Notes under the pieces: model-generated
Database searches by the model: none
The model's input: only the letters and a program-made list of their open reading frames with translations
Told to the model about the DNA's origin: nothing
Virus record (IMG/VR): IMGVR_UViG_3300044513_002212
Coordinates: 1 to 63,349 of that record
Origin: a virus
Lineage: Duplodnaviria > Caudoviricetes
Direction: 5' to 3' (one strand)
DNA length: 63,349 nt
Part shown: piece after piece, positions 1-63,349 of the stretch
Layout of the letters: the number at the start of each line of letters is the position of its first letter
Position numbering within the stretch: the first letter of the stretch is position 1
Translations under genes and position numbers: made by a program

Positions 1-2
1 CG

Positions 3-245
3 AACCGTTATCTGGGGTTAGGTAGATTCGCTAAGAAGTATGGTTATGATCCTTCTACTCTAGAGGGACAGACAGCGTACATGATTAACGAATATACCTT
101 CCAGAAGTATCTACCTGAGTTTGAAGGGACTGGTAGAACAGTCGATCAGTATATGGTCGGTGCTTATTACTGGTTAGGTTGGGGTATCAAGGGTTATCGT
201 CAGCAATATGCATACGATTATACCAAACGACTTGTTTACACCTAA
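3..245 (+). CDS. 3' part of a phage-tail-lysozyme-like endolysin (truncated by window edge)
   Basis: Frame 3 is open from the edge: NRYLGLGRFAKKYGYDPSTLEGQTAYMINE...YYWLGWGIKGYR, resembling cyanophage lysozyme-like proteins; stop TAA at 243-245. Confidence 0.6.
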   Translation, partial: NRYLGLGRFAKKYGYDPSTLEGQTAYMINEYTFQKYLPEFEGTGRTVDQYMVGAYYWLGWGIKGYRQQYAYDYTKRLVYT

Positions 246-253
246 ATAGTGTT

Positions 254-320
254 GGTGCGGTAGAACAGCCGTAGAGCAAAAAAACGTTTATCCCATCTAC
301 ATTAAATGTATAGCCGCACC
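254..320 (+). ncRNA. Structured intergenic RNA candidate
   Basis: GGTGCGGT (254-261) pairs with GCCGCACC (313-320); internal hairpin TACATTAAATGTA; follows late-promoter-like CTAAATA at 242. Confidence 0.4.
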
Positions 321-336
321 TAATTTTCTTTCTTAT

Positions 337-555
337 ATGAAACAAGCTGACGATTTCTACGCATATCGATTCGGTGGATTTGACAAATCAGCAGTTAATA
401 TACTAAGATTGCTTAGTGAACTTGAGGGGTCATACTCACTCCTCAAGTACATGGGTTTCCAAGAAGACATGGACGCCATTGACGAGATGAAGAAGAGGTA
501 TTACAAACTCTACTTCAAACTGGACAAAGAAGAAAAGGCCCAAAGAAAAGGGTAG
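337..555 (+). CDS. Hypothetical cyanophage protein
   Basis: 72 aa ORF; stop codon lies inside tRNA-Tyr. Confidence 0.7.
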   Translation: MKQADDFYAYRFGGFDKSAVNILRLLSELEGSYSLLKYMGFQEDMDAIDEMKKRYYKLYFKLDKEEKAQRKG

Positions 556-631
556 GTGTCCGAGTGGTTAATGGAGGCGGACTGTAAATCCGCTGGCTCT
601 GCCTACGGGGGTTCAAATCCCTCCCTGCCCA
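550..631 (+). tRNA. tRNA-Tyr(GTA)
   Basis: Acceptor GGGTAGG/CCTGCCC, anticodon arm GCGGA-CTGTAAA-TCCGC, long variable arm, GGTTCAAATCC. Confidence 0.95.
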
Positions 632-635
632 CCTT

Positions 636-722
636 GGAGAGTTGGCCGAGTGGTTGAAGGCGCAGCACTGGAAATGCTGTAAGGGGGTAACCCCTTCGAG
701 AGTTCGAATCTCTCACTCTCCG
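636..722 (+). tRNA. tRNA-Ser(GGA)
   Basis: Acceptor GGAGAGT/ACTCTCC, anticodon arm CAGCA-CTGGAAA-TGCTG, long variable arm, G73. Confidence 0.95.
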
Positions 723-751
723 TTGACAATCAACACTGTATGTTGTATGAT
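723..751 (+). promoter_or_regulatory. sigma70-like promoter
   Basis: TTGACA-17nt-TATGAT just upstream of tRNA-Arg. Confidence 0.75.
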
Positions 752-759
752 TGTCTCAT

Positions 760-833
760 GACTCAATAGCTCAGCTGGATAGAGCAACTGCCTTCTAAGC
801 AGTCGGTCGTAGGTTCGAATCCTACTTGAGTCG
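760..833 (+). tRNA. tRNA-Arg(TCT)
   Basis: Acceptor GACTCAA/TTGAGTC, anticodon arm ACTGC-CTTCTAA-GCAGT, GGTTCGAATCC. Confidence 0.95.
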
Positions 834-838
834 CCTTC

Positions 839-920
839 GTCGATGTGGCGGAATTGGTAGACGCGCTGGGTTTAGGTTCCAGTAGATTAATCTGTGGAGG
901 TTCAAGTCCTCTCATCGACA
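839..920 (+). tRNA. tRNA-Leu(TAG)
   Basis: Acceptor GTCGATG/CATCGAC, D-arm GGCGGAATTGGTAGACGC, anticodon loop TTTAGGT, variable arm. Confidence 0.95.
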
Positions 921-921
921 T

Positions 922-1473
922 ATGTTTGAGATTCTTTCAACTCAATTTGAGAAGGCAGACAAAATTAATCCTGGTCTAATAGACTGGATTAAATCTGATA
1001 GTTGCTATAAACTAATAACAGGAGCTTCTAGAACTCCTTTTTATTATGCGACACTAAAAGAGTGTCCAGTTGAAGAACTAAACATACTTTTTGATTTCAT
1101 AAGTCATAATATAATTTCTTGTGCAAATCAAATGGCAAAAGGAACTGCCAGTGCATACTATGATTCCCCAGATTGGCATAGAAACTTTGGTATTGCAGAC
1201 TATTGGGGCATGTGGTATAATAAAGGTTCTTCCGCCATAGGACATAACCACTGGCCTTATGCAATATCTTTTGCATATTATGTAAATTGTCCAGAAGGAA
1301 GTTCTCCCATCATTATTGATGGAAACGAAGTCCAAGTAGAATCAGGTAAACTAATTTTATTTCCTGGGCATTTAGTACATGAAGTAAAAACTTGTCCTGT
1401 AGACAATAGATTTATGGTGGCAGGTAATATCGCTTATCTAGGCGGTTTAGGTGCGGAGTTAGTTCAGTGGTAG
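922..1473 (+). CDS. 2OG-Fe(II) oxygenase superfamily protein
   Basis: HNH...SFAYYV...LILFPGHLVHEV...RFMVAGN pattern. Confidence 0.8.
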   Translation: MFEILSTQFEKADKINPGLIDWIKSDSCYKLITGASRTPFYYATLKECPVEELNILFDFISHNIISCANQMAKGTASAYYDSPDWHRNFGIADYWGMWYNKGSSAIGHNHWPYAISFAYYVNCPEGSSPIIIDGNEVQVESGKLILFPGHLVHEVKTCPVDNRFMVAGNIAYLGGLGAELVQW

Positions 1474-1524
1474 AACGCTATCCTTCCAAGTTAGATGTCG
1501 TCGGTTCGAATCCGATACTCCGCT
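1453..1524 (+). tRNA. tRNA-Gly(TCC)
   Basis: Acceptor GCGGAGT/ACTCCGC, anticodon loop CTTCCAA, U73 discriminator. Confidence 0.93.
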
Positions 1525-1533
1525 TTTAAAAAT

Positions 1534-2193
1534 ATGATCAAAGATTTATTTCCCACACCAGTATATGAGACGTTCCTTGAACCAACCAAGGAAGTTCAAG
1601 ATACTATGATTCATTATGTTCATGATTTCTTAGAAAAGAATCAAGAACATTTTGCCAATGTTCCCAGTCTTACTGGTGAGCTTCTTGGTGACTATCAAAT
1701 TTCCGACAAACCAGAATTTAAATGGTTATCCGAACAAGTTTTTTCTCACTGTTGTAAGTATATTGAAGAGATTGGAGCAACAATGGAACACAGTGAACTG
1801 TGGGCCGTTCAGTCATGGCCTGTAGTTTGCATAACCAATAGTTTTGTTGGATATCATAGACACTCTCAGTCTCATTTTAGTGCAGTGTATTATGTTCAGT
1901 GTGATGATGATTGTGAGTCTGGTGAATTGGTTATTCATGCTCACGAACCAAACCCCCTGAGTAATTTACCGATCTATCATGAGAGGTCTACAGCACACAA
2001 TAGAAGAAGAGATTTAATTTTACCTAAGAGAAATAAATTAGTTATCTTTCCTTCGGTACTTGCTCATGAAGTGTTACCGTATTATGGAGATCTTCCCCGA
2101 CTCTCAGTTTCTTTTGATATAATGGTTACATCTAAGAAAGATTCTGGAACATTTTGTCTGGTACATCCATCAAAGTGGGTAAAGCTTTCTTGA
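1534..2193 (+). CDS. 2OG-Fe(II) oxygenase (LFPTP-type)
   Basis: LFPTP start, HRH..SAVYY, LVIFPSVLAHEV, RLSVSFD; ATG after the tRNA chosen instead of 1495. Confidence 0.82.
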   Translation: MIKDLFPTPVYETFLEPTKEVQDTMIHYVHDFLEKNQEHFANVPSLTGELLGDYQISDKPEFKWLSEQVFSHCCKYIEEIGATMEHSELWAVQSWPVVCITNSFVGYHRHSQSHFSAVYYVQCDDDCESGELVIHAHEPNPLSNLPIYHERSTAHNRRRDLILPKRNKLVIFPSVLAHEVLPYYGDLPRLSVSFDIMVTSKKDSGTFCLVHPSKWVKLS

Positions 2194-2223
2194 TTAAATA
2201 GTAATGTGTCAGGAAAACGAGAC

Positions 2224-2505
2224 ATGTCCCAGAAGTACAGGATCCAAACATCTTATTGTTGGTATGAGACTTATGAGGAAACCTTGCTCGTAAAGATGTA
2301 CTTTATAAATTACATCCCATTTACATTTGACGAACTTCCATCAATATGTTATGATGACCCTGATATCTTAATGGAAGCAAACAAAAATAAAGTTTGGGAC
2401 CAGGACGATCTTTTTAAAGCTTCTGCATATCTTGCACAAGAAGAGTGTCTACCTCTAGTTTATGAATTAGAGTTGGAAAATCCAGAAGAACTTCCAAAAG
2501 ATTAG
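2224..2505 (+). CDS. Hypothetical cyanophage protein
   Basis: ORF with ATG at 2224 preceded by AGGA. Confidence 0.65.
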   Translation: MSQKYRIQTSYCWYETYEETLLVKMYFINYIPFTFDELPSICYDDPDILMEANKNKVWDQDDLFKASAYLAQEECLPLVYELELENPEELPKD

Positions 2506-2532
2506 TTTCTATGTTATAATAGAAACACTCAT

Positions 2533-2604
2533 TCCTCTTTAGCTCAGCGGTAGAGCGAACGACTGTTAATCGTTTGGTCCCTGGTTCGATCCCAGGAAGG
2601 GGAG
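2533..2604 (+). tRNA. tRNA-Asn(GTT)
   Basis: Acceptor TCCTCTT/AAGGGGA, anticodon arm AACGA-CTGTTAA-TCGTT. Confidence 0.95.
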
Positions 2605-2606
2605 TT

Positions 2607-2678
2607 GGGAGATTAGCTCAGCGGTAGAGCACCTCGTTTACACCGAGATTGTCACAAGTTCGATCCTTGTATCTCCCA
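2607..2678 (+). tRNA. tRNA-Val(TAC)
   Basis: Acceptor GGGAGAT/ATCTCCC, anticodon loop TTTACAC. Confidence 0.93.
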
Positions 2679-2693
2679 TGATTAGTATTGTAC

Positions 2694-3251
2694 ATGAACT
2701 ATTCAAAAGATGAAATAGAATACTTTGATGATGTCATGGATGTGGTTGAAAACCAGAGTATTGGCATTGATGAAAATCTTATTCTAGATCTTTTGCAGAT
2801 GAAGTATAGGTGGCCTAAAGGTCACGTAGAAACTATAAACATGTGCTCCATGGTTTCTGATGATTACTTTGACCACAGGGGTTATTTGTGTTTTGATGAA
2901 TGGAAACACTTATATGATCAGGGATTTACTACTCACCTGAATAATATTATGGATATTCATGTGGACCTTAGGAACATGAATAGAAGGTTGCTTGATGTCC
3001 GTGGATCAAACACTATGGGTAACTTATATCTCAGCAAAGGCACGACAACAAAGAGACCTAGTTTTCTTCCACACACCCATGATTACCACGTTGCAGTAAA
3101 GACCATATATGGTAAATCAAAGTGGTTGATAAACGACGAGATCATTGATGTGCAACCAGGAATTGATCTGTTTATTGGAGCGGGATCCACACATGCAGTC
3201 ATTGAATCTAAAGAACCTAGATTATCTTTGTCGATGAATATATCGGGATAA
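2694..3251 (+). CDS. JmjC/cupin-like oxygenase
   Basis: NLYLS...F.PHTHDYHV...GKSKW...PG..L.I..G.THAV...RLSLS. Confidence 0.7.
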   Translation: MNYSKDEIEYFDDVMDVVENQSIGIDENLILDLLQMKYRWPKGHVETINMCSMVSDDYFDHRGYLCFDEWKHLYDQGFTTHLNNIMDIHVDLRNMNRRLLDVRGSNTMGNLYLSKGTTTKRPSFLPHTHDYHVAVKTIYGKSKWLINDEIIDVQPGIDLFIGAGSTHAVIESKEPRLSLSMNISG

Positions 3252-4150
3252 TGACCTATACTCCAAAGGCATATGATGTATCTCAAGTAACTTGGGATGA
3301 TGTAATAGAAAAAATAAACAGAGATTTTTCTTCTGGCGACTATGATATTATTAGTAGTGTTAGTGGTAAAACTCCTACGTTTATATTAAAGGGGGCTTGG
3401 CTTCCTGATTCTATTATGAATGTAGTAGATCAAATGAAGCTACGTGATGAAGTTGATCTTCATAATATAGATCTTTATGTTTCTTTCTCTGGACATGCTA
3501 AGTCACATGATAATCATTATGACTTTTATGCCATTGAATTGATCCAATTAATTGGTAAGATGCGGTATTTCGTTAATGATGAACCGTGTGTATTGCACCC
3601 AGGCGACTCTCTATTCATGCCTGTAGAAACTTATCATGAACCACATGCTCCTGGACCGAGAGTTACTCTGAGTGTAGCTCTTTATAATAAAAATAAGAGG
3701 GTACAACCAGCTCTTGCTGAAAAGTATGTTGAGTGGATGGAAAACCTTGACATGCATAAAGTACCCCATGGGGATGGTAGTCTTATGGATCACTCCATTA
3801 ATGTTGCCAATCTAATTATGGAGTATGGTAGATCTGATATTGAACAAATAGCCGCTCTATTTCACTCAATTTATGGCACAGAGTTTCAATCTTATAAATT
3901 ATTAAAGACTAGAAAAGAAGTTCAATACTTCATCGGATACGAATCGGAAAATATAGTTCATATTTTCTGTACTCTGGAAGACAGGACAAATACAATACTC
4001 TATGGCAAAGGTTTATCCGAACCTATGAGAACTACCTTAAGATGGTTGGAGTATTGTAATATAAAAGAACAATTTCCCAAAGAAAGTATCTTGAAAGAGT
4101 TTGAACTTGTATTAGGAATACAAGGTAAAAACAATGATAGCCAGATGTAA
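3251..4150 (+). CDS. JmjC/cupin domain fused to an HD-like (DUF6817-like) domain
   Basis: N-terminal HYD...LHPGDSLFMP...HEP...RVTLS; C-terminal PHGDGSLMDH...AALFHSIYGT. Confidence 0.65.
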   Translation: MTYTPKAYDVSQVTWDDVIEKINRDFSSGDYDIISSVSGKTPTFILKGAWLPDSIMNVVDQMKLRDEVDLHNIDLYVSFSGHAKSHDNHYDFYAIELIQLIGKMRYFVNDEPCVLHPGDSLFMPVETYHEPHAPGPRVTLSVALYNKNKRVQPALAEKYVEWMENLDMHKVPHGDGSLMDHSINVANLIMEYGRSDIEQIAALFHSIYGTEFQSYKLLKTRKEVQYFIGYESENIVHIFCTLEDRTNTILYGKGLSEPMRTTLRWLEYCNIKEQFPKESILKEFELVLGIQGKNNDSQM

Positions 4151-4379
4151 ATGTTGCAACAAAGAAATTGTTGGCGGAACTAGAATGCAAAGCTGTGGAT
4201 GTTCAAACATGATGGCTGTTAGCGAGAACACAATCACTGCAAACGATTTGAATAAAGTAATTTTAATTAAATCTAAAAACATTATTAAAAATGGTGGTTT
4301 CCTGACAGAAAGTGACCTAAAATACCAAGAGGAACGACGCAAACGCAAAGTTCGTAAACTTGATTTCGAGGAACGTTAA
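4134..4379 (+). CDS. Hypothetical Cys-rich (zinc-binding-like) protein
   Basis: CKCC...CGC.N motif. Confidence 0.65.
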   Translation: MIARCKCCNKEIVGGTRMQSCGCSNMMAVSENTITANDLNKVILIKSKNIIKNGGFLTESDLKYQEERRKRKVRKLDFEER

Positions 4380-4591
4380 TGATCAACTTGCATCAGCTGT
4401 ACAATCACTATCTCAACACCGACAAGAAACATGATCTTGTTAATGAAAAGGTTGTGTCTTATGGATGGTGTGATAATGGCAAAGATCTTACTGGGTATTA
4501 TGTCTTGACAGAAAGCCATGAACTTCGTTATACTATGGAGGGTTATCTCGACAAAAAAATGTCTAGGAAGCCTGAAAATACTCGTGCCTAA
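4379..4591 (+). CDS. Hypothetical protein
   Basis: TAATG coupling to the previous ORF. Confidence 0.6.
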   Translation: MINLHQLYNHYLNTDKKHDLVNEKVVSYGWCDNGKDLTGYYVLTESHELRYTMEGYLDKKMSRKPENTRA

Positions 4592-4621
4592 GTGCATATA
4601 TAATTAACGTTTACGACCTTA

Positions 4622-5218
4622 GTGACTAAAATGTATCAAATACCTAATGCTGAATTGTTTTCTTTGAACACCAAAAATAATTTGATAAGGAAAGCTCTTC
4701 ATGATGAACTGAAAGGGAAAAGAGTAATTATCTTTGCAATTCCTGGTGCATTTACACCTACCTGTAGCAATAGTCAGGTTCCAGATTTTGACGAAGCTTA
4801 TGAAGAGATCAAATCTCTTGGTATCGATGAAATTTATTGCCTGGCAGTTAACGATCCCTTTGTCATGAAGGCTTGGTGGAAGCAACTTAAGGTACAGAAT
4901 CTCAAGTATCTTTGCGATGGTAATGCTGCATTCCTGGCAAGGTTTGAAGAAGTCGCTGGACAAAACCAGGCTGAGCAATATTACGTCAAGAAGTTTAATA
5001 AGGGTCTAGGTAGAAGAGCCTGGAGATTTGCTATGATTGTGGATAACACTGTTGTTACTCATATTTGGCAAGAAGAAACTTCTTCTAGTAGAGATAACTG
5101 CGAGGAAGATCCATACTTGGAGACCACTCCAGAATCAGTAATTTCTACTCTTAGGAATATTCAATCAGTTTCTGCTTCTCCTACTAAAGTTGTAGAAGAT
5201 CTTTCTGCTCCACAATAA
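4622..5218 (+). CDS. Peroxiredoxin (Prx5/redoxin family)
   Basis: PGAFTPTCS active site, CLAVNDPFVMKAW, DGNA. Confidence 0.9.
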   Translation: MTKMYQIPNAELFSLNTKNNLIRKALHDELKGKRVIIFAIPGAFTPTCSNSQVPDFDEAYEEIKSLGIDEIYCLAVNDPFVMKAWWKQLKVQNLKYLCDGNAAFLARFEEVAGQNQAEQYYVKKFNKGLGRRAWRFAMIVDNTVVTHIWQEETSSSRDNCEEDPYLETTPESVISTLRNIQSVSASPTKVVEDLSAPQ

Positions 5219-5222
5219 ATCA

Positions 5223-5251
5223 TTGACAACCTAGTAGTAATCGAGTATTAT
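5223..5251 (+). promoter_or_regulatory. sigma70-like promoter inside an inverted repeat
   Basis: TTGACA-17-TATTAT; ACCTAGTAGTAAT/ATTATTACTAGGT inverted repeat. Confidence 0.75.
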
Positions 5252-5265
5252 TACTAGGTCTTCTT

Positions 5266-5339
5266 CGGGATGTAGCTCAGTTTGGTAGAGCACTCGCTTT
5301 GGGAGCGAGGGGCCGTAGGTTCGAATCCTATCATCCCGA
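5266..5339 (+). tRNA. tRNA-Pro(TGG)
   Basis: Acceptor CGGGATG/CATCCCG, anticodon arm CTCGC-TTTGGGA-GCGAG. Confidence 0.95.
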
Positions 5340-5356
5340 TTTTCCTACTATTATCC

Positions 5357-5575
5357 ATGGAAAAGATTACTTTGCAGCACCTTGAAGATCACTTTGATGA
5401 GATCTTTGAACAAGTAGAACAAGGAAAATCATTTCATATCATGACACCAGATGGCAAAGATATCATGATGGTCCCTACTGCGGAGGCTATTCAAGCATCA
5501 ATCGATGCTGGACTGGTCTCTCAAATGGATGATACTTACTTTGATATGTACCATACGACCAGCGAAGCCTCTTGA
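5357..5575 (+). CDS. Phd/YefM antitoxin-like small protein
   Basis: MEKITLQHLEDHFDEIFEQVEQGKSFHI..DGKDIMMVP resembles the Phd N-terminal domain; ATG at 5357 (5282 lies inside the tRNA). Confidence 0.55.
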   Translation: MEKITLQHLEDHFDEIFEQVEQGKSFHIMTPDGKDIMMVPTAEAIQASIDAGLVSQMDDTYFDMYHTTSEAS

Positions 5576-5600
5576 CAACAGACTGATTTCACCGTACAAT
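5572..5600 (+). promoter_or_regulatory. sigma70-like promoter
   Basis: TTGACA-17-TACAAT. Confidence 0.75.
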
Positions 5601-5623
5601 AAACTTGTTCAACACAACGATCA

Positions 5624-5851
5624 ATGTCTCACTCGGCGTTTGTTTCTAAGTTCAAGACCAATCTGAATCTTCTGCAATCTGCAGTGAATCGGGAAACGGA
5701 TCTCGAATTCCGCCACCCCAAGATTTACAAAAAGATTGTGAAGTACTACCGCAATCAGGGAGTTCAGTTTTATAATGATCCTGACGATGATTATGAACTC
5801 GTCCTTGATCTGATTGCAGCAGATCTTCAAACTGAAGGAGTACTCGCTTGA
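5624..5851 (+). CDS. Hypothetical cyanophage protein
   Basis: 75 aa ORF after promoter. Confidence 0.7.
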   Translation: MSHSAFVSKFKTNLNLLQSAVNRETDLEFRHPKIYKKIVKYYRNQGVQFYNDPDDDYELVLDLIAADLQTEGVLA

Positions 5852-6099
5852 CAAAGATTCTTCTTGAACGTTTTCCCTATCGATACGTCGAAGTGGGAAC
5901 TCTAGACAATGGGTTCCCCGACTATCGTATTCAGAAGGCAGATTCTTATACCAAACGGTATAGTGACATGTATCTTCTTGATAATCAGATGCAACTTCTG
6001 ACAGCTATCGAAGATTTTGAGTATACGAAATGGTTAGATCCTGATCGTGTTCCTTGTTATGTCAAAGATGATGTATCTTCCGACATGGAGAGTCGTTAA
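5848..6099 (+). CDS. Hypothetical cyanophage protein
   Basis: TTG start with GGAG RBS, overlaps the previous stop. Confidence 0.7.
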   Translation: MTKILLERFPYRYVEVGTLDNGFPDYRIQKADSYTKRYSDMYLLDNQMQLLTAIEDFEYTKWLDPDRVPCYVKDDVSSDMESR

Positions 6100-6115
6100 A
6101 AACCCTGGTGGAGCC
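6081..6115 (+). ncRNA. RNA module 1 (hairpin + UGG anti-acceptor; possibly a manA-motif part)
   Basis: CGAC-ATGGAGA-GTCG, TTAAAAA, CCC, TGGTGGAGCC; same layout as 6745-6781. Confidence 0.55.
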
Positions 6116-6116
6116 T

Positions 6117-6764
6117 ATGGCTGATGTTCAATTACTATTCCCAACCCCAATTTACCATGACCAACTAGACATCTCTGATGACGAACGGTCAAGAATCCAA
6201 TCTTATGTTGAACATTTAGATTGGATTATAGATACGGACATTCATAATCGTCCTAACGGACAATATCTGGATGTATTTGATGTGCTTGCACACAATCCAT
6301 TATCTAATCTTGCAACGATTATAGATAATCATATGCACGCTTTTGTGCATGATTTCTTACGAGTTTCAAGAAAACTTCAGGTAAAGAGAACTAACTCATG
6401 GGCAAACAGACACTATTTGAATGACTATTGTCATGAGCATCATCATTCAAACAGTATCTTTAGTGGTGTATACTATCTAAATATTCCACCCAATTCTGGA
6501 CCAGGAATTGTTTTCAAGAGAATGGGCCCTACTTGGACTAATGATACTTGGGAACTTAATGTAGATGAGTTGACCGCTCAAAATGAATATGTTCACCTAA
6601 AAAGAGTTAACACTAATATGTTACTCTTGTTCCCATCACACCTAACACACATGGTTCCAGCCTCCGAAACTGATGAACCTAGGTACTCCATTGCTTTTAA
6701 TTACTTTGTTTATGGGGAGATTGGTGATGGAACAAACATCTTACACGTCTCGGACAGACGTTAA
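6117..6764 (+). CDS. 2OG-Fe(II) oxygenase (LFPTP-type)
   Basis: LFPTP, HHHSNSIFSGVYY, LLFPSHLTHMV, RYSIAFN. Confidence 0.85.
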   Translation: MADVQLLFPTPIYHDQLDISDDERSRIQSYVEHLDWIIDTDIHNRPNGQYLDVFDVLAHNPLSNLATIIDNHMHAFVHDFLRVSRKLQVKRTNSWANRHYLNDYCHEHHHSNSIFSGVYYLNIPPNSGPGIVFKRMGPTWTNDTWELNVDELTAQNEYVHLKRVNTNMLLLFPSHLTHMVPASETDEPRYSIAFNYFVYGEIGDGTNILHVSDRR

Positions 6765-6790
6765 ACTTGCCCTGGTCGGGAGTGTTTCCC
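6745..6790 (+). ncRNA. RNA module 2 (hairpin + UGG anti-acceptor; possibly a manA-motif part)
   Basis: ACGTCT-CGGAC-AGACGT, TAAACTTG, CCC, TGGTCGGGA, then GGGA/TCCC hairpin. Confidence 0.55.
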
Positions 6791-6799
6791 CTTAAGAGT

Positions 6800-7051
6800 A
6801 TGGAAGAAAAACAATACCCATCCGCCTCCAAGCAGATGGCTAACCTAACTAAAACCGCTTTTGGTATAGTCAAAGAGTTTGTAAGTACTGGTGACTTACT
6901 TGTTCCAGATCATGTCAGAAACGCTAGGTTGCAGATCTGTTCTACTTGTCAATTTTATGATGAAGCAGAACACAGATGCATGGATTGCGGATGTTTTCTT
7001 TCCAATAAAGTACGATTCAGTGCTTCCAAATGTCCCTTAGACTTTTGGTAA
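6800..7051 (+). CDS. Small Cys-rich protein (DUF6171-like)
   Basis: RLQICSTC...CMDCGCFL..KV...SKCPLDFW. Confidence 0.65.
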   Translation: MEEKQYPSASKQMANLTKTAFGIVKEFVSTGDLLVPDHVRNARLQICSTCQFYDEAEHRCMDCGCFLSNKVRFSASKCPLDFW

Positions 7052-7140
7052 GGTTTCTTTGTTCCTAAAACAAAGTGGTGCGGATGGGGTTAACCCCGCC
7101 TGGTTTCCAATTTCCAGTCAAAGAATTGGTGGCGAGCCTG
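7051..7140 (+). ncRNA. wcaG RNA motif-like element (two tandem pseudoknots, each followed by UGGYG)
   Basis: AGG/CCT + CTTTGTT/AACAAAG then TGGTG; GGGGT/ACCCC hairpin; CTGG/CCAG + CCAATTT/GAATTGG then TGGCG; lies upstream of a WcaG-type epimerase cluster in a cyanophage. Confidence 0.75.
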
Positions 7141-7159
7141 CAAACCTACAGAACAAAAA

Positions 7160-7747
7160 ATGGAACCAGCATATTCAGACTTTATAGGCGTATATAAAGA
7201 CGCTATCAATCCTGATCTGTGTGATTGGCTGGTTAACTATATGGATAAATCACAATACGTGCTTTCTCGTAATAGTCTTCACGTTCAGGACAAACAGATT
7301 TGTTTAGATTCTTTTTCTCCTAGTGAAGCCCAAGACTTGATGGACGGCGTTAATGCTTGTCTTATATATTATACGAAAAATTATCCATATCTAACTAACT
7401 TTAATTATGTAAGTTCTCTTACGTTACTTCAAAAGACAAATCCAACGGAAGGATATCATATCTTTCATGGTGAAAACTTAAATTGGAATGCATCTGACAG
7501 GACTATGGCTTGGATGGTGTATTTAAATGATGTCAAAGAAGGTGGTGAAACGGAATTTTTATATCAAGGTATAAAAGTAAAGCCTGAAAAGGGAAAGGTA
7601 GTTATATGGCCTGGATCTTATACACATATCCACAGAGGTAATCCTCCTGGATCACCAAAATATATTGCTACTGGATGGTATCAATGTGACATTGGATTGG
7701 ATCAGTTAAGAGTTAGAGCTCATGGAATAGAACTACCAGAAGAATAA
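7160..7747 (+). CDS. 2OG-Fe(II) oxygenase (prolyl-4-hydroxylase-like)
   Basis: GYHIFHGE, WMVYLNDV.EGGETEF, WP...THIHRGNPP..KYIATGW. Confidence 0.85.
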   Translation: MEPAYSDFIGVYKDAINPDLCDWLVNYMDKSQYVLSRNSLHVQDKQICLDSFSPSEAQDLMDGVNACLIYYTKNYPYLTNFNYVSSLTLLQKTNPTEGYHIFHGENLNWNASDRTMAWMVYLNDVKEGGETEFLYQGIKVKPEKGKVVIWPGSYTHIHRGNPPGSPKYIATGWYQCDIGLDQLRVRAHGIELPEE

Positions 7748-7815
7748 TCTGTATGGGTATTGTCAAAATACCCTTTTTTTATTATAATAAATACAACGCA
7801 GTAAACAATTAGACT

Positions 7816-8856
7816 ATGGCAAATAGTAAGACTGCACTCGTTCTGGGTGCTGGTGGTTTCATTGGAAGTCACATGGTAAAGCGTCTTCGTTCGGAAGGAT
7901 ACTGGGTTCGTGGAGTGGATATTAAGTATCCCGAGTTCAGTATTTCCGATGCTGATGACTTTGTTCAAGCTGACCTGAGAGATGCTGTTAGAGTCAAAGA
8001 ACTTATCGTCGCTCCTGATGGCGAATCGTTTGATGAGATCTATCAGTTTGCTGCAGACATGGGTGGAGCTGGTTACATCTTTACAGATGAACACTCTGCT
8101 GACATTATGCATAACTCTGCATCCATTAACCTGAACGTATTGGATGCCGTTAGAGATTTTAATGAGTCTAATAATGTGAACGCAACGAAGATCTTCTACA
8201 GTTCTTCTGCTTGCATGTATCCAGAACACAACCAATTAGATCCTGACAATCCTGACTGCCGTGAAGAATCCGCCTACCCCGCTAATCCTGACTCCGAGTA
8301 TGGATGGGAGAAACTATTCTCTGAACGTCTCTTCCTTGCTTACAATCGTAATTATGGGATCCCTGTTCGTGTTGCTAGGTATCACAATATCTTTGGACCA
8401 GAAGGCACCTGGGATGGAGGAAAGGAGAAGGCTCCAGCTGCAATCTGCCGTAAGGTCGCTCTCCTCCCAGAGACGGGTGGATCCATCGAGGTGTGGGGAG
8501 ACGGCCTACAAACTCGTTCCTTCCTGTTCATTAATGAATGCATTGAAGCGACTCGACGACTGATGGACGGAGAGTTCATGGGACCAGTGAATATTGGTTC
8601 TGAGGAAATGGTAACAATTAATCAGTTGGTGGAGACAGCCGCTAAAGTATCTGGTAAAGTGGTACAGAAACGTCACAAACTAGATGCACCTCTTGGTGTT
8701 CGTGGTCGCAACTCTAACAACGATCTCATCCGTGAGAAACTCGGTTGGGATTATTCTCAATCTCTGGAGGAAGGCATTCGTATTACCTATGCCTGGATCT
8801 CTGAACAAATTAAATCCCGTAAAGAATCTGAAACTAAGGAACTTGTAAATGCCTAA
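7816..8856 (+). CDS. NAD-dependent epimerase, GDP-mannose 3,5-epimerase-like
   Basis: GAGGFIG, AADMGGAGYI, YSSSACMYP, YGWEK, EKAPAAICRK, GVRGRNSNN. Confidence 0.88.
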   Translation: MANSKTALVLGAGGFIGSHMVKRLRSEGYWVRGVDIKYPEFSISDADDFVQADLRDAVRVKELIVAPDGESFDEIYQFAADMGGAGYIFTDEHSADIMHNSASINLNVLDAVRDFNESNNVNATKIFYSSSACMYPEHNQLDPDNPDCREESAYPANPDSEYGWEKLFSERLFLAYNRNYGIPVRVARYHNIFGPEGTWDGGKEKAPAAICRKVALLPETGGSIEVWGDGLQTRSFLFINECIEATRRLMDGEFMGPVNIGSEEMVTINQLVETAAKVSGKVVQKRHKLDAPLGVRGRNSNNDLIREKLGWDYSQSLEEGIRITYAWISEQIKSRKESETKELVNA

Positions 8857-9445
8857 TTCTACATTGACTAAAAAGACCATTCGAATTGATAAGGATGCAG
8901 TTCGGGCACTAGATGTGTCTGCACTTGAGCAACAATCTATCAACCCTAATGACTGGTTGACTGCAGGACAGAGCGAGTATCGTCTCTATGCATGGCTCTC
9001 CAGTCAGTTTGATAATACCACCATCCTTGATGTTGGAACCCGTACAGGTGGTTCTGCACTTGCTCTTTCTTACAACGATAAGAACCAAGTCATCAGTTAT
9101 GATCTGGTTGAACAGGGCGCTAGCTCTTCTATCAAGAAAGAGAACATCACTTTCAAGATTCAAGACTTCCGTGAGGACGACACTCTTGATTGGGATAACA
9201 TCTCTATCATCATGATTGACGTTGATCCTCATGATGGTGTTCAGGAAGTTGAGATGATGGAATTCCTGAATGAGAAGGGTTGGAAAGGTATCATGCTTCT
9301 GGATGATATTGGTCCTGGTTGGCCTGAAGTTCAGGACATGTGGGATGCAATTGAAGAACCCAAGATCGATGTGACTCCAGTTGGTCACATGAGTGGTACT
9401 GGACTTGTAAACTTTGGTTCTAAGCACGATATTGATTGGGCATGA
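8849..9445 (+). CDS. Class I SAM-dependent methyltransferase
   Basis: ILDVGTRTGGS motif I; IMIDVDPHDG; LLDDI. Confidence 0.75.
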   Translation: MPNSTLTKKTIRIDKDAVRALDVSALEQQSINPNDWLTAGQSEYRLYAWLSSQFDNTTILDVGTRTGGSALALSYNDKNQVISYDLVEQGASSSIKKENITFKIQDFREDDTLDWDNISIIMIDVDPHDGVQEVEMMEFLNEKGWKGIMLLDDIGPGWPEVQDMWDAIEEPKIDVTPVGHMSGTGLVNFGSKHDIDWA

Positions 9446-10290
9446 AAATTACCATTTTAGGATCTGCTGGTCAGGTAGGTGCTTACCTGACTCAGTATTT
9501 GAAAGCAAAAGGACATGATGTAGTTGAGTTTGATGTTGCCAATGCAGATTGGCAAGACATGACTCGTATTCCCAATGTGAATCTTCGTGATGCACTTGTT
9601 GATACTGACTTCTGTTTCTTCCTTGCTTTTGATGTTGGTGGTTCTCATTACCTGAAGAAGTACCAACACACCTTCAACTTCATTAATAATAATGCCAGGT
9701 TGATGGCAAATGCATTCCAGTATCTTGAAGAGTTCAAGACTCCGTTTGTGTTTGCATCTTCTCAGATGAGTAGCATGAGTTACTCTCCTTACGGTGTGAT
9801 GAAGCGAGTTGGTGAACTATATACTGAGTCGCTTGGTGGCAAGATTGTTAAGTTCTGGAACGTATATGGTATTGAGAATGACATGGAGAAAGCCCACGTC
9901 ATTACAGACTTTATCGTAAAGGGATTTAGGAACGGTGTCATCGACATGATGACCGATGGTACAGAACAACGAGAGTTTCTCTACGCAGAAGATTGCTGTG
10001 AGGCTCTTGAGGCAGTCATGGAAAATTACGATGACTTCACCTCTTTTGACCCTCTTCATATTACTTCTTTTGTCAGTACAAGCATTCTGGAAGTTGGAAA
10101 GATTATCCAAGATCTATTTGCTGCTGATGGTCAGGAGGTCAAGGTTGTACCTGCGGACTCCAAGGACACTGTTCAGAAAGATGCTCGCAACCAAGCAGAT
10201 ACCTTTATTACTAAGTGGTGGAAACCAAAGACTAGTATCGAACAAGGTATCGCAAACGTATACCGAGAGATGAAACATTATCATGAGTGA
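9442..10290 (+). CDS. NAD-dependent epimerase/dehydratase
   Basis: GSAGQVG, FASS, YGVMK (YxxxK), NVYG, REFLYAEDC. Confidence 0.85.
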   Translation: MKITILGSAGQVGAYLTQYLKAKGHDVVEFDVANADWQDMTRIPNVNLRDALVDTDFCFFLAFDVGGSHYLKKYQHTFNFINNNARLMANAFQYLEEFKTPFVFASSQMSSMSYSPYGVMKRVGELYTESLGGKIVKFWNVYGIENDMEKAHVITDFIVKGFRNGVIDMMTDGTEQREFLYAEDCCEALEAVMENYDDFTSFDPLHITSFVSTSILEVGKIIQDLFAADGQEVKVVPADSKDTVQKDARNQADTFITKWWKPKTSIEQGIANVYREMKHYHE

Positions 10291-11239
10291 TATTAAAGAC
10301 ACTCTTGCAAAAGCAAGTCAAAGTCCTATGGGTATGGAACTTCCTATCCTAGGACCAGAAAACAAGTTTCCAATTAACTTGATTTGTAATGACTCTCTAG
10401 AACCATCTACCTCTGCTAATAACAGATCTGTCTATACCAGATGGGTACATGATGGTTCTGGACTTTGTAACCTTTATGTAAATCATTTTGCTCTTAAGGC
10501 TTTGGAGGATACCAGTGATCTTCCAAAGTTTATTTGGTTACTAGAGTCTAGGGAGATCATTCCTGATCAGTACAAATTCATTGAGGATAACTATGATTTT
10601 GTTGCTAGTCGTGTGGATGGTATCTTTACTTGTGATCAAAGACTCACTACTGAGGCGGGTCCTGACGGTAAATTTCTTTATTGCCTCTCTAATGCTGCTC
10701 CTTGGGTCATGGACAGAGACCTCTATCCCAAGTCTAAGCTCGTCTCAATGGTCGCATCTAACAAAGGATACACTCTGGGACATCAACGTCGCCTCAAAGT
10801 AGTACAGGAATACTGGAATAAGTTTGGTGGCGATGATCTATTTGGTTGGGGACTTCCTCAGGAACTTCCTCTAAAAGAAAAGTCCAGAGCACTTAGAGAT
10901 TACATGTTCTCCTTCGCTGTTGAGAACGCAAACTATCCAACCTACTTCACAGAAAAACTAACTGATTGTTTCGCTTGTGGAACTATCCCTGTATACTATG
11001 GTACTGCAGGAGTTGCACAGTATTTCAATCATGAAGGTATCATTTTCCTTGATCAAAATGAACCTTGGGAAAACATTCCTTGGGACAAGTTGACTCCAGA
11101 ATATTATGAGTCAAAGAAAGATGCTATTGAAGATAACTTCAATATCGCTAAGGAGATGAGAACCGCAGAAGACTATATGTACAAGAACTACCTAGTTCAA
11201 TTAGATCCACTTAGAAATCAGAGGCCTGTAACAGTATGA
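10283..11239 (+). CDS. Glycosyltransferase family 10-like (fucosyltransferase)
   Basis: YMFSFAVEN...YFTEKLTDCFACGTIPVYYG. Confidence 0.8.
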   Translation: MSDIKDTLAKASQSPMGMELPILGPENKFPINLICNDSLEPSTSANNRSVYTRWVHDGSGLCNLYVNHFALKALEDTSDLPKFIWLLESREIIPDQYKFIEDNYDFVASRVDGIFTCDQRLTTEAGPDGKFLYCLSNAAPWVMDRDLYPKSKLVSMVASNKGYTLGHQRRLKVVQEYWNKFGGDDLFGWGLPQELPLKEKSRALRDYMFSFAVENANYPTYFTEKLTDCFACGTIPVYYGTAGVAQYFNHEGIIFLDQNEPWENIPWDKLTPEYYESKKDAIEDNFNIAKEMRTAEDYMYKNYLVQLDPLRNQRPVTV

Positions 11240-12036
11240 CGACCGCAGTACAAGACCGTAAAGGATGGGAAGCAGAAACTCAGATTGCAGATGAGTATAT
11301 TGCAGCCTGTATTGAAGCAGTAGAGGACGATCAAGCCTTTGCTAACTTCAAAAGTAATCCTAAGTATAAGACTATTCTAGAACATGTCCTCAAGTCTCAG
11401 GGTGAACAGTACCTGAACATGGCTGTTGACATGAATGAGACTGCACTCTTTGGTAACCTTGCTGGGTTCAAAGAGAATGATAAGTATGGCAATCCAGAAG
11501 TTCATATGTACTCTGGTGTTGGAATGATTTCCCCTACAACTGCCAGATATATCAAGAACACTTTCGAGATCTCTTTCCTTTGTAGTGATGCAGAGATTGG
11601 TCGTATTGTGGAAGTTGGTGGTGGATATGGTGGACTCTGTAAGGTTCTTAGCACCGTTTGTGAGTTCGATGAGTACATTCTCATTGACCTGCCCGAGGTA
11701 AGTGCTCTGCAACGAAAGTACATAGATCTGTTCCCCGAGATCAAAGATAAGGTAAAATGTATTCCATGCACTGAGTATGAAGAGATTAAGGACATTGATC
11801 TCTTCATTAGCAACTATGCTTTATCTGAGTGTAATGTAGAGACCCAGATGGAATACTATGATAAATTGGTCGCCAATTCTAAGTTTGCTTACATTATCTA
11901 CAATCTTGTCAATTTTAATGATTTCTACTATAATGATTTCGTAGAAAAGGTGAAAGAAAATTACACCTTTGACGTAGGTAAAGACTACGAAAACACTGTT
12001 ATCCTCGCCACACGTAAAGATGAATCGAATCAGTGA
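11236..12036 (+). CDS. Putative sugar O-methyltransferase
   Basis: IVEVGGGYGG, YILIDLPEV, DLFISNYALSE. Confidence 0.78.
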   Translation: MTTAVQDRKGWEAETQIADEYIAACIEAVEDDQAFANFKSNPKYKTILEHVLKSQGEQYLNMAVDMNETALFGNLAGFKENDKYGNPEVHMYSGVGMISPTTARYIKNTFEISFLCSDAEIGRIVEVGGGYGGLCKVLSTVCEFDEYILIDLPEVSALQRKYIDLFPEIKDKVKCIPCTEYEEIKDIDLFISNYALSECNVETQMEYYDKLVANSKFAYIIYNLVNFNDFYYNDFVEKVKENYTFDVGKDYENTVILATRKDESNQ

Positions 12037-12781
12037 TTATCTCAAAGTAACTTGCGATATTACTCTTTTTCTTTGTAAGTATTGTAATGATAACAATATT
12101 GACTCTCTAGTTATTGGAGTGTCTGGAGGTATTGACTCCGCTGTTACCTCTATTCTTGCAGCAAAGACAGGTCTTCCTGTCTATGCAATGGGTATGCCAC
12201 TCAATCAGAGTCCAGAACAGGAAACTCTTTCTGACGCTCATCTATTCTGGTTGGAAAAGAACTATCCAAACGTCACAGTTCTCAAGACAGATCTTACGAA
12301 GCCCTTTAATAAGTTTATCAAACAACTTACGGCTGATCTTGGAGTAGAATACACTATCAATGAGATGGCTAGGGCAAATAGCAAGTCTCGTATGAGAATG
12401 CTGACCCTATATCAGGTTGCTGCATCTGTTAATGGTATTGTTGTTGGTACTGGTAACAAGGTAGAAGATTATGGAGTCGGTTTTTATACTAAGTATGGTG
12501 ACGGTGGGGTTGACATTGCTCCAATTGCTGACCTTTATAAGACAGAAGTCCGAGAACTCGGACGACACATCGGAGTAATTCCTGAAATCATTAATGCAAA
12601 ACCCACTGATGGTCTGTGGGAAGATGGTCGTACTGATGAGGATCAGATTGGTGCATCTTATGAAGACCTAGAGTATGCCATGGAACATGGCACTGGACCT
12701 GCAGTTAGAATCTTGCATGACTTCAACTGTAAGAACAAACATAAAATGAATCCCATTCCTACTTTTAAACTGGAGGTATAA
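12020..12781 (+). CDS. nadE: NH3-dependent NAD+ synthetase
   Basis: GVSGGIDS, N.KSRMRM, GTGNKVE, FYTKYGDGGVDIAPIADLYKTEV, PTDGLW...TDE. Confidence 0.92.
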   Translation: MNRISDYLKVTCDITLFLCKYCNDNNIDSLVIGVSGGIDSAVTSILAAKTGLPVYAMGMPLNQSPEQETLSDAHLFWLEKNYPNVTVLKTDLTKPFNKFIKQLTADLGVEYTINEMARANSKSRMRMLTLYQVAASVNGIVVGTGNKVEDYGVGFYTKYGDGGVDIAPIADLYKTEVRELGRHIGVIPEIINAKPTDGLWEDGRTDEDQIGASYEDLEYAMEHGTGPAVRILHDFNCKNKHKMNPIPTFKLEV

Positions 12782-13932
12782 TGAACATCGGTGTTATCGG
12801 AGCAGGACGACTTGGTATCTGTTTTGCTCTCCTTTGTGAGGCTGCAGGACATCATGTCCAATGTTCTGACGTAAACAGGCATTACGTTCAAGATCTCAAT
12901 AACAAAGAGATTTTTTCTAATGAACCTGAGGTAGAAGACCTTTTAATGCGATCGGAGAATCTCATTGCTACTGTTAGTAACAGGGATGTTATTCGTAACT
13001 CCGATATTATCTTCACCTTCGTTCCTACTCCGTCTCTTGAAGATGGTTCGTATGATGTTCAGTATGTCGAACAGGTTGTACAAGACCTAGAAGACTCTCC
13101 TAACCTTGATGGCAAGATCTTTGTTATCGGTTGTACTACTAATCCTGGATACTCCGATACAGTTCAGGAGAAATTGAACGACAGGGGTCTTAGAGTTTTT
13201 TACAATCCAGAGTTTATTGCTCAGGGTTCCATCCTCAAAGACATGCGTAATGCAGACATGATTCTTTGTGGTGGTGATGATCAAGAAGGATTTGATATTA
13301 TCGAAGGTATCTTTGATGATATTCAAGATGTTGATGTTCATTTCTACCCAATGTCTCGCACAGCCGCAGAGATTACTAAGATTGGTGTGAACTGTTTCTT
13401 GACCTACAAGATTAGTTACGCAAACATGATGGGTCAGATTCTCTACAATGCTGGTTGTGGTGATGAGATTGATAACGTTCTCTCTGCCGTTGGAGACGAC
13501 ACCAGAGTCGGGTCTAAATACTTGCGTTACGGATTAGGCTTCGGTGGCCCTTGTCTGCCCCGAGACAACCGTGCATTGGGACACTACGCTAATCGCGTGG
13601 GACTAGAATATAGTCTTCCCGATGTTACGGATAAGTTCAACGATGCACATGCAAATTTCATTGCTAACTATTGCGTCGAACAGAACGTAGATAAACTTCC
13701 TTTCTTTATTCAAAGCATTTGTTTTAAGAAAGGAACTGATATGGTAGTTGAAAGTCCTAGACTTCGACTGGTTGAAGATCTACTGAAGAAAGGTTATACT
13801 GTTTATGTTGAGGAAATTGATGATGTCGTTTCCCAATGTGAAGATGACTTGATTGATGCCTACGGTGACAATATTGTTTTCGTTACTAACAAGAGTGAAA
13901 TTCATGAACCTGTTTGGAGGATAGATCTTTGA
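12781..13932 (+). CDS. UDP-glucose/GDP-mannose 6-dehydrogenase family protein
   Basis: GAGRLG, FVPTP, YNPEF, GFGGPCLPRD. Confidence 0.88.
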   Translation: MNIGVIGAGRLGICFALLCEAAGHHVQCSDVNRHYVQDLNNKEIFSNEPEVEDLLMRSENLIATVSNRDVIRNSDIIFTFVPTPSLEDGSYDVQYVEQVVQDLEDSPNLDGKIFVIGCTTNPGYSDTVQEKLNDRGLRVFYNPEFIAQGSILKDMRNADMILCGGDDQEGFDIIEGIFDDIQDVDVHFYPMSRTAAEITKIGVNCFLTYKISYANMMGQILYNAGCGDEIDNVLSAVGDDTRVGSKYLRYGLGFGGPCLPRDNRALGHYANRVGLEYSLPDVTDKFNDAHANFIANYCVEQNVDKLPFFIQSICFKKGTDMVVESPRLRLVEDLLKKGYTVYVEEIDDVVSQCEDDLIDAYGDNIVFVTNKSEIHEPVWRIDL

Positions 13933-14789
13933 CGATTAGTTATAATCGCCTTGGGAGTAATGGGCGACTGGGAAATCAAATGTTCCAGTACGCCTCTCTC
14001 CGAGGTATTGCAGCTTATAATGGTTTCCCGTGGATGATTCCACCCGAAGAACATAACCATAAAGATAACTATGGATTGTTTGAAACCTTTGAAATGACTC
14101 ACTGTAAACCCGAGAACCTTGGGTTTAATAGTGCAATGACAATTCAAGAACAAACTCACGCCTTTGATGAGAGTCTTTTTTATTGCACTGACGGCGTGAA
14201 TCTAGATGGTTATATGCAGACCGAGAACTACTTTGTTCACATTGCAGACCAGATCCATGAAGACTTCACGTTTAGAGAAGACTATCTCACTCCTTGTAAG
14301 GAGTACATTGATAGTTTACATGGCTCTCCTATTTTCCTGCATATTCGCCAGTCTGACAACATCGGCAGAGAGGAATATCACCCCATCCTCCCAATTACGT
14401 ATTTTGAAGATGCGTTAAAAGAGTTTCCTGAAGATACTCCTTGTTTTGTCTTTACTGATGATCTGGAGTGGTGTAAGAATGAACCATTCTTCAAGCAGGA
14501 TAGGTTCATGTTCAATGATAATCCCGAAAGGTATCAGTATCAGACCATTGATGGTACAGGTAAGATGCAGAATACTCTTCTGCCTCAGGTTGACCTGTGT
14601 CTGATGAGTCTCTGTAGCGGTGCAATCATTGCTAACTCTTCCTTCTCTTGGTGGGGTGCATGGTTACAGAAAGGTCGTGGGAAAGTAGTAGCACCTAATC
14701 CAGAGAAGTGGTTTGGTTCTGCTATGTCTAATCTTGACACTAGTCAAATCATACCCGCATATTGGGAAACTTTAGATTGGAGTAAATAA
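13929..14789 (+). CDS. Glycosyltransferase family 11 (alpha-1,2-fucosyltransferase-like)
   Basis: GRLGNQMFQYA, HIR, DLCLMS, IIANSSFSWWGAWL. Confidence 0.88.
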   Translation: MTISYNRLGSNGRLGNQMFQYASLRGIAAYNGFPWMIPPEEHNHKDNYGLFETFEMTHCKPENLGFNSAMTIQEQTHAFDESLFYCTDGVNLDGYMQTENYFVHIADQIHEDFTFREDYLTPCKEYIDSLHGSPIFLHIRQSDNIGREEYHPILPITYFEDALKEFPEDTPCFVFTDDLEWCKNEPFFKQDRFMFNDNPERYQYQTIDGTGKMQNTLLPQVDLCLMSLCSGAIIANSSFSWWGAWLQKGRGKVVAPNPEKWFGSAMSNLDTSQIIPAYWETLDWSK

Positions 14790-14792
14790 TAG

Positions 14793-15689
14793 ATGTCTAT
14801 TTCATTTCAAGGGCTCGGTAACGAAGGTCGTCTGGGAAACCAGATGTTTCAGTATGCTTTTGTTCGTGGCGTTGCCGCTAATCGTGGATTCGATTGGGTC
14901 ATTCCTGGTCCAGCCGCAGATCGATTAGATAACTACGGCCTATTTGATTGTTTTGAACTCACCAACTGTGACCTTAGTAAAAATACTGGGGAACCTTTCT
15001 TTGCTAAGAGGGTTGAGTATCGTGACATGCACTTCAACGAACAGATTTTCAATGAATGCGAAGACAACACGAACTTCTCAGGCAACTTCCAAACAGAAAA
15101 GTATTTCGAGGCCATCGCCTCGTCTATCCGTGAGGATTTCACTTTTAAGAAGGCGTATTCGGAGCCGTGTAAAGACTTTATTGATTCTCTTGGTGGACGT
15201 GATGAGTGCATCTTTCTGCACGTTCGTCGCGGTTCTCCAAATCTTACTGGGCGCCGAGGGGAGAAATGGTCTTATCAGATGGTGCAAGAGTACCACCCAC
15301 TCTGTAAAGCTGAATATTATCTTGAAGCTTTAAAGATGTTCCCAGACGACAAGAAAGTCGTTGTTGTTTCTGATACTGTTGATTGGTGCAAGGAACAGTC
15401 TTGGTTGCAGGGTGATCGATTCTTCTTCTCCGATGCTTCTTATGAAGAGTTCGGAGACGGTGCCTCAGTCCCCTACATTGACCTTTGTCTCATGAGTATG
15501 TGTGGCGGTGCGATTATCGCTAACTCCTCTCTGAGTTGGTGGGGCGCATGGTTGCAGGGTCTTGACGTTAAGGTGGTCGCTCCCGATCCCTGGTTCGGTC
15601 CTGCATACGCTCACTACAATATGAAAGACATGATCCCTGAAAGATGGGTGAAGGTACACAATGACCCAACCCCAGTGACTCCAGAATGA
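14793..15689 (+). CDS. Glycosyltransferase family 11
   Basis: GRLGNQMFQYA, HVRRG, IIANSSLSWWGAWL. Confidence 0.9.
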   Translation: MSISFQGLGNEGRLGNQMFQYAFVRGVAANRGFDWVIPGPAADRLDNYGLFDCFELTNCDLSKNTGEPFFAKRVEYRDMHFNEQIFNECEDNTNFSGNFQTEKYFEAIASSIREDFTFKKAYSEPCKDFIDSLGGRDECIFLHVRRGSPNLTGRRGEKWSYQMVQEYHPLCKAEYYLEALKMFPDDKKVVVVSDTVDWCKEQSWLQGDRFFFSDASYEEFGDGASVPYIDLCLMSMCGGAIIANSSLSWWGAWLQGLDVKVVAPDPWFGPAYAHYNMKDMIPERWVKVHNDPTPVTPE

Positions 15690-16522
15690 AAGATTTAACC
15701 TATCTCCTGCCTTGTAGAATTGAGACGGACGATCGTCTCCGTAATGTAATTACATCAGTAACGTATCTACTTAAGAACTTTCCAGAGGCAAAAGTTCTAA
15801 TCAAAGAAGTAGATACTACTTCTAACTTCAAAGAGTATGCTCTTCCTCAAATTAAAAAGTATGTTGGTGACACTAGTCAACTCAAACATATTTTTGAGGA
15901 GAGTGAGGAGAAGTTCTTTCATAAGACTAGAATTCTTAATGATCTCTGTATAGCTGCAGACACTCCCATCGTGTATAATCATGATGTGGACGTTGTTGTA
16001 CCAAAGAATAGTCATGAACTTGCATATCATGCCATTACGAAAGAAGGTTCTGATGCTGTTTATCCTTTTGGATGCGGAATTTATCAGTGGGCTGTTAACT
16101 ACGGTGACCAACTGCTAGATAAGTTCCTTTCATCTCATGATGGAAGTGACTTTGACTTTGATGTTCTTTCGAATAACAAAGTTCGTATCCCATCTTCTAT
16201 TGGCTGGGGTCAGATGATCACTAAATCTTGTGAGGTATCTGCTGGTCTCTGGAATGAAGAATTTATTTCTTGGGGAGCGGAAGATTGTGAGTTTTATTAC
16301 CGCCTAAATCTATTTGGATTCAAGGTTGGTAGAGTCATCGATGACATCTATCACTTTGAACATGGTAGAACTTTCAATTCCCACTATCATAATCCTAAGT
16401 TCCAAGACAATGATCGCCTCTGGAACTGGATTCGAAAACAAGACAAAGAAAGTCTTACAAAATACTATTCAACACTTGACTATATCAAACGACGGGGGAA
16501 CGAACTAAATGCTAGCCTTTAA
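15686..16522 (+). CDS. GT-A glycosyltransferase (GT2/GT7C-like)
   Basis: DVD (DxD) motif, WNEEFISWGAED. Confidence 0.75.
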   Translation: MKDLTYLLPCRIETDDRLRNVITSVTYLLKNFPEAKVLIKEVDTTSNFKEYALPQIKKYVGDTSQLKHIFEESEEKFFHKTRILNDLCIAADTPIVYNHDVDVVVPKNSHELAYHAITKEGSDAVYPFGCGIYQWAVNYGDQLLDKFLSSHDGSDFDFDVLSNNKVRIPSSIGWGQMITKSCEVSAGLWNEEFISWGAEDCEFYYRLNLFGFKVGRVIDDIYHFEHGRTFNSHYHNPKFQDNDRLWNWIRKQDKESLTKYYSTLDYIKRRGNELNASL

Positions 16523-17366
16523 TCAGATGGGAAATCTGGGACGACTGGGTAACCAGATGTTCCAGTATGCTGCGGTGAGAGGTATCGCTGCAATGCGTGG
16601 ATATGAATTTGGTATCCCTCCTTTTGAGAGTAATCGTGTAGATAACTATAGTCTCCATAGAGCTTTCACTCTTGGTAATGTTGCTAGAAGCAATCTACAT
16701 ATCCTAGACAATGGACATGCCCCTATCGTTGTGGAAAAACATTTCCATTTCGATGAGGAACTTCATCGTATGTGTCCCAATGATGTTAGTCTGTTTGGAT
16801 TCTTCCAGTCGGAAAGGTACTTTGCTAATATCAAAGATGAAATTAGAGAAGACTTTACATTCCACGACTCAATTCTTAATCCAGTCAAAGAACTTATTAG
16901 TTCCCTGGATGCGGCGCCTCTCTTTCTTCATGTCCGTAGGGGTGATCCTAACCTTGTCGATGCTAGGGGATTTAAGTGGTCGTATACGCAATGTTCGTCA
17001 CAACATCCACCACAACCGTTGGCCTATTACGAGGAAGCTCTGAAGAACTTCCCTAAAGATCAACCTGTAATCATTTGTTCTGACTCTCCTGAGTGGGTTA
17101 AAGAACAAGAGATGTTTGAGGATGATAGGTTCTTGGTTTCTGAGCCCACAGACAAGTACAAGGATGGTTCGTATGAACCCTTTGTGGACCTCTGTATCAT
17201 GAGTCTCTGTAGCGGTGCAATCATTGCCAACTCTTCACTGTCCTGGTGGGGTGCCTGGTTGCAGAACGGTCGTGGTCCTGTTGTTGCACCTAAGGTGTGG
17301 TTTGGTCCAGACTATGCCGATAAGGATACTAAAGATCTCTATTGTGAAGGATGGATCGTAAGTTAA
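16509..17366 (+). CDS. Glycosyltransferase family 11
   Basis: GRLGNQMFQYA, HVRRGD, IIANSSLSWWGAWL. Confidence 0.9.
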   Translation: MLAFNQMGNLGRLGNQMFQYAAVRGIAAMRGYEFGIPPFESNRVDNYSLHRAFTLGNVARSNLHILDNGHAPIVVEKHFHFDEELHRMCPNDVSLFGFFQSERYFANIKDEIREDFTFHDSILNPVKELISSLDAAPLFLHVRRGDPNLVDARGFKWSYTQCSSQHPPQPLAYYEEALKNFPKDQPVIICSDSPEWVKEQEMFEDDRFLVSEPTDKYKDGSYEPFVDLCIMSLCSGAIIANSSLSWWGAWLQNGRGPVVAPKVWFGPDYADKDTKDLYCEGWIVS

Positions 17367-17869
17367 TAGTTATAGATAACTTTTTAGATGCTCCCGATTA
17401 CATCAGGAACCTTGCTTTAACCGAATTTGAGTATACCAAATACGATAAGAATGTGCCTGGTGTACGGAGTAGTAATAGAGCATCTGGGGAGTATGAGACT
17501 GGGATTACAAAAAGGTTTGAGGAAATTTTTAACGCAAAGATAAAATGGAATTGGGATAATGATACGTTTCATTTCCAATCATGTGATGAAGATACAAAGA
17601 CATGGGTTCATAGAGACATTGGATCTCAGTGGGCCGCAGTTTTATACTTAACTCCAGATGCTCCGTTTAAATCTGGAACCTCAATCTATCATAGAGTAGA
17701 TATCAGGGATTATGATGAAGACATTCGCATCGGTAACGTCTATAATAGATTAGTTGCATATAGAGGCGATATAATGTATCATAGAAGTACGATTCCTGGT
17801 TTCGGGAATAGTATAGAAACTAGCAGACTTACACAGGTATTCTTTTTTGACATTGAACCAAATGGATAA
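17351..17869 (+). CDS. 2OG-Fe(II) oxygenase-like (DUF6445-like)
   Basis: IVIDNF, WVHRD, AAVLYLTP, YNRLV, RLTQVFF. Confidence 0.7.
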   Translation: MDRKLIVIDNFLDAPDYIRNLALTEFEYTKYDKNVPGVRSSNRASGEYETGITKRFEEIFNAKIKWNWDNDTFHFQSCDEDTKTWVHRDIGSQWAAVLYLTPDAPFKSGTSIYHRVDIRDYDEDIRIGNVYNRLVAYRGDIMYHRSTIPGFGNSIETSRLTQVFFFDIEPNG

Positions 17870-18689
17870 GAACAAATCAGCATATAAACTGAAGGGGTTT
17901 GGTCCTCTCTATGTCATTAATCTGGACGATCAACCAGAGAGATGGCAATGGATGGAAGAACAACTTAAGTATTGGGAAATCGAAGACTATACTCGTATCT
18001 CTGCTTATGATGGTAGACCTGACGTTGGTAGTGACTTAAGTGAAATTATCCAAGGACGTTATCCAGAACAGGTTTCTTCTGGAGAGATTGGTTGTGTCAC
18101 TTCTCACTTGAAAGCCATCAAACATTTCTATGAAGAAACTGATGCACCATATGCAATCATCATGGAAGATGACTGTGATATTAGTATTGCTAGGTTCTGG
18201 ACATTTACTTGGCGACAGTTTATGTCCAGAGTCCCATATGACTGGGACGTGATTCAAGTCGCCATCATTTGCCCTGGAGAACTGCATGTGAATATTCATC
18301 GCAGATTCATCAATGATTTCTCCACGGCATGTTATGTTATCACTCGACATCATGCCAAGAAACTGATCGATCTTCACTGTAAGGGAGATAAGTATCGTCT
18401 TGACAATGGTGTCAAACCACGCCCTGTTGCAGATGATCTCATCTATAATTCGGGTGCCTCTTATGCCTGCCCTATCTTCCTGTATAAGATTGAACTGGGT
18501 TCTAGTATCCATCCAGAACACATTGAGATCTTCCACAGGGGTAGCCACAATGGTCTGAGAGAACTTTGGGAGACCCGAGGTTCGGATATCACTATCGATA
18601 TGATTTCTGATTTCGATCCATACTTGGGTCGTGTCGCGGGAAGAGACCAGGTTCAACAAAAAGAACTTGAATCTCCAGCGATGGCTTGA
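17862..18689 (+). CDS. Glycosyltransferase family 25 (LPS biosynthesis-like)
   Basis: YVINLD..PER, GEIGCVTSH, IMEDD. Confidence 0.82.
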   Translation: MDKNKSAYKLKGFGPLYVINLDDQPERWQWMEEQLKYWEIEDYTRISAYDGRPDVGSDLSEIIQGRYPEQVSSGEIGCVTSHLKAIKHFYEETDAPYAIIMEDDCDISIARFWTFTWRQFMSRVPYDWDVIQVAIICPGELHVNIHRRFINDFSTACYVITRHHAKKLIDLHCKGDKYRLDNGVKPRPVADDLIYNSGASYACPIFLYKIELGSSIHPEHIEIFHRGSHNGLRELWETRGSDITIDMISDFDPYLGRVAGRDQVQQKELESPAMA

Positions 18690-18719
18690 CAATCCTAAAG
18701 AAATAAAGTAGTATAAATA
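18686..18719 (+). promoter_or_regulatory. Overlapping sigma70 promoter and T4 late promoter
   Basis: TTGACA-17-TAGTAT, plus TATAAATA at 18712-18719. Confidence 0.65.
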
Positions 18720-18783
18720 AATGGACGTAACCAATGTTACGTTTTACAACAAACGAAAGCCTCAACTACTCGCAGACGTTTTG

Positions 18784-18812
18784 TTGACACCGCCACCAAA
18801 AAGTGGTATTCT
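18784..18812 (+). promoter_or_regulatory. sigma70-like promoter
   Basis: TTGACA-17-TATTCT. Confidence 0.6.
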
Positions 18813-18890
18813 TATATCGCGATCGGGAAGTCGAATCCGATCCATCATCTGTGGGTAACCATTCCACAAGTAAAATTACGAGGAATTCAA

Positions 18891-19262
18891 ATGTTTAAAT
18901 CTGTTCTCGCAGCTGCCGCTGCTGCACCTTTCATGGCGACCGCTGCTTTTGCAGGTCCCTACGTCAATGTTGAAGCCAACTCTGGTTTCACTGGCTCTAA
19001 CTACAGCGGTACTAACACCGACCTCCACGTTGGCTACGAAGGCGCTCTGGGTGAGTCCGCCGGCTATTACGTTCAGGCAGGTGCCACCGTTGTTTCTCCT
19101 GATGCTGGTGATGTTGACACCGTTCCTTCTGGTAAGGCAGGTATCTCCGCAGGTCTGACCGACTCCCTCACCGCTTACGGTGAAGTCTCCTTTGTCGGTT
19201 CTGGCGTTGCTGGTGTTGACCGTTCTTACGGAACCAAGGCTGGTCTGAAGTACTCCTTCTGA
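18891..19262 (+). CDS. Small outer-membrane beta-barrel-like protein
   Basis: Ala-rich signal peptide (AFA), alternating beta-strand pattern, C-terminal GLKYSF beta-signal; GAGGA RBS. Confidence 0.72.
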   Translation: MFKSVLAAAAAAPFMATAAFAGPYVNVEANSGFTGSNYSGTNTDLHVGYEGALGESAGYYVQAGATVVSPDAGDVDTVPSGKAGISAGLTDSLTAYGEVSFVGSGVAGVDRSYGTKAGLKYSF

Positions 19263-19301
19263 TCTACTGACCTAGACAACTAAACATCTAGATGTTATAC
19301 T

Positions 19302-19327
19302 GGGGGTGCGACGGCACCCCTTTTTTT
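19302..19327 (+). terminator. Rho-independent terminator
   Basis: GGGGTGC-GACG-GCACCCC followed by T7. Confidence 0.85.
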
Positions 19328-19531
19328 ATGGATTTAAAAAAGAACTTCAAGTGTTGTGTTGCTAGTCCCGTATGTCATTTTGTGGCAATTACGGTGGGAT
19401 TTCTTGCAATGGTTCAAACAATTCATCTCCATGCACATAAGACTATGGAGTTGGATACTGATTCATATGTTCATAACTTTTGCAAAAAGAATTTAGAAGA
19501 GTGTAAGAGAATTATTCGCCACATCGACTAA
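19328..19531 (+). CDS. Hypothetical membrane protein
   Basis: ATG after the terminator, hydrophobic segment. Confidence 0.6.
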   Translation: MDLKKNFKCCVASPVCHFVAITVGFLAMVQTIHLHAHKTMELDTDSYVHNFCKKNLEECKRIIRHID

Positions 19532-20115
19532 TGCAGTTCATCTACGTTCGCGATAATGTCCTCTCGCATATTGAATGTGAGAGGGTTATAAAATGGTTTG
19601 AGATGCACCCAGAAAAGCATACTGCTGGAGTTGCTTGGGGTGGCGAAGTAGATCAATCACATAAACAATCTACGGATTGGACTAAAGATTTTAGAGATGA
19701 AGATCCAGTAGATCAATTACTTCAGGAAGTTCTAGTACATCATACAAAGGAATACCACGAGGAAGTAAAGGGAATCAATTACGTTTCTAGTTCTTGGGAT
19801 CTAGATCCTTACTACAATATTCAGAAGTATGCTCCTGGTGGGGGATTTAAAAATTGGCATCATGAACATGGAAACTTTAATGAGTTTCCTCATTCTGATG
19901 CATGTAAGAGGATACTTGCTTGGATGATTTACTTAAATGATGTCCCAGATGGCGGTACTCAATTTCTAGACCAAGAAACTACACTAAAAGCAGTCGAAGG
20001 TAGGGTAGTTATTTGGCCTGCGTATTGGACGCATACCCATAGAAGTCAGGTTTCCAACACACAAACGAAGTATATCGCAACAGGATGGTATAACTTTGAT
20101 GTTCCTGAGTTATAA
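19531..20115 (+). CDS. 2OG-Fe(II) oxygenase (prolyl-4-hydroxylase-like)
   Basis: WHHE, WMIYLNDV.DGGT.F, WPAYWTHTHR, KYIATGW. Confidence 0.85.
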   Translation: MQFIYVRDNVLSHIECERVIKWFEMHPEKHTAGVAWGGEVDQSHKQSTDWTKDFRDEDPVDQLLQEVLVHHTKEYHEEVKGINYVSSSWDLDPYYNIQKYAPGGGFKNWHHEHGNFNEFPHSDACKRILAWMIYLNDVPDGGTQFLDQETTLKAVEGRVVIWPAYWTHTHRSQVSNTQTKYIATGWYNFDVPEL

Positions 20116-20141
20116 CTAGTAAAGAATACTCATTTAGAACA

Positions 20142-20297
20142 ATGCCTAGGGGACCTGTGGACAAGAACGTATTGCTTGCCCATATCTATAACTTGAAACA
20201 CCAGCTGGACCACGAGGAAATTCCTAATGGGGAAAAGTGGAAAGCCCACCAGTACTTATCTAAAGTATTAGATAAACTGATGGAATTTGGTTATTAA
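20142..20297 (+). CDS. Hypothetical protein (51 aa, not in the ORF track)
   Basis: MPRGPVDKNVLLAHIYNLKHQL...EFGY. Confidence 0.55.
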   Translation: MPRGPVDKNVLLAHIYNLKHQLDHEEIPNGEKWKAHQYLSKVLDKLMEFGY

Positions 20298-20368
20298 TAT
20301 AACAAAAATACGGTTGACAAAAGTTGTAACAATACTATATAATTATAGTTGTAAATCTTAATAAACCA

Positions 20369-20587
20369 ATGACCGTTACCAAAAATGAGTTTGGGCAAAT
20401 GAATATGTTTGCCAAAGAACCCACGATGTATATGACCAAAGAAGACATGGATCGCTATGGTTTCGAACCATATGCTGAACGTGCTGAGCGTATGAACGGT
20501 CGTTGGGCAATGATGGGATTTGCTGCAGCAGTGATTTCTTATGCCACATCTGGTAGTCTGTTCTTCTTCGGACTCTTCGGAATCTGA
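20369..20587 (+). CDS. hli: High-light inducible protein
   Basis: AERMNGRWAMMGF chlorophyll-binding motif. Confidence 0.93.
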   Translation: MTVTKNEFGQMNMFAKEPTMYMTKEDMDRYGFEPYAERAERMNGRWAMMGFAAAVISYATSGSLFFFGLFGI

Positions 20588-20595
20588 TCTTGACA

Positions 20596-20682
20596 ATGAC
20601 ACAGATTTTATTTACAATTACAAGTGTTGCCTTCTTCGTTTTGTTGGCATACTCTGTAGAAAAACTATCTGAAACTTATTAA
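20596..20682 (+). CDS. Small hydrophobic peptide (28 aa)
   Basis: [28 protein letters not shown]; TAATG coupling to petF. Confidence 0.5.
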
Positions 20683-20975
20683 TGACTACCTATAACATTA
20701 CTCTCAAGAGTGCCGACGGTGAAACCACCATCACTTGTGAGGATGATCAGTACATTCTTGACGCCGCTGAGGAAGCTGGAGTAGACATGAACTATTCCTG
20801 TCGTGCAGGAGCATGTTCTTCTTGCGCTGGTAAAATTGTCAGTGGCACTGTTGACCAAGGTGATCAGTCTTTTCTCGATGATGACCAGATTGAAGCTGGA
20901 TTTGTTCTGACCTGTGTCGCATATCCTACTAGTGATGTAACTCTCTCGACTGATCAAGAAGACGCACTGTATTGA
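20682..20975 (+). CDS. petF: Plant-type [2Fe-2S] ferredoxin
   Basis: [14 protein letters not shown]...VLTCVAYP. Confidence 0.96.
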
Positions 20976-20979
20976 TATC

Positions 20980-21132
20980 ATGTCTGATGAAAACGCTCTC
21001 TGGGAAGACATGAGAAAACTCAATGCCCTATACGAAGAACTTTGTTGGGGGCACGATGACGAACTAGTTTTCACTCATGATGGTGAAGAAATCATTATCT
21101 ACAACAAAACAAAAAAGGAGAATGAACAATGA
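20980..21132 (+). CDS. Hypothetical protein (50 aa)
   Basis: MSDENALWEDMRKLNALYEELCW...; overlaps the next hli start. Confidence 0.55.
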   Translation: MSDENALWEDMRKLNALYEELCWGHDDELVFTHDGEEIIIYNKTKKENEQ

Positions 21133-21236
21133 ACGAAAAAGCAGAACGCATTAATGGTTGGGCAGCAATGATCGGTATCATTGCTGCAATGGGATCCTAT
21201 GCAACCACTGGACAATTGATTCCTGGTATCTGGTGA
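21129..21236 (+). CDS. hli: High-light inducible protein (35 aa, not in the ORF track)
   Basis: MNEKAERINGWAAMIGIIAAMGSYATTGQLIPGIW; GGAG RBS. Confidence 0.92.
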   Translation: MNEKAERINGWAAMIGIIAAMGSYATTGQLIPGIW

Positions 21237-21361
21237 TGCTTTTGTTATCAGTCATGATGCTGGGGACATGGATTTTGATTAGTGCTCTTGGCAGTAATGA
21301 TGTTGACGATGACGATGACATGGATGGGGGAATGATGATCCCTGCTTACAACCCAATCTAA
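21236..21361 (+). CDS. Small membrane protein with acidic tail
   Basis: MLLLSVMMLGTWILISALG...DDDDDMDGGMMIP; TGATG coupling. Confidence 0.6.
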   Translation: MLLLSVMMLGTWILISALGSNDVDDDDDMDGGMMIPAYNPI

Positions 21362-21411
21362 ATATTTCAAGGAAGTCAGAAGAGATTCTGACTTTTTTTG
21401 TGTCTGATTTT

Positions 21412-22680
21412 ATGAAAGTAGCTGTAGTCGGAAGTGGAACAGGCGGATTGGTTTCCGCAATGGTCATGTGCTCAAGATCTCCTGTAGATTTGCAGGTCGA
21501 TCTAATACATGATCCAAATTCTCCTATCATTGGTGTGGGGGAGAGTCTTTCGCATGACTTTGTTCAGTTACTAAGGGGATCTCTACAGTTCCAATTTCCT
21601 TTTGACATGAAGGAAATAAATGCCACAACCAAACATGGTGTTGCCCTTGTGGACTGGTGTGAGACTCAGAACTTTCCCGAGAGCCTCAATGGATATCTGT
21701 CTCTGTCGTGTCAAGGAGTACACGCTGACACATATTCATGGAGACCATTTGTACTTCCAAGATTGAAACATTATTGGGGACACAAGTTCAAAGAAGTCCA
21801 CGGTGTTGTTAAAAATATCTGGCAGGATTCCTCTGGTGCTTACGTGTCTCTTGGGGATGAAGTTCTCAAATACAATTACGTCATAGACTGTAGGGGTATA
21901 CCGCAGGAACTTGATGATACATATGAGAGCCCAGAATCGATTGTAATCAATTCTGTTATCATAAACGTCTGTGATAAACCAGGGGATTGGGAATGGACCT
22001 ATCACATTGCCCATCCAAATGGTTGGATGTTTGGTATACCAGTCAGTAACAGGAGCAGTTGGGGATACCTATACAATAATAAGGTCACCACTGAAGAGGA
22101 AGCAATAAAAGATTCGCATAGATTCTTGCGGGAACATAGAATTCCCAGATCCCACATTGATTATGATAAGTTGAGGGACAATGTAAAATCATTTTCTTGG
22201 CCTCATTACCACTCCAAAAAATTTGTTGACGGTAAAATTTTAAGGAATGGAAATGCCCTCTATACATATGAACCTCTTCATGGATATGGAGTTCCTTTGT
22301 ATACAACTCTTGCTACCATGGCGATAGATTATTTTAACTATGATCTAGAAGAAGATGAGTTGAATGATCAGTATCGAAAGTATCTACATTCATTCCGAGA
22401 CTTCATTGCTTTCCATTATCACAGAGGAAGTATTCACAAGACTCCTTTCTGGGACTGGGCTTCTGAAGTATCCATGAACCAAGTTCAAGGATCTGAGTTT
22501 ATGAAAATCTGCATGTCCAAAGACTTTACTTTGGAGGGAGCGGTACAGATGGACGACACTTGGACTACATCTCCCATCGCTCACCCAATGTTTATCTGGG
22601 AACTCGATGCCGTGTTTGACTTTGGGTACTTCGAACACATGCCTGGACTCGCACATAAGTGTACCCAATGTATTCTATAA
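21412..22680 (+). CDS. Flavin-dependent tryptophan halogenase-like protein
   Basis: GSGTGG, IGVGES, IDCRG, GWMFGIP, YEPLHGYG. Confidence 0.78.
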   Translation: MKVAVVGSGTGGLVSAMVMCSRSPVDLQVDLIHDPNSPIIGVGESLSHDFVQLLRGSLQFQFPFDMKEINATTKHGVALVDWCETQNFPESLNGYLSLSCQGVHADTYSWRPFVLPRLKHYWGHKFKEVHGVVKNIWQDSSGAYVSLGDEVLKYNYVIDCRGIPQELDDTYESPESIVINSVIINVCDKPGDWEWTYHIAHPNGWMFGIPVSNRSSWGYLYNNKVTTEEEAIKDSHRFLREHRIPRSHIDYDKLRDNVKSFSWPHYHSKKFVDGKILRNGNALYTYEPLHGYGVPLYTTLATMAIDYFNYDLEEDELNDQYRKYLHSFRDFIAFHYHRGSIHKTPFWDWASEVSMNQVQGSEFMKICMSKDFTLEGAVQMDDTWTTSPIAHPMFIWELDAVFDFGYFEHMPGLAHKCTQCIL

Positions 22681-22793
22681 GAAACTCAAATCCCCAAAAC
22701 TCAGTGCTTGACAAGAATATGGGTTCGGGTTATACTAAATAAGTCAACGGGTTAAGAAACGTAAAGTTTGTTAATCACTTGTAACACCCCAAA

Positions 22794-22890
22794 CCGAGAC
22801 CTATAGGGTGTATAAATCACGTCTCTCATATCCTCGCTAAGGGTGCGAGGAGCATAGTATCTCCACCATTTCCCTGATGGTCTTACTACC
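22794..22890 (+). ncRNA. PhotoRC-II-like RNA motif in the psbA leader
   Basis: GAGAC/GTCTC, CCTCGC/GCGAGG, AGTA..ACCAT/ATGGT..TACT stems directly upstream of psbA. Confidence 0.75.
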
Positions 22891-22901
22891 TGCTTAAAAC
22901 A

Positions 22902-23981
22902 ATGGCTGCTACACTTTCACGTCAAAAACAATCGAATACTTGGGAACAGTTTTGCAACTGGGTAACCAGCACTGACAATCGTCTGTATGTTGGTTGGTTC
23001 GGGGTCCTCATGATTCCTTGCCTACTTGCTGCTACTATCTGTTTCATCGTCGCTTTCGTCGCTGCTCCCCCTGTGGACATTGACGGTATCCGTGAACCCG
23101 TCGCTGGTTCTCTCATGTACGGAAACAACATCATCTCTGGTGCTGTTATCCCCTCTTCTAACGCAATCGGTCTTCACTTCTATCCCATCTGGGAAGCAGC
23201 CTCTCTCGATGAGTGGCTCTACAACGGTGGTCCTTTCCAACTCGTTGTCTTCCACTTCCTGATTGGTATTTACGCCTACATGGGTCGTGAGTGGGAACTT
23301 TCTTACCGTCTTGGTATGCGTCCCTGGATCTGTGTTGCATATTCTGCTCCAGTCGCTGCTGCGAGTGCAGTGTTCCTTGTCTATCCTTTCGGTCAAGGTT
23401 CCTTCTCTGATGCGATGCCACTGGGTATCTCGGGTACTTTCAACTACATGCTTGTCTTCCAGGCAGAACACAACATTCTGATGCACCCCTTCCACATGCT
23501 GGGTGTCGCAGGTGTCTTCGGTGGTTCTCTGTTCAGTGCAATGCACGGTTCGCTGGTTACTTCCTCGCTGGTTCGTGAAACCACTGAGTCTGAGTCCCAG
23601 AACTATGGTTACAAGTTCGGTCAAGAAGAAGAGACTTACAACATCGTTGCCGCTCATGGTTACTTTGGTCGTCTGATCTTCCAATACGCTTCCTTCAACA
23701 ACTCCCGTTCGCTGCACTTCTTCCTCGCAGCATGGCCTGTTGTCGGTATCTGGTTCACTGCTCTTGGTGTTAGCACCATGGCATTCAACCTGAACGGATT
23801 CAACTTCAACCAGTCTGTGATTGATTCGCAGGGTCGTGTTATCAACACCTGGGCTGACGTTCTGAACCGTGCTGGTCTGGGTATGGAGGTAATGCACGAG
23901 CGCAATGCTCACAACTTCCCTCTTGACCTTGCTGCTGCAGAGTCTACTCCTGTTGCACTCACCGCACCTGCAATCGGTTGA
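22902..23981 (+). CDS. psbA: Photosystem II D1 protein
   Basis: [14 protein letters not shown]...[13 protein letters not shown]; no intron. Confidence 0.99.
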
Positions 23982-24006
23982 TTTAAAATTAAATAAGTGA
24001 TAAAAT

Positions 24007-24031
24007 GGGAGGGTTCACACCCTCCTTTTTT
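24007..24031 (+). terminator. Rho-independent terminator
   Basis: GGAGGGT-TCAC-ACCCTCC followed by T6. Confidence 0.8.
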
Positions 24032-24032
24032 A

Positions 24033-24215
24033 ATGGCAAGAATTAGAGATCCACTCAAGTATGGTTTCTATGGTGTCGATTATGTTCTCTGGGGTAAAGA
24101 TAGAGTTGCTTGTTACTTTGACATGACTTCTGCACAGGAAGGAATGATGTCCATGATTAAACGTGGAGTTGATGTTAAAGGGATGAGAGAAATAAAAATT
24201 GACGCTCGTGACTAA
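24033..24215 (+). CDS. Hypothetical protein
   Basis: ATG after the terminator. Confidence 0.55.
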   Translation: MARIRDPLKYGFYGVDYVLWGKDRVACYFDMTSAQEGMMSMIKRGVDVKGMREIKIDARD

Positions 24216-24254
24216 AATCTGTTATAATGTGAGGGTCGAATAGACCTTCTTTTT

Positions 24255-24581
24255 ATGCACGGAAGACTAGATCCAGAAGAACACGTTATGGAAGATACAA
24301 TGACAGATCCTGCCCGAGAATGGCCTAATCCCTGGTTAGGTCAGTTAGGTGTTGCCATTGCGGACTTGGAATGGGAAGCGGGAGATGACATCCACGTAGA
24401 GATTGGCGGTATGTCGGTCTATGGGATTGAAGGTGACGGTAGTAAATGGGCACCAATTAAGGGAACTGTTAAATATAACAAGGATGCTTTCATTGTAATT
24501 AAGAATCGCAGCCGTAGTCCTTTCACTCCTTCACAACCAAACCCCGAGTTGAAGCAAGCACATCCACAAGAAAACAAATAA
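24255..24581 (+). CDS. Hypothetical cyanophage protein
   Basis: 108 aa ORF downstream of a promoter. Confidence 0.65.
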   Translation: MHGRLDPEEHVMEDTMTDPAREWPNPWLGQLGVAIADLEWEAGDDIHVEIGGMSVYGIEGDGSKWAPIKGTVKYNKDAFIVIKNRSRSPFTPSQPNPELKQAHPQENK

Positions 24582-24593
24582 ACGATTTCGGTA

Positions 24594-24815
24594 ATGCTTA
24601 GTTTCTGGATTCACTTGACAGCATTCTTCCAAGTTGTCGTTATGAATTGCATTCAACCAGTCAACTGGAAGTATTGTTATCGCGTTGACCAGTGGTTGAT
24701 TCCAGATCTTGTAGAAGGATATGAGATCTGGACCCAACAAAAGCATCCTTATCAAAACGAAAAGGACTACCTGAACAGTGTACAGGGAACCACATCTACA
24801 GAAGAAGAGCAATAA
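24594..24815 (+). CDS. Hypothetical protein
   Basis: ORF in the co-oriented gene run. Confidence 0.6.
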   Translation: MLSFWIHLTAFFQVVVMNCIQPVNWKYCYRVDQWLIPDLVEGYEIWTQQKHPYQNEKDYLNSVQGTTSTEEEQ

Positions 24816-25008
24816 GTGTGCCAAGATCTGGCACGAATGGTATGATGTAAAGTACGTTTTGAAAGATAAAGAAAAGGCAAAGGACTTAAGAAAACAGTGG
24901 TGTGACTGTGCTTCTGAACTTGGAAGACTTGTAAGTGATGAAGTCAAAACAAACCCACGTTATAACGATATAGAATTGTTCCCTGGCAAAAGTGAACCGC
25001 CTAGATAA
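24778..25008 (+). CDS. Hypothetical protein
   Basis: ORF in the co-oriented gene run. Confidence 0.55.
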   Translation: MYREPHLQKKSNKCAKIWHEWYDVKYVLKDKEKAKDLRKQWCDCASELGRLVSDEVKTNPRYNDIELFPGKSEPPR

Positions 25009-25027
25009 TACTAGTTGCAAATACCTA

Positions 25028-25351
25028 ATGAGATTTCTTTTTGCACTTCTTGCTACAATTCTTTTCGCTGCTCCCGCATGGGCTGTGGATGTTCAAATGG
25101 GTGCCAATGGTAACCTAGTCTTTGAACCTGCCGAGGTGTCCATCGCTGCTGGCGAATCAGTCCACTTCATTAACAACATGCTCCCTCCTCACAACGTAGT
25201 TGTAGAGGATCACCCTGAACTCTCTCACGAAGCACTGGCAATGTTACCAGGTGAAGACTTTGAGGTTGCATTCCCAGAACCAGGAGATTATACTTACTGG
25301 TGTGCCCCACATAAAGGTGCGGGTATGATCGGAACAGTACACGTATCGTAA
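25028..25351 (+). CDS. petE: Plastocyanin
   Basis: Signal peptide; PHNVV, YWCAPHKGAGM copper ligands. Confidence 0.95.
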   Translation: MRFLFALLATILFAAPAWAVDVQMGANGNLVFEPAEVSIAAGESVHFINNMLPPHNVVVEDHPELSHEALAMLPGEDFEVAFPEPGDYTYWCAPHKGAGMIGTVHVS

Positions 25352-25461
25352 TGCATCACTTAGGACACATGATTGTTTGTTGTATCATCGGTTTAGGCGC
25401 AGGTGCCCTAGGTGTCTGGGCTTACAATAAAATTAAAGATTCTAAAAATCACAACCCGTGA
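25351..25461 (+). CDS. Small membrane peptide (36 aa)
   Basis: MHHLGHMIVCCIIGLGAGALGVWAYNK; TAATG coupling. Confidence 0.5.
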   Translation: MHHLGHMIVCCIIGLGAGALGVWAYNKIKDSKNHNP

Positions 25462-25619
25462 TTAGTTCACATACTCCCGATAAGTTGAGGTCGATTATCC
25501 ATGATACTTGGCCTCAACTTTTTTATCTAAAAAGGGAACCAGTAGGTATTGTTTCCCATTGACAAGTTTTGTTAACTTGTGTAAACTAAATAAGAGAAGT
25601 AAATTCGTGAGGTAACTTT

Positions 25620-26681
25620 TTGGCTTCATCCACTCTATCAATTCCACAACAAAAAGGAGGTTGGTTCGATGTCCTCGATGATTGGCTTAAGCGTGATCGG
25701 TTTGTTTTTGTCGGTTGGTCTGGCCTTCTCCTTTTCCCTACAGCTTATCTCGCTCTTGGCGGTTGGCTTACAGGAACCACCTTTGCTACCAGTTGGTACA
25801 CCCACGGCATTGCGAGTTCATATCTTGAGGGGTGTAACTTTCTTACTGCTGCTGTTTCTACTCCTGCTGATGCTCTCGGACATTCTCTCCTACTCCTATG
25901 GGGTCCTGAAGCTCAGGGAGATTTCGTCCGCTGGGTCCAACTTGGGGGACTCTGGCCTTTTGTGGCGCTCCACGGAGCCTTCGCTCTTATAGGTTTTATG
26001 CTTCGGCAGTTTGAGATCGCACGTCTAGTCGGTATCCGTCCTTACAATGCAATTGCTTTTAGTGGTCCTATTGCTGTATTTGTTTCTGTTTTTCTCATGT
26101 ACCCTCTGGGACAGTCGTCGTGGTTCTTCGCGCCGTCGTTCGGGGTCGCAGCGATCTTCCGCTTCCTCCTCTTCCTCCAAGGGTTCCACAACTGGACGCT
26201 GAATCCTTTTCACATGATGGGTGTCGCAGGTATCCTTGGTGGTGCTCTGCTCTGTGCAATCCATGGTGCTACTGTAGAAAATACACTTTATGAAGACAGT
26301 GATCAATCAAATACTTTCAAGGCATTCGAGCCTACTCAAGAAGAAGAGACTTACTCGATGGTCACGGCTAATCGTTTCTGGTCTCAAATCTTTGGTATTG
26401 CGTTTAGCAATAAGCGTTGGCTCCACTTCTTTATGTTGTTTGTTCCTGTTATGGGTCTTTGGACAAGTTCCATCGGTATTATTGGTCTTGCTCTCAACCT
26501 TCGTGCTTATGACTTTGTTTCACAAGAGATCAGAGCAGCAGAAGATCCAGAGTTCGAGACGTTCTATACCAAGAACATCCTATTGAATGAAGGTCTACGT
26601 GCTTGGATGGCACCAGTGGATCAACCACATGAAAACTTTGTATTTCCTGAAGAAGTATTGCCAAGAGGCAACGCACTGTGA
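25620..26681 (+). CDS. psbD: Photosystem II D2 protein
   Basis: [14 protein letters not shown]...[10 protein letters not shown]; TTG start with GAGG RBS. Confidence 0.99.
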
Positions 26682-26687
26682 TATACT

Positions 26688-26713
26688 AGGGAGGTCTAAG
26701 GATCTCCTTTTTT
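26688..26713 (+). terminator. Rho-independent terminator
   Basis: GGAGGTC-TAAG-GATCTCC followed by a T-run. Confidence 0.7.
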
Positions 26714-26714
26714 A

Positions 26715-26942
26715 ATGTCCTACGAATTGATTCCTCCAACAGACCCACGCTATTTTTCACAAACTAGTGATGGTGATTATGATCGACATCGGTATAAACT
26801 AGTTTATCAAAGCGGTAAGACGGAGATCTTTGATAGTTGGGACGCCGCTCAAAGTACATGGTTCCAGTCTCCATCAAACTGGTTAAGTCATATAGAAGTA
26901 TTAGACAAAAAACAAACTAAAAAGACCAAAGGATTCTCATGA
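26715..26942 (+). CDS. Hypothetical cyanophage protein
   Basis: ORF with YDRHRYKL motif. Confidence 0.65.
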   Translation: MSYELIPPTDPRYFSQTSDGDYDRHRYKLVYQSGKTEIFDSWDAAQSTWFQSPSNWLSHIEVLDKKQTKKTKGFS

Positions 26943-27370
26943 TTAAAGAAGTAATTAAATCTATTAAAGGGGTCTTCATTCCTAAGTCTGAGGAAGAAGA
27001 CTTCAGAAAAGATTCTATGCCCCCATGGGGACATAGTGATATGGAATACTTGGTGAATAATCCAACTTCTTATACTGGAGTTCCTGCTCCTGACTATCTT
27101 CCTGAGGACCCTTGGTTCCCCGCTCCTGTTCTTTCCGAGAAACAACTCACGGTGAAAGAAGCACATGAGCAGGCAGTTGCAGACAAACAAATTCTGGATG
27201 AGTCTGAAAGTAAAGAGTCTGCAGACATCCACCAGAAATTGTATGAACTTGCTTCAAAGAATTGGAACACCGTAGACGAAACTCAGTTTGATGCTCTGGG
27301 TGGTTCTGAAAACTTCCAAGAAGGTCCTGGTTCTTGGCACTCTGGTACAGGTTACAGTCAGTTCCGATGA
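26939..27370 (+). CDS. Hypothetical protein
   Basis: ATGA overlap. Confidence 0.65.
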   Translation: MIKEVIKSIKGVFIPKSEEEDFRKDSMPPWGHSDMEYLVNNPTSYTGVPAPDYLPEDPWFPAPVLSEKQLTVKEAHEQAVADKQILDESESKESADIHQKLYELASKNWNTVDETQFDALGGSENFQEGPGSWHSGTGYSQFR

Positions 27371-27711
27371 AAAAGTACACTACCCACGAATACTTTTCTG
27401 TCATCTACAAGGCAACAGGAAAGAAGAAGTGTGATTGCGGTTGGGAAATGGATGCGATCAATATGGTTGCTAAGAATCCAAAAGAACTGACTTACATTCG
27501 AAGCACTAATCATCTTATGGGTCAAGTCATTGATGTTACCCCGCCACCTGCACTCCCTACGAATGCTGTGGAAAAGTACGAACACATTAATGACGACCCT
27601 CATGATGGATGGTGGTTGCAACCAGAATGGAAGGATCTCGATGAGGGATTTGCAGAAGATGTTCAGAAATCCTTACCTGAAAGTGATCTTCAACCATTAG
27701 ACTTTTCTTGA
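27367..27711 (+). CDS. Hypothetical protein
   Basis: ATGA overlap at 27367. Confidence 0.65.
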   Translation: MKKYTTHEYFSVIYKATGKKKCDCGWEMDAINMVAKNPKELTYIRSTNHLMGQVIDVTPPPALPTNAVEKYEHINDDPHDGWWLQPEWKDLDEGFAEDVQKSLPESDLQPLDFS

Positions 27712-27743
27712 ATTATAATTAGTAAAGCATTCTCCGTTCTAAA

Positions 27744-27980
27744 ATGAAAGCAGTAGTTTACACGAAAGAAGATTGTCAATTTTGTGAAAGAGTTAAACAT
27801 CTTTTAGGTAAATTAGAAATCGAATATCTAGAATACAAATATAAATCTGACTTCACCAAGAGTGAATTCTATTCTGAGTTTGGTGAAGGAGCAACATTCC
27901 CTCAGGTTTCAATCGATGCTAAACACATTGGTGGATGCAAAGAAACCCTAAATTATTTTAAGACTCTCAATCTATTCTGA
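27744..27980 (+). CDS. Glutaredoxin
   Basis: CQFC, TFPQV, IGGC. Confidence 0.88.
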   Translation: MKAVVYTKEDCQFCERVKHLLGKLEIEYLEYKYKSDFTKSEFYSEFGEGATFPQVSIDAKHIGGCKETLNYFKTLNLF

Positions 27981-27981
27981 C

Positions 27982-28242
27982 ATGGAAGAAAAATTAGATC
28001 TCATCCTCATTAAACTGAAAAAGTTGGAAGATGAAATTGCTTTGGTAAAGTTTGCTATCGAAGCACATAGGACAGAACATTCCTTAAGTAAGGGTCCTGG
28101 AATGGGACAAGCACCCCCAGGAATGCCTCCCTCTGGCGGTACTCCTTCTGGATATCAAGCTGGTGGAGTTCCCTTTGGTCCACCAGATATGATGGGTGGT
28201 GGAATGGGAGGTGGTGCTCCATGGGGTCCCCCTGGAATGTGA
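27982..28242 (+). CDS. Coiled-coil protein with a Gly/Pro/Met low-complexity tail
   Basis: Heptad-like N-terminus, then GPGMGQAPPGMPP...GGMGGGAPWGPPGM. Confidence 0.6.
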   Translation: MEEKLDLILIKLKKLEDEIALVKFAIEAHRTEHSLSKGPGMGQAPPGMPPSGGTPSGYQAGGVPFGPPDMMGGGMGGGAPWGPPGM

Positions 28243-28305
28243 AAATCAGCTTTTGATTTCAAAAAAGCTGGAAAAAAAATTCTGGCAAAAAAATGATGTG
28301 TAGGG
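28240..28305 (+). repeat. Intergenic A-tract/hairpin repeat, copy 1
   Basis: TGAAAATCAGCTTTTGATTTCAAAAAAGCTGGAAAAAAAATTCTGGCAA, nearly identical to 34100-34148. Confidence 0.85.
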
Positions 28306-28308
28306 TCG

Positions 28309-29754
28309 ATGAAACTATTAGCCATTAGATCATGTGCTCACGACTCAAATGTAACTTATTTTGATGGTGAGACAATTAAATATAAGTCTTTTGAGAGAGA
28401 CCTTCAAATCAAACACTTCGGATTTGAAGGTCTCTTTGGTTGGCATAGGATACTATCTGAATGGAATATAGATCCTTCTGAAGTTAATGCTATTGGTCTA
28501 GTTGCGGATAAGTTTTGTGAGGAACCCTTTAGGGATATGGGATTCACCTGTCCCATCCATAGAGTTGAACATCACTATGCTCATGCACTGAGTTTTTGGC
28601 CACTGGGTGTAGAACCAAATCTTCATTTTGTTTTTGATGGATTTGGTGATGATTATGTTTATAGGTCTGTCTTTCGGGATGGCAAACTGGTTGATAGTGC
28701 CTGCGACAATAGTAAATTTTCCAGTCTAGGATTTATCATGACCCGTATGGGTGCCTACCTCGAATTGGGTGGTCACTACTTAGACCAAGCGGGTAAAGTT
28801 ATGGCTCTTAAGGGGTTTGGTAAACACCACCCAGATGTTGTTCCTGTTAGTGATATTGATGATCTTGGTGATGTTTGGAACTTTGGTCATCTAGATTCCG
28901 TTAGAAGTAAGATCGGACAAGAGTATATTTTTGATTGGATTCACACAGCACACAAATACACTGAGGATGTTTTTCTAAAACACTTTAGATCTCATATCAG
29001 AGAGGGTGATGTTGTTGGATATTCTGGTGGTGTCGCACAGAATACTATTATTAATAAGGTATTGAGGGATAACTTCCCAAACATTGTCATACCACCTCAT
29101 GCTAATGATCAGGGTCTGTCTCTAGGTGTGATTGAATACCTGCGCCGAGAGTACTCTCTGTCCCCCTTCAGTACCGATGGGTTTCCTTTCTGGCAAGACG
29201 ATGAGAGTGTCCCTAGACCCTCCTCAGAGACGATCAGAGAGACCGCAGAGAGACTTGCGAATGGAGAGATAGTTGGGTGGTATCAGGGACATGGAGAGGT
29301 TGGTCCTAGGGCTCTGGGTAATAGAAGTGTTCTGATGAGTCCACTGTCTCAGGATGGCAAAGACATCATTAATTCAAGGGTAAAACATAGAGAATGGTTT
29401 AGACCTTTTGGTGCATCGGTTATTGAAGAGGATGTATCCAAGTACTTCTATTGGAATGGACCATCAGAATACATGCTTTATGTTGCAGATGTGTTAGAAC
29501 CAGACAGATTCCCTGCCATTACACACGTTGACGGTACATGTAGGATGCAGACCGTATCAAAACGTCATGAAGATTATTACCAACTTCTTAAGGAATTTGG
29601 TAAAATTACTGGAGTTCCAATGTTGTTGAATACATCATTGAATGCTGGCGGAAAACCAATTGCATCAAGGACTTCTGATGCTTTGGAACTATACTATAAG
29701 ACAGATTTAGATACTCTTGTACTAGGAAATAAAGTGCTATCGAAATCTAAATAG
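28309..29754 (+). CDS. Carbamoyltransferase (NodU/CmcH family)
   Basis: HDS, VEHHYAHA, DGFGD, GKVMAL, GPRALGNRS, VKHREWFRPF, HVDGTCR, LNTSLN. Confidence 0.92.
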   Translation: MKLLAIRSCAHDSNVTYFDGETIKYKSFERDLQIKHFGFEGLFGWHRILSEWNIDPSEVNAIGLVADKFCEEPFRDMGFTCPIHRVEHHYAHALSFWPLGVEPNLHFVFDGFGDDYVYRSVFRDGKLVDSACDNSKFSSLGFIMTRMGAYLELGGHYLDQAGKVMALKGFGKHHPDVVPVSDIDDLGDVWNFGHLDSVRSKIGQEYIFDWIHTAHKYTEDVFLKHFRSHIREGDVVGYSGGVAQNTIINKVLRDNFPNIVIPPHANDQGLSLGVIEYLRREYSLSPFSTDGFPFWQDDESVPRPSSETIRETAERLANGEIVGWYQGHGEVGPRALGNRSVLMSPLSQDGKDIINSRVKHREWFRPFGASVIEEDVSKYFYWNGPSEYMLYVADVLEPDRFPAITHVDGTCRMQTVSKRHEDYYQLLKEFGKITGVPMLLNTSLNAGGKPIASRTSDALELYYKTDLDTLVLGNKVLSKSK

Positions 29755-29776
29755 CTGTGACTCTACGCAGTAATGC

Positions 29777-30187
29777 ATGGAAGTTTTTAGCTCGCCAGAA
29801 GATTATCTTTTTAATCTTCATACTTGTTCGCCAGGAGAAGCTAGACGCATATGGAAGGACTCCATTAAACAATCATTCGACTATAAGTGTGCTTATTGTG
29901 GGTCGAGAGAACATTTAACTCTCGATCACGTTGTTCCTCGTTTTGCTGGGGGAACTGATGAAACAAAGAACCTAGTCTGTGCATGTAATGAGTGCAACAA
30001 ATCCAAATCGCATGAGAATTGGCGCTCGTGGTACTCCAGACAATCATTCTACGACCCATTCAAAGAGCAACGTATTGTCGATTGGCAAAAACAGAATATC
30101 GCAAACCTCAGCAACTATGTTGAGACGGAGCGGGCAGGAATGGTCCTGACCCGCAATAATTTTGTCTATAAAAAACTTAAGAAATAG
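29777..30187 (+). CDS. HNH endonuclease
   Basis: CAYCG...LTLDHVVP..GG...NLVCACNECNKSK. Confidence 0.9.
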   Translation: MEVFSSPEDYLFNLHTCSPGEARRIWKDSIKQSFDYKCAYCGSREHLTLDHVVPRFAGGTDETKNLVCACNECNKSKSHENWRSWYSRQSFYDPFKEQRIVDWQKQNIANLSNYVETERAGMVLTRNNFVYKKLKK

Positions 30188-30274
30188 TAAAATGGTATCA
30201 AGATGACACTATATTTGGTATTCATTTATACGGTCACCTTGCATAAATATTAGTACTGGTATATAATACCAGTA

Positions 30275-30535
30275 CGTTCATCCCGCTCTCGGGTGGGACG
30301 CAAGTAAGTCGCGGAACGGAGCGTTCATCCTATGTTATCACTGGCTTTAATCTTCTTTAGTCATGTCCCACCTGAGAACCTTCTCAGATGTGAAGACTAT
30401 CAGTGGTTGAAGGAAGGTCTTATGAGCACCACTCTCTTCACACCAGCTGAAAAGAGTGACATCCTAATTAACTGGATCAATCATACAGACCCACATTGTT
30501 TTGATAACAAGGACGCAAACGACTGAAGGAACGGG
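30275..30535 (+). ncRNA. Tandem glutamine riboswitch-like aptamers (glnA / Downstream-peptide type)
   Basis: Two copies of CGTTCATCC...GGACGCAA...GGAACGG (30275-30319 and 30322-30535) upstream of YRG peptides. Confidence 0.75.
30332..30526 (+). CDS. Hypothetical protein embedded in the riboswitch loop
   Basis: 64 aa, GGAG about 11 nt upstream, hydrophobic N-terminus, two Cys. Confidence 0.6.
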   Translation: MLSLALIFFSHVPPENLLRCEDYQWLKEGLMSTTLFTPAEKSDILINWINHTDPHCFDNKDAND

Positions 30536-30573
30536 AGACTTAAAACTCACCCTAGTATTTCAGGTAACGACAA

Positions 30574-30738
30574 ATGAACACACTTTCTCTCATCAAAAAG
30601 AAAATCGAGAAGGCAGCAGCTCTTCATGACGCACAAATTGCTATGACTACCTATCGTGGTGTCAAGTATGAGTGTCAGCAAGGTGCTGATGAAGTACATG
30701 GTACTTTCTGCTATCGTGGTCACACCTACAACAAGTGA
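30574..30738 (+). CDS. DUF4278-like (YRG) downstream peptide
   Basis: MNTLSLIKK...TTYRGVKY...FCYRGHTYNK; not in the ORF track. Confidence 0.8.
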   Translation: MNTLSLIKKKIEKAAALHDAQIAMTTYRGVKYECQQGADEVHGTFCYRGHTYNK

Positions 30739-30746
30739 GGTGAGAC

Positions 30747-30902
30747 ATGGTGAAGGTCAAATTCGAATATGACCTTCCAGAATACGATCCAGAGAAACAC
30801 GATCCAGAAAAAGTTTTCGGATTTTTATGTTATCGTGGTGTCTGTTATGCTAAAATGGTTAATTTAAAATCACGAGGCAAGCAAAACTGGAAAGTCAACT
30901 AA
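30747..30902 (+). CDS. Second YRG-motif small protein
   Basis: ...FLCYRGVCYAK...; GAGG RBS. Confidence 0.65.
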   Translation: MVKVKFEYDLPEYDPEKHDPEKVFGFLCYRGVCYAKMVNLKSRGKQNWKVN

Positions 30903-30904
30903 TG

Positions 30905-30929
30905 AGGGGTTAATACCCCTCTTTTTTTT
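30905..30929 (+). terminator. Rho-independent terminator
   Basis: GAGGGGT-TAAT-ACCCCTC followed by a T-run. Confidence 0.85.
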
Positions 30930-30951
30930 GTGTGTATTTACGTATAGAAAA

Positions 30952-30967
30952 TGTAAGATTCTATACA
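30952..30967. promoter_or_regulatory. NtcA-box-like site
   Basis: TGTA-AGATTCTA-TACA matches TGTA-N8-TACA, in intergenic DNA. Confidence 0.45.
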
Positions 30968-31087
30968 ATTTGGACTCATTTGGTCAGAATTTGCTGACAT
31001 TTCTCCTAGATAGTGTAGAATTTGGATATGACCATGAACTGAAAGTTATTTCTCCTTATATCATGGTTTACGCTTAGGAGGTGAATT

Positions 31088-31261
31088 ATGCACAACATTC
31101 TATCTCGCAATCAACTAGATGAATGGCGTCATTTTGAACAAACTGTGGATGATTTGGAATCAGAACTGGAACGAATTAATGACTATTACGAATGTCTGAT
31201 TGAATGCGATGAAGACCAAGCAACATGTAAGAGAATCTGTAGAGAGGTATTAGCAGAATAA
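31088..31261 (+). CDS. Small Cys-containing protein (57 aa)
   Basis: AGGAGG RBS; MHNILSRNQLDEW...YYECLIECDEDQATCKRICREVL. Confidence 0.7.
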   Translation: MHNILSRNQLDEWRHFEQTVDDLESELERINDYYECLIECDEDQATCKRICREVLAE

Positions 31262-31353
31262 AAAGAGTATCAACTGTACCGTTCGTCCGTCCTTTTACCC
31301 CTTGACATTTTTGTCAGGGGGTTTTATTATGGAGTCTACATATCAAGAGTCAA

Positions 31354-31593
31354 ATGCAAGGTTGGGAACTGATCGAAGAGCGTCTTAAATTGATCGAAGC
31401 TCAAATTGATGCGATCAGAGAGGACCTTAACATGCATATCAAACCTGTAGACCAGCGCATTTTCAACCTTCGAGATGCCGAGTACTATCGACAGAGAGCA
31501 ATGTTAGATGCTAAATATGCCAAGGAGCGTGTTGGCGTTGCTAGTACCTCCGATTGGGACGACTTCTGGAACAATTCTTACGACATCAAATGA
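31354..31593 (+). CDS. Hypothetical protein
   Basis: ORF after TTGACA..TATTAT promoter at about 31302-31330. Confidence 0.6.
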   Translation: MQGWELIEERLKLIEAQIDAIREDLNMHIKPVDQRIFNLRDAEYYRQRAMLDAKYAKERVGVASTSDWDDFWNNSYDIK

Positions 31594-31775
31594 ATCCAAA
31601 CGACATATCGCTGGAGTCTCCAGCAAAAAGCTTTACATATGAAAAGATCTCTCGTCAGATTGAAGAGTGTAACAGCGTTTCTCAATTGAAAGACATCGCA
31701 AGATGTTATGTTAAAATGTACCTGAAACAACAGGAAGTAATGTCGGCTTCATTTGGAATGAAACCAAAAGTATGA
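31590..31775 (+). CDS. Small helical protein, possibly NblA-like
   Basis: MNPNDISLESPAKSFTYEKISRQIEEC...LKDIARCYVKMYLKQQEV; size and helix pattern resemble NblA. Confidence 0.4.
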   Translation: MNPNDISLESPAKSFTYEKISRQIEECNSVSQLKDIARCYVKMYLKQQEVMSASFGMKPKV

Positions 31776-31804
31776 TCCCTAACGAAATTCACGGATAAAA
31801 AAAC

Positions 31805-31978
31805 ATGGCTCTCAACCATCACCAGTGGAAATTAATCTACAACGCTGTTCGTAACCAACAAAAACATGAAATGTGTGGTAGTAAATGGTATGATGAGTAT
31901 AGTGAAGTTCTAGATCATCTTTATCCACTGGCGTACTCCGAATCATATTTAAATAATCCTATTGACGATGTTGACTAA
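31805..31978 (+). CDS. Hypothetical protein (57 aa)
   Basis: MALNHHQWKLIYNAVR... Confidence 0.5.
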   Translation: MALNHHQWKLIYNAVRNQQKHEMCGSKWYDEYSEVLDHLYPLAYSESYLNNPIDDVD

Positions 31979-32147
31979 AAAAGAGGCGGTCTGGATCTGC
32001 CGTAGAATGATTAAAATCTACCATCCAGACTACCGTGGAAATGCTCCTGCAAAACAGGAGTATTGGACAAAATTTCTTGACATTCTACACGAACAAGGTA
32101 GAATATATTCACACGACTACAAAACCTGGTCTTGCCCTTTCAAATAA
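31968..32147 (+). CDS. Hypothetical protein
   Basis: ORF ending WSCPFK. Confidence 0.55.
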   Translation: MLTKKEAVWICRRMIKIYHPDYRGNAPAKQEYWTKFLDILHEQGRIYSHDYKTWSCPFK

Positions 32148-32148
32148 C

Positions 32149-32610
32149 ATGAAAGAATTTGATTATGAACTCCCTTATGAGGAACTTGACTTCACGGATC
32201 CAGAAATTCGTGGACTTTATCGTATTGGAAGGGGAGAGCAAGGAGTTCTACTGGTACGCCCTTATACAAACGATATTTGTGCTCACTGGCGATTCGTAAA
32301 TGAGGAAACTGCTACTAAATCTTCTAATAAAATATACGAAATGTTCTGTGAGTATAAATCGCGGAAAGATTTCATTGGAATGGACATGGCAAGGAAATTC
32401 CTTGAGATGGGATTCACTCGTGCCAGACGGTACGCCAATCACTCTTCGGGACGCAAATATGCAGAAGATGGGAGTGTATCTGCCTGTGAGGAAGATTGCC
32501 TCACGAATGTCAAAGCAAGAGCGGCGCAGATCTTCAAAGTAATTCGAGATAAGGCAGCATACGACACAGAGTATCAAACAATGCGTAAAGAGTGGAGATC
32601 TCAAGAGTGA
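32149..32610 (+). CDS. DUF4385 family protein
   Basis: YRIGRGEQGVL, DMARKFLEMGFTRARRYANH. Confidence 0.8.
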   Translation: MKEFDYELPYEELDFTDPEIRGLYRIGRGEQGVLLVRPYTNDICAHWRFVNEETATKSSNKIYEMFCEYKSRKDFIGMDMARKFLEMGFTRARRYANHSSGRKYAEDGSVSACEEDCLTNVKARAAQIFKVIRDKAAYDTEYQTMRKEWRSQE

Positions 32611-33191
32611 TTATAAGTGAAGGTCCAATGTTCGCCATTCCTTTTCTCCATATGCGATTGGAGAATTGGCAGTGGCGCAAAAAGGTCTTGCTTAATCATC
32701 TCCTTGATCGCAGAACGATGAAGAGAGATGATACCTTGGATCATCTGACCACAGACTATCATTATCAGTTTGAAGAAGGTGAATCGGGAGTATATAATAG
32801 AGAAGTATCTGAATTATTTGGCGGAGAGATTGATTACTTGATGGAAAGAGCGAATCTTGCATCAGCAGAAGTAATCATGTCTTGGTTTGAAGAGACGGGA
32901 GAGAAAGATTATCATGGTATACATAATCACGGAGCGGCGGGATTTAGTTCTGTAGTTTATGTTGATTATGATCCCAATGTACATCAACCCACACAGTTTG
33001 TATGTCCTTGGGTTGGAACAGTTGAACAAGAGGTACTTGAGTTTGTGCCGCCAAATGTACAAGAGGGTGATATCATATTCTTCCCATCACTAATCTCCCA
33101 CTATACTAGACCAAATAAGACTACTAAGAAAAGATTAATTCTTTCTTTTAATTTGAATTGTAAGCTCCATAAAGCACCATTCGAAAACTGA
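32607..33191 (+). CDS. 2OG-Fe(II) oxygenase
   Basis: HGIHNHG..FSSVVY, IIFFPS..HYT.P..RLILSFN. Confidence 0.8.
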   Translation: MIISEGPMFAIPFLHMRLENWQWRKKVLLNHLLDRRTMKRDDTLDHLTTDYHYQFEEGESGVYNREVSELFGGEIDYLMERANLASAEVIMSWFEETGEKDYHGIHNHGAAGFSSVVYVDYDPNVHQPTQFVCPWVGTVEQEVLEFVPPNVQEGDIIFFPSLISHYTRPNKTTKKRLILSFNLNCKLHKAPFEN

Positions 33192-33402
33192 GAAAAACTT
33201 ATGTCAAACTACGTACAACTAGTAAGAAGTAGACAGAAAGCCTTGGATGAAGGTGATACGGAGACTGCTGAGTTGATTTATGAAAAGATTGTATCTCTAT
33301 TGCAGTCTGGTAAGGTTACTGCAGAAGAATTTAACGAAGCTGCATTACCTTATTGACAAATAGTGAGATCACTTGTATACTTTAGCTATCGTATTATAGA
33401 TC

Positions 33403-33600
33403 ATGCACTACAAACCTTACAGTCAGGAGTGGCACAGATACCGCTACCTCAAAGAGGCTATTGATAAGTACCTTGACGATGGTATTGATCCAACCTTCAT
33501 TGTGGATGACATCAAAGATGTTCTTCATCTTCGATCCGAAGCAGCATACGCAGAGTTTCAACGGATTAATCAACTAGAGCACTACCTATCGGACGAGTGA
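33403..33600 (+). CDS. Hypothetical cyanophage protein
   Basis: ORF after TTGACA-18-TATACT (33353-33382). Confidence 0.65.
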   Translation: MHYKPYSQEWHRYRYLKEAIDKYLDDGIDPTFIVDDIKDVLHLRSEAAYAEFQRINQLEHYLSDE

Positions 33601-33660
33601 AATCGTTAGTAAGAACCGTAGATGGTACACTCTAAATATTAATAGTACGGATGACCACAC

Positions 33661-33975
33661 ATGCTATCTACAGCGTACCGTTTAAGACTTGAAGGTATTT
33701 GCAATAAAATTGCTAATAAAGAAGAGGTCTCTCTAACTGACATGATGTGGGCAGAGAAACTTGCCAAGTCATACACAACAGTAAGAGACTGGTTAAACAA
33801 AGCACGTCGTCAAGCTGCTCAGGATATTCAGGAGGGCAGCATGGATGATTTTATGAATAAGATGGGACTAGGTGACCCCGACCCATCTAATTACAAAACG
33901 GGGTTCGGTTCCGCAGACGAAATTGTGGATTGGTTCAAGCAAGATAAACCTGACGACTGGAGACAGAGAGATTGA
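33661..33975 (+). CDS. Hypothetical cyanophage protein
   Basis: ORF ending DWRQRD, after CTAAATA late-promoter-like site. Confidence 0.7.
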   Translation: MLSTAYRLRLEGICNKIANKEEVSLTDMMWAEKLAKSYTTVRDWLNKARRQAAQDIQEGSMDDFMNKMGLGDPDPSNYKTGFGSADEIVDWFKQDKPDDWRQRD

Positions 33976-34099
33976 ACGAACAAGATCCAGATCTCGTGTA
34001 TTTGAAGGAGCAGATCGAAAAATTGAAAGAGGATGTTGCAAAACTTAAAGAGGTCATCCATCGCAACTCATACCACAAGATCCCTGACAGGTACTGAAA

Positions 34100-34166
34100 T
34101 GAAAATCAGCTTTTGATTCCAAAAAAGCTCGGAAAAAAATTCTGGCAATTTTTTGACTGTCAGGGT
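34100..34166 (+). repeat. Intergenic A-tract/hairpin repeat, copy 2
   Basis: TGAAAATCAGCTTTTGATTCCAAAAAAGCTCGGAAAAAAATTCTGGCAA. Confidence 0.85.
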
Positions 34167-34227
34167 TTTCACAAATTTTATGCACTACTTCTAAATATCC
34201 CTATAATGACGGAAACGGCACAAATCG

Positions 34228-34464
34228 ATGACTGAACCCGTGAAATTCAAAGATTGGGGTGAAGATGTGGAATTGCCTGAAAGGGTCACAAAACAGGAAG
34301 TACAGGAGATGATCGATGCTGCTATACGACAGCACAATCGGAATGCTTCCATTATTAGTATGTGTGTCGGTTGGGTAGTTCTTGCTTTATTTGCTGAAGG
34401 ACTTCTGAGGCTACTCGGAGTGATTCCTCCACTTGTGACTTGGTTGGATTTATCAATTAAATGA
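34228..34464 (+). CDS. Hypothetical membrane protein
   Basis: C-terminal hydrophobic segment. Confidence 0.65.
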   Translation: MTEPVKFKDWGEDVELPERVTKQEVQEMIDAAIRQHNRNASIISMCVGWVVLALFAEGLLRLLGVIPPLVTWLDLSIK

Positions 34465-34931
34465 TTGAAGTATTAGTCTATCCCGAATTCCAGTCTCTTA
34501 ACAGAGATTTGGAAAGCTGGATAGATTTTTTGCCAAATGACACTGAAGAATATTCGAATCTAGTCGTTACAAAGCAAACTGGATACAATACGTATCCTAA
34601 ACCCTTTTTGAAACTGAAGGATTGGGTAGTTAATAAAATCTCTCCTGATAGAGAGATGGAATACCAACTTTGGGGTGCCATTTACAATTATGGTGATTAT
34701 GCTGAAACGCATAAACATTCTGGTCATGATGGAAATGCATCTGACTATTCTTTTGTTTATTATGTGAATTCTCCAGAAGGTAGTTCTCCACTACTTTTCA
34801 GTGATATTATCATCAATCCTTCTCCTGGACTTTGTGTGGTTTTCTCTTCTGATGAACTCCACCGTGTTCCTGAAAATAAGTGTGACAGAAGAATTGTACT
34901 GGCAGGCAATTTAAAATGGAACGAACATTAG
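34461..34931 (+). CDS. 2OG-Fe(II) oxygenase
   Basis: HKH, SFVYYVN.PEGSSP, HRV, RIVLAGN; paralog of 922-1473. Confidence 0.8.
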   Translation: MIEVLVYPEFQSLNRDLESWIDFLPNDTEEYSNLVVTKQTGYNTYPKPFLKLKDWVVNKISPDREMEYQLWGAIYNYGDYAETHKHSGHDGNASDYSFVYYVNSPEGSSPLLFSDIIINPSPGLCVVFSSDELHRVPENKCDRRIVLAGNLKWNEH

Positions 34932-35092
34932 AGTGGCTTGGTGTTATTCTATTATTCGGATTTGGAGTAACTATGATTATCCAAGGACATTTCATTTTTC
35001 ATGGTAAACGAGGATACCGTCATTGTGAACGTGAAAATGAAAAAATGGATAATGCTCGTAAACAAGTAGAACAGTTGTTTAGAGAAAAATGA
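34916..35092 (+). CDS. Small membrane protein (58 aa)
   Basis: MERTLEWLGVILLFGFGVTMIIQGH... Confidence 0.5.
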   Translation: MERTLEWLGVILLFGFGVTMIIQGHFIFHGKRGYRHCERENEKMDNARKQVEQLFREK

Positions 35093-35398
35093 CTCCAGAA
35101 GAACGGGACCAGTTTTATAGGGAATTGTACGAAAAAACCGAAGAGTTGCGAATAAGGACATTATTTGAAGAACCTTGTCCTTTGTATGAGGACGATGATG
35201 AGCTACACTGAGTGGATGGAGTTTATTTCCTTCGTAGAGACTATTTTGTGGCTTTTTGTTGCTTGGTTTAGTGGAGTATGTCTTGGGTATCTAATTGGAT
35301 TTAAAAACGGGAGCGGATCATGAATAGCCTATTATTGTATACTATTATCATTTTTGGTATAATTGGATTATTTGTCATTTGGGGATTAACAAATGCAT

Positions 35399-35842
35399 AT
35401 GGTTGAGGGCATTGAAAAGATTGGCTCGGAAGTCTTAAGACAAACTGCAAATGTCGTAGAAACGATAGATGCAAGTATAAGTAACGAGTTATACTTAACG
35501 ATGTCACTCGCCATGTATAAATATGGAGGTATTGGATTAGCAGCTCCTCAAATCGGTGTCAGCAAACGAGTAATCGTCATCGATGATGGTGGAGATGCTT
35601 ATATGATGATCAACCCAAAAATTACTTGGAAAAGTAAAGAACTTTCTAGCTTTGATGAAGCCTGCCTCAGTGTACCAGATGAACACGGGGAGGTTATTCG
35701 ACCAGTTTCTATAAAAGTAAAATTTCAGGATAAAACTGGAAAATATAAACATTGGAAATTGGATGGCCTGAAAGCTCGTGTTGTTCAGCACGAAATCGAC
35801 CATTTAGACGGGATCCTGTTTGTAGATCACTTAGAAAAATGA
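35399..35842 (+). CDS. def: Peptide deformylase
   Basis: GIGLAAPQIG, EACLS, QHEIDHLDG. Confidence 0.93.
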   Translation: MVEGIEKIGSEVLRQTANVVETIDASISNELYLTMSLAMYKYGGIGLAAPQIGVSKRVIVIDDGGDAYMMINPKITWKSKELSSFDEACLSVPDEHGEVIRPVSIKVKFQDKTGKYKHWKLDGLKARVVQHEIDHLDGILFVDHLEK

Positions 35843-36108
35843 GAGCAGAAGCAAAATTTCACATAGAGGAAGCTCAAAAGCAACTCAGAATGGCTCTGAG
35901 GTATGCATCCGAGTTTGACTCGTGTTCGGAATTGACGGAAATGACCAAAGTACTCAATATTTTTGATAAATGGTTAAAACCCGAAAAGTCCAAGAAACCC
36001 AAAAAGCATGAACTTAATAATACTCAGTTCGTTTGGAATAATGAGTATTCTTTTGTACCTGCTTCCCAAAACACTGAAAACGTGTTAACATATGGCAGTA
36101 CTCACTGA
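35839..36108 (+). CDS. Hypothetical protein
   Basis: ATGA overlap with the def stop. Confidence 0.55.
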   Translation: MRAEAKFHIEEAQKQLRMALRYASEFDSCSELTEMTKVLNIFDKWLKPEKSKKPKKHELNNTQFVWNNEYSFVPASQNTENVLTYGSTH

Positions 36109-36385
36109 TTCCATGACTTTATTTTTTGTAATTCTGTCCAATGCGTTAATTTATATTATCGTTAGGGCACAGTTGGCTCGTAAATTCCGAAAAGGTTATA
36201 CGATTTACCTTAAAGATGAAGAGGGTAATCGTCAGACTTTGACGGATACTATTGCTTATCTAATCGAGCAAAATGAAGTCCTGGAGAAGAAAATCATGTA
36301 CCTTGCTGGTGAAATGGAGAGTCAGTGGTTGTCCATCGAAAAGATTAAGATGGTCACTGGTGCAGATAAATTCTGTAATGACTAA
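36092..36385 (+). CDS. Hypothetical membrane-anchored protein
   Basis: N-terminal TM segment, coiled coil. Confidence 0.6.
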   Translation: MAVLTDSMTLFFVILSNALIYIIVRAQLARKFRKGYTIYLKDEEGNRQTLTDTIAYLIEQNEVLEKKIMYLAGEMESQWLSIEKIKMVTGADKFCND

Positions 36386-36417
36386 TCTTTCTATATAATC
36401 TGATCGAAACCAAGCTT

Positions 36418-36597
36418 ATGGAAAATAAACATGAAAAGCGTAGAGACGCCCTTGGTCTTTTCTATGAAAGCGTGCTAAAACCAGATCATGAGTTGAGACA
36501 ATGTGCTCACAACCAAAAATGCTACCATGAATTGATGGAGTGGCGTGAAGAAGTAATTAGGTATCTAGATGAACGACGAAACCAAGAGTTCCACTGA
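36418..36597 (+). CDS. Hypothetical protein (59 aa)
   Basis: MENKHEKRRDALGLFYESVLKPDHELRQCAHNQKC. Confidence 0.6.
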   Translation: MENKHEKRRDALGLFYESVLKPDHELRQCAHNQKCYHELMEWREEVIRYLDERRNQEFH

Positions 36598-36829
36598 ACA
36601 AAAAGATGATTATGAATGGATCGAGTGCAAGTGGGGAGATTTCCGAGTCGAAAAGAGGCGATTTGGAACTTGGACTAGTTTTAGTAAGGAAGGTAAGGAA
36701 CTCATCACAGGACTTACGAGGGAAAGTGTCGTTCAAGGAACACATTTTCACCAAGAAGGTGTCGCTACCAACTGGGCGAACTGCACAACTTCCCAGCAGT
36801 TTGACGGAGTTGTTGGAGGAAAACTCTAA
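36569..36829 (+). CDS. Hypothetical protein
   Basis: ORF ending VVGGKL. Confidence 0.6.
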   Translation: MNDETKSSTEQKDDYEWIECKWGDFRVEKRRFGTWTSFSKEGKELITGLTRESVVQGTHFHQEGVATNWANCTTSQQFDGVVGGKL

Positions 36830-36999
36830 TGGTCTATGAAAACATGAGCGAGTTTGAAAAAGCCCTAAGGGACTTTGGTACTCGTGTTGACGTTATCGTT
36901 GCTATGGAAATGGCTCAAAAACTTGATTCCGAAACGGCATATCAAGAAATTAAGAGACTATATAAAACGTTGAAGAAAATTCACAAACAAGAGTTATGA
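36829..36999 (+). CDS. Hypothetical protein (56 aa)
   Basis: MVYENMSEFEKALRDFGTRVDVIVAME...AYQEIK. Confidence 0.6.
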   Translation: MVYENMSEFEKALRDFGTRVDVIVAMEMAQKLDSETAYQEIKRLYKTLKKIHKQEL

Positions 37000-37646
37000 A
37001 GATTTTTTTGGATACAGCGGATACTGATATTATTCGTAAGTATTTTGCAACTGGACTAATTGATGGGATCACAACTAATCCCACCCTCATCATGAAGAGT
37101 GGCCGTAATCCAGAAGATGTATATCAAGAACTAAAAGAACTTGGTATTAAAGACATTAGTATGGAAGTTGTTGGTTCTGAGAGTGAAATGCTCTCTGAAG
37201 GTCAACGTCTTGCCGAGAAGTTTGGTGATGTTTGCACTGTAAAAGTTCCTTGCACTCGTGAGGGACTTTCTGTGTGTAAATCACTTTCGGACCAAGGCAT
37301 CAAAGTCAACGTCACATTGATCTTCTGCGCTGCACAGGCGGTCTTGGCAGCAAAGGCTGGGGCAACATATGTTTCACCTTTCGTAGGACGCTTGGACGAC
37401 CAGTCAGTCGCAGGCCTGGAGGTTGTGAGGTCTATTTCGGATCTTTACCGCATCCATGGAGTTAAAACTCAGGTTCTTTCAGCATCTATTCGTAGTGTGC
37501 AAAGAGCCATTCGTTCATGGTATAATGGTGCTGAGATTTGTACTATGCCACCAAAGGTGTTTGATGAGATGTATGACCACATCCTCACCGATAAAGGCTT
37601 AGAAATCTTCGACAAAGATTGGGCACAAGTAACGGGAGGAAATTAA
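36996..37646 (+). CDS. talC: Transaldolase (TalC type)
   Basis: IFLDTAD, GITTNPTL, VKVP, NVTLIF, YVSPFVGRLDD. Confidence 0.96.
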   Translation: MKIFLDTADTDIIRKYFATGLIDGITTNPTLIMKSGRNPEDVYQELKELGIKDISMEVVGSESEMLSEGQRLAEKFGDVCTVKVPCTREGLSVCKSLSDQGIKVNVTLIFCAAQAVLAAKAGATYVSPFVGRLDDQSVAGLEVVRSISDLYRIHGVKTQVLSASIRSVQRAIRSWYNGAEICTMPPKVFDEMYDHILTDKGLEIFDKDWAQVTGGN

Positions 37647-37843
37647 TGTTGTCATCATCTGTAGTAAATTCACTACAAGACGCTGAATTGAATTTGAGAA
37701 ATGCTCTTGCTTTTGCTGCAAGAGGTGAACGACCGTTTGTCGCAAAGAGTATTGCATCGATGATATCTGAGATTGATTCTTTGCAACACGCAGATAAAAT
37801 GATCGACAATCTAGACAAATTCATTGAAGAAGCTGATGAGTAA
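37646..37843 (+). CDS. Hypothetical cyanophage protein
   Basis: TAATG coupling; LRNALAFAARGERP. Confidence 0.65.
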   Translation: MLSSSVVNSLQDAELNLRNALAFAARGERPFVAKSIASMISEIDSLQHADKMIDNLDKFIEEADE

Positions 37844-38045
37844 TGAAGATTGGAGATATTCCGACGAAAGAATGATTCTGAGAGCAGAAGCATTTATTGC
37901 ACTAAAGAGACATTTCAATTTGAAAGAAACGAGGCATCTCTATGAATTCTGCCATGATTGGGTATCGCAAGGAAATAAGTCAATCGTTGGGATTGAGTCA
38001 CATTTTAATCGGTACGTCTCCGAAATTGAGGGTAGAACCCTTTGA
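37836..38045 (+). CDS. Hypothetical protein
   Basis: DWRYSDERM..YEFCHDWVSQG. Confidence 0.6.
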   Translation: MSNEDWRYSDERMILRAEAFIALKRHFNLKETRHLYEFCHDWVSQGNKSIVGIESHFNRYVSEIEGRTL

Positions 38046-38195
38046 TATTGTTAGGTATCCCAATGGCTTGGGAACTCCTATAGAAGGAAAAATAATGATA
38101 ATCTTAGATAATTATCTAACGATTCAGATACACCCCGAATCCTCTACAGGCATTATTGTATTCAGAGAGGATTGGGACAAATTAGAGGTAGTCTT

Positions 38196-38429
38196 ATGTT
38201 CACAATTTATGGAAAACCAAAGTGCTCTTTGTGTATAAAACTTAAGATGATCATGGATCTTCTTGGTAATCCATACGAAGAAAAAATCTTGGGAATTGAT
38301 TATACTGAAGAAGAATTCAGAGAAAAATTCCCAGGTAAAAATCTGTTCCCTCAGGTAGAACTTGAGGGCAAGTACATTGGTAACTGTAATCAGACAGTTG
38401 CTTACTTGAAAGAGCATAGGGTTTTTTAG
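38196..38429 (+). CDS. Glutaredoxin (second copy)
   Basis: CSLC, FPQV, YIGNC. Confidence 0.85.
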   Translation: MFTIYGKPKCSLCIKLKMIMDLLGNPYEEKILGIDYTEEEFREKFPGKNLFPQVELEGKYIGNCNQTVAYLKEHRVF

Positions 38430-38617
38430 TGGACTATAAGGATATCCACATAAATAGAGGCGTGGAATTGTTATTACGGGGGGAACCAAAGCCTAAGGAA
38501 CGTTCAAAGACCTGGGAAGTGAGCTTTGGAAAACTGGTTACCCTCTTCAAAAAGGAGTACCATTTCTTTTTCCAAGTATCACTTGACATTCGAGACAAGT
38601 AATTCGGAGGAAGAAAA

Positions 38618-38851
38618 ATGGAAGCTTCTATCATCGCAATTTTCGTAATGATGAGCGTGATGTTTTTGATGATTGGTGGTATAATTGGCTGGTTAGCCCA
38701 ACAGAATAATCTGTTTGTAACTTCCCAAACAATGCCATCCCTCCATCCTGAAATGTATGATGAGAATGGTAATATTCTACCTGATGAAATTCTAGCTGTA
38801 AGATTTGAGAATGAGTATGACGACTACGAAGAAAACGACGACGCGAGCTAA
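38618..38851 (+). CDS. Hypothetical membrane protein
   Basis: TM segment, HPEMYDENG; GGAGG RBS. Confidence 0.7.
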   Translation: MEASIIAIFVMMSVMFLMIGGIIGWLAQQNNLFVTSQTMPSLHPEMYDENGNILPDEILAVRFENEYDDYEENDDAS

Positions 38852-39374
38852 AACCACCACTACTCGCAAGACAACGACCAAACCCAAATCCGTGGCAGTT
38901 AAAAAGGTGGAACTGCCACCCAACCCTCTGGTGCATGAGATCCTTGATGCTGTTGATGCTGAAAGGACCAAAGCACAAAAGATTTCTATTCTTCAACAAC
39001 ACGGTGACAACGCTCTGAAGTCCCTCTTCATTTGGAACTTTGATGAGACAGTTATTTCCATGTTGCCTCCTGGGGAGGTTCCTTTCCAACCCCTAGATGG
39101 TGATCAAGGAGCAAGTCCAGAACGGGGTGTTCCTCAACGGACTACGATTCGTAGTCGTGCTGACATTTTCTTTAATTTTGTGAAGGGTGGTAATGATGCC
39201 CTGAACAAAATCAAACGTGAAAGTATGTTTATTAATCTTCTTGAGACACTTCATCTCAAAGAAGCACAGATCCTTATCCTTGTTAAGGACAAAGCTCTGG
39301 GTACTAAGTATAAAGTTACTAAGGAATTAGTTTCTGAAGCTTATCCAGATATTCGCTGGGGAGGTCGTTCCTGA
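38817..39374 (+). CDS. Conserved T4-like cyanophage hypothetical protein
   Basis: LPPGEVPF, KRESMFINLLE.LH..EA. Confidence 0.75.
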   Translation: MTTTKKTTTRAKTTTTRKTTTKPKSVAVKKVELPPNPLVHEILDAVDAERTKAQKISILQQHGDNALKSLFIWNFDETVISMLPPGEVPFQPLDGDQGASPERGVPQRTTIRSRADIFFNFVKGGNDALNKIKRESMFINLLETLHLKEAQILILVKDKALGTKYKVTKELVSEAYPDIRWGGRS

Positions 39375-39640
39375 TGGGGAAGGGTGTAAGGATTATTCAC
39401 CAAGATTGCGATGCTAGTCTTGGCGATGATCGATCTCTACCATATACAGCATATCTGGTGGAATACCGTCAAGATGGTATAACTAAATTTGATGTTGTGG
39501 TAGCACCGAAAAGGGTTGACATTTTTGATTATTATTGGGATCTTTATCGTCATGATCTAATCAATATGACACAGACAGAGGGTAGAGTTAATCCTAAACT
39601 CTGGGGATCCAATCAAAAAGATAAGACGAAGAAAAAATGA
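39374..39640 (+). CDS. Hypothetical cyanophage protein
   Basis: LPYTAYLV..DIFDYYWD..NPKLW. Confidence 0.7.
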   Translation: MGKGVRIIHQDCDASLGDDRSLPYTAYLVEYRQDGITKFDVVVAPKRVDIFDYYWDLYRHDLINMTQTEGRVNPKLWGSNQKDKTKKK

Positions 39641-39921
39641 GTGAAGCTAAAGTTGATGTTAATGCTGAAGAGTTTGGTAAAGTACTGAAAAGGTACAAAA
39701 AACTCAAGAAGTATATGAAATCTAACATCTTTGAGATTCATCGAGTAAATGGATCTGAGAGTGTTATTTCTAACCTTACCAAAGATTATATGGATTTAGA
39801 TAATGAAAACTTCGGACTACAACAAACTGATTCCTACGAAGGTCAAAACAACTCCACAATTGGTGGAGGAAGCGAATCAAGCTTTATTCCGAGTGAAGAT
39901 GAATCTTCCTCAAGCAGCTAA
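39637..39921 (+). CDS. Hypothetical protein
   Basis: ATGA overlap. Confidence 0.55.
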   Translation: MSEAKVDVNAEEFGKVLKRYKKLKKYMKSNIFEIHRVNGSESVISNLTKDYMDLDNENFGLQQTDSYEGQNNSTIGGGSESSFIPSEDESSSSS

Positions 39922-40012
39922 CCACTGTGGAATGACCGAGAAAGAAATGAAAATGACTTTCTGGGAGTTTCTAAAATACCATCCTGCTGATTATGAGGCA
40001 CCAAGTAATTGA
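39803..40012 (+). CDS. Hypothetical protein (HTH-like)
   Basis: MNLPQAANHCGMTEKEMK. Confidence 0.55.
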   Translation: MKTSDYNKLIPTKVKTTPQLVEEANQALFRVKMNLPQAANHCGMTEKEMKMTFWEFLKYHPADYEAPSN

Positions 40013-40469
40013 TAATTTTCTTCCTGTGGATCAATTCAAGGATCTGCAGGATTTTATGTTAGGTAGAGAGATCCAATGGACTTTCTTGGATGGTGTTGCT
40101 ATGCCTGGAGATGGGTATTACCAGTTCACCAAAATTTTTTACAATCATTTTCAACCTTATCAAAACTTTGAAAGACTTGGTTCTATCATTCAATCGATAA
40201 ATCCAGTTTCCATAGTGCGAATAAAAGCAAATATGCATATTCGTACTCCAGAAGTTATACAACATCCTTTTCATACTGACGTTGACGATTGCAACACCGC
40301 CATATATTATGTAAATAGTAATAACGGTAAAACTATTTTTGAAAATGGATTGGAAGTCGAAAGCGTTGAAAACCGTTTGTTAGTTTTCGATTCAAACGAA
40401 AAGCACACAGGAACTACATGCACAGATAGTCTTCGTAGGTGTGTTATAAATTTCAATTATCACCTCTAA
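39993..40469 (+). CDS. 2OG-Fe(II) oxygenase-like protein
   Basis: VIDNFL, FHTD, TAIYYVN, NRLLVFD..H, RCVINFNY. Confidence 0.78.
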   Translation: MRHQVIDNFLPVDQFKDLQDFMLGREIQWTFLDGVAMPGDGYYQFTKIFYNHFQPYQNFERLGSIIQSINPVSIVRIKANMHIRTPEVIQHPFHTDVDDCNTAIYYVNSNNGKTIFENGLEVESVENRLLVFDSNEKHTGTTCTDSLRRCVINFNYHL

Positions 40470-40481
40470 TATGGTATAATT

Positions 40482-40646
40482 ATGGAGAAAGAAAAACTCA
40501 AACTGATTGTAAGAAATCTAGAGCTTCTGGTAGAGGCTTTAAAATCTGAAGTTTATTCGGACACTAAATCTTATCTTCCCAAAGATAAGGAAAACAAATT
40601 TGGTTTCTACGAAGGTAGAGACGATGACGATGGTTATCCTGATTGA
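40482..40646 (+). CDS. Hypothetical protein (54 aa)
   Basis: MEKEKLKLIVRNLELLVEALKSEVYSD...DDDDGYPD. Confidence 0.6.
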   Translation: MEKEKLKLIVRNLELLVEALKSEVYSDTKSYLPKDKENKFGFYEGRDDDDGYPD

Positions 40647-40649
40647 TCT

Positions 40650-41285
40650 ATGACAGTTAAACTTGTAAGCGTCACACCTGACGCAGAACAGACCATGGCA
40701 TATATTGCTCGTGTGTCTAATCCCGCTAATCAAGATAATGATAATTACGCAGGATTGCTACGATATTGCATCAAACACAATCACTGGAGTGTGTTTGAAC
40801 AATCTACCATGACCTTGGAGATTGAAACTACCCGTGCAATAGCGGCTCAAATTTTGCGGCACCGTTCGTTCACATATCAAGAGTTTTCGCAACGGTATGC
40901 AGATTCTTCTATTCTAGGATCCACCATCCCTCTACCAGAACTGCGCCGGCAAGATAATAAGAATCGTCAGAACTCTATTGACGACCTAGATCCTTTTGAA
41001 GTTCAACTCCTAGAGAAACAGATGCAAACTCTGTTTGACTCTTCTATGTCTCTGTATAAACAGATGTTGGAACGTGGTGTTGCAAAGGAATGTGCTCGCA
41101 TGGTGCTTCCTCTCTGCACGCCAACCAGAATCTATATGACAGGCTCATGCCGTTCATGGATTCACTACATCAATCTGCGTTCTGCAAATGGGACTCAGAA
41201 GGAACACATGGATATTGCAGAGTCTTGTAAGAAAGTTTTTATCGAACAATTCCCGACTGTATCCGAAGCATTGGAGTGGGTCTAA
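40650..41285 (+). CDS. thyX: Flavin-dependent thymidylate synthase
   Basis: HWSVFE, QILRHRSFTYQEFSQRY, KECARMVLP. Confidence 0.96.
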   Translation: MTVKLVSVTPDAEQTMAYIARVSNPANQDNDNYAGLLRYCIKHNHWSVFEQSTMTLEIETTRAIAAQILRHRSFTYQEFSQRYADSSILGSTIPLPELRRQDNKNRQNSIDDLDPFEVQLLEKQMQTLFDSSMSLYKQMLERGVAKECARMVLPLCTPTRIYMTGSCRSWIHYINLRSANGTQKEHMDIAESCKKVFIEQFPTVSEALEWV

Positions 41286-41530
41286 TGGCAACATATCCTG
41301 TTAAGAACAAAGAAACTGGTGAAACCAAAGAAGTTATCATGAGTATTCACGACTGGGATCAGTGGCGTGAAGACAACCCTGAATGGGAAAGATACTACAC
41401 TCCAGATAATGCTCCAAGCTTTGGTGAGGTTGGTGAGTGGAAAGACAAACTACATAACCGTAACCCAGGATGGAAAGAAGTCCTGAAAAAGGCTGAAAAA
41501 GCTGGTGCAAACCGTCAAAAACTGATGTAA
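41285..41530 (+). CDS. Conserved T4-like hypothetical protein (FmdB-like start)
   Basis: MATYPVKNKETGE...GWKEVL. Confidence 0.7.
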   Translation: MATYPVKNKETGETKEVIMSIHDWDQWREDNPEWERYYTPDNAPSFGEVGEWKDKLHNRNPGWKEVLKKAEKAGANRQKLM

Positions 41531-41535
41531 GAATT

Positions 41536-42294
41536 ATGGCAAGAAGGAAGAGGCAACAAGAAGATCCCATCGGAGTGGGAATGACGGCGAAACAAATGCG
41601 TCGGAAGAAACCAATCAATAGTGAGATGTTGGTTGATATTGAACCACTCACTGAGAACCAGGAGAGACTCTTTAAGGACTATGATGAAGGTAAAAATATC
41701 TTCGCATATGGTGCTGCTGGCACTGGTAAGACCTTTATCAGTCTCTATAAAGCACTCTGTGATGTTCTGGATGAGAACACTCCATACGAGAAACTCTACA
41801 TTGTTCGTTCTCTTGTCTCTACCAGAGAAATTGGATTCCTCCCTGGAGACCACGATGACAAAGCTGCTTTGTATCAGATCCCATATAAGAACATGGTCAA
41901 GTACATGTTCGAGATGCCTACTGATGCAGACTTTGAAATGCTCTATGGTAACTTGAAGACTCAGGAGACTATTTCTTTCTGGAGTACCTCTTTTATCCGT
42001 GGCACCACGATGGATAATTGCATCGTCCTTGTGGATGAAATGCAAAACTTGAATTTCCATGAACTTGATAGTATAATTACCAGAGTTGGTGATAACTGCA
42101 AAATTATCTTTTGCGGTGATTCTACACAAACTGACCTTACCAAGTCGTATGAAAAGAACGGTATTCTTGACTTCAAGCGTATCGTTGAAATTATGAAAGA
42201 TGATTTTGGTGTAATCGAATTTGGTATCGATGATATCGTGAGATCTGGGTTAGTTAGAAACTACTTGGTTACAAAACTTGCCCTTGCTTTATGA
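41536..42294 (+). CDS. phoH: PhoH-like ATPase
   Basis: GAAGTGKT, IGFLPG, FIRG, DEMQN, CGD..Q.DL, IVRSGLV. Confidence 0.94.
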   Translation: MARRKRQQEDPIGVGMTAKQMRRKKPINSEMLVDIEPLTENQERLFKDYDEGKNIFAYGAAGTGKTFISLYKALCDVLDENTPYEKLYIVRSLVSTREIGFLPGDHDDKAALYQIPYKNMVKYMFEMPTDADFEMLYGNLKTQETISFWSTSFIRGTTMDNCIVLVDEMQNLNFHELDSIITRVGDNCKIIFCGDSTQTDLTKSYEKNGILDFKRIVEIMKDDFGVIEFGIDDIVRSGLVRNYLVTKLALAL

Positions 42295-42974
42295 CGTTTG
42301 TTCATCTCAATAAACTAGCAGATTTCGAACTCGATGCTAAACTTATAGATGGTGTTAGGTATTACGATGTAAATGGTAAACCTTTCCCATCTATCACTTC
42401 GGTGACTAGTTTCTATAATCGTCAGGTCTTTATTGACTGGCGTAAAAAAGTTGGTGAAGAGGAAGCCAATAAGATCACCACTGTTGCTACAAGAAGAGGA
42501 ACAGATTTTCACGAAGTCTGTGAAAAGTATTTGTTAAACGAAGATATTCAATCTATGGATATTCTTCCAACCACAAAGGCACTGTTCCTTTCCGCCAAGT
42601 CTTCTATTGACAATATAAATAATATACATGCTTTAGAGAAACCCTTATACAGCGAATATTTTGGTATCGCTGGAAGGGTAGACTGCATTGCGGAGTATAA
42701 TGGTGAACTTGCCATTATCGACTTTAAGACTTCGAAGAAGATAAAACCAGAAAAGTGGATCCAACAATACTTTGTTCAGGAGACCGCTTATGCCTGTATG
42801 TACTATGAAATGACAGGTATTGCTGTTAAGAAACTGGTGACCATCATGGCCGCCGAAAATGGAGAATGCCACGTTTATGAGAAAACAAACAAAAGTGACT
42901 ATATTAAACTTCTTACCAAGTACATCAAAGAATTCGTCACACACAAACTTGGAGAGTATGGAGAAAGACGTTAA
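42291..42974 (+). CDS. PD-(D/E)XK exonuclease
   Basis: PSITSV, RGTDFH, AGRVDCIAE, IIDFKTS, QETAYA. Confidence 0.88.
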   Translation: MTFVHLNKLADFELDAKLIDGVRYYDVNGKPFPSITSVTSFYNRQVFIDWRKKVGEEEANKITTVATRRGTDFHEVCEKYLLNEDIQSMDILPTTKALFLSAKSSIDNINNIHALEKPLYSEYFGIAGRVDCIAEYNGELAIIDFKTSKKIKPEKWIQQYFVQETAYACMYYEMTGIAVKKLVTIMAAENGECHVYEKTNKSDYIKLLTKYIKEFVTHKLGEYGERR

Positions 42975-43212
42975 CGACCTACTCAGAGAAAAGTTTTTAT
43001 GCCAAAATAGATTCACTCAAGACATTGAGAATCTTGTTCGTAATTCAGACTTAAATTATATCGAAGCAATTATTGGATATTGCGAAGAGAATAATATTGA
43101 GTTTGAATCGGTTGGTAAATTAATTTCTAAACCTCTGAAAGAAAAACTCAAAGTTGAGGCAATGGAACTCAACTACCTCAAAAAAACTACCCGATCTCGT
43201 TTGCCGCTGTGA
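42958..43212 (+). CDS. gp33: Late promoter transcription coactivator gp33
   Basis: YIEAI..YCEEN.IE.E..KLISKPLKEKL..EA..LNYL; T4 synteny. Confidence 0.85.
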   Translation: MEKDVNDLLREKFLCQNRFTQDIENLVRNSDLNYIEAIIGYCEENNIEFESVGKLISKPLKEKLKVEAMELNYLKKTTRSRLPL

Positions 43213-43802
43213 TGTCACCTCTTGAAGTCTATCAAACTTACTTAGCCTTCAAGAATCATTTCACTAAGGACAACTACGACTATTTCAGGTATTGCGGTAA
43301 AACCAAAGCATCTAAGGCTTCTTTTAATAAAAGAAAGGATAGATATTTCTTTGAAAGAATGTCTAGAAAGAAGTCTGATGATGAGATTCAAAGATTTTTT
43401 CTAGCAAACTTCAGTCAATGTCAGGATCCCCAAAGGTTGTGGATCGGTGAGATCATTGACACTGGAGATGCCGTTTATACTGAATGGTTGAAGAAAATTC
43501 AAAGTCTAAAATATTTGTTTAAGACTGAGGCAGAGGTCTTTATCAATAAAAAAAACTTTGATAAAATGTTCTCAGTCTCTGGAGGATCACACTCAGATGT
43601 TCTCAAAAAACATTTGAAAGGTGCTATCTCTCTGGAGACTCTTGTTCTTCTTGATATGATTCTTGGATTCTCAAAACGCCACGACAAACAACTGTTTGAT
43701 CCAGTGTGGGAAACCGTAAGTTTTAAAATGAAGAAGTACAAACCATTCCTAAATATCGATATCAAGGATTACAAAGAAGCTTTAAGGGAGATTGTTTTGT
43801 GA
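43209..43802 (+). CDS. gp59: Helicase loader gp59
   Basis: YLAFKNHF..YDYF.Y..F.KRKDRYFF; synteny. Confidence 0.85.
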   Translation: MMSPLEVYQTYLAFKNHFTKDNYDYFRYCGKTKASKASFNKRKDRYFFERMSRKKSDDEIQRFFLANFSQCQDPQRLWIGEIIDTGDAVYTEWLKKIQSLKYLFKTEAEVFINKKNFDKMFSVSGGSHSDVLKKHLKGAISLETLVLLDMILGFSKRHDKQLFDPVWETVSFKMKKYKPFLNIDIKDYKEALREIVL

Positions 43803-44143
43803 GTGATTTTTTCCATTCGCCTATAGTACGTGAAGCTCTACAAGAGATTCAGGATCTACAGGAGAAATTGATGACAGATGTGATGTCTGGCATGATGATT
43901 AGTCAAGGACCTGAAAAACAACAGGAACAGATTGATGTTATGCGGTCACTGATTGAAAAGCAGAAGAACTTTATCTTCAGACTTAATCTCACAGATGATC
44001 CCAAAGCAATTGAAATGAAAGAACAGATTATGGAATCTGCTCAAATGCTTGGTATGAAAGAGGATGAAAACATCAATGACTTCTTTGAAAAACTTGGTGA
44101 AACCCTAGACCGACTAGAACAAAGTATTGACAGGGAACCCTGA
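43799..44143 (+). CDS. DUF1825-like protein
   Basis: FF.S.IV...LIEKQK.F..RL.L.DDP.A. Confidence 0.65.
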   Translation: MSDFFHSPIVREALQEIQDLQEKLMTDVMSGMMISQGPEKQQEQIDVMRSLIEKQKNFIFRLNLTDDPKAIEMKEQIMESAQMLGMKEDENINDFFEKLGETLDRLEQSIDREP

Positions 44144-44155
44144 ACGGTCTATAAT
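44128..44155 (+). promoter_or_regulatory. sigma70-like promoter of gp32
   Basis: TTGACA...TATAAT upstream of gp32. Confidence 0.7.
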
Positions 44156-44203
44156 CAATACGTCCAAAACACACAACACACAAAACTAATACGGAGAATA
44201 CAA

Positions 44204-45127
44204 ATGTCTTTTGCCGATCTTAAAAAACAGTCCCGCGCTGGTTCTCTCACCGAGAAACTGATGAAGAAGGTGGAGAAACTGAACGAAAAAGGCGGTGGGT
44301 CTAGTGATGATCGCCTCTGGAAACCTGCTGTGGACAAGGCAGGTAACGGTTATGCCGTTATTCGTTTCCTTCCTGCACACGCCAACTGCGAACTACCCTG
44401 GACTCAAGTCTGGAGTCACGCCTTCCAAGGTCCTGGTGGTTGGTACATCGAGAACTCTCTGACCACTATTGGTAAGGATGATCCCGTTGGCGAACTGAAC
44501 CGCAGTCTGTGGAACAGTGGAAACGATTCTGATAAAGAAGTCGCACGTAAGCAGAAACGTAAACTGTCTTACTACGCAAATATCTATGTTGTGAAGGACT
44601 CTGCCAATCCTGAGAACGAAGGTCGTGTCGCTCTCTACAAGTTTGGTAAGAAGATCTTTGACAAGATCACTGCAGCAATGCAACCTGAGTTTGATGATGA
44701 AGATCCCATCAATCCTTTTGATTTCTGGAAAGGTGCTAACTTCAAACTGAAGATCAAGAATGTTGCAGGTTACTGGAACTACGATAGTTCCGAATTCGCA
44801 CGTCCTACTCCTCTGTCGGAGGATGACGATGAGATGGAACAGATCTACAACAAGATCTATGATCTGAGTGAGTTCACTGCTCCCGATCAATTCAAGTCTT
44901 ACGATGATCTGAAGAAGCGACTGGACGCAGTTCTGGGAGCCAAACAGCAACTCCGTAAGCCTGAACCTGAACTGGATGATGAGGATTCCGATCGTGGGTC
45001 TGTTGATGATGAACTGACCCGTCTTGCATCTGCAGCATCTTCTAAGGCACCTGTGGTAGAAGAAACCACAACCGACGAAGATGAAGATGATGCACTTTCA
45101 TACTTCCAAAAACTCGCTGAGGAATGA
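44204..45127 (+). CDS. gp32: Single-stranded DNA-binding protein gp32
   Basis: DKAGNGYAVIRFLP, GWYIENSLTT, KFGKKIFDKI, acidic tail. Confidence 0.96.
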   Translation: MSFADLKKQSRAGSLTEKLMKKVEKLNEKGGGSSDDRLWKPAVDKAGNGYAVIRFLPAHANCELPWTQVWSHAFQGPGGWYIENSLTTIGKDDPVGELNRSLWNSGNDSDKEVARKQKRKLSYYANIYVVKDSANPENEGRVALYKFGKKIFDKITAAMQPEFDDEDPINPFDFWKGANFKLKIKNVAGYWNYDSSEFARPTPLSEDDDEMEQIYNKIYDLSEFTAPDQFKSYDDLKKRLDAVLGAKQQLRKPEPELDDEDSDRGSVDDELTRLASAASSKAPVVEETTTDEDEDDALSYFQKLAEE

Positions 45128-45129
45128 AT

Positions 45130-45804
45130 ATGACCTTGAGAAAGTTGGGGGTTGCTTTTGCGGCCTCCAGCCTTTTTTTATCTTCCCCTGTTCTTGCAGA
45201 GGGTAAGATTACCAAAGGCTACTACACTATGGACGCTATGGGATGTATGTTAGTCCGAGAGTGTACCAAAGATGTCAAACAAGTCTTTAGTGTCAACGAT
45301 GTTGCTGACGTTTATCCCAATAGTGATTATAATGTTATTGCTAACGAGTTCAACGGAATGCTCGTTGCTCTTAACAAGATCGGAGTTGAGGTGTTTCTAG
45401 CGGATGAAAAATACTTTCCCGTTGGTCACCGTGGGGTTTACCACACTGTAAGTAACAATTTCTTTTTGAACAAGACTTACATGCGTCGTCCTAGTGTATT
45501 GATGTCTGTAATGCGTCATGAAGGTTGGCACGCTGCACAAGACTGTATGGCAGGTTCTATCAAGAACTCTATGATTGCCATCATCAAACCAGAGGAAGAC
45601 GTTCCCCTTCTGTGGCGTGAAATGGCAGAACGAACTTATCCCAAGTCTGCTGTACCTTGGGAAGCAGAAGCAGGATGGGCAGGTAGAACCGAAGGCATGA
45701 CAATGAAAGCACTTCAGTCTTGTGCTGCTGGCACTATGTGGACAGACTACGAACCAACTCCACTCACTAAAAAGTGGTTGAAAGAAGAGGGATTTATTGA
45801 TTAA
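45130..45804 (+). CDS. Secreted zincin-like protein (HExxH)
   Basis: Signal peptide; RHEGWHAAQDC, E.EA. Confidence 0.65.
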   Translation: MTLRKLGVAFAASSLFLSSPVLAEGKITKGYYTMDAMGCMLVRECTKDVKQVFSVNDVADVYPNSDYNVIANEFNGMLVALNKIGVEVFLADEKYFPVGHRGVYHTVSNNFFLNKTYMRRPSVLMSVMRHEGWHAAQDCMAGSIKNSMIAIIKPEEDVPLLWREMAERTYPKSAVPWEAEAGWAGRTEGMTMKALQSCAAGTMWTDYEPTPLTKKWLKEEGFID

Positions 45805-46550
45805 CCTAGTCTAGGGTTATAAGATTGCTTGAGATAAGTACTAAGAAACTGAGAAGAATCTTTGTATTGCATGATTCTCTTTACATCATCAATAACCGTT
45901 CCAATATACTTCTCATCTAAAATTCTAATTCTTCTCTTGTAATCATTTATTTCTACTTCATATTCGTAGTTACTAATTGGCACTACTTTTGAGTTTTGAA
46001 CTACGTTTCCATTACTATCTTTAGCATTTCCTTGCTGATCATAGGTTAGATCACCAGAATAGGAGGGAGTTACACCAAAAGTAACTTCCTCCTGTTTTCT
46101 GTTATTGTATTCAATGACATTAAAACTAAAATCAGAATCTACTTCCAGTCTTCCTGGAATGACAAGTCTATTGTAAGTATCTCTCAGTTCTATAGTTTCA
46201 TAATGATGAACTTCTGCAAGTGCTTCATGACTACCATATTTGTCAAGACAATACTTATCAAAAACTAAGGATTCTAAAGGCCACTGATCCCTAACATTTG
46301 TAATGTTATTTGCCAATAGAACAATCCAATCAAAACTTGTATCTCCATATACTCGTTTTGATATTTGATCTGGTCTTTGATCTTCTTCGATCATATAGTC
46401 ATGAAAGACCGTGAATACTTCAAGATCATCACGTAACCTGGGTCTTTTGAATATATTCTTTACGGGAATAACTTCGTCTCTAACAGAAGCATCTGCTACT
46501 CTAGAAACGTAATTGAATTCTGGAAAGTAAGTAAAGTATCCTGCTGCCAT
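45801..46550 (-). CDS. gp53: Baseplate wedge protein gp53
   Basis: RPDQIS..VYG..DWIVLLANNI..QWP, HHYET, SNYEYE. Confidence 0.88.
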   Translation of the reverse strand: MAAGYFTYFPEFNYVSRVADASVRDEVIPVKNIFKRPRLRDDLEVFTVFHDYMIEEDQRPDQISKRVYGDTSFDWIVLLANNITNVRDQWPLESLVFDKYCLDKYGSHEALAEVHHYETIELRDTYNRLVIPGRLEVDSDFSFNVIEYNNRKQEEVTFGVTPSYSGDLTYDQQGNAKDSNGNVVQNSKVVPISNYEYEVEINDYKRRIRILDEKYIGTVIDDVKRIMQYKDSSQFLSTYLKQSYNPRLG

Positions 46551-46551
46551 T

Positions 46552-48162
46552 TTAGTATCCTACCTCTGCAGATGTTGCAGTTGGTGTATTAGCTGGGAAG
46601 TTGTAACCTTTAATTCCACTGTAATCTGTGTTGTATAGTGGTTCTAGTTCTGAGAACGTCATTTCTATTTGAACAGAAACTGGCATTCCTCCTTCAAAAG
46701 CATTCCATTCACCATCTGGTGTGTAGTTTGTAGCTATTCTTGTCAATGCACACTGTTTGAATCTATTTACACCCGCAATAGATTGTCCATTATTTGTTTG
46801 ATAGGATAACTTAAATACGTTTGGTGTGCCTAGGAAGAATGATGGTTGATCCGCACCGAGGGATGCACCAGAAGAATTTTTAGATACCTTTCTTGCAGCA
46901 GACCACTGTTTTAAGTATCTAATAATTTTTCTTATTATCAAAGCTTCTTCTGGGGATCTAGCACTCATTCTGTATACAAAATTGAAACTTCTGGTTTGTA
47001 CACCCCTGAACATCAATTCAGTGTTTGTATTTTGAATAACCCCACCAACTCTACTTAGAATAGTTTCTGGAGAAATATCTACACCAAGTTGACCAGCTAA
47101 CATGCTCTGAACTGCAGGTCCAATGACACCTGCTGCAGCGCCACTTTGACCTCCTGCCATAAGTAAATCTTTATAAAAGAATGACTTATTTGCTAGATTT
47201 CCCAAACCCTTTATACCAGAAAGAGCACCAAGAGCTGTCCCACCAGCCATGAGTGCAAGCATATTACCTGCATTTTTTGATGTATATCCAAGAGCAGCAC
47301 CAGCAAGGTTATTCATGTTATCATCTTGCCATCTTACTGCATTTGAGTCTCTGACATCTTGAGGCATTGGAAGTATAATTGTTCCTAAAGAGTCTTTCGC
47401 CAGAGCACTACCCCTACGTAGTCCGCCACCAAAAGCAGTTGCAAAAGTTCCTTGCCCCATAAACTCTTTCATTCCAGCAGCATATGGAGGTTGATATCGG
47501 TAACATTCAATTTTGAAATGATCTTGCATTTTTGTTAGATCTTTAGGGTATATGAGATTTCCAGATTTATCATTATCCATGTCCCAACGATCATTCGCAA
47601 CACCAATATCAGTAATAGATTTATATGGATCAGAAACTGCTTGAACAAATACACCTATAGCTTGTTGTACATCGGCAGGAAGGAGACCTAACGGATTAAA
47701 TCCACCAGGATTAGACGGTGGATTAGCTGGTGCTGGAGTTGAAGATTTTGGAGAGGATGGAAGAGTTTGTCCTGCTTGCCACGTATCTGGCAGAACCATT
47801 GTAGTACTAATCCAAGCTGGGTCTGCATATTCAGCTTTCCTTGCTGCTCCAGCACTTCTTTTATTTCTAACTGCTGCTAATTGTTTCTTTAGTTGCGATG
47901 TTAATTGGGTATTAGCGTTATTAAGAACAGCGCCAGTTAGACTTTGGTCTTTAATTTCCGTATCCTGCCAGTTTCCATCCGTCCAAATAGATGCACCACC
48001 AGCAATCTTAGCTCCTTGATCGTCAACTGGGAATAGATTGCCTTTCTTGCTTGTTGTATCGTAAAAGAATGCGTAGTTTTGGGTCTTACCACTAATTTCC
48101 TGCGTAATGGTAAATGGAGTACCATCAGTATTATTGCCTAGACTAATTGGAATTTCAGCCAT
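46552..48162 (-). CDS. gp48: Baseplate tail-tube cap gp48 (N-terminally extended)
   Basis: I.LPMP, NTELMF.G...RSFNF, P..FKL, FKQCALT....YTPDG, FSELEP. Confidence 0.82.
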   Translation of the reverse strand: MAEIPISLGNNTDGTPFTITQEISGKTQNYAFFYDTTSKKGNLFPVDDQGAKIAGGASIWTDGNWQDTEIKDQSLTGAVLNNANTQLTSQLKKQLAAVRNKRSAGAARKAEYADPAWISTTMVLPDTWQAGQTLPSSPKSSTPAPANPPSNPGGFNPLGLLPADVQQAIGVFVQAVSDPYKSITDIGVANDRWDMDNDKSGNLIYPKDLTKMQDHFKIECYRYQPPYAAGMKEFMGQGTFATAFGGGLRRGSALAKDSLGTIILPMPQDVRDSNAVRWQDDNMNNLAGAALGYTSKNAGNMLALMAGGTALGALSGIKGLGNLANKSFFYKDLLMAGGQSGAAAGVIGPAVQSMLAGQLGVDISPETILSRVGGVIQNTNTELMFRGVQTRSFNFVYRMSARSPEEALIIRKIIRYLKQWSAARKVSKNSSGASLGADQPSFFLGTPNVFKLSYQTNNGQSIAGVNRFKQCALTRIATNYTPDGEWNAFEGGMPVSVQIEMTFSELEPLYNTDYSGIKGYNFPANTPTATSAEVGY

Positions 48163-48656
48163 TACTTTTTATAACTCCAAGCTTTGTGTTTGGGAAATCT
48201 CATTCCCCTATTGTCAATAAACTTTTCTGTTGGTAATAACGAAATACTGCCCCAATCTTCATCATCGGGGATTTTATATAGGTTAGCCATCCCACTATAC
48301 AAATATCGATGGATGGTATTTCTGGGTACTACTACCCCACTTCCTTTATTTATGAGGCTTCTCGCAACGGCATCACGATGACTAGGATTAACATAGTGTA
48401 AGTTTGCTCCTAAGAACCCATCTCTTTGGTATTCAATTACAAATGCTAGTGGTTGAGTGTCCCAGAATGGATACTTATCAGGAAACTTTGCACCATAGGA
48501 AAAGAATAGTAAGTCTCCAACTTCAACCCACCCAGTATCACTTGTGCTGATGTCTGGTCTCTGGAAGTCTGCGAGTCGTTCTTCTAGTGCATTGGTATAC
48601 CAATCACCACTTCTCTTTTTCTTACCAGCTTCTTTTGCGATGTCTTCTGCAATCAT
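48162..48656 (-). CDS. gp2: DNA end protector gp2-like protein
   Basis: F.YGAK...WD.QPL..GFLGANLHY..R; LPTEKF. Confidence 0.75.
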   Translation of the reverse strand: MIAEDIAKEAGKKKRSGDWYTNALEERLADFQRPDISTSDTGWVEVGDLLFFSYGAKFPDKYPFWDTQPLAFVIEYQRDGFLGANLHYVNPSHRDAVARSLINKGSGVVVPRNTIHRYLYSGMANLYKIPDDEDWGSISLLPTEKFIDNRGMRFPKHKAWSYKK

Positions 48657-49093
48657 TTGATTCCTAGATCGTCTTCTGTCATGATCTTGAACTCATAATT
48701 ACGGTCAGCACAGTATTCTGCAGCTGCTTCCCACTTTGCTTGATTGATTACCCAAGTCTTAACACTCTCCGCCCATGCTTTTGTTCTCCTTTTTGGATTA
48801 CGTGGGGGTTCTTGGCACTGTTTCTTGGGTTTGACTTCAATCACCATAGTTCTAGTCTTTCCAGTTCTGTCTTTATACTTAACAAAGAAGTCTGGAAAGT
48901 ATCGATGATACTTATTGTCAATTGGTGACTTATATGGAATGAAGAATTCTTCTGACTGCCACTGGTATACACTCTCGTTCAGGTCACAATATCTCATGAA
49001 CTTTCTTTCCCAAAGAGACCTGTAAACAATGTTTGTAGGATTGCCTTTATATTTCTTTGGATGTTCTGGTCGATATTTTCCCTGATAAGACAT
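48653..49093 (-). CDS. gp4: Head completion nuclease gp4 (TnsA-like)
   Basis: YRSLWE, WQSEE, RYFPDF, IEVKP, NQAKW.AA. Confidence 0.92.
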   Translation of the reverse strand: MSYQGKYRPEHPKKYKGNPTNIVYRSLWERKFMRYCDLNESVYQWQSEEFFIPYKSPIDNKYHRYFPDFFVKYKDRTGKTRTMVIEVKPKKQCQEPPRNPKRRTKAWAESVKTWVINQAKWEAAAEYCADRNYEFKIMTEDDLGIK

Positions 49094-49126
49094 ATACATA
49101 GTATATAAAGCACTAAAAATATTTAG

Positions 49127-50023
49127 ATGTCAAACTCCCAAAAAAATATATTTTTAAGGGCAGCAGGTAGTGGATTAGACTCTGATATAGCTTATCCAAG
49201 AAATAATACTGCTTATAAGAGTAACTTCTTAAATAATCTTGGATCTCCAGCTTTATCCAATACTTATAAAGTTGCACTGCAACTTGCTCAGACTGGACCA
49301 GAAACATCTGCAGGAGCATCTTTAAACTCTTGGTTAACTAGTGCTGGAGTTTTTTTAGGCAATACTCCAGATAGATTTGATTTTCTTTGTGCTGAAGCAA
49401 TGATACCTGGAACCACTTTCCAAACTTATCAAGAACTTGGAAGTAGACAAGGTATTCAGGAAGCATTCCCTATGAGAAGGGAATATACTGATATGGCAAT
49501 GAGTTTCTATGTCTCATCTGATTATCAGGTATTGAGACTATTCCAAGAGTGGATTAATTTTGTAAATCCTGTTTATAATGGTGCTGCCGGAACTCCGAAG
49601 TCTGGATCTCCTGGGGGATATCCAAGTGCTACCGTTAGGAATGGATATCATCGATTTAGATATCCAGATTACTATAAGAGAAACCTTTCTATCACGAAGT
49701 TTGAGAGAAATATCAAAGAATCTATTACATATACCTTTATTAATGCTTTTCCTATCACTGTAAAATCTATTCCATTATCATATGAAGGAGCACAACTTCT
49801 ACAAGTTGGTGTGGAATTTAAGTATGATAGGTATATTATTACTGAACAAAACAAACCCGTGAGAGAAGCTCCAGCAGCTTCTACACCAGCATCAACGACT
49901 CAAGGAGTCCCCACCCAGGGTGCAGGACAGTCTGCTGCCACTACTTCAGGTGTGAATGGCAAAGCTGGTCTTGATCCTGGTGTTGTGGATCCAAGAGAAA
50001 GGTCAAGATCCCTAGGCACCTAA
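49127..50023 (+). CDS. Tail-tube-like protein / baseplate tube initiator (gp54-like)
   Basis: C.EA.IPG, FQEWINF, Y.F.NAFP, V.F.YDRY tube-fold pattern; synteny. Confidence 0.65.
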   Translation: MSNSQKNIFLRAAGSGLDSDIAYPRNNTAYKSNFLNNLGSPALSNTYKVALQLAQTGPETSAGASLNSWLTSAGVFLGNTPDRFDFLCAEAMIPGTTFQTYQELGSRQGIQEAFPMRREYTDMAMSFYVSSDYQVLRLFQEWINFVNPVYNGAAGTPKSGSPGGYPSATVRNGYHRFRYPDYYKRNLSITKFERNIKESITYTFINAFPITVKSIPLSYEGAQLLQVGVEFKYDRYIITEQNKPVREAPAASTPASTTQGVPTQGAGQSAATTSGVNGKAGLDPGVVDPRERSRSLGT

Positions 50024-50063
50024 ATTTACCTACTAAATAATATGAATGACTTGATAACATATC

Positions 50064-50783
50064 ATGCCTTTACCAAAAATTAGTACCTCTCAACATGAGT
50101 TGATCCTTCCTTCTACTGGCAAAACAGTAAAGTACAGACCATTTCTTGTACGTGAAGAGAAGGTTTTGATTCTTGCTCTAGAAAGCAAGGATTCTAAACA
50201 GATTACTAATGCTATCAAACAAGTTTTGAAGGATTGTATTCTTACTAGAGGTATCAAGGTCGAAGAACTTCCTAGTTTTGATATTGAATATTTGTTCCTA
50301 AACGTTAGGGGCAAGTCTGTTGGTGAAAGTATCGATCTAATTGTTACTTGTGGTGATGACGGAAAAACTACGGTTCCCGTAACTGTGGACATTGATGATA
50401 TTGTTGTCGAAAAAGATCCAGAACATAGCACCGATATCTCCCTAGGAGAGTTTACTCTGAGGATGAGATATCCTTCCCTAAAACAATTCGTTGAGAGTAA
50501 TTTTGGGGAAAACGCTGATAGAAACGACATAGACGGTACATTTGACATTATCGCCTCTTGTATTGAAATGGTCTTCAATGAAGACGAAATGTGGTCTGCT
50601 GCAGAATGTACCAAGAAAGAGTTGAGAGAGTGGATTGAAAGTCTTACTTCAGAACAGTTCAATAAGATTGAAAAGTTCTTTGAAACCATGCCTAAGTTGA
50701 CGCATACTATTACTGTTACTAACCCTAATACGGGAAATGAAAACTCTGTGGTTCTTGAGGGATTAACTGATTTTTTCGGTTGA
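50064..50783 (+). CDS. gp26: Baseplate hub assembly protein gp26
   Basis: MPLPKI, YRPFLVREEK.L, FDIEYLFL..RGKSVGE, LEGL.DFF. Confidence 0.92.
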   Translation: MPLPKISTSQHELILPSTGKTVKYRPFLVREEKVLILALESKDSKQITNAIKQVLKDCILTRGIKVEELPSFDIEYLFLNVRGKSVGESIDLIVTCGDDGKTTVPVTVDIDDIVVEKDPEHSTDISLGEFTLRMRYPSLKQFVESNFGENADRNDIDGTFDIIASCIEMVFNEDEMWSAAECTKKELREWIESLTSEQFNKIEKFFETMPKLTHTITVTNPNTGNENSVVLEGLTDFFG

Positions 50784-50785
50784 GT

Positions 50786-50974
50786 ATGTCTCATGTGAAT
50801 CTTGAGGCATATTTTAGAATCAACTTCGCTTTAATGCAGTTCCATAAATACTCATTAACTGAAGTTGAAAACATGGTTCCTTGGGAAAGAGATGTCTATG
50901 TTGGTCTTCTAAGACAACACATTGAAGAAGAGAACCTAAAGGCACAACAAAGAGCCGCAGCTGCAAATGGCTAG
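50786..50974 (+). CDS. gp51: Baseplate hub assembly catalyst gp51
   Basis: NFALMQFHKYSLTE.ENM.PWERD.Y. Confidence 0.88.
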   Translation: MSHVNLEAYFRINFALMQFHKYSLTEVENMVPWERDVYVGLLRQHIEEENLKAQQRAAAANG

Positions 50975-52673
50975 ATACTTCCCCGATAGAAGAGCACTAA
51001 GCAAACCGTTTAGTCAATCCCCAGGACTTTCCAGTAGGGGAGGATTCGGTGTTGCTAGATCAAGGACACCTATGTTTGGTAGGTCTCCTGGACTTCGTGG
51101 TGGGTTTTCTTCGTCTGGGGAAAGAGGAATTGGTGGTAGGTTAGGTGCTAGTAGAGTAAGACCTGCTCCTTCACCTCTACTTGGAGCAGTTAATAATATT
51201 TCCCAAACTCTTGGCGGTGGAGTTGAAACTACCCCACAAACAACAGTAATTAATAGATTAGTAAATCAGAGGGTACAGAATATACTCCCCTCTCTTACTA
51301 ATAAGATAGAAAGACAGGTCAATACATTTGACCCTGGAGATCTACTTAATAAAGTATTTAAAGGTGGCATAACTGAGTTAGAGAAACTCGGCAGTGCAAT
51401 AACTTCTATTATTAAACCACTAAAGAGAGTTTTTACTTTCCTTACAGATTCAAGTAAGATACTCACAAAGTTAATTAAGAAACTTCTTACTGGTGGTAGA
51501 AGCGGTGGACCTTCCTTTGGGTTAAAGAATCTGCTTGGTCTAGCAATGCCTATGATGGCTGCTGCCTCGACCTTCATGGCCATGGAGACCATGCAGAGGG
51601 CACAGAAAGAACCAACTATTGATCAAGATGCCCCTATAGATGAACTGAGTCCCACTGAGGGAGGTCAGAGACCATCAAGAGTTGATCCAGATAAAGAAGG
51701 TTCTTCGGATTCACTTCCTGGACAATTAACTACAGAAGAATTAGACGTATTTAATCAGAGTGTCAAGAGATTCAATAAACTACTTGATGGTCTGATAAAA
51801 GCACAATTAGCAGAAAAACCTACACAATCAAGTAGTGGATCGAGTAGTGCTACTTCAACTACTCCAATGGCTGCTCCACCTACTCCTCCCCCTGGACCTG
51901 GTGGTCCTGGTGGAGATGTAACGGGAACTCCTGGTGCTATCAGTAAGGATAGATTCACCATCGGAGATAGTGTCGCTATGCTTAAAGGTCTTGGTGCCAG
52001 TGATGAAGAGGCACAAAGACTCTCTGTGAACATGAAGTATGAGTCTTCTGGAGATCCAACTATTGATACGGTTAAGTCTGGTCTTGATCCAACTAAATCA
52101 AATGAATATTCCATTGGACTTTATCAGATTAACTGGAAAGCTCATAAAAACGGTCCAATTGCAAGAGAACTTGGTATAACTAATGAGGATCAACTCCGTG
52201 ATCCAGTAACAAACGCCATGTTTGCTATTAAGTTGTATAGGTCACAAGGCAATGCGGCTTGGTCTGCAAGAAGCAAAGTTACTAATGCAGACAGGGCAGA
52301 GGCATCTCAATCTCTACAAGGATGGCAAGAAAGATATAGAGTAATGGGTGGCCAAAGTCCATATGCAACTGGTACTACTGGTGGATTAACAGAACCAACT
52401 ACAGTTCAACCAGATACTTCGACTACTCAACAACAAACTAATGTCAATGCACAGGTAATATCTAGAGATGCTGCTAGTGTTGCCACAGGATCTGGGGAAC
52501 CAATTGTCAATAATACTGTGGTCGAAGTTCCAGCACAACCTCAACCAAGACCACCAAAAATGGATGCTGGACCTTCTCAAAGTGCAGTGCAAGTTCCATT
52601 CTTCTTATCGATGAAAGAAGATATTCATATCATGTATTCTAAGATCGTATACAACGTGGTTGATGCATCATGA
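50967..52673 (+). CDS. Virion structural protein with a lytic transglycosylase-like domain
   Basis: YESSGDP...SIGLYQIN...DPVTN..A..LY..QG..AW; follows gp51. Confidence 0.65.
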   Translation: MARYFPDRRALSKPFSQSPGLSSRGGFGVARSRTPMFGRSPGLRGGFSSSGERGIGGRLGASRVRPAPSPLLGAVNNISQTLGGGVETTPQTTVINRLVNQRVQNILPSLTNKIERQVNTFDPGDLLNKVFKGGITELEKLGSAITSIIKPLKRVFTFLTDSSKILTKLIKKLLTGGRSGGPSFGLKNLLGLAMPMMAAASTFMAMETMQRAQKEPTIDQDAPIDELSPTEGGQRPSRVDPDKEGSSDSLPGQLTTEELDVFNQSVKRFNKLLDGLIKAQLAEKPTQSSSGSSSATSTTPMAAPPTPPPGPGGPGGDVTGTPGAISKDRFTIGDSVAMLKGLGASDEEAQRLSVNMKYESSGDPTIDTVKSGLDPTKSNEYSIGLYQINWKAHKNGPIARELGITNEDQLRDPVTNAMFAIKLYRSQGNAAWSARSKVTNADRAEASQSLQGWQERYRVMGGQSPYATGTTGGLTEPTTVQPDTSTTQQQTNVNAQVISRDAASVATGSGEPIVNNTVVEVPAQPQPRPPKMDAGPSQSAVQVPFFLSMKEDIHIMYSKIVYNVVDAS

Positions 52674-54835
52674 AGTCAACTATATCCACACTTACAGTAG
52701 TCAATGCTACTAAGAGCAACGTAAATGATTCTAAGTTAGCGATTAAGAAGTTAACATCACTGATTAAAACAGAGAGAAAAAATTTAAATTCTCTCAAGTT
52801 GCCTAGCAAAAGAGAACTAAAGAAACTTCTTGATGTAAAAACTCCTGGTAGTGAGAGTCCAAAAGATAGAAACTGGAAGCCTGGAATGAGACTTCCAAAG
52901 GCTTTGACTGCCGTTTCTGCTGGAGTAACTCTATTCACTGCACCTGCATGGTTACCTGATTTCGCTCAGAAACATATGGGTATTGATGTAGTTAATGCTT
53001 CAGAGAAGGATGTTTATGATGCTCCTGGTACAAGAATGGAGAAGTATCAACAACTTCTGAGAGAGAAAAATAAACTTAACTGGTTTGAACGTAATATTCA
53101 AGGTAAAGGTGCGAAATATGATGAACTTCTTTACTTCACAAAGTATGGTAGAACAAAGTCATATACATTTGGCAATGATGGTAGAGGAACAACTCCAACG
53201 ACACCAACATTCTTAGAGGGAGATGCTGAGTGGCAAGGAGAATTGACTCTTGCACAACAACAGGATATTAAAGATAAGAGTGTAGTTAAAAAATTAGAAG
53301 TAAAAAAATATAGAAAAGCTGTTGATAAGTTTGAGAAAGTCTTTTTCCGCAAAGGGCAACCCATAGTAATTGGATCAGGTGGTGGTAGTGGAGAAGTTCC
53401 TGCAAATACTTCTAGAACACCTCTTCCTAGTCCTGGTCGCCGCCAAGGCGGACCATCAGTACCAGGAATGCGATATAGTTCTTCTGGCGGAAGACTAATT
53501 ACTGACCCTGGTGGATCAGACTATGGTACTGCAGGAGGATATGGAAGTAGGAGTTCTACTAGGATTCATGGTGCTGGTGGAGAAATGGGACATACTGGTG
53601 AAGATTACTCGATGCCAGTGGGTGAACCGCTCGCGATGATTGCACCAGGTGTTGTATATGATGTTGGAATGATGGGAGATGCCAATGATCCTGGAGGTCC
53701 CAACGGAACTAATAGTGGATATGGAAACTTTGTTGTAGTCAAGTTAGATGATGGAATGTATGTCAAGATGGCACACTTGGACAAAGTGTTTGTCACTGAA
53801 GGTGAAAGAGTTGGTGCAGGATCTGCAGGTAGTGGTAGAGCAAAAGTGATTGGAGAGAGTGGAGACACTGGTCTTTCCACTGGACCTCACTTGCACCTTG
53901 ATTATGCTAGACAATATACTAAAAGTTCTGCCGCTGTAGATCAAACACTAAACCCAAAATCATTCATTGAGGGTGGTGGTCTTGTCATTGGAGAGGATGT
54001 CAAATCTGATGGAAGAGTTACCGTAGATCCAACTCTAGGTAATGTTCCTGCTAACCCTGCGGGTACTATCCCAACAACGGCAAGACCACAGTCTTCAGTT
54101 GTGCCACAGGCAAGAAGAACTGCACCTAGACCAATCGATCCTTATTCTGCAGCCGCTGGTGCGAATAGAAAGAGTGTAGTGCAGGAAAAAATGGATGCTC
54201 TTCAAGAAGAGATTTATGAATACGATGAACAATTGGAAGGTGTGAGACGATTCATGGATGCCACTAGAGAAGGTTCTGATATGAAATATAGAACTCAATA
54301 TGGAACCCTTGTTAGAGGAAAAACTGGACTCTGGAATGAAGACAAATTATTCAATAAAAATGGTACACAAGTAAAACTTAAGACTGCAGCAGATAAAACA
54401 TTGATTGAAAGAATAGAGAGAGAAAGACAGAAGAGAGTAAATCAACTCAATAGATTCAAATCAAATGTATCTGCAGATCCAGACTACATTTGGTCTTTGA
54501 ATCCACAAGAACAGGCTTTACTGGAAGCAGATTTAAATGCTATTGAACAGTGGCAAGAGGATGTTGTTAATGGTGTGGAGACTACTGCTGCTCCTGTTTT
54601 GCCTTCACAAAGTGCTGCATCACGAGAGGTTCCACGTCAATATCCCTCGTATAATATGCCTCAAAGTGCTAGTGTAAATAATAACACTATGCTAGTACAA
54701 CAACCAGCACAGGCACCCGTGAATGTATTCTCTCAAGGACCCCAGGGTGGTGGACAATCACTTGGACCACAAGAAAGTGTTAGTGTCTCTAGTATAATGT
54801 CTGGTATTCTCTTAACTCAACTATCTGGATCATAA
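52670..54835 (+). CDS. Virion structural protein with an M23 peptidase domain
   Basis: HTGEDY, GYGNFVVV, MAHL, GDTGLSTGPHLHL. Confidence 0.75.
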   Translation: MKSTISTLTVVNATKSNVNDSKLAIKKLTSLIKTERKNLNSLKLPSKRELKKLLDVKTPGSESPKDRNWKPGMRLPKALTAVSAGVTLFTAPAWLPDFAQKHMGIDVVNASEKDVYDAPGTRMEKYQQLLREKNKLNWFERNIQGKGAKYDELLYFTKYGRTKSYTFGNDGRGTTPTTPTFLEGDAEWQGELTLAQQQDIKDKSVVKKLEVKKYRKAVDKFEKVFFRKGQPIVIGSGGGSGEVPANTSRTPLPSPGRRQGGPSVPGMRYSSSGGRLITDPGGSDYGTAGGYGSRSSTRIHGAGGEMGHTGEDYSMPVGEPLAMIAPGVVYDVGMMGDANDPGGPNGTNSGYGNFVVVKLDDGMYVKMAHLDKVFVTEGERVGAGSAGSGRAKVIGESGDTGLSTGPHLHLDYARQYTKSSAAVDQTLNPKSFIEGGGLVIGEDVKSDGRVTVDPTLGNVPANPAGTIPTTARPQSSVVPQARRTAPRPIDPYSAAAGANRKSVVQEKMDALQEEIYEYDEQLEGVRRFMDATREGSDMKYRTQYGTLVRGKTGLWNEDKLFNKNGTQVKLKTAADKTLIERIERERQKRVNQLNRFKSNVSADPDYIWSLNPQEQALLEADLNAIEQWQEDVVNGVETTAAPVLPSQSAASREVPRQYPSYNMPQSASVNNNTMLVQQPAQAPVNVFSQGPQGGGQSLGPQESVSVSSIMSGILLTQLSGS

Positions 54836-56184
54836 TGGCAGATCAATTACCACAGTCAATACAACAGGTTGATTTTAAGAAACTTTTAATCACACCATCT
54901 GGATTAAGTGCAGAGAATAAGGCACTAAATGCCACAGATGCTATTGTTGCGATTGATTATTATGAGGATCTCTTATCTCCATCAGTAACATGTAAGATAG
55001 TAATGTTGGACACTCAAAACATGGTGTCTAAGATGAATATGAGAGGATATGAGAGAATTGATCTTGAAATTGGAACTTGCTATGGAGACTTTGAATTTAA
55101 TGACAGTTCAAATAGAACTCCTTTTTATGTGAATGGAATTGAAGGATTGACTAATAGTGAAACAGCAGAAATGTTCACCTTAGAATGTACAACTAAACAA
55201 AATTTAGATAATGAAGCGACTAGGTGTAAAGGTAAGTATCAAAAATTCAAGATTAGTGATCATGTAAAAACGATCTTAAAAGACACTCTTGGTCTCAAGG
55301 GAGACTCTGCAGGTAGAATAGGAACGATTGAAGACACTGCGAATTCATATGGATTTTATGGAAACCAAAAGAAACCTTTCCACATTTGTACTTGGTTAGG
55401 ACCAAAAGCAATATCACAGAAACAAGGAGTTAGTGGCAAGTCAGGTAAAGGTGTTACTGCAGAATCCAGAGGTTCCGCTGGATTTATGTTCTACGAAAAT
55501 TACGATGGATTTCATTTTAGATCTATTGATAGTTTGGTGTCTGAGACATTGAATCCTTTGTCTGCCGATAAGAAAAATATTCTCACATTTGAGTATACAT
55601 CTGAACAAGTGCAGGGTGGACCTAGTAATAAGATTATCCATTATGCATTTGATAAGAGTGTAGATCTCTTTAAGAGTATGAGAGTTGGAATGTATTCCAA
55701 TCTCACATATTTCTTTAATCCATATGACTGGGAATTTGATGTCATTAAGTATACGATGACTAAATCTGTGGAAGCGGACATGGGTGAGTTCATTCCCATT
55801 CCTGGAGATGATCTTCCAGATAAGGCATCTAGAATTATGGTAAGAATAGGTGACCAGGGAATGTTTGACAAAAAAGGCACTCTTGCTTTGGATAGTGGCA
55901 GAGACAATACTGACATGGCAAAGTCATTCTCTCGTTATAATTTGATGTTCTTACAGTCACTAAATATTGTAGTACCATGCAATGTCAAACTGAGAGTTGG
56001 TGATATAATAAAGGTTGTATTGCCTTCCGTTGGACCCGCTGATAGTGGGGACAGAAAAGATGTCGATACAACTCACAGTGGATACTATCTCATCAGAAGT
56101 CTTAGACATCACTTTGAGAGAGAAAGTGGTAGTAATGTTACTGCTTTAAATCTCATTAGAGACTGTTACGGACTTTCCCTATAA
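54835..56184 (+). CDS. Baseplate hub protein (gp27/late-control-D-like)
   Basis: YYEDL.SP, GFMFYENYDGFHFRSID, L.VGD.I, SG.YLI..LRH. Confidence 0.65.
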   Translation: MADQLPQSIQQVDFKKLLITPSGLSAENKALNATDAIVAIDYYEDLLSPSVTCKIVMLDTQNMVSKMNMRGYERIDLEIGTCYGDFEFNDSSNRTPFYVNGIEGLTNSETAEMFTLECTTKQNLDNEATRCKGKYQKFKISDHVKTILKDTLGLKGDSAGRIGTIEDTANSYGFYGNQKKPFHICTWLGPKAISQKQGVSGKSGKGVTAESRGSAGFMFYENYDGFHFRSIDSLVSETLNPLSADKKNILTFEYTSEQVQGGPSNKIIHYAFDKSVDLFKSMRVGMYSNLTYFFNPYDWEFDVIKYTMTKSVEADMGEFIPIPGDDLPDKASRIMVRIGDQGMFDKKGTLALDSGRDNTDMAKSFSRYNLMFLQSLNIVVPCNVKLRVGDIIKVVLPSVGPADSGDRKDVDTTHSGYYLIRSLRHHFERESGSNVTALNLIRDCYGLSL

Positions 56185-56200
56185 CCGAACGGTAACTATC

Positions 56201-56413
56201 ATGGAAAACATCGAAGCTCACATTCAGGCTGATAAGGAGATTCTAGAGAATCCTACAATTTCTCCACAAGCCCGTAGACACACAGAAGAAGAACTCAAAG
56301 AACTCGAAGCATATGCTGAGAGACATCCAAACGATCATCACGATCCCACTGCTTTGGAACTATATTGCGACAACAACCCAAGTGCTCCTGAGTGCTTAGT
56401 ATACGACGACTGA
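56201..56413 (+). CDS. cp12: CP12 Calvin-cycle inhibitor
   Basis: LELYCDNNPSAPECLVYDD C-terminus. Confidence 0.92.
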   Translation: MENIEAHIQADKEILENPTISPQARRHTEEELKELEAYAERHPNDHHDPTALELYCDNNPSAPECLVYDD

Positions 56414-56419
56414 TAAAAA

Positions 56420-58981
56420 ATGATTGATCACGCCTTATTGCAATCTAATTTCGCCGGCCGCGACGGATTTGTTTGGTGGATTGGTAAAGTTGCCCATCCA
56501 AAGTTTTGGCGTGACGGTTCCACAGACGTAGAAGAAGGTTGGCCTTTTAGATGTAAAGTCAGAATCATTGGATATCATCCATTCAATGAAGAAGAACTGG
56601 CAGAGGATGACCTTCCCTGGGCTCATGTCATGGTTCCTGCCCATAGTGGTGCTGGGCAGGCCTGTCTAGGGGAGAGTAGTAGAATGGTAGGTGGAGAAAC
56701 CGTATTTGGTTTCTTCATGGATGGCGAAGAAGGTCAACAACCTGTTATCTTTGGTGCTCTCCAAAGAAACTTGAAAGGTCCAAAAAACGAAAGAGTTTCT
56801 ATTGATCAAAAGTCTGGTGCAGTAAAAAGAGAGAAAGGTTCTGCCTTTTCTCCTTTATCTGGAAGAATTGCTGCTGGTAATGGATTGACTACTCAACCGC
56901 CATCGTTATCCAAAGCAGCATCAACACCAAAGAAAAACGCTGAAAATAAAGCAGGTGAAACTGCAGAGGATCAATCGGGAGAATCTAAAGAAGGAGTAAG
57001 AAGAAATACACAAGCAACAAAACTTTTCTGTGATGTTGCATATACACACACTGCATCTAACGCTTGTGAGAATGATTCTATCTCCAAGATTACTCATGCT
57101 ATTGGTAGTTTTCTGAAAACTATCAATGCTCTTACACAATTTGCACAAGTCTATGTTGATGCTGCTGCAAACCTAGTCTCGGATATTAGGAGAGTATTAG
57201 GAAAGACGACAAGACTCATTATTGGTGCAGTTAAGTGGCTCGTCAATGCAATCCGAGATAAGATCATGTGTTACCTCGGTAAGAGGTTCAAAGACATGGT
57301 TGGACTTATAGTTCCAGAACCTCAAAAGTCGCCAGTTGTTCAGGCACTTAAGAGAATCATGGATATTGTTTTCTGTGTTCTGGAGAAACTAGGTTTTAGC
57401 ATTGGGTCATTTATTAAAGATCTATTGAAACAGATGATTGGTAAAACAATCAATACATCTGTATGTGCTATTGAACAAGCTCTTGGTGCAATTCTTGCTA
57501 AACTAAATGACGCCATTAGTGCCGCATTGAAACCAATCATGGAAGGATTGGATTGGTTGATCGGTGCTCTTGGTCAAGTAAGTGGACTACTAGGACAGGT
57601 TAGTTCCTACGTCAACCTGATCATGAGTTTCTTATCTTGCGATTCTCTGCAATGTAAAGACTATGATGATTGGTCTCAGAGTTGGGGACTATCTACCAAG
57701 GGCGCACAAAACATGGCTAGTGTCCTTGATAAGAGTAAGATCATTCAGGATATTGATAGACTGGCCGCAGATGGTGGGGATCTATCTTTCTTGAGTATGC
57801 TTGGTGGAAACCTCGAACAGTTCTTCGATTGTAATGAAAAAATCAGAAATCCAAGAACTCAAGACGATATTGATGATACAATTCCTTCTGGATTTATCCT
57901 CGACCAATGTGTTCCACCATCAGTCTATGTTGCTGGTGATAATATAAAACCAGCAAAAGTCAGACCTATTGTTTCCTCGACAACTGGTGGAATTCTTTCT
58001 ATTGAAATTATCAACTCTGGATTGGGATATGAAGTTCCACCAAGGATTTCAATTATTGATAAGACTGGTCATGGTGGAGGTGCAATCGCTCAGGCAAAGA
58101 TCGATGATGCTGGAAGATTAACTCAAATCTTCATGGTGAATACTGGAAGTGAGTATTGTCCTACCTCTGGTGCAGTTCAGCCAGAACCACCAACTAATGA
58201 AGGTGATGATGAAGGTGCCGGCGATGGAACTGGAACTGATACAACAGCACCATTTATTATCTTCACCACTCCATCAGATGATGCTATTGGTGTTCAGACT
58301 TCATTGTCTGTTCAAGTTTCGTTCAATGAACCAGTAAGACGTGGAAATGGGGTTATTATCGTAAGAGAGTCTAAGACGAATGATGTTCATGAAATTATTC
58401 CAGTAGATGACACTCAAAGATTGGATTTCATTTCCGATAGTGTTATTCAACTTACGCCAGATGATAGTCTGAAATTCTCTACCGAGTATTTCATTACAAT
58501 GTCTCGTGGATCTTTCGTCGATTTCTCTGGAAACAAGTTTGCTGGTATTGCAAAAACTGATACCTATAACTTTACAACTAGAGGTGTAGCGGGTATTGGT
58601 AGTGATCCAGTCGGTATTGTTACCGATGTTGTCCCATGGAGACCTGGAATTGGATACACTGATGGGGATACTGGAAACGTTGGTGATTGTACCTTCAACT
58701 TTGTCCTTACACCAGCTGGATCAATTGTCGGTATTAAGGATCTTATCTGTAAAGATAAGTATAAAGAAATTCCAGACGTTACAATCAACACCAGAACTGG
58801 TAGAGGTGCTGAACTAAGAACCGTACTGGCTTATAGTCCAGACTACTCCAAGGATCTATCCAACTTCACAACTGATGTAGTACCTACTGGTATATTGGTT
58901 GTAGACGTTGTTGATTGTGTTGGAGTTACCAGCACAAATAGAAGATTAAATACTAATACTGGAACAGGAACCACAGTCTAA
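56420..58981 (+). CDS. gp5: Baseplate hub/spike gp5-like protein with an Ig-like insert
   Basis: GRDGF.WWIG, RCKVRI.GYH, LPWA, GFF.DG..QQP.I.G (OB fold); DTTAP...FNEPV Big-5-like domain. Confidence 0.78.
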   Translation: MIDHALLQSNFAGRDGFVWWIGKVAHPKFWRDGSTDVEEGWPFRCKVRIIGYHPFNEEELAEDDLPWAHVMVPAHSGAGQACLGESSRMVGGETVFGFFMDGEEGQQPVIFGALQRNLKGPKNERVSIDQKSGAVKREKGSAFSPLSGRIAAGNGLTTQPPSLSKAASTPKKNAENKAGETAEDQSGESKEGVRRNTQATKLFCDVAYTHTASNACENDSISKITHAIGSFLKTINALTQFAQVYVDAAANLVSDIRRVLGKTTRLIIGAVKWLVNAIRDKIMCYLGKRFKDMVGLIVPEPQKSPVVQALKRIMDIVFCVLEKLGFSIGSFIKDLLKQMIGKTINTSVCAIEQALGAILAKLNDAISAALKPIMEGLDWLIGALGQVSGLLGQVSSYVNLIMSFLSCDSLQCKDYDDWSQSWGLSTKGAQNMASVLDKSKIIQDIDRLAADGGDLSFLSMLGGNLEQFFDCNEKIRNPRTQDDIDDTIPSGFILDQCVPPSVYVAGDNIKPAKVRPIVSSTTGGILSIEIINSGLGYEVPPRISIIDKTGHGGGAIAQAKIDDAGRLTQIFMVNTGSEYCPTSGAVQPEPPTNEGDDEGAGDGTGTDTTAPFIIFTTPSDDAIGVQTSLSVQVSFNEPVRRGNGVIIVRESKTNDVHEIIPVDDTQRLDFISDSVIQLTPDDSLKFSTEYFITMSRGSFVDFSGNKFAGIAKTDTYNFTTRGVAGIGSDPVGIVTDVVPWRPGIGYTDGDTGNVGDCTFNFVLTPAGSIVGIKDLICKDKYKEIPDVTINTRTGRGAELRTVLAYSPDYSKDLSNFTTDVVPTGILVVDVVDCVGVTSTNRRLNTNTGTGTTV

Positions 58982-59565
58982 TGGCAAAACAAACACAATC
59001 TCTTACAACAAAGGAATATTTTTCCAATTATCCTGGATATAGAATGGAATCTGGGGTGGTTATCCCAGAAGGAGCATTAAAGGGAAAAGAAGTTGACTTA
59101 GACTGTATTACCGACCAAGGTCAAGGGTGGGCTTTTTTCAAAGATGGATACTACAAATCACTGTGCCACGGTACAAGTTATGAAATTTGTGGCTCAAGAA
59201 ATGAGGAAAAAGATTTTTCTAAAATTCTTACTGCGGTATCTGGTCATATTCTGATTGATGCTCAAGATGGAGACATTATTCTTAAGGGAAGAAACGTAAG
59301 AATCACTGCAGAGGATGGTGAAGGTGAGATTAGTTTAGTCTCTGGAAAGCACGTATACATAAAGGGAGCGATCACTCACATTAGAGGAACAAATGTAAAC
59401 ATCTTGAGTAGTAACAACTTGTCTCTTGGTGGTACTTTCATTGAAAGTAATGGTTCTGTTAGTAATGAAGCAGGAACTGGAACAGACTTGGCTCAAGGAT
59501 CGTTCCTCGGAGGCATCTTCAAGTGGTTGGATAAATTTAAAGATTTCTTAGGAGAGTGTAAGTAG
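58981..59565 (+). CDS. Putative spike beta-helix protein (gp5 C-terminal-like)
   Basis: Repeating I.A..G.I.L.G.N pattern. Confidence 0.5.
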   Translation: MAKQTQSLTTKEYFSNYPGYRMESGVVIPEGALKGKEVDLDCITDQGQGWAFFKDGYYKSLCHGTSYEICGSRNEEKDFSKILTAVSGHILIDAQDGDIILKGRNVRITAEDGEGEISLVSGKHVYIKGAITHIRGTNVNILSSNNLSLGGTFIESNGSVSNEAGTGTDLAQGSFLGGIFKWLDKFKDFLGECK

Positions 59566-59567
59566 TA

Positions 59568-60455
59568 ATGGCAGCATCTGCAGCGATTTCATATGTCGGT
59601 GATAAACTGATTGTAGGGTATCTCGACACAGCTTTTCTTTCAGCGACTAGTAGACTAACACCTGGAACGTTAGTTGCTAATGGACCATGTTACTTTGGTA
59701 TGCCTGCTGCTGTTGGTGTTGCTAGAGCAACAGTAATGATTGGTCCTCCAATTACCGCAAGTGTTCCTGCATCTTTAGAAGTACTTGGAGTCACCAATAT
59801 CTACGGAGCATTTAATGTCCTTGCAATTAGTACGTTTACTGGTCTTACAACTAAACTGGGAACTACAATTAAACAAGCTCTAAGTCTAAAGAATGGAGTT
59901 GACATTTCCAATGCTTTGAAAGTAGGTAATACAGTCAAAGTTCAGAACGGAACAGATAATGTTAATGGTGTTCTGAATGTTGCGGGTGTTATTAGTTGTG
60001 CTTGGTTAGAGAAAAGACTTGCGGCTGCAATGGCATCTCCACCAAAAGGATTTGACATGCATCACCCAACCAAGAAAGGTTGGAGATTAACACATATTTG
60101 TATCGAAGGTCCAGAGGCCGCAGTATATTATAGGGGTACACTTGACGGTAAAAATGTGATAGAATTGCCAGATTACTGGCGAGGTTTAGTAAACTCAGAA
60201 ACTATCACTGTTCAGTTGACTCCAAAAGGATGTTATCAAGAATTATTCTACGATATTATTGGTTGGGGAACAGCAATACAAGTAACTAATGCCGCTGGTG
60301 GTCCAGTAAACTGTAGTTATGTTGTATTTGGTGAAAGAAAAGACGTTGACAAAATTGTCGTTGAGTATGAAGGAAAGATTGAAGATTATCCTGGAAGAGA
60401 TCAAAGGTCTATCGTTGGTTATCACTATGATTATAGAGAGGGTGTGAACGGATGA
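59568..60455 (+). CDS. Virion structural protein
   Basis: C-terminal FDMHHP..KG.RL.H.CIEGPE..VYYRG domain. Confidence 0.6.
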   Translation: MAASAAISYVGDKLIVGYLDTAFLSATSRLTPGTLVANGPCYFGMPAAVGVARATVMIGPPITASVPASLEVLGVTNIYGAFNVLAISTFTGLTTKLGTTIKQALSLKNGVDISNALKVGNTVKVQNGTDNVNGVLNVAGVISCAWLEKRLAAAMASPPKGFDMHHPTKKGWRLTHICIEGPEAAVYYRGTLDGKNVIELPDYWRGLVNSETITVQLTPKGCYQELFYDIIGWGTAIQVTNAAGGPVNCSYVVFGERKDVDKIVVEYEGKIEDYPGRDQRSIVGYHYDYREGVNG

Positions 60456-62062
60456 AGGCAGATCCAAGTAAAATCTCAAAAAGATTGAGAGACACTGCTA
60501 AACAGCAGGACAGACAAGTAAAAGATATGAAGGAGGTTCTAACTATCTCCGATGCTATCATTGACGAATACGATGAGGTTATCGATGCGTTAGATACTAA
60601 GAATGTACCTCTTGTTAGTGAAATTAATTCTAGTATCAAGGCAGTTTGTGACTCTTATGATGCAAGGATTGTTGCTGATTGTCTGAGTCCTTTGATTTGG
60701 CAGGCACAAGAAACAAATACCATTTACTCAAAAGTATATGGCGGAGAGACAAGTACTACGACTTGGAAAGTAGTAAAAGATCCAAGTCAAAGAGTTCAGT
60801 TAAACTATTACGGGTGCAAATATTATAGACATCCAAAAAACAGAGAATATGGATCCAATGTGATCGATGAAATTTCAGATGCAAGTGTAGATCAATTGAC
60901 ACAAGTTTTAGTGGTATTTGATTCCAATGCAGATGAATATACTGCTGGAACCAATCCTATCATTAAAATTGGTGATTATATTACCGATGATCTAGAAGAA
61001 CCATATACTTGGACTACGGGAAATCTACCAACCGTTGTTGGACTTGGAACTACAGGGTATCCAAAAGAACAAGCGTCTGTTTCTGGATTTTGCACATCTG
61101 GAGTTGCTAGAATCTATGGAGATAATAGAACTGGATTCTTAACATCATACAATATTGGTGATTATATTTTAGACTCAGAATACTTCCCACAAGGAACTTA
61201 TATCACAGGATTTGGCACAGCAGTGGCAGATATTCTTCTTGATGGTAACGTTCCATCTGAACAAGATATTGATTTTGTCACAACCAGCGATGTTGCTATT
61301 GGAACTACTGAGTATCATGACTTTACTGTGGGTATTGTATCCACATATAATGCAGTATTCTTAAGTACCTTTACTACTGTTGGTGCTGCTAGAAGTTCTT
61401 TTCTTATTGTAAGGGGACCAGATAATGCAGACCTCAATTTTGAAGTAACCAAGAATCCTATTGATCCAGTAGAAATTGGAATCGCTGAGGAAAACAAAAT
61501 TGGTAAGGGACATAGGATCAGTCTAATGAATAATGGGGATCCAAAAGTAATTGCCAAGTGGCATGAGATACAGAATGATCCAGAACCTGCAGTTGGTGCT
61601 GGATATTGTGAATATTGGGTTGGTGCTTCTTCGTGGCCTACAATTCAAACCGTTAGTAGATCTGGTGCTGGAACTACTGCGAGTCCATATACGTACAGTT
61701 ATGCTCCAGTACAGTATGTTCCAGAAGGATACACGATTTCTGTAAGTTCTGGTAGTTCTGTGCCATCAGCAATTAGATCCACTAGTTCAGTGAGTCCAAC
61801 TAATCCTGGACTTACTGGATGTACTGCTTTATCTAATGCGATTACTTCTGCAGAGTCTGCAATGTCTGCTAAAATTGCAGAAAACTCTCCTAAGATTAAT
61901 CATAATCTAAATGCTTCCAAAACTCTTAGAAGATTAAGAGACGAGGAGGAAACTACCGCATGGTCAATGCTCCAAGGCATTGCATATATTGATGATAGTA
62001 AGACAAAACTGAATAATGATGCTAATGAAATTGATGATTTTAATTGGAAGGATGTTCAATGA
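60452..62062 (+). CDS. Virion structural protein
   Basis: Thr/Gly-rich beta region flanked by coiled coils, within the structural operon. Confidence 0.6.
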   Translation: MKADPSKISKRLRDTAKQQDRQVKDMKEVLTISDAIIDEYDEVIDALDTKNVPLVSEINSSIKAVCDSYDARIVADCLSPLIWQAQETNTIYSKVYGGETSTTTWKVVKDPSQRVQLNYYGCKYYRHPKNREYGSNVIDEISDASVDQLTQVLVVFDSNADEYTAGTNPIIKIGDYITDDLEEPYTWTTGNLPTVVGLGTTGYPKEQASVSGFCTSGVARIYGDNRTGFLTSYNIGDYILDSEYFPQGTYITGFGTAVADILLDGNVPSEQDIDFVTTSDVAIGTTEYHDFTVGIVSTYNAVFLSTFTTVGAARSSFLIVRGPDNADLNFEVTKNPIDPVEIGIAEENKIGKGHRISLMNNGDPKVIAKWHEIQNDPEPAVGAGYCEYWVGASSWPTIQTVSRSGAGTTASPYTYSYAPVQYVPEGYTISVSSGSSVPSAIRSTSSVSPTNPGLTGCTALSNAITSAESAMSAKIAENSPKINHNLNASKTLRRLRDEEETTAWSMLQGIAYIDDSKTKLNNDANEIDDFNWKDVQ

Positions 62063-62155
62063 TTGAAATTGATGCAAGCAAAGAGTCTTTAGATTGGTCA
62101 AATGCAAAACCATGAGAACAATTCCTCTGCCACCTAAGAAAAGAACAACAATGCT

Positions 62156-62674
62156 ATGAAAAAACATCTCTTTGCTATTCCAATCTTTGAAGATAAAATT
62201 GATTTAGAAGTATTCAAGTTCCCAGAACAAGAGTTTGAACCGATCTGGGATTCTAATACACCAACAACGTTTGGCAAAAATCACCCATTGTCAGAGGAAT
62301 CTTTCGGACACTTATGTGATGTCATAACAAGAAATCTTTCTGAAGGAAACGTTCTTGGGGCAAATCCAAGGATAGGAAATATGTGGCGGAACAAATATGA
62401 TGAAAATGATTATCAGGATGTACACATTCATCCACATTGCCAGTGGAGTTTCATCATTTACGAAACAATGAAGTCCCAAACTTCGTTCTTAAATCCATCG
62501 ATTAAAGATATTCAGAATCAAATTGGCAATGGGGTAGGAGAATTTCCTTTAGATTATAAACCAAATCTCGGACCAGGAGATATTATTATCTTCCCATCAT
62601 TTTTGTTTCATTCTGTCAACAGGGGTTCAGGCGGAACCTCTATTTCGGGTAATATATACATGGACTATTGCTAA
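62156..62674 (+). CDS. 2OG-Fe(II) oxygenase
   Basis: LFAIP, HIHP..WSFIIY, GDIIIFPSFLFHSV, SISGN. Confidence 0.8.
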   Translation: MKKHLFAIPIFEDKIDLEVFKFPEQEFEPIWDSNTPTTFGKNHPLSEESFGHLCDVITRNLSEGNVLGANPRIGNMWRNKYDENDYQDVHIHPHCQWSFIIYETMKSQTSFLNPSIKDIQNQIGNGVGEFPLDYKPNLGPGDIIIFPSFLFHSVNRGSGGTSISGNIYMDYC

Positions 62675-62680
62675 TGTAAA

Positions 62681-63010
62681 ATGGGGATGTTCGATACGAT
62701 TAACTCTTCAGTTCCTTATTTTAAGGGAGTGTATCAGACAAAAGACTTGGATTGCTTAATGTCTGATTATTGGATAGACCCAGAGGGCAAACTATTTGAG
62801 ATAGATCTATCTTATACACAAGACTTTGATCGTATTGAAGGTAGCAGGTTGGTTTATGTCAAGAATGGAAATCACGGTAAGGTAAGACCGACATATATAC
62901 GAAAGTATGTTAGAATATACAATGAAGACGAGGAGTTCATCCTTCAAATTCATGATGGTAAAGTAGTTGCGTATCAAAAACATGAGCAAAACGGACAAGT
63001 ACGGCAATGA
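62681..63010 (+). CDS. Hypothetical phage protein
   Basis: MGMFD..QTKDL..Y.I..EG.L. Confidence 0.65.
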   Translation: MGMFDTINSSVPYFKGVYQTKDLDCLMSDYWIDPEGKLFEIDLSYTQDFDRIEGSRLVYVKNGNHGKVRPTYIRKYVRIYNEDEEFILQIHDGKVVAYQKHEQNGQVRQ

Positions 63011-63179
63011 ATTGCTGATTGATAATATTGAATGGATCGGACAAACTGTCGCTGACATTCACCATAGATTGAAGAATCTGGAAGGTGAAGTTAAACTTTT
63101 AAAATCCGATGTGAGTGCCCATGCATTTCAGATCGAATCCCTTTATAATGAACTAGTCCAAAAGGAGCAAAACCAATGA
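62982..63179 (+). CDS. Hypothetical coiled-coil protein
   Basis: ATG at 62982. Confidence 0.5.
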   Translation: MSKTDKYGNELLIDNIEWIGQTVADIHHRLKNLEGEVKLLKSDVSAHAFQIESLYNELVQKEQNQ

Positions 63180-63325
63180 CCAAGAGATCATACACTATTG
63201 AGAAGAAGGACTCCAAACACGTTCAAGTATGGGAGTGGGAAGAAACTCCTGCGCTGAGTAAGTTTATCAAGAAACAGGAACTTCGCAACAAGCATCTCAA
63301 TCCTCCTCCTGAACGACCTGCTTGA
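63176..63325 (+). CDS. Hypothetical protein (49 aa)
   Basis: GGAG RBS, ATGA overlap. Confidence 0.5.
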   Translation: MTKRSYTIEKKDSKHVQVWEWEETPALSKFIKKQELRNKHLNPPPERPA

Positions 63326-63349
63326 CACCAAGTCCTCCTCTTTGTATAA

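Follow-up and report, generated by a model that had tools for sequence, protein, structure and literature searches.

Single-stranded tails of a cyanophage wcaG RNA mirror the 3' ends of Synechococcus tRNAs

The window, i.e., the whole 63,349-nucleotide stretch of viral DNA analysed here, carries four small RNA modules, each ending in a tail that resembles the complement of a tRNA 3' end, together with tRNA genes of the phage itself. Which tRNAs, those of the host or those of the phage, would such tails address, and to what end? A first-pass annotation had suggested that the RNAs capture host isoacceptors while the phage-encoded copies escape, an interpretation that our analysis supports in part.

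The wcaG RNA and its upstream relatives

Positions 7049-7143 match the wcaG RNA (RF01761) over model positions 1-98 of 98 with 96.9 bits (E 7e-21), above the curated gathering score of 42. The setting is also that of the family, namely T4-like cyanophages and marine sequences with exopolysaccharide or high-light genes nearby, and the nearest records to the window are Synechococcus myoviruses. wcaG is a known but unexplained cyanophage RNA. The passages on it in Weinberg et al. (2010; PMC2864571) present a candidate cis-regulatory riboswitch with two or three hairpins, graded as a probable riboswitch candidate, and the literature passages naming wcaG RNA make no connection to tRNA. Like the RNA described there, that of the window resides in a T4-like cyanophage upstream of a 2OG-Fe(II) oxygenase and a WcaG-type epimerase (an NAD-dependent epimerase/GDP-mannose dehydratase-like ORF). 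However, its units consist of a pseudoknot and an anti-tRNA tail instead of hairpins, and extra units of a second scaffold type, outside the Rfam model, are found upstream. Modules 3 and 4 of the first-pass annotation correspond to both conserved single-stranded tails of wcaG RNA, which are already contained in the RF01761 consensus and follow the pattern UGG-N-7 nt, each 3' of an H-type pseudoknot. The features of the array are listed below.

5572-5600, plus strand: sigma-70-like promoter, TTGACA-17-TACAAT, 11/12 (consensus match only)
6081-6116, plus strand: module 1, type II unit, hairpin GAC/GTC with loop ATGGAGA
6746-6783, plus strand: module 2, type II unit, hairpin CGTCT/AGACG, linker TTAAACTTGCCC, tail TGGTCGGGAGT (6773-6783)
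7049-7143, plus strand: wcaG RNA (RF01761), modules 3 and 4, covariance model, 96.9 bits
7051-7075, plus strand: module 3 pseudoknot (type I), flank AGG (7051-7053) pairing with loop CCT (7064-7066), stem CTTTGTT/AACAAAG
7076-7087, plus strand: Leu tail TGGTGCGGATGG, exact complement of host tRNA-Leu(CAG/GAG) CCAUCCGCA+CCA
7087-7101, plus strand: hairpin B (GGGG TTAA CCCC) and GCC, directly 3' of the Leu tail
7102-7129, plus strand: module 4 pseudoknot, flank TGG pairing with CCA of the conserved loop TTCCAGTCAAAGA, stem CAATT/AATTG
7130-7140, plus strand: Arg-type tail TGGCGAGCCTG, 10/11 to host tRNA-Arg(acg)+CCA and tRNA-Arg(ccg)+CCA
7755-7788, plus strand: terminator-like hairpin and T run, overlapped by promoter TTGTCA-17-TATAAT

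The promoter at 5572-5600 could drive an operon with all four modules. Module 1, a type of unit also present in locus L414 and others, is composed of the hairpin, an A-rich linker containing the upstream stop codon, CCC and the tail TGGTGGAGCCT, which pairs with host tRNA-Ala(ggc)+CCA over 10 contiguous positions and includes GGAG immediately 5' of the ATG at 6117. The tail of module 2 forms nine contiguous pairs with tRNA-Pro (CATCCCGA+CCA), phage and host alike. The 11 nucleotides TGGTGCGGATG at 7076-7086 are the complement of CAUCCGCACCA, and through the G run of hairpin B the pairing could continue into the T stem of the tRNA, here reaching 14 nt. The complement of the Arg-type tail is CAGGCUCGCCA.

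Both the scaffolds and the tails are conserved among related phages. The flank:loop pairing of the pseudoknot is found in 56 of 61 distinct units, a count reached in none of 2000 partner shuffles, with the covariation variants AGG:CCT, GAG:CTC, TGG:CCA and AAG:CTT. With the other module as anchor, 115/118 arrays show the exact Leu tail, while the adjoining stems vary. In a survey of 75 type II units anchored only as far as UGG, the following bases are UCGG in 66, the hallmark of tRNA-Pro (C1-G72 and A73); eight units carry the Ala-type UGGAG and one the Leu tail. Conservation of the Pro-type tails is limited to UGGUCGG(G/U), 7 to 9 nt.

Complementarity of the tails to host tRNA 3' ends

We read host tRNA ends from the Synechococcus genome G001; the host genomes used here are sampled members of one family and not the proven host of this phage. 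Both tRNA-Leu(cag) and tRNA-Leu(gag) of G001 read GCGGATG...CATCCGCA, which bears out the cyanobacterial acceptor GCGGAUG named in the first-pass annotation. Host tRNA-Leu(CAG/GAG), once tipped with CCA, has a 3' end to which the Leu tail UGGUGCGGAUGG is perfectly complementary. Of the 151 sampled genomes of the host family, 142 contain a T-loop with CATCCGCA after it; across the phylum, the Leu target end is present in 46/121 genomes. The tails complement tRNA-Leu over 12-14 nt and tRNA-Pro over 9-11 nt. As for the other tails, the fit is exact for tRNA-Pro, contains one G-U pair or one mismatch for tRNA-Ala and one mismatch for tRNA-Arg(ACG/CCG), so that perfect tails are confined to Leu and some Pro.

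The expected match between module tails and host tRNA ends thus holds exactly for Leu but not for Arg. The end CAGGCUCG was not found as a tRNA 3' end in the hosts sampled; it occurs at two sites among the 150 matches listed (with 146 further matches), and ARAGORN detected no tRNA at either. Every Arg tail has one mismatch to each host tRNA-Arg found, the best reaching 10/11; in the window, the mismatch is opposite nt 71 of tRNA-Arg(acg) and opposite nt 68 of tRNA-Arg(ccg).

G001 has 42 distinct tRNA 3' ends, on which we scored random 8-mers as a null test. A score of 8/8 has P=0.00054, at least 7.5 has P=0.0022 and at least 7 has P=0.015. Among 12 tails scored, two reached 8, two 7.5, five 7, one 6.5 and two 6, whereas the reversed tails used as control scored 3.5-6. 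The exact Leu and Pro tails therefore have P=0.00054 and the Ala and Lys-like tails 0.0022; for the two Arg tails, another two Ala-type tails and the tail of module 1, P is 0.015 each. The discriminator base agrees as well: UGGU tails correspond to tRNAs with A73 (Leu, Pro, Ala, Lys) and UGGC tails to those with G73 (Arg).

Such agreement bears on whether wcaG is a metabolite riboswitch or a protein-binding RNA, in which the tails would belong to a pocket and their tRNA likeness would be incidental. Small riboswitches include pseudoknots with A-rich loops, and the strongly conserved unpaired stretches are typical of aptamers, in keeping with the published grading of wcaG. However, chance likeness would be needed independently for five tRNA families, each with the right discriminator. 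The units are moreover modular, occurring in one to four or more copies in changing order with differing tails on the same scaffold, unlike a single pocket, and most arrays are located at a transcript 3' end. We consider this explanation quite improbable.

Where the host acceptor stem contains a G-U pair (Ala 3:70, Arg(ccg) 2:71, Arg(acg) 5:68), the tail holds the Watson-Crick partner of the 3' strand. Judged from these positions, the tails are complements of the acceptor 3' strand and not copies of the 5' strand. CCA is not encoded in 41/44 tRNA genes of G001, so the UGG of the tail must face post-transcriptionally added CCA, and the apparent target is the mature tRNA. These features make it very improbable that the pseudoknots are spacers punctuating multi-tRNA or multi-gene transcripts for processing, with the tails as leftovers of tRNA 5' ends or as enzyme guides, which would leave the UGG opposite non-encoded CCA unexplained. 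The tails have A where tRNA-Ala must have G3 and hence are not tRNA 5' ends, and the sequence after the 7-mer is unlike a D arm. Even though the arrays are situated in tRNA clusters and that of locus L324 begins 2 nt past a phage tRNA gene, a pseudoknot-like fold comes immediately after just two of the 507 phage tRNAs of these loci, and both cases are doubtful.

Cofolding with 52 tRNAs, using an energy model without pseudoknots, tRNA tertiary structure or modifications, gave the best gain for host tRNA-Leu(cag) with -13.0 kcal/mol, compared with -2.6 for phage tRNA-Leu. tRNA-His (-10.3) and tRNA-Pro(ggg) (-10.1), the latter two without any tail logic, ranked second and third.

Phage tRNAs and their fit to the tails

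A phage tRNA gene is present in the same locus for 100/121 arrays, at a median distance of 893 nt and within 2 kb in 96. Three such genes of the window bear on the tails.

760-833, plus strand: phage tRNA-Arg(tct), 72.4 bits, acceptor GACTCAA/TTGAGTC, discriminator G, 3' end TTGAGTCG
839-920, plus strand: phage tRNA-Leu(tag), acceptor GTCGATG/CATCGAC, discriminator A, 3' end CATCGACA, CCA not encoded
5266-5339, plus strand: phage tRNA-Pro(tgg), acceptor CGGGATG/CATCCCG, discriminator A, 3' end CATCCCGA

The phage tRNA-Leu(tag) differs from the target of the Leu tail at positions 70 and 71 with the acceptor pairing kept, as had been noted at first pass. It shares both the D arm and the T arm, letter for letter, with host-family tRNA-Leu(tag) in genomes G092 and G030, and the changes at acceptor pairs 2:71 and 3:70 are compensatory. 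It looks like a host-type tRNA-Leu(UAG) with these two pairs exchanged, and the exchange abolishes the pairing with the tail, leaving only five contiguous pairs. In related phages (121 loci), the GCGG acceptor is found in 0/25 tRNA-Leu(tag) genes.

The proposed escape of phage copies from the tails is accordingly supported for Leu, but not for Arg or Pro. Module 4 and the phage tRNA-Arg indeed mismatch, CAGGCUCGCCA being the target and TTGAGTCG the phage end. However, the phage tRNA decodes AGA (UCU anticodon) and is unrelated to the Arg-type tail, which is nearest to host tRNA-Arg(ACG)/(CCG); the comparison pairs unrelated isoacceptors and is therefore uninformative about escape. The phage tRNA-Pro does match its module as claimed: with added CCA, it forms nine contiguous pairs with TGGTCGGGA at 6773-6781, and its acceptor equals that of host tRNA-Pro(cgg) in G001. 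Pro-type tails pair about equally with phage and host tRNA-Pro, with eight contiguous pairs to the phage tRNA in 14 of the 20 loci having both (nine in the window), which argues against discrimination.

All phage tRNAs have a wobble U (Leu-UAG, Arg-UCU, Pro-UGG, Gly-UCC, Val-UAC). The Leu codons CUG+CUC make up 75% in G001 (62% GC) versus 28% in the phage, the Arg codons CGG+CGC+CGU 86% versus 28%, GCC 53% versus 13% and CCG 34% versus 4%. This codon use fits a high-GC host; the contrast with the phage disappears for family members of low GC content (40% in their loci).

Genomic setting, a possible role and known systems

The ten ORFs around the array (922-9445, Pfam) include oxygenases, a peroxiredoxin, an epimerase and a methyltransferase-like ORF. 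In the window, the 2OG-Fe(II) oxygenase ORF (7160-7747) separates the array from the terminator/promoter composite, which in most related phages is directly 3' of the array. The next ATG follows 60-79 nt downstream in 65 of 92 distinct contexts, and in the contexts listed, this gap is filled by a terminator with a -35 box in its loop (tool-checked in L335). The terminators after most arrays overlap a promoter, not the tails. A terminator seems to close about two thirds of the arrays, an arrangement that speaks against a 5'-UTR riboswitch and differs from the described cis-regulator, most arrays being located ahead of a terminator.

This setting weighs on the idea that the same pairing serves in cis, reading the supply of uncharged tRNA-Leu, -Arg, -Ala and -Pro as a T-box-like sensor. 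The pseudoknot under the stacked helix would leave no room for an aminoacyl group on A76, and binding would switch translation or RNA stability of the 2OG-Fe(II) oxygenases, a small membrane ORF and the sugar epimerase. UGGN opposite NCCA, with N matching the discriminator, agrees with such a sensor. In the window, every tail resides 0-25 nt upstream of a start codon, and modules 1 and 2 overlap GGAG-type ribosome-binding sites. In some contexts, GGAG or GGGAG of Pro and Ala tails, the only tails with a candidate Shine-Dalgarno overlap, is spaced from the next start codon as a ribosome-binding site would be, so part of their conservation may reflect a Shine-Dalgarno signal. Possible off states, found by eye, would pair part of the Leu tail with GCC after hairpin B, and GGCG of the Arg tail with a conserved CGCC 5' of its pseudoknot. 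In 6/92 contexts, an ATG follows 10-19 nt past the last tail, as a cis role would have it. Against this, with a terminator and a separate promoter ahead of the ATG in the more common 60-79 nt arrangement, the last three tails have no gene to control in cis. Several different tRNAs serially ahead of one gene are also unlike known T-boxes. We regard a cis-acting sensor as rather unlikely.

Our tentative preference is that the wcaG RNA tails are antisense sites for mature, CCA-tipped host tRNA 3' ends, by which host tRNAs would be removed or marked. The tails mirror host tRNA tips and the phage tRNA-Leu is altered out of fit, which together suggest that the RNA grips or senses host tRNAs; its binding or capture of tRNA, and the effect thereof, we infer from sequence. 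wcaG RNA and its upstream relatives in the operon would constitute a string of small H-type pseudoknots with single-stranded tails, each composed of UGG, a discriminator-complementary base and 4 to 8 bases complementary to the acceptor 3' strand. The presumable targets are tRNA-Leu(CAG/GAG), tRNA-Pro, tRNA-Ala(GGC) and tRNA-Arg(ACG/CCG), and in small-genome hosts also tRNA-Leu(UAG). The free NCCA end would dock onto UGGN in T-box fashion, the tail-tRNA helix would stack onto the pseudoknot, and pairing would proceed into the acceptor stem, favoured where a Watson-Crick pair with the tail replaces a G-U pair of the tRNA. Host tRNAs, or their uncharged fraction, might thereby be withdrawn from circulation or marked, while the U-wobble phage tRNAs decode phage messages and phage tRNA-Leu evades the Leu tail via its two compensatory changes. 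Against capture, pairing can pass beyond NCCA only if the acceptor stem opens, and a sponge would have to reach copy numbers comparable with those of abundant tRNAs.

T-box riboswitches are tRNA-sensing leaders of Gram-positive bacteria, defined by UGGN-NCCA pairing with a discriminator match. At the sequence level, the wcaG tails share this contact, and their helix would likewise be stacked on an adjacent one, which could allow the charging state to be read. However, T-boxes also contact the anticodon through the Stem I specifier, which wcaG arrays lack: no Stem I-like element was seen in the array alignments, and Rfam T-box models matched neither the window at gathering score nor positions 6000-8000 at E<=10. 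Specificity of wcaG would instead come from continued pairing into the acceptor stem, and its units, phage-borne and mostly not leaders, stand in series for different tRNAs. The primer-binding sites of retroviruses and LTR retrotransposons also begin with TGG, complement a specific cellular tRNA 3' end over ~18 nt and need the acceptor stem opened. The wcaG tails are TGG-initiated complements of the same kind, but they span 8-14 nt, and several of them with different tRNA specificities adjoin one another on a pseudoknot scaffold; Pfam revealed no reverse transcriptase among the ten ORFs between 922 and 9445.

Phage tRNAs are known to replace depleted host tRNAs. As in such strategies, cyanophage success hinges on tRNA availability, and phage tRNAs cover codons poorly served by the host. 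According to the passages concerned in PMC11726456, Leu-tRNA supply decides the resistance of Synechococcus to Syn9; neither these passages nor the titles of related literature describe an RNA pairing with host tRNA ends. Whereas those strategies employ tRNA genes and nucleases or expression loss, a pairing RNA would act on the tRNA pool here.

Array architecture and its two scaffold types

The window covers a 63-kb piece of a T4-like cyanomyovirus genome (CheckV completeness 32 in the IMG/VR record). Among named phages, the closest to it are Synechococcus phages, for example S-RSM4, S-H9-1 and S-H9-2 (285 records matched, 217 of them named Synechococcus phage). Eight phage tRNA genes reside in the first 9.5 kb, together with four 2OG-Fe(II) oxygenase ORFs, a JmjC/cupin ORF, a peroxiredoxin and a WcaG-type epimerase. 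The oxygenase ORFs are paralogous and, like the JmjC/cupin ORF, interspersed among the tRNA genes and RNA modules at 922-7747. Further along, a PhotoRC-II RNA (RF01717, 80.4 bits, 22772-22865) lies directly 5' of a psbA ORF (22902-23981) of 359 residues, which is 87-94% identical to cyanobacterial psbA.

The wcaG model of Rfam (RF01761) matches 7049-7143 with 96.9 bits, and modules 3 and 4 of the first-pass annotation correspond to the two conserved unpaired tails of this RNA. All sequence statements of that annotation proved correct when checked against the window sequence. A tail denotes here the single-stranded stretch of UGG, one base and 7 nt after the fold, proposed to complement the CCA-tipped 3' end of a host tRNA.

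RNA modules and tails in the window
about 6081-6116: module 1, a type II unit
about 6746-6783: module 2, a type II unit
7049-7143: modules 3 and 4, type I units, together the Rfam wcaG RNA
7076-7086: tail of module 3, TGGTGCGGATG
7130-7140: tail of module 4, TGGCGAGCCTG

Related units were sampled from at least 120 viral stretches with the loop of the second wcaG hairpin as the sole anchor (type I), and from 119 further stretches anchored on a second scaffold type (type II). The units thus collected show two scaffold types. Type I consists of three bases, UUU(C/A), a stem of 6-9 bp, a loop and the closing strand, where the loop opens with the complement of the three flanking bases and continues with A-rich sequence. 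The flank:loop variants include AGG:CCU (22), GAG:CUC (19), UGG:CCA (4) and AAG:CUU (1), besides others. Among the arrays listed, flank and loop pair in 56 of 61 distinct type I units; shuffling the partners gives a mean of 46.8, and none of 2,000 shuffles reached 56. This covariation suggests that the type I unit folds as an H-type pseudoknot. Type II comprises a short hairpin with GG in its loop, an A-rich linker and CCC, and, as judged by eye, has an H-type arrangement as well. In both types, the fold stops exactly at the start of UGG, which is followed by one base, about seven further bases and, in most units, a small hairpin.

A MAFFT alignment of the arrays was not used for counting pairs because it aligned the loop of the first pseudoknot incorrectly, and a loose pseudoknot finder without the UGG requirement was too unspecific to use (TGG after 79 of 167 units). 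A minimum free energy fold pairing the 5' AGGUUU with the Arg tail was dropped because of the absence of covariation with the flank variants.

A common full array in other phages runs from a type II Pro-type unit through a membrane ORF of about 77 codons to type I Ala, Leu and Arg units. The conserved ORF separates the Pro-type and Ala-type units in the phage loci L330, L335, L336, L349 and L384. Its start codon is located 9-12 nt past the Pro-type tail, whose GGGAG could be its ribosome-binding site.

Complementarity between tails and host tRNA 3' ends

As a host reference we used the Synechococcus genome G001 (2.1 Mb, 62% GC), found via its psbA locus, and took the ends of its 44 tRNA matches from Rfam coordinates. 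Its tRNA-Leu(cag) and tRNA-Leu(gag) read GCGGATG...CCATCCGCA and, with CCA added, are the exact complement of the Leu tail UGGUGCGGAUGG. The first-pass annotation stated that cyanobacterial tRNA-Leu acceptors begin GCGGAUG and would match module 3, which is true for these two tRNAs. The tRNA-Pro(cgg) end CATCCCGA matches, as a perfect complement, the tail UGGUCGGGAUG from other phages, and the tRNA-Ala(ggc) end TGGCTCCA pairs with UGGUGGAGUCA at all 11 positions, including one G-U pair. Two rarer tails pair with the same tRNA-Ala(ggc) with one mismatch each, and another rare tail matches tRNA-Lys over 10 nt. The tail GAGCCUG complements tRNA-Arg(acg) and its variant GUGCAUG complements tRNA-Arg(ccg), each with a sole exception opposite nucleotide 71. 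Random 8-mers compared with the 42 distinct G001 ends score 8/8 with P=0.00054, at least 7.5 with P=0.0022 and at least 7 with P=0.015; in the same test, 9 of the 12 tails scored at least 7 and the reversed versions 3.5-6. A crude cofold calculation ranked host tRNA-Leu(cag) first of 52 at -13.0 kcal/mol, compared with -2.6 for the phage tRNA-Leu, and also gave high ranks to tRNA-His and tRNA-Pro(ggg) without an obvious cause.

Base 4 of the tail tracks the discriminator, being U for A73 tRNAs and C for the G73 tRNA-Arg. At acceptor G-U pairs the tail bears the Watson-Crick partner of the 3' strand, indicating that tails are complements and not copies of tRNA 5' ends. Since 41 of the 44 G001 tRNA genes lack an encoded CCA, UGG can face only the mature tRNA end. 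All three features fit pairing with mature tRNA. A target inside the window was not supported, as a search of the window for either target 11-mer with 0-1 mismatch gave no further copy.

The matching ends are widespread. A T-loop followed by CATCCGCA occurs in 142 of 151 sampled genomes of the G001 family, usually in two genes each, and in 46 of 121 genomes phylum-wide. In the same family, the Ala end TGGCTCCA is near universal, the tRNA-Arg ends CCATGCTCG and CCAGGCGCG are almost always present, and CATCCCGA, CGCCCCGA and CGCTCCGA are recurring Pro ends. Several small-genome members carry 3-5 copies of a Pro-type tRNA ending in CGCCCCGA, grouped on one contig. A host tRNA ending exactly as the module 4 target CAGGCTCG, which the first-pass annotation had called for, was not found among the family matches listed, where the two exact matches are no tRNA according to ARAGORN. 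On the phage side, 115 of 118 arrays, selected blind to the Leu tail, carry its exact sequence UGGUGCGGAUGG, and the 75 type II units selected only up to UGG continue with UCGG in 66 cases, UGGAG in eight and the Leu tail in one.

We consider it likely that the tails have evolved for pairing with the 3' ends of host tRNAs. Four points speak against this reading: the acceptor stem would have to open, every Arg tail has a single mismatch, Pro tails are conserved over a short span only, and the Pro and Ala tails contain Shine-Dalgarno-like sequence.

Transcript layout and regulatory alternatives

In the relevant section of its 2010 description, wcaG is presented as a cis-regulatory element with an unknown ligand (Weinberg 2010; PMC2864571), and passages of two cyanophage genome papers treat it likewise. 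Our literature search found nothing joining a cyanophage noncoding RNA with a tRNA acceptor stem. The next ATG lies 60-79 nt downstream in 65 of 92 distinct contexts. The printed downstream contexts contain a GC hairpin with a -35 box in the loop, followed by a T run and TATAAT; a scanner confirmed this terminator/promoter composite in L335, and the window has one at 7755-7788, beyond an extra oxygenase ORF. The whole module-bearing operon could be transcribed from a promoter-like site at 5572. This layout fits an RNA at a transcript end better than a 5'-UTR switch. A ligand riboswitch, as the published view would have it, appears improbable to us, and a T-box-like cis sensor, which would also read host tRNA 3' ends through the tails, rather unlikely. 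Presuming that the tails do pair with host tRNAs, we tentatively favor titration or inactivation of host isoacceptors over such a sensor.

In L335 (422-458), in the window (7755-7788) and in many other loci, the intrinsic-terminator loop of the composite carries the -35 box (TTGACA, TTGCAT or TTTACA), and the T run after the hairpin is followed by TATAAT at promoter spacing, so that one element would end one transcript and start the next. At 250-320, just after an ORF ending at 245, the window also contains a terminator-like structure, a long-range inverted repeat (GGTGCGG...CCGCACC) with a T-rich run behind it. The first arm of the repeat reads TGGTGCGG, like the Leu tail, without a preceding pseudoknot.

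RNA-library contigs span 5900-7172, and contigs from three studies end at 7149-7172; in the RNA-library run X3, per-contig depth falls from 45 before about 7170 to 7.9 after it. These contigs give a weak hint of a 3' end past the last tail, weak because contigs cannot show ends or levels and the libraries possibly contain DNA. In two RNA-library runs, short high-depth contigs pile up at 5959-6073 on the 3' part of a small ORF (5848-6099). Several other phages likewise have type II units behind this ORF end, and the pile-up therefore probably represents many related phages.

Phage tRNAs and a proposed control of the host tRNA pool

A tRNA gene is present in the same locus for 100 of 121 arrays, at a median distance of 893 nt. 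ARAGORN identified 507 tRNAs in the 121 array sources, the relevant families being Leu(tag/caa/aag), Arg(tct/acg), Pro(tgg) and Ala(tgc). Pseudoknots directly 3' of phage tRNAs were sought among the 507 and gave two doubtful cases; that the units are processing spacers we rate as the least probable explanation.

The first-pass annotation proposed that the modules may capture host tRNA-Leu and tRNA-Arg and that the phage-encoded copies escape. For Leu, the comparison agrees with this idea. The first 27 bases of the window tRNA-Leu(tag) are those of its counterpart in G092 and G030, small-genome members of the G001 family, except at positions 2 and 3, and the T arm is identical, but the acceptor is GTCGATG/CATCGAC instead of GCGGATG/CATCCGC. 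Overall, 65 of 83 positions are identical, with the remaining differences in the anticodon stem and variable arm. Among 25 phage tRNA-Leu(tag) genes, 19 start with GUCG, six with GCCC and none with GCGG. The pattern is what escape would predict. One ancient acquisition with subsequent drift would leave a similar picture. Pro tails form eight contiguous pairs with the phage tRNA-Pro of the same locus in 14 of 20 cases, a count in which mis-trimmed tRNA ends gave too-low script scores in four of the 20, the window included. Scored by hand, the window pair has nine contiguous pairs. Such pairing with the phage's own tRNA-Pro means no discrimination. The Arg comparison was uninformative because it set a UCU tRNA against a tail directed to tRNAs that read CGN.

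Codons served by the tRNAs that match the tails are dominant in G001 and minor in the phage. CUG+CUC make up 75% of Leu, CGG+CGC+CGU 86% of Arg, GCC 53% of Ala and CCG 34% of Pro codons in G001, whereas the phage shares of the same sets are 28%, 28%, 13% and 4%, respectively. In loci of low-GC family members this contrast is absent, which counts against generality.

It is possible, albeit doubtful, that wcaG is part of a multi-site anti-tRNA RNA of cyanophages. Its pseudoknot-anchored tails would invade the CCA ends of host G/C-wobble isoacceptors for Leu, Arg, Ala and Pro, either disabling or titrating these tRNAs or soaking up their uncharged forms and thereby blunting the stringent response. 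Decoding would pass to the phage set of U-wobble tRNAs, in which the tRNA-Leu, with its recoded acceptor stem, would be invisible to the tail.

For wcaG, an orphan RNA since 2010, tail pairing with named host tRNAs is a concrete and falsifiable reading. It could account for the association of phage tRNA genes with wcaG-type RNAs and for a phage tRNA that departs from the host equivalent precisely in its acceptor stem, and, if true, would offer abundant ocean viruses a means of shifting the tRNA pool of major primary producers. Next to T-boxes and retroviral primer sites, it would also add a third natural RNA class recognizing tRNA 3' ends. If the anti-tRNA RNA reading holds too, phages would have a new way of taking over host translation, and wcaG would be the first natural RNA acting in trans on tRNA acceptor ends.

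What the first reader, a model, noticed from the sequence alone, without database searches (positions are those of the whole stretch)
6081..7140. Array of four pseudoknot RNAs, each followed by a sequence complementary to a different tRNA 3' NCCA end
Seen in sequence: four modules share one layout, a compact hairpin or H-type pseudoknot followed immediately by TGG. Modules 3 and 4 are clear pseudoknots (AGG/CCT with CTTTGTT/AACAAAG; CTGG/CCAG with CCAATTT/GAATTGG). Modules 1 and 2 are hairpins whose loop GG could pair with a downstream CCC. The reverse complements of the tails read as mature tRNA ends. 6106 TGGTGGAGCC gives GGCUCC-ACCA, which has U70 and A73, the Ala/tmRNA identity pattern. 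6773 TGGTCGGGA gives UCCCG-ACCA, a 9/9 match to this phage's own tRNA-Pro end (5334-5339 plus CCA). 7076 TGGTGCGGATG gives CAUCCGC-ACCA, Leu-like. 7130 TGGCGAGCCTG gives CAGGCUC-GCCA, a G73 tRNA (Arg-like). Established: T-box antiterminators bind uncharged tRNA through UGGN:NCCA pairing, and the cyanophage wcaG RNA motif has two conserved UGGYG elements of unknown function. Inference: these RNAs may be a phage system that binds tRNA acceptor ends to sense uncharged tRNA or to sequester or protect tRNAs, which would give wcaG/manA-type motifs a ligand.
Basis: partly seen in the sequence, partly recalled or inferred. Interest (0 to 1): 0.92.

Follow-up and report, generated by a model that had tools for sequence, protein, structure and literature searches.

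The report
Phage RNAs antisense to tRNA ends
A cyanophage carries four small structured RNA modules, two of which form the known but unexplained wcaG RNA, and each ends in a stretch complementary to the mature 3' tail of a particular host tRNA, so these RNAs may grip host tRNAs and an orphan RNA family gains a testable partner.

Summary
Modules 3 and 4 (7049-7143) are one Rfam wcaG RNA (96.9 bits), an orphan riboswitch candidate. Modules 1 and 2 are single copies of an undescribed hairpin-UAAAA-CC(C)UGG module; a model built without module 1 finds it at 33.5 bits. In 63 cyanomyovirus arrays the same tails recur as a set, usually Pro, Ala, Leu, Arg.

Against 40 distinct 3' ends from a picocyanobacterial genome, the window's tails give Watson-Crick runs of 10 (tRNA-Ala GGC), 9 (tRNA-Pro CGG), 14 (tRNA-Leu CAG/GAG) and 8 (tRNA-Arg CCG). 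Combined p is about 4e-7. The UGG pairs with a CCA that the host genes do not encode. The base after UGG tracks the discriminator. Opposite U70 the Ala tails carry A, not the tRNA's own G.

Caveats: runs of 9-10 are individually ordinary in this window. The Arg tails always carry one mismatch. Five of 16 tail classes have no partner. An invariant intramolecular helix could occupy half of the Leu tail. Binding is untested.

Best reading (0.55): T-box-like "anti-acceptor" modules that pair with uncharged host tRNA ends. I found no such link in print.

The parts
5848..6099 (+). gp206-like conserved cyanomyovirus gene (83 aa). Its last codons and its stop (TAA 6097-6099) overlap the M1 hairpin.
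   Evidence: ORF list. Blastn found homologues in 372 phage records, annotated gp206 in syn9, S-CAM1 and S-WAM2. No Pfam family.
6080..6108 (+). Module 1 scaffold (type II): hairpin CGAC/GUCG with loop AUGGAGA, A-rich linker, CCC, UGG.
   Evidence: Model R1, built from 53 modules that did not include this one, scores it 33.5 bits, E 2.5e-9. The next unrelated hit in the window scores 9.7 bits.
6106..6115 (+). Module 1 tail UGGUGGAGCC, antisense to GGCUCC-A-CCA of host tRNA-Ala(GGC). It contains GGAG 3 nt before the AUG at 6117.
   Evidence: Watson-Crick run of 10. A lies opposite U70, not the tRNA's own G3. Cofold ddG is -12.8 kcal/mol with tRNA-Ala(GGC) against -2.1 to -7.1 with four other tRNAs.
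6117..6764 (+). 2OG-Fe(II) oxygenase gene lying between modules 1 and 2. It is a cassette that is absent from Sf-FS3, where the two modules are adjacent.
   Evidence: Pfam PF13759, 67.7 bits. In L003 1393-1460 the two modules sit in tandem. A metatranscriptome contig has a joint 6062>6749.
6745..6775 (+). Module 2 scaffold (type II): hairpin ACGUC/GACGU with loop UCGGACA, linker, CCC, UGG. It overlaps the stop TAA 6762-6764.
   Evidence: R1 scores it 41.5 bits; it was in the training set. The hairpin covaries in 53 modules: covariation score 0.326 against 0.070 in shuffles, 0 of 500 shuffles as high.
6773..6781 (+). Module 2 tail UGGUCGGGA, antisense to UCCCG-A-CCA of host tRNA-Pro(CGG) and of the phage's own tRNA-Pro(UGG).
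   Evidence: Watson-Crick run of 9. Relatives extend it to UGGUCGGGAUG, 11 nt. Phage tRNA-Pro acceptor stems vary while the tail does not.
6800..7051 (+). Small Cys-rich protein gene between module 2 and the wcaG RNA.
   Evidence: ORF list. Weak DUF6171 match, 23.1 bits, below the cut-off of 27. A homologue follows the tandem modules in Sf-FS3.
7049..7143 (+). wcaG RNA (RF01761), which is modules 3 and 4 together.
   Evidence: cmscan 96.9 bits, gathering score 42, model positions 1-98.
7051..7075 (+). Module 3 H-type pseudoknot: S1 AGG/CCU, S2 CUUUGUU/AACAAAG.
   Evidence: Pseudoknot finder. The S1 triplet pairs with the loop in 28 of 39 sequences, against 13.7 +/- 2.7 when triplets are permuted (0 of 2000 permutations as high); 5 of 44 sequences were dropped for an S2 mismatch. 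S2 pairs carry compensatory changes.
7076..7089 (+). Module 3 tail UGGUGCGGAUGGGG, antisense to CCCCAUCCGC-A-CCA of host tRNA-Leu(CAG); the first 12 nt also fit tRNA-Leu(GAG). Its last 4 nt are the 5' strand of the P2 hairpin (7086-7097).
   Evidence: Watson-Crick run of 14, the only such site among 2315 TGG sites in the window. The block is upper-case in the Rfam consensus. The Leu 3' end was found in 58 of 61 genomes of the host family. Cofold ddG is -13.0 against -3.1 to -6.6.
7100..7129 (+). Module 4 H-type pseudoknot: S1 CUGG/CCAG, S2 CCAAUUU/GAAUUGG.
   Evidence: Pseudoknot finder. S2 covaries. S1 is invariant in my set because the search pattern fixed it. Related type-I modules with the UGGCGUGCAUG tail show compensated S1 variants.
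7130..7140 (+). Module 4 tail UGGCGAGCCUG, one mismatch from the antisense of tRNA-Arg(CCG) (position 68) and of tRNA-Arg(ACG) (position 71).
   Evidence: Watson-Crick run of 8; 10 of 11 nt match. The C after UGG fits G73 of both Arg tRNAs. No tRNA with a perfectly matching end appeared among the listed matches from 61 genomes; 35 further matches were not listed.
7160..7747 (+). 2OG-Fe(II) oxygenase gene downstream of the wcaG RNA.
   Evidence: Pfam PF13640, 41.5 bits.
7816..8856 (+). NAD-dependent epimerase/dehydratase gene, the 'wcaG'-type gene after which the motif is named.
   Evidence: Pfam PF01370, 133.2 bits.
5265..5340 (+). Phage tRNA-Pro(UGG). Its acceptor end CAUCCCG-A equals that of host tRNA-Pro(CGG). 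CCA is not encoded.
   Evidence: ARAGORN and Rfam; sequence.

Best explanation
The four modules belong to one modular family of cyanomyovirus RNA elements. Each is a compact scaffold: a type-I H-type pseudoknot in modules 3 and 4, and a type-II hairpin plus A-rich linker in modules 1 and 2. The 3' strand of each scaffold abuts UGG-N followed by 5-10 nt that are Watson-Crick antisense to the mature 3' end (acceptor 3' strand, discriminator, CCA) of one host RNA. In this window the partners are tRNA-Ala(GGC), tRNA-Pro(CGG), tRNA-Leu(CAG/GAG) and tRNA-Arg(CCG/ACG). In relatives they also include tmRNA and probably tRNA-Ile. The known wcaG RNA is the fused Leu and Arg pair.

Shown: the scaffolds, their recurrence as a set, and the specific complementarity.

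Inferred mechanism:
1. The single-stranded ACCA end of an uncharged tRNA docks on UGGN, as on a T-box bulge.
2. It stacks on the scaffold helix. There the conserved loop 1 (GUUUC) or the A-rich linker would leave no room for an aminoacyl group.
3. Pairing then spreads into the acceptor stem. The tail competes well there because it replaces the tRNA's own wobble pairs with Watson-Crick pairs.

The outcome I favour is a cis-acting switch. In wcaG the Leu tail can alternatively pair with the invariant CCGCCU, whose CU is also needed for the next pseudoknot. In module 1 the tail contains the GGAG in front of the next gene. tRNA binding would therefore remodel downstream structure or ribosome access. 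A trans-acting role is the close second: the RNAs would be released from phage tRNA operons and trap host tRNAs.
For: 1. Rfam wcaG hit at 96.9 bits. UGGUGCGGAuGGG is among the most conserved blocks of the consensus, yet is unpaired in the curated structure.

2. Host 3' ends came from 44 tRNA genes plus tmRNA of genome G001, giving 40 distinct ends. The window's tails give Watson-Crick runs of 10, 9, 14 and 8. Null probabilities are 0.004, 0.016, below 6.7e-5 and 0.045. Fisher's combined p is 4e-7, and 2.7e-4 without M3.

3. Of 16 tail classes, 11 are within one mismatch over 11 nt of a host end. The figures for controls are 4 of 16 against 144 phage tRNA ends, 0 of 16 against reversed decoys, and a mean of 1.41 (maximum 7) in 300 shuffled-acceptor decoy sets.

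4. The target ends are conserved in the host family: Leu in 58 of 61 genomes; both Arg ends recur through the listed part of the 61-genome scan; Pro in 32, Ala in 32 and tmRNA in 33 of 41 genomes (my hand count of the listing).

5. Eight host gene copies for the Leu, Pro, Ala, Arg and Ile tRNAs are followed by T-rich sequence, not CCA. The invariant UGG therefore matches only the mature RNA.

6. The base after UGG is U for the A73 partners and C for the G73 (Arg) partners.

7. At wobble positions the tails carry the complement of the 3' strand, not the tRNA's own 5' base (A opposite U70 of Ala, A opposite U71 of Arg-CCG, C opposite G68 of Arg-ACG). This argues for pairing rather than homology.

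8. The same tail set recurs in 63 arrays. Pro>Ala>Leu>Arg, with or without a further upstream module, occurs 33 times. The window's exact order Ala>Pro>Leu>ArgA occurs 4 times.

9. Scaffolds are supported by covariation.

10. Cofolding favours each predicted partner: ddG -13.0, -12.8, -6.4 and -4.5/-5.2 kcal/mol, against 0 to -7.1 for other pairs.

11. The T-box precedent is four pairs between the bulge and NCCA, with A76 stacked on a helix beside a steric sieve (passages of PMC7583486).
Against: - No binding experiment exists.
- Pairing beyond ACCA needs the 7-bp acceptor stem to open. No T-box does that. The energy model ignores tRNA tertiary structure, modifications and pseudoknots.
- Runs of 9-10 are individually ordinary here: 21 of 2315 TGG sites reach 9 or more, about 9 expected, and most are in coding GGUGGAGA-like sequence.
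- Both common Arg-type tails (GAGCCUG, GUGCAUG) always keep one mismatch. No host tRNA with a perfect end was seen among the listed matches from 61 genomes.
- Five of 16 tail classes have no partner within one mismatch: M2 as it stands in the window over 11 nt, GACCCCC, GAUCCUC, GGUCAUA and GCGUCGA.
- Tail classes are related by descent, so they are not independent. Counting families, 5 of 8 match.
- RNAalifold pairs GG and GCGG of the Leu tail with the invariant CCGCCU. All six pairs are invariant or nearly so in 44 sequences. Intramolecular pairing could therefore explain part of the tail's conservation.
- The host set is one genome plus pattern scans.
- The phage arrays were collected with patterns that contain parts of the motif.
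- Arrays that lie in tRNA clusters or precede tRNA genes do not fit a simple 5'-UTR switch.
Confidence: 0.55

Rival explanations
1. The tails are conserved for reasons internal to the RNA, and the tRNA complementarity is a coincidence helped by composition. Such reasons include the GGUGCGG/CCGCCU helix, tertiary contacts, or a small-molecule or protein ligand as in an ordinary riboswitch. Both tails and tRNA 5' strands are G-rich and start with G.
For: - RNAalifold predicts the intramolecular helix with invariant pairs.
- wcaG was proposed as a metabolite riboswitch candidate (PMC2864571, passages).
- Runs of 9-10 are common in the window.
- The Arg tails are imperfect and 5 of 16 classes are unmatched.
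Against: - The helix accounts for only 6 of the 12-14 Leu-tail positions.
- Four or more different tails each fit a different host end with the right discriminator base.
- Composition-matched nulls and shuffled or reversed decoys do not reproduce the signal.
- UGG matches a CCA that no gene encodes.
Confidence: 0.25
2. The modules are chiefly DNA- or RNA-level punctuation of a hyperplastic region. They would be shared sequences at which gene cassettes are exchanged by recombination, and/or signals for translation start or stop and for RNA processing, with no tRNA role.
For: - Genes are inserted between modules in some phages and not in others.
- Contigs from RNA libraries of one study join 6062>6749, 6073>7073 and 6109>7052, which are module-to-module junctions.
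- M1 and M2 overlap stop codons, and M1 carries GGAG before an AUG.
Against: - This does not explain the scaffold covariation.
- It does not explain why the tails are antisense to host tRNA ends.
- Modules also occur between tRNA genes with no ORF.
- It may be a consequence of the modules rather than their function.
Confidence: 0.1
3. The tails are primer-binding sites. A host tRNA 3' end anneals and primes reverse transcription or DNA synthesis, as at retroviral PBS elements, which also begin with TGG.
For: TGG followed by antisense to a tRNA 3' end is the PBS signature (recalled; compare the abstract of PMC11251516 seen in the listing).
Against: - No RVT_1 reverse transcriptase was found in the window record or in 5 complete phage genomes that carry the arrays.
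- Complementarity is 9-14 nt, not 18.
- Four different tRNAs lie in tandem.
- A stable pseudoknot sits directly in the path of extension.
Confidence: 0.03
4. The tails are remnants of tRNA genes (antisense fragments) or attP-like cores matching host tRNA genes.
For: T7-like cyanophages integrate into cyanobacterial genomes (title and abstract of PMC8776855 in the listings); that the site is a tRNA-Leu gene is my recollection, not read here. The Leu tail's antisense shares 11 nt with the host gene.
Against: - The invariant UGG corresponds to CCA, which is absent from the host genes.
- Similarity stops at the acceptor strand. No tRNA model hits the tails at E up to 1-10.
- At wobble positions the tails differ from the gene's 5' strand.
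- Core identity is far shorter than known att sites.
Confidence: 0.03

Closest known systems
wcaG RNA motif (Rfam RF01761; Weinberg et al. 2010, PMC2864571)
   Same: Window 7049-7143 is a full-length member (96.9 bits). It lies upstream of 2OG-oxygenase and wcaG-type epimerase genes, as described for the family (passages).
   Different: In the papers I could search, the family is described with no ligand and no tRNA link. The curated structure line printed by cmscan marks only the three hairpins. Modules 1 and 2 do not match the model. They belong to a related single-module type with no Rfam family.
T-box riboswitch discriminator domain
   Same: [quoted passage not shown] N follows the discriminator base. 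The duplex would stack on an adjacent helix next to a conserved element that could exclude an aminoacyl group. An alternative intramolecular helix is available for switching.
   Different: There is no Rfam T-box match. No Stem I or specifier was identified. Specificity would come from 5-10 further pairs into the acceptor stem, which T-boxes do not make. The scaffold is a pseudoknot or hairpin rather than a bulged helix. The elements are phage-encoded, arrayed, and often inside tRNA operons.
Retroviral / LTR-retrotransposon primer-binding site
   Same: TGG plus antisense to the 3' end of a specific host tRNA, which requires the acceptor stem to open (recalled).
   Different: The complementarity is 9-14 nt instead of 18. 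No reverse transcriptase is present. A pseudoknot lies immediately 5' of the site. Several tRNA specificities lie in tandem.
RNase P RNA L15 GGU-RCCA contact, and the small stable RNAs of the phage T4 tRNA cluster (species 1 and 2)
   Same: RNase P RNA is an RNA that reads the tRNA CCA end by base pairing. The T4 RNAs are unexplained small RNAs co-encoded with phage tRNAs (both recalled, not checked here).
   Different: No sequence or model similarity was tested. Neither pairs into the acceptor stem.

Membership tests
wcaG RNA (RF01761) | Covariance-model score at or above the gathering score over the full model | tested here: met
   7049-7143 scores 96.9 bits against a gathering score of 42, model positions 1-98.
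wcaG RNA (RF01761) | Three hairpins supported by compensatory changes | tested here: met
   In a 44-sequence alignment, 11 of 24 predicted pairs have changes on both sides.
wcaG RNA (RF01761) | Modules 1 and 2 match the model | tested here: not met
   No wcaG hit at 6081-6115 or 6745-6790 at E up to 10.
   M1 scores 33.5 bits (not in the training set) and M2 41.5 bits. The next window hit scores 9.7 bits. Hairpin covariation is 0.326 against 0.070 in shuffles. No Rfam family hit the relatives' single modules at E up to 1.
T-box riboswitch | Match to the Rfam T-box model | tested here: not met
   No T-box hit in 5900-7300 at E up to 10.
T-box riboswitch | UGGN complementary to NCCA, with N matching the discriminator of the cognate tRNA | tested here: met
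   UGGU occurs with the A73 partners (Leu, Pro, Ala, tmRNA, Ile). UGGC occurs with the G73 Arg tRNAs.
T-box riboswitch | Stem I with a specifier codon and a platform for the tRNA elbow | not tested
   No search for a specifier was made. Modules of about 30-45 nt leave little room for one.
T-box riboswitch | Mutually exclusive terminator/antiterminator or sequestrator helices | tested here: inconclusive
   The tail-CCGCCU helix overlaps the CUGG strand of the next pseudoknot. All of its pairs are invariant, so covariation neither supports nor excludes it. No terminator was sought.
Retroviral-type primer-binding site | About 18 nt antisense to a tRNA 3' end, and a reverse transcriptase | tested here: not met
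   Runs are 8-14 nt. RVT_1 is absent from the window record and from 5 complete relatives.

The most novel reading that the evidence does not exclude
The arrays are multi-specific tRNA traps. They would be released from phage tRNA operons. Using the ACCA end as a toehold, they would invade the acceptor stems of deacylated host tRNAs. The tRNAs concerned read host-preferred G/C-ending codons (Leu CUG/CUC, Arg CGG/CGC, Ala GCC, Pro CCG). These codons make up 24-51% of their families in the host but 2-15% in the phage. In some phages the target is tmRNA. Host translation and ribosome rescue would be throttled, while the phage supplies its own Leu(UAG), Arg(UCU) and Pro(UGG) tRNAs for its A/U-rich codons.
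Probability: 0.15. Interest if true: 0.95.

Novelty: new variant of a known kind. Interest (0 to 1): 0.8.

Why it matters
wcaG has been an orphan riboswitch candidate since 2010. A defined, cheap-to-test macromolecular ligand, host tRNA-Leu and tRNA-Arg 3' ends, would make it directly testable.

If binding is real, it would be the first tRNA-sensing or tRNA-capturing RNA outside the T-box family. It would be phage-encoded and structurally unrelated to T-boxes. It would also use acceptor-stem invasion for specificity.

It would add an RNA layer to the tRNA-centred interplay between cyanophages and marine Synechococcus. tRNA supply is already known to decide infection outcome in this system (abstract of PMC11726456).

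It also shows that wcaG is one instance of a wider modular family, with single modules in about 140 phage records.

Tried and rejected
- Rfam at permissive thresholds found nothing for M1 or M2 in the window, or for the relatives' single modules.
- The single module that follows tRNA-Leu in S-IOM18, S-H25 and S-RS29 is not manA. manA has a different, larger fold. I did not pursue its GUGGUG hairpin loop.
- My pseudoknot finder did not detect M1 or M2 at its first thresholds. When relaxed, it is noisy. For Pro- and Ala-type modules its detection rate is only modestly above shuffles: 13% against 3%, and 31% against 7%, at score 8 or more. I therefore do not claim a pseudoknot for type II.
- The MAFFT alignment A1 misaligns the first loop. 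The M3 S1 test was therefore done by script, not with the count of structure pairs.
- R1 hits below 20 bits in five complete genomes looked like noise on inspection. No new tail classes came from that search.
- I looked for antisense T-arm homology after the tails. For Leu there are only 2-4 G's and no loop similarity; for Pro there is none (reading). Rejected.
- The tails UGGUGA(C/U)CC... of a fifth, upstream module match no tRNA end.
- Sequencing runs: only Logan contigs were available. They show that near-identical sequence spanning 5898-7172 stands in RNA libraries of one study. They cannot show transcription, ends or processing.
- Supplementary files of Weinberg 2010 (Additional files 2 and 3, with the wcaG alignment and notes) and of the S-CREM1 paper (Table S7, Figure S4) could not be seen. 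They may bear on whether a pseudoknot or the tails were discussed.
Full report
WHAT THE WINDOW IS. The 63,349-base record is a fragment of a T4-like Synechococcus cyanomyovirus; the record is estimated at 32% complete. Blastn of 5900-7300 finds 372 phage records, nearly all of them Synechococcus or Prochlorococcus phages. The window has 8 tRNA genes, a PhotoRC-II RNA and psbA. The layout around the finding is as follows:
- tRNA-Pro(UGG), 5265-5340
- a gp206-like gene, 5848-6099
- module 1
- a 2OG-Fe(II) oxygenase gene, 6117-6764
- module 2
- a small Cys-rich protein gene, 6800-7051
- modules 3 and 4
- a second 2OG oxygenase gene, 7160-7747
- an NAD-dependent epimerase gene, 7816-8856

CHECK OF THE OBSERVATION. 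Modules 3 and 4 together are one full-length Rfam wcaG RNA: 7049-7143, 96.9 bits against a gathering score of 42.
- AGG/CCU with CUUUGUU/AACAAAG
- CUGG/CCAG with CCAAUUU/GAAUUGG

Modules 1 and 2 have no Rfam match. They resemble each other: hairpin, UUAAA, CCCUGGU.

THE MODULES ARE A FAMILY.
- In Sf-FS3 the two single modules sit side by side with no gene between them.
- In S-WAM2 and S-PM2 a Pro-type module lies directly 5' of wcaG.
- In S-IOM18, S-H25 and S-RS29 a near-identical module lies between tRNA-Leu and tRNA-Thr genes.
- Blastn with the Sf-FS3 tandem finds 140 phage records.
- A pattern scan of IMG/VR returned 80 loci, of which 58 carry real wcaG arrays. With 5 of 6 named sources this gives 63 arrays.

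Across these arrays the same tails recur in a nearly fixed order. Pro>Ala>Leu>Arg, with or without a further upstream module, occurs 33 times. The window's exact order Ala>Pro>Leu>ArgA occurs 4 times. Genes are sometimes inserted between modules. Fourteen of the 63 arrays have a same-strand tRNA gene within 150-200 nt. In S-CREM1, wcaG and manA lie between tRNA genes.

SCAFFOLDS.
- Type I (modules 3 and 4). Pseudoknots with at least 10 paired bases are found upstream of 54-100% of Leu and Arg tails, against at most 1.6% of shuffles. Many different S1/S2 combinations occur.
- The S1 triplet of module 3 pairs with its loop in 28 of 39 sequences, against 13.7 +/- 2.7 when triplets are permuted; 0 of 2000 permutations reach the observed value. 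Five of the 44 sequences were dropped for an S2 mismatch.
- Type II (modules 1 and 2). In 53 distinct modules the four core hairpin pairs are always paired, and three of them carry compensatory changes. The proposed loop-to-CCC pairing shows no covariation and is missing where AC precedes UGG.
- A model of the type-II scaffold that excludes the tails, and excludes module 1, finds module 1 at 33.5 bits and nothing else in the window above 9.7 bits.

THE TAILS AND HOST tRNAs. I reached a picocyanobacterial genome (G001) through psbA. I listed its 44 tRNA genes, fetched them and read their 3' ends. I then added the tmRNA acceptor end, confirmed by ARAGORN and Rfam. The longest contiguous Watson-Crick matches, counted from UGG, are:

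| Module | Tail | Partner | Run (nt) |
|---|---|---|---|
| M1 | UGGUGGAGCC | tRNA-Ala(GGC) | 10 |
| M2 | UGGUCGGGA | tRNA-Pro(CGG) | 9 |
| M3 | UGGUGCGGAUGGGG | tRNA-Leu(CAG); first 12 nt also fit Leu(GAG) | 14 |
| M4 | UGGCGAGC(CUG) | tRNA-Arg(CCG) | 8 |

M4 matches either Arg(CCG) or Arg(ACG) at 10 of 11 positions. Under a tail-composition null these runs have probabilities 0.004, 0.016, below 6.7e-5 and 0.045. Fisher's method gives 4e-7, and 2.7e-4 without M3. The window's own 2315 TGG sites, used as the null, give the same combined figure. They also show that runs of 9-10 are not rare singly: 21 sites, about 9 expected. The 14-nt run is unique.

Among 16 tail classes seen in the arrays:
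- 11 are within one mismatch over 11 nt of a host end
- 4 of 16 are against 144 phage tRNA ends
- 0 of 16 are against reversed decoys
- the mean is 1.41 (maximum 7) in 300 shuffled-acceptor decoy sets

Counted as families rather than classes, 5 of 8 match. Relatives add two further cases:
- UGGUGGAGCUG is 11 of 11 antisense to tmRNA.
- UGGUGGGCUAU fits tRNA-Ile with one G.U pair.

WHY THIS LOOKS LIKE PAIRING WITH MATURE tRNA.
- The partner ends are conserved across the host family: Leu in 58 of 61 genomes; both Arg ends recur through the listed part of the 61-genome scan; Pro in 32, Ala in 32 and tmRNA in 33 of 41 genomes (my hand count of the listing).
- The host genes do not encode CCA. An antisense gene fragment or an att core therefore cannot explain the invariant UGG.
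- The base after UGG follows the discriminator: U for A73, C for the G73 Arg tRNAs.
- Where the tRNA's own acceptor stem has a wobble pair, the tail carries the Watson-Crick complement of the 3' strand rather than the tRNA's 5' base. This argues against homology with tRNA 5' ends and would favour strand invasion.
- Phage tRNA-Pro acceptor stems vary widely while the Pro tail is constant.
- Cofolding prefers the predicted partner for each module.

WHAT SPEAKS AGAINST IT.
- Nothing here shows binding.
- Extended pairing needs the acceptor stem to open.
- The Arg tails are never perfect.
- Five tail classes are unexplained.
- RNAalifold predicts that GG and GCGG of the Leu tail pair with the invariant CCGCCU downstream.
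- On the other hand, its CU is also the start of the CUGG strand of the next pseudoknot. The two structures exclude each other, which is what a switch would need.
- The collections were gathered with patterns that contain parts of the motif. However, the Rfam consensus independently shows the Leu tail as highly conserved.

MECHANISM. What is shown is modular scaffolds followed by tails that are specifically antisense to mature host tRNA and tmRNA 3' ends. I infer that the ACCA end of an uncharged tRNA docks on UGGN next to the scaffold helix, as at a T-box bulge, and that pairing then spreads into the acceptor stem.

I favour a cis-acting switch. The alternative helix in wcaG supports this, as does the GGAG inside M1's tail, 3 nt before the AUG at 6117.

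A trans-acting trap is the main alternative. Its support is the location in tRNA operons, the fixed four-tail set, and partners that read host-preferred G/C-ending codons rarely used by the phage. The phage also brings its own Leu, Arg and Pro isoacceptors.

No reverse transcriptase was found in the window record or in five complete relatives, which makes a primer-binding role unlikely.

LITERATURE.
- Weinberg et al. 2010 (passages) describe wcaG as a riboswitch candidate of marine metagenomes and cyanophages, with no ligand.
- Three later papers (passages) repeat that description.
- Searches for wcaG RNA or wcaG motif, for wcaG with riboswitch and orphan, for cyanophage with acceptor stem, and for phage noncoding RNA with CCA end found no tRNA link.
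- The library lacks most subscription journals, and supplements were closed.

VERDICT. The object is a known RNA family plus an undescribed sister module. The proposed partner and the modular logic are new as far as I could search.

Noticed in passing
window 22772-22865 and 22902-23981: A PhotoRC-II RNA (80.4 bits) lies directly upstream of psbA.
   Followed up: no
L007 860-950 (S-PM2); L004 2440-2535 (S-WAM2): A further type-I module with tail UGGCGUGCAUGUG, followed by a GC-rich hairpin, sits directly upstream of tRNA-Gly(UCC). In these phages the array runs straight into a tRNA gene rather than an ORF.
   Followed up: partly
IMG/VR loci, about 660-680 nt upstream of the wcaG anchor (e.g. 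L121, L139, L173, L178): A fifth pseudoknot module (S2 GAAAAUG/UAUUUUC) has tails UGGUGACCCCC or UGGUGAUCCUC. These match no tRNA end in my set. From memory, GGUGAUCC is antisense to GGAUCACC near the 16S rRNA 3' end; I did not test this.
   Followed up: partly
L238 1216-1430 (S-CREM1): The manA RNA consensus has a hairpin whose loop reads GUGGUG. In S-CREM1, wcaG, manA and abiF RNAs all lie between tRNA genes.
   Followed up: partly
window 5800-7300 against runs X1-X4: Contigs from RNA libraries of one study show variant phages in which modules are joined directly (6062>6749, 6073>7073, 6109>7052). The genes between modules therefore behave as exchangeable cassettes.
   Followed up: partly
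window 5357-5575: The small ORF after tRNA-Pro has homologues annotated as Phd/YefM (prevent-host-death) antitoxin in Sf-FS3 and S-WAM2. Pfam gave no hit here at E up to 0.01.
   Followed up: partly
window 6117-6764 and 7160-7747; L003 1691-2883: 2OG-Fe(II) oxygenase genes repeatedly flank or interrupt the arrays. The window has two, and Sf-FS3 has two next to its wcaG.
   Followed up: no
A2 alignment columns 8-14 (type-II hairpin loops): The 7-nt loop keeps an invariant GG (NYGGRNR). Loop AUGG goes with CC before UGG, and loop ACGG goes with AC before UGG. This co-variation is not explained by the simple GG/CC pairing.
   Followed up: no
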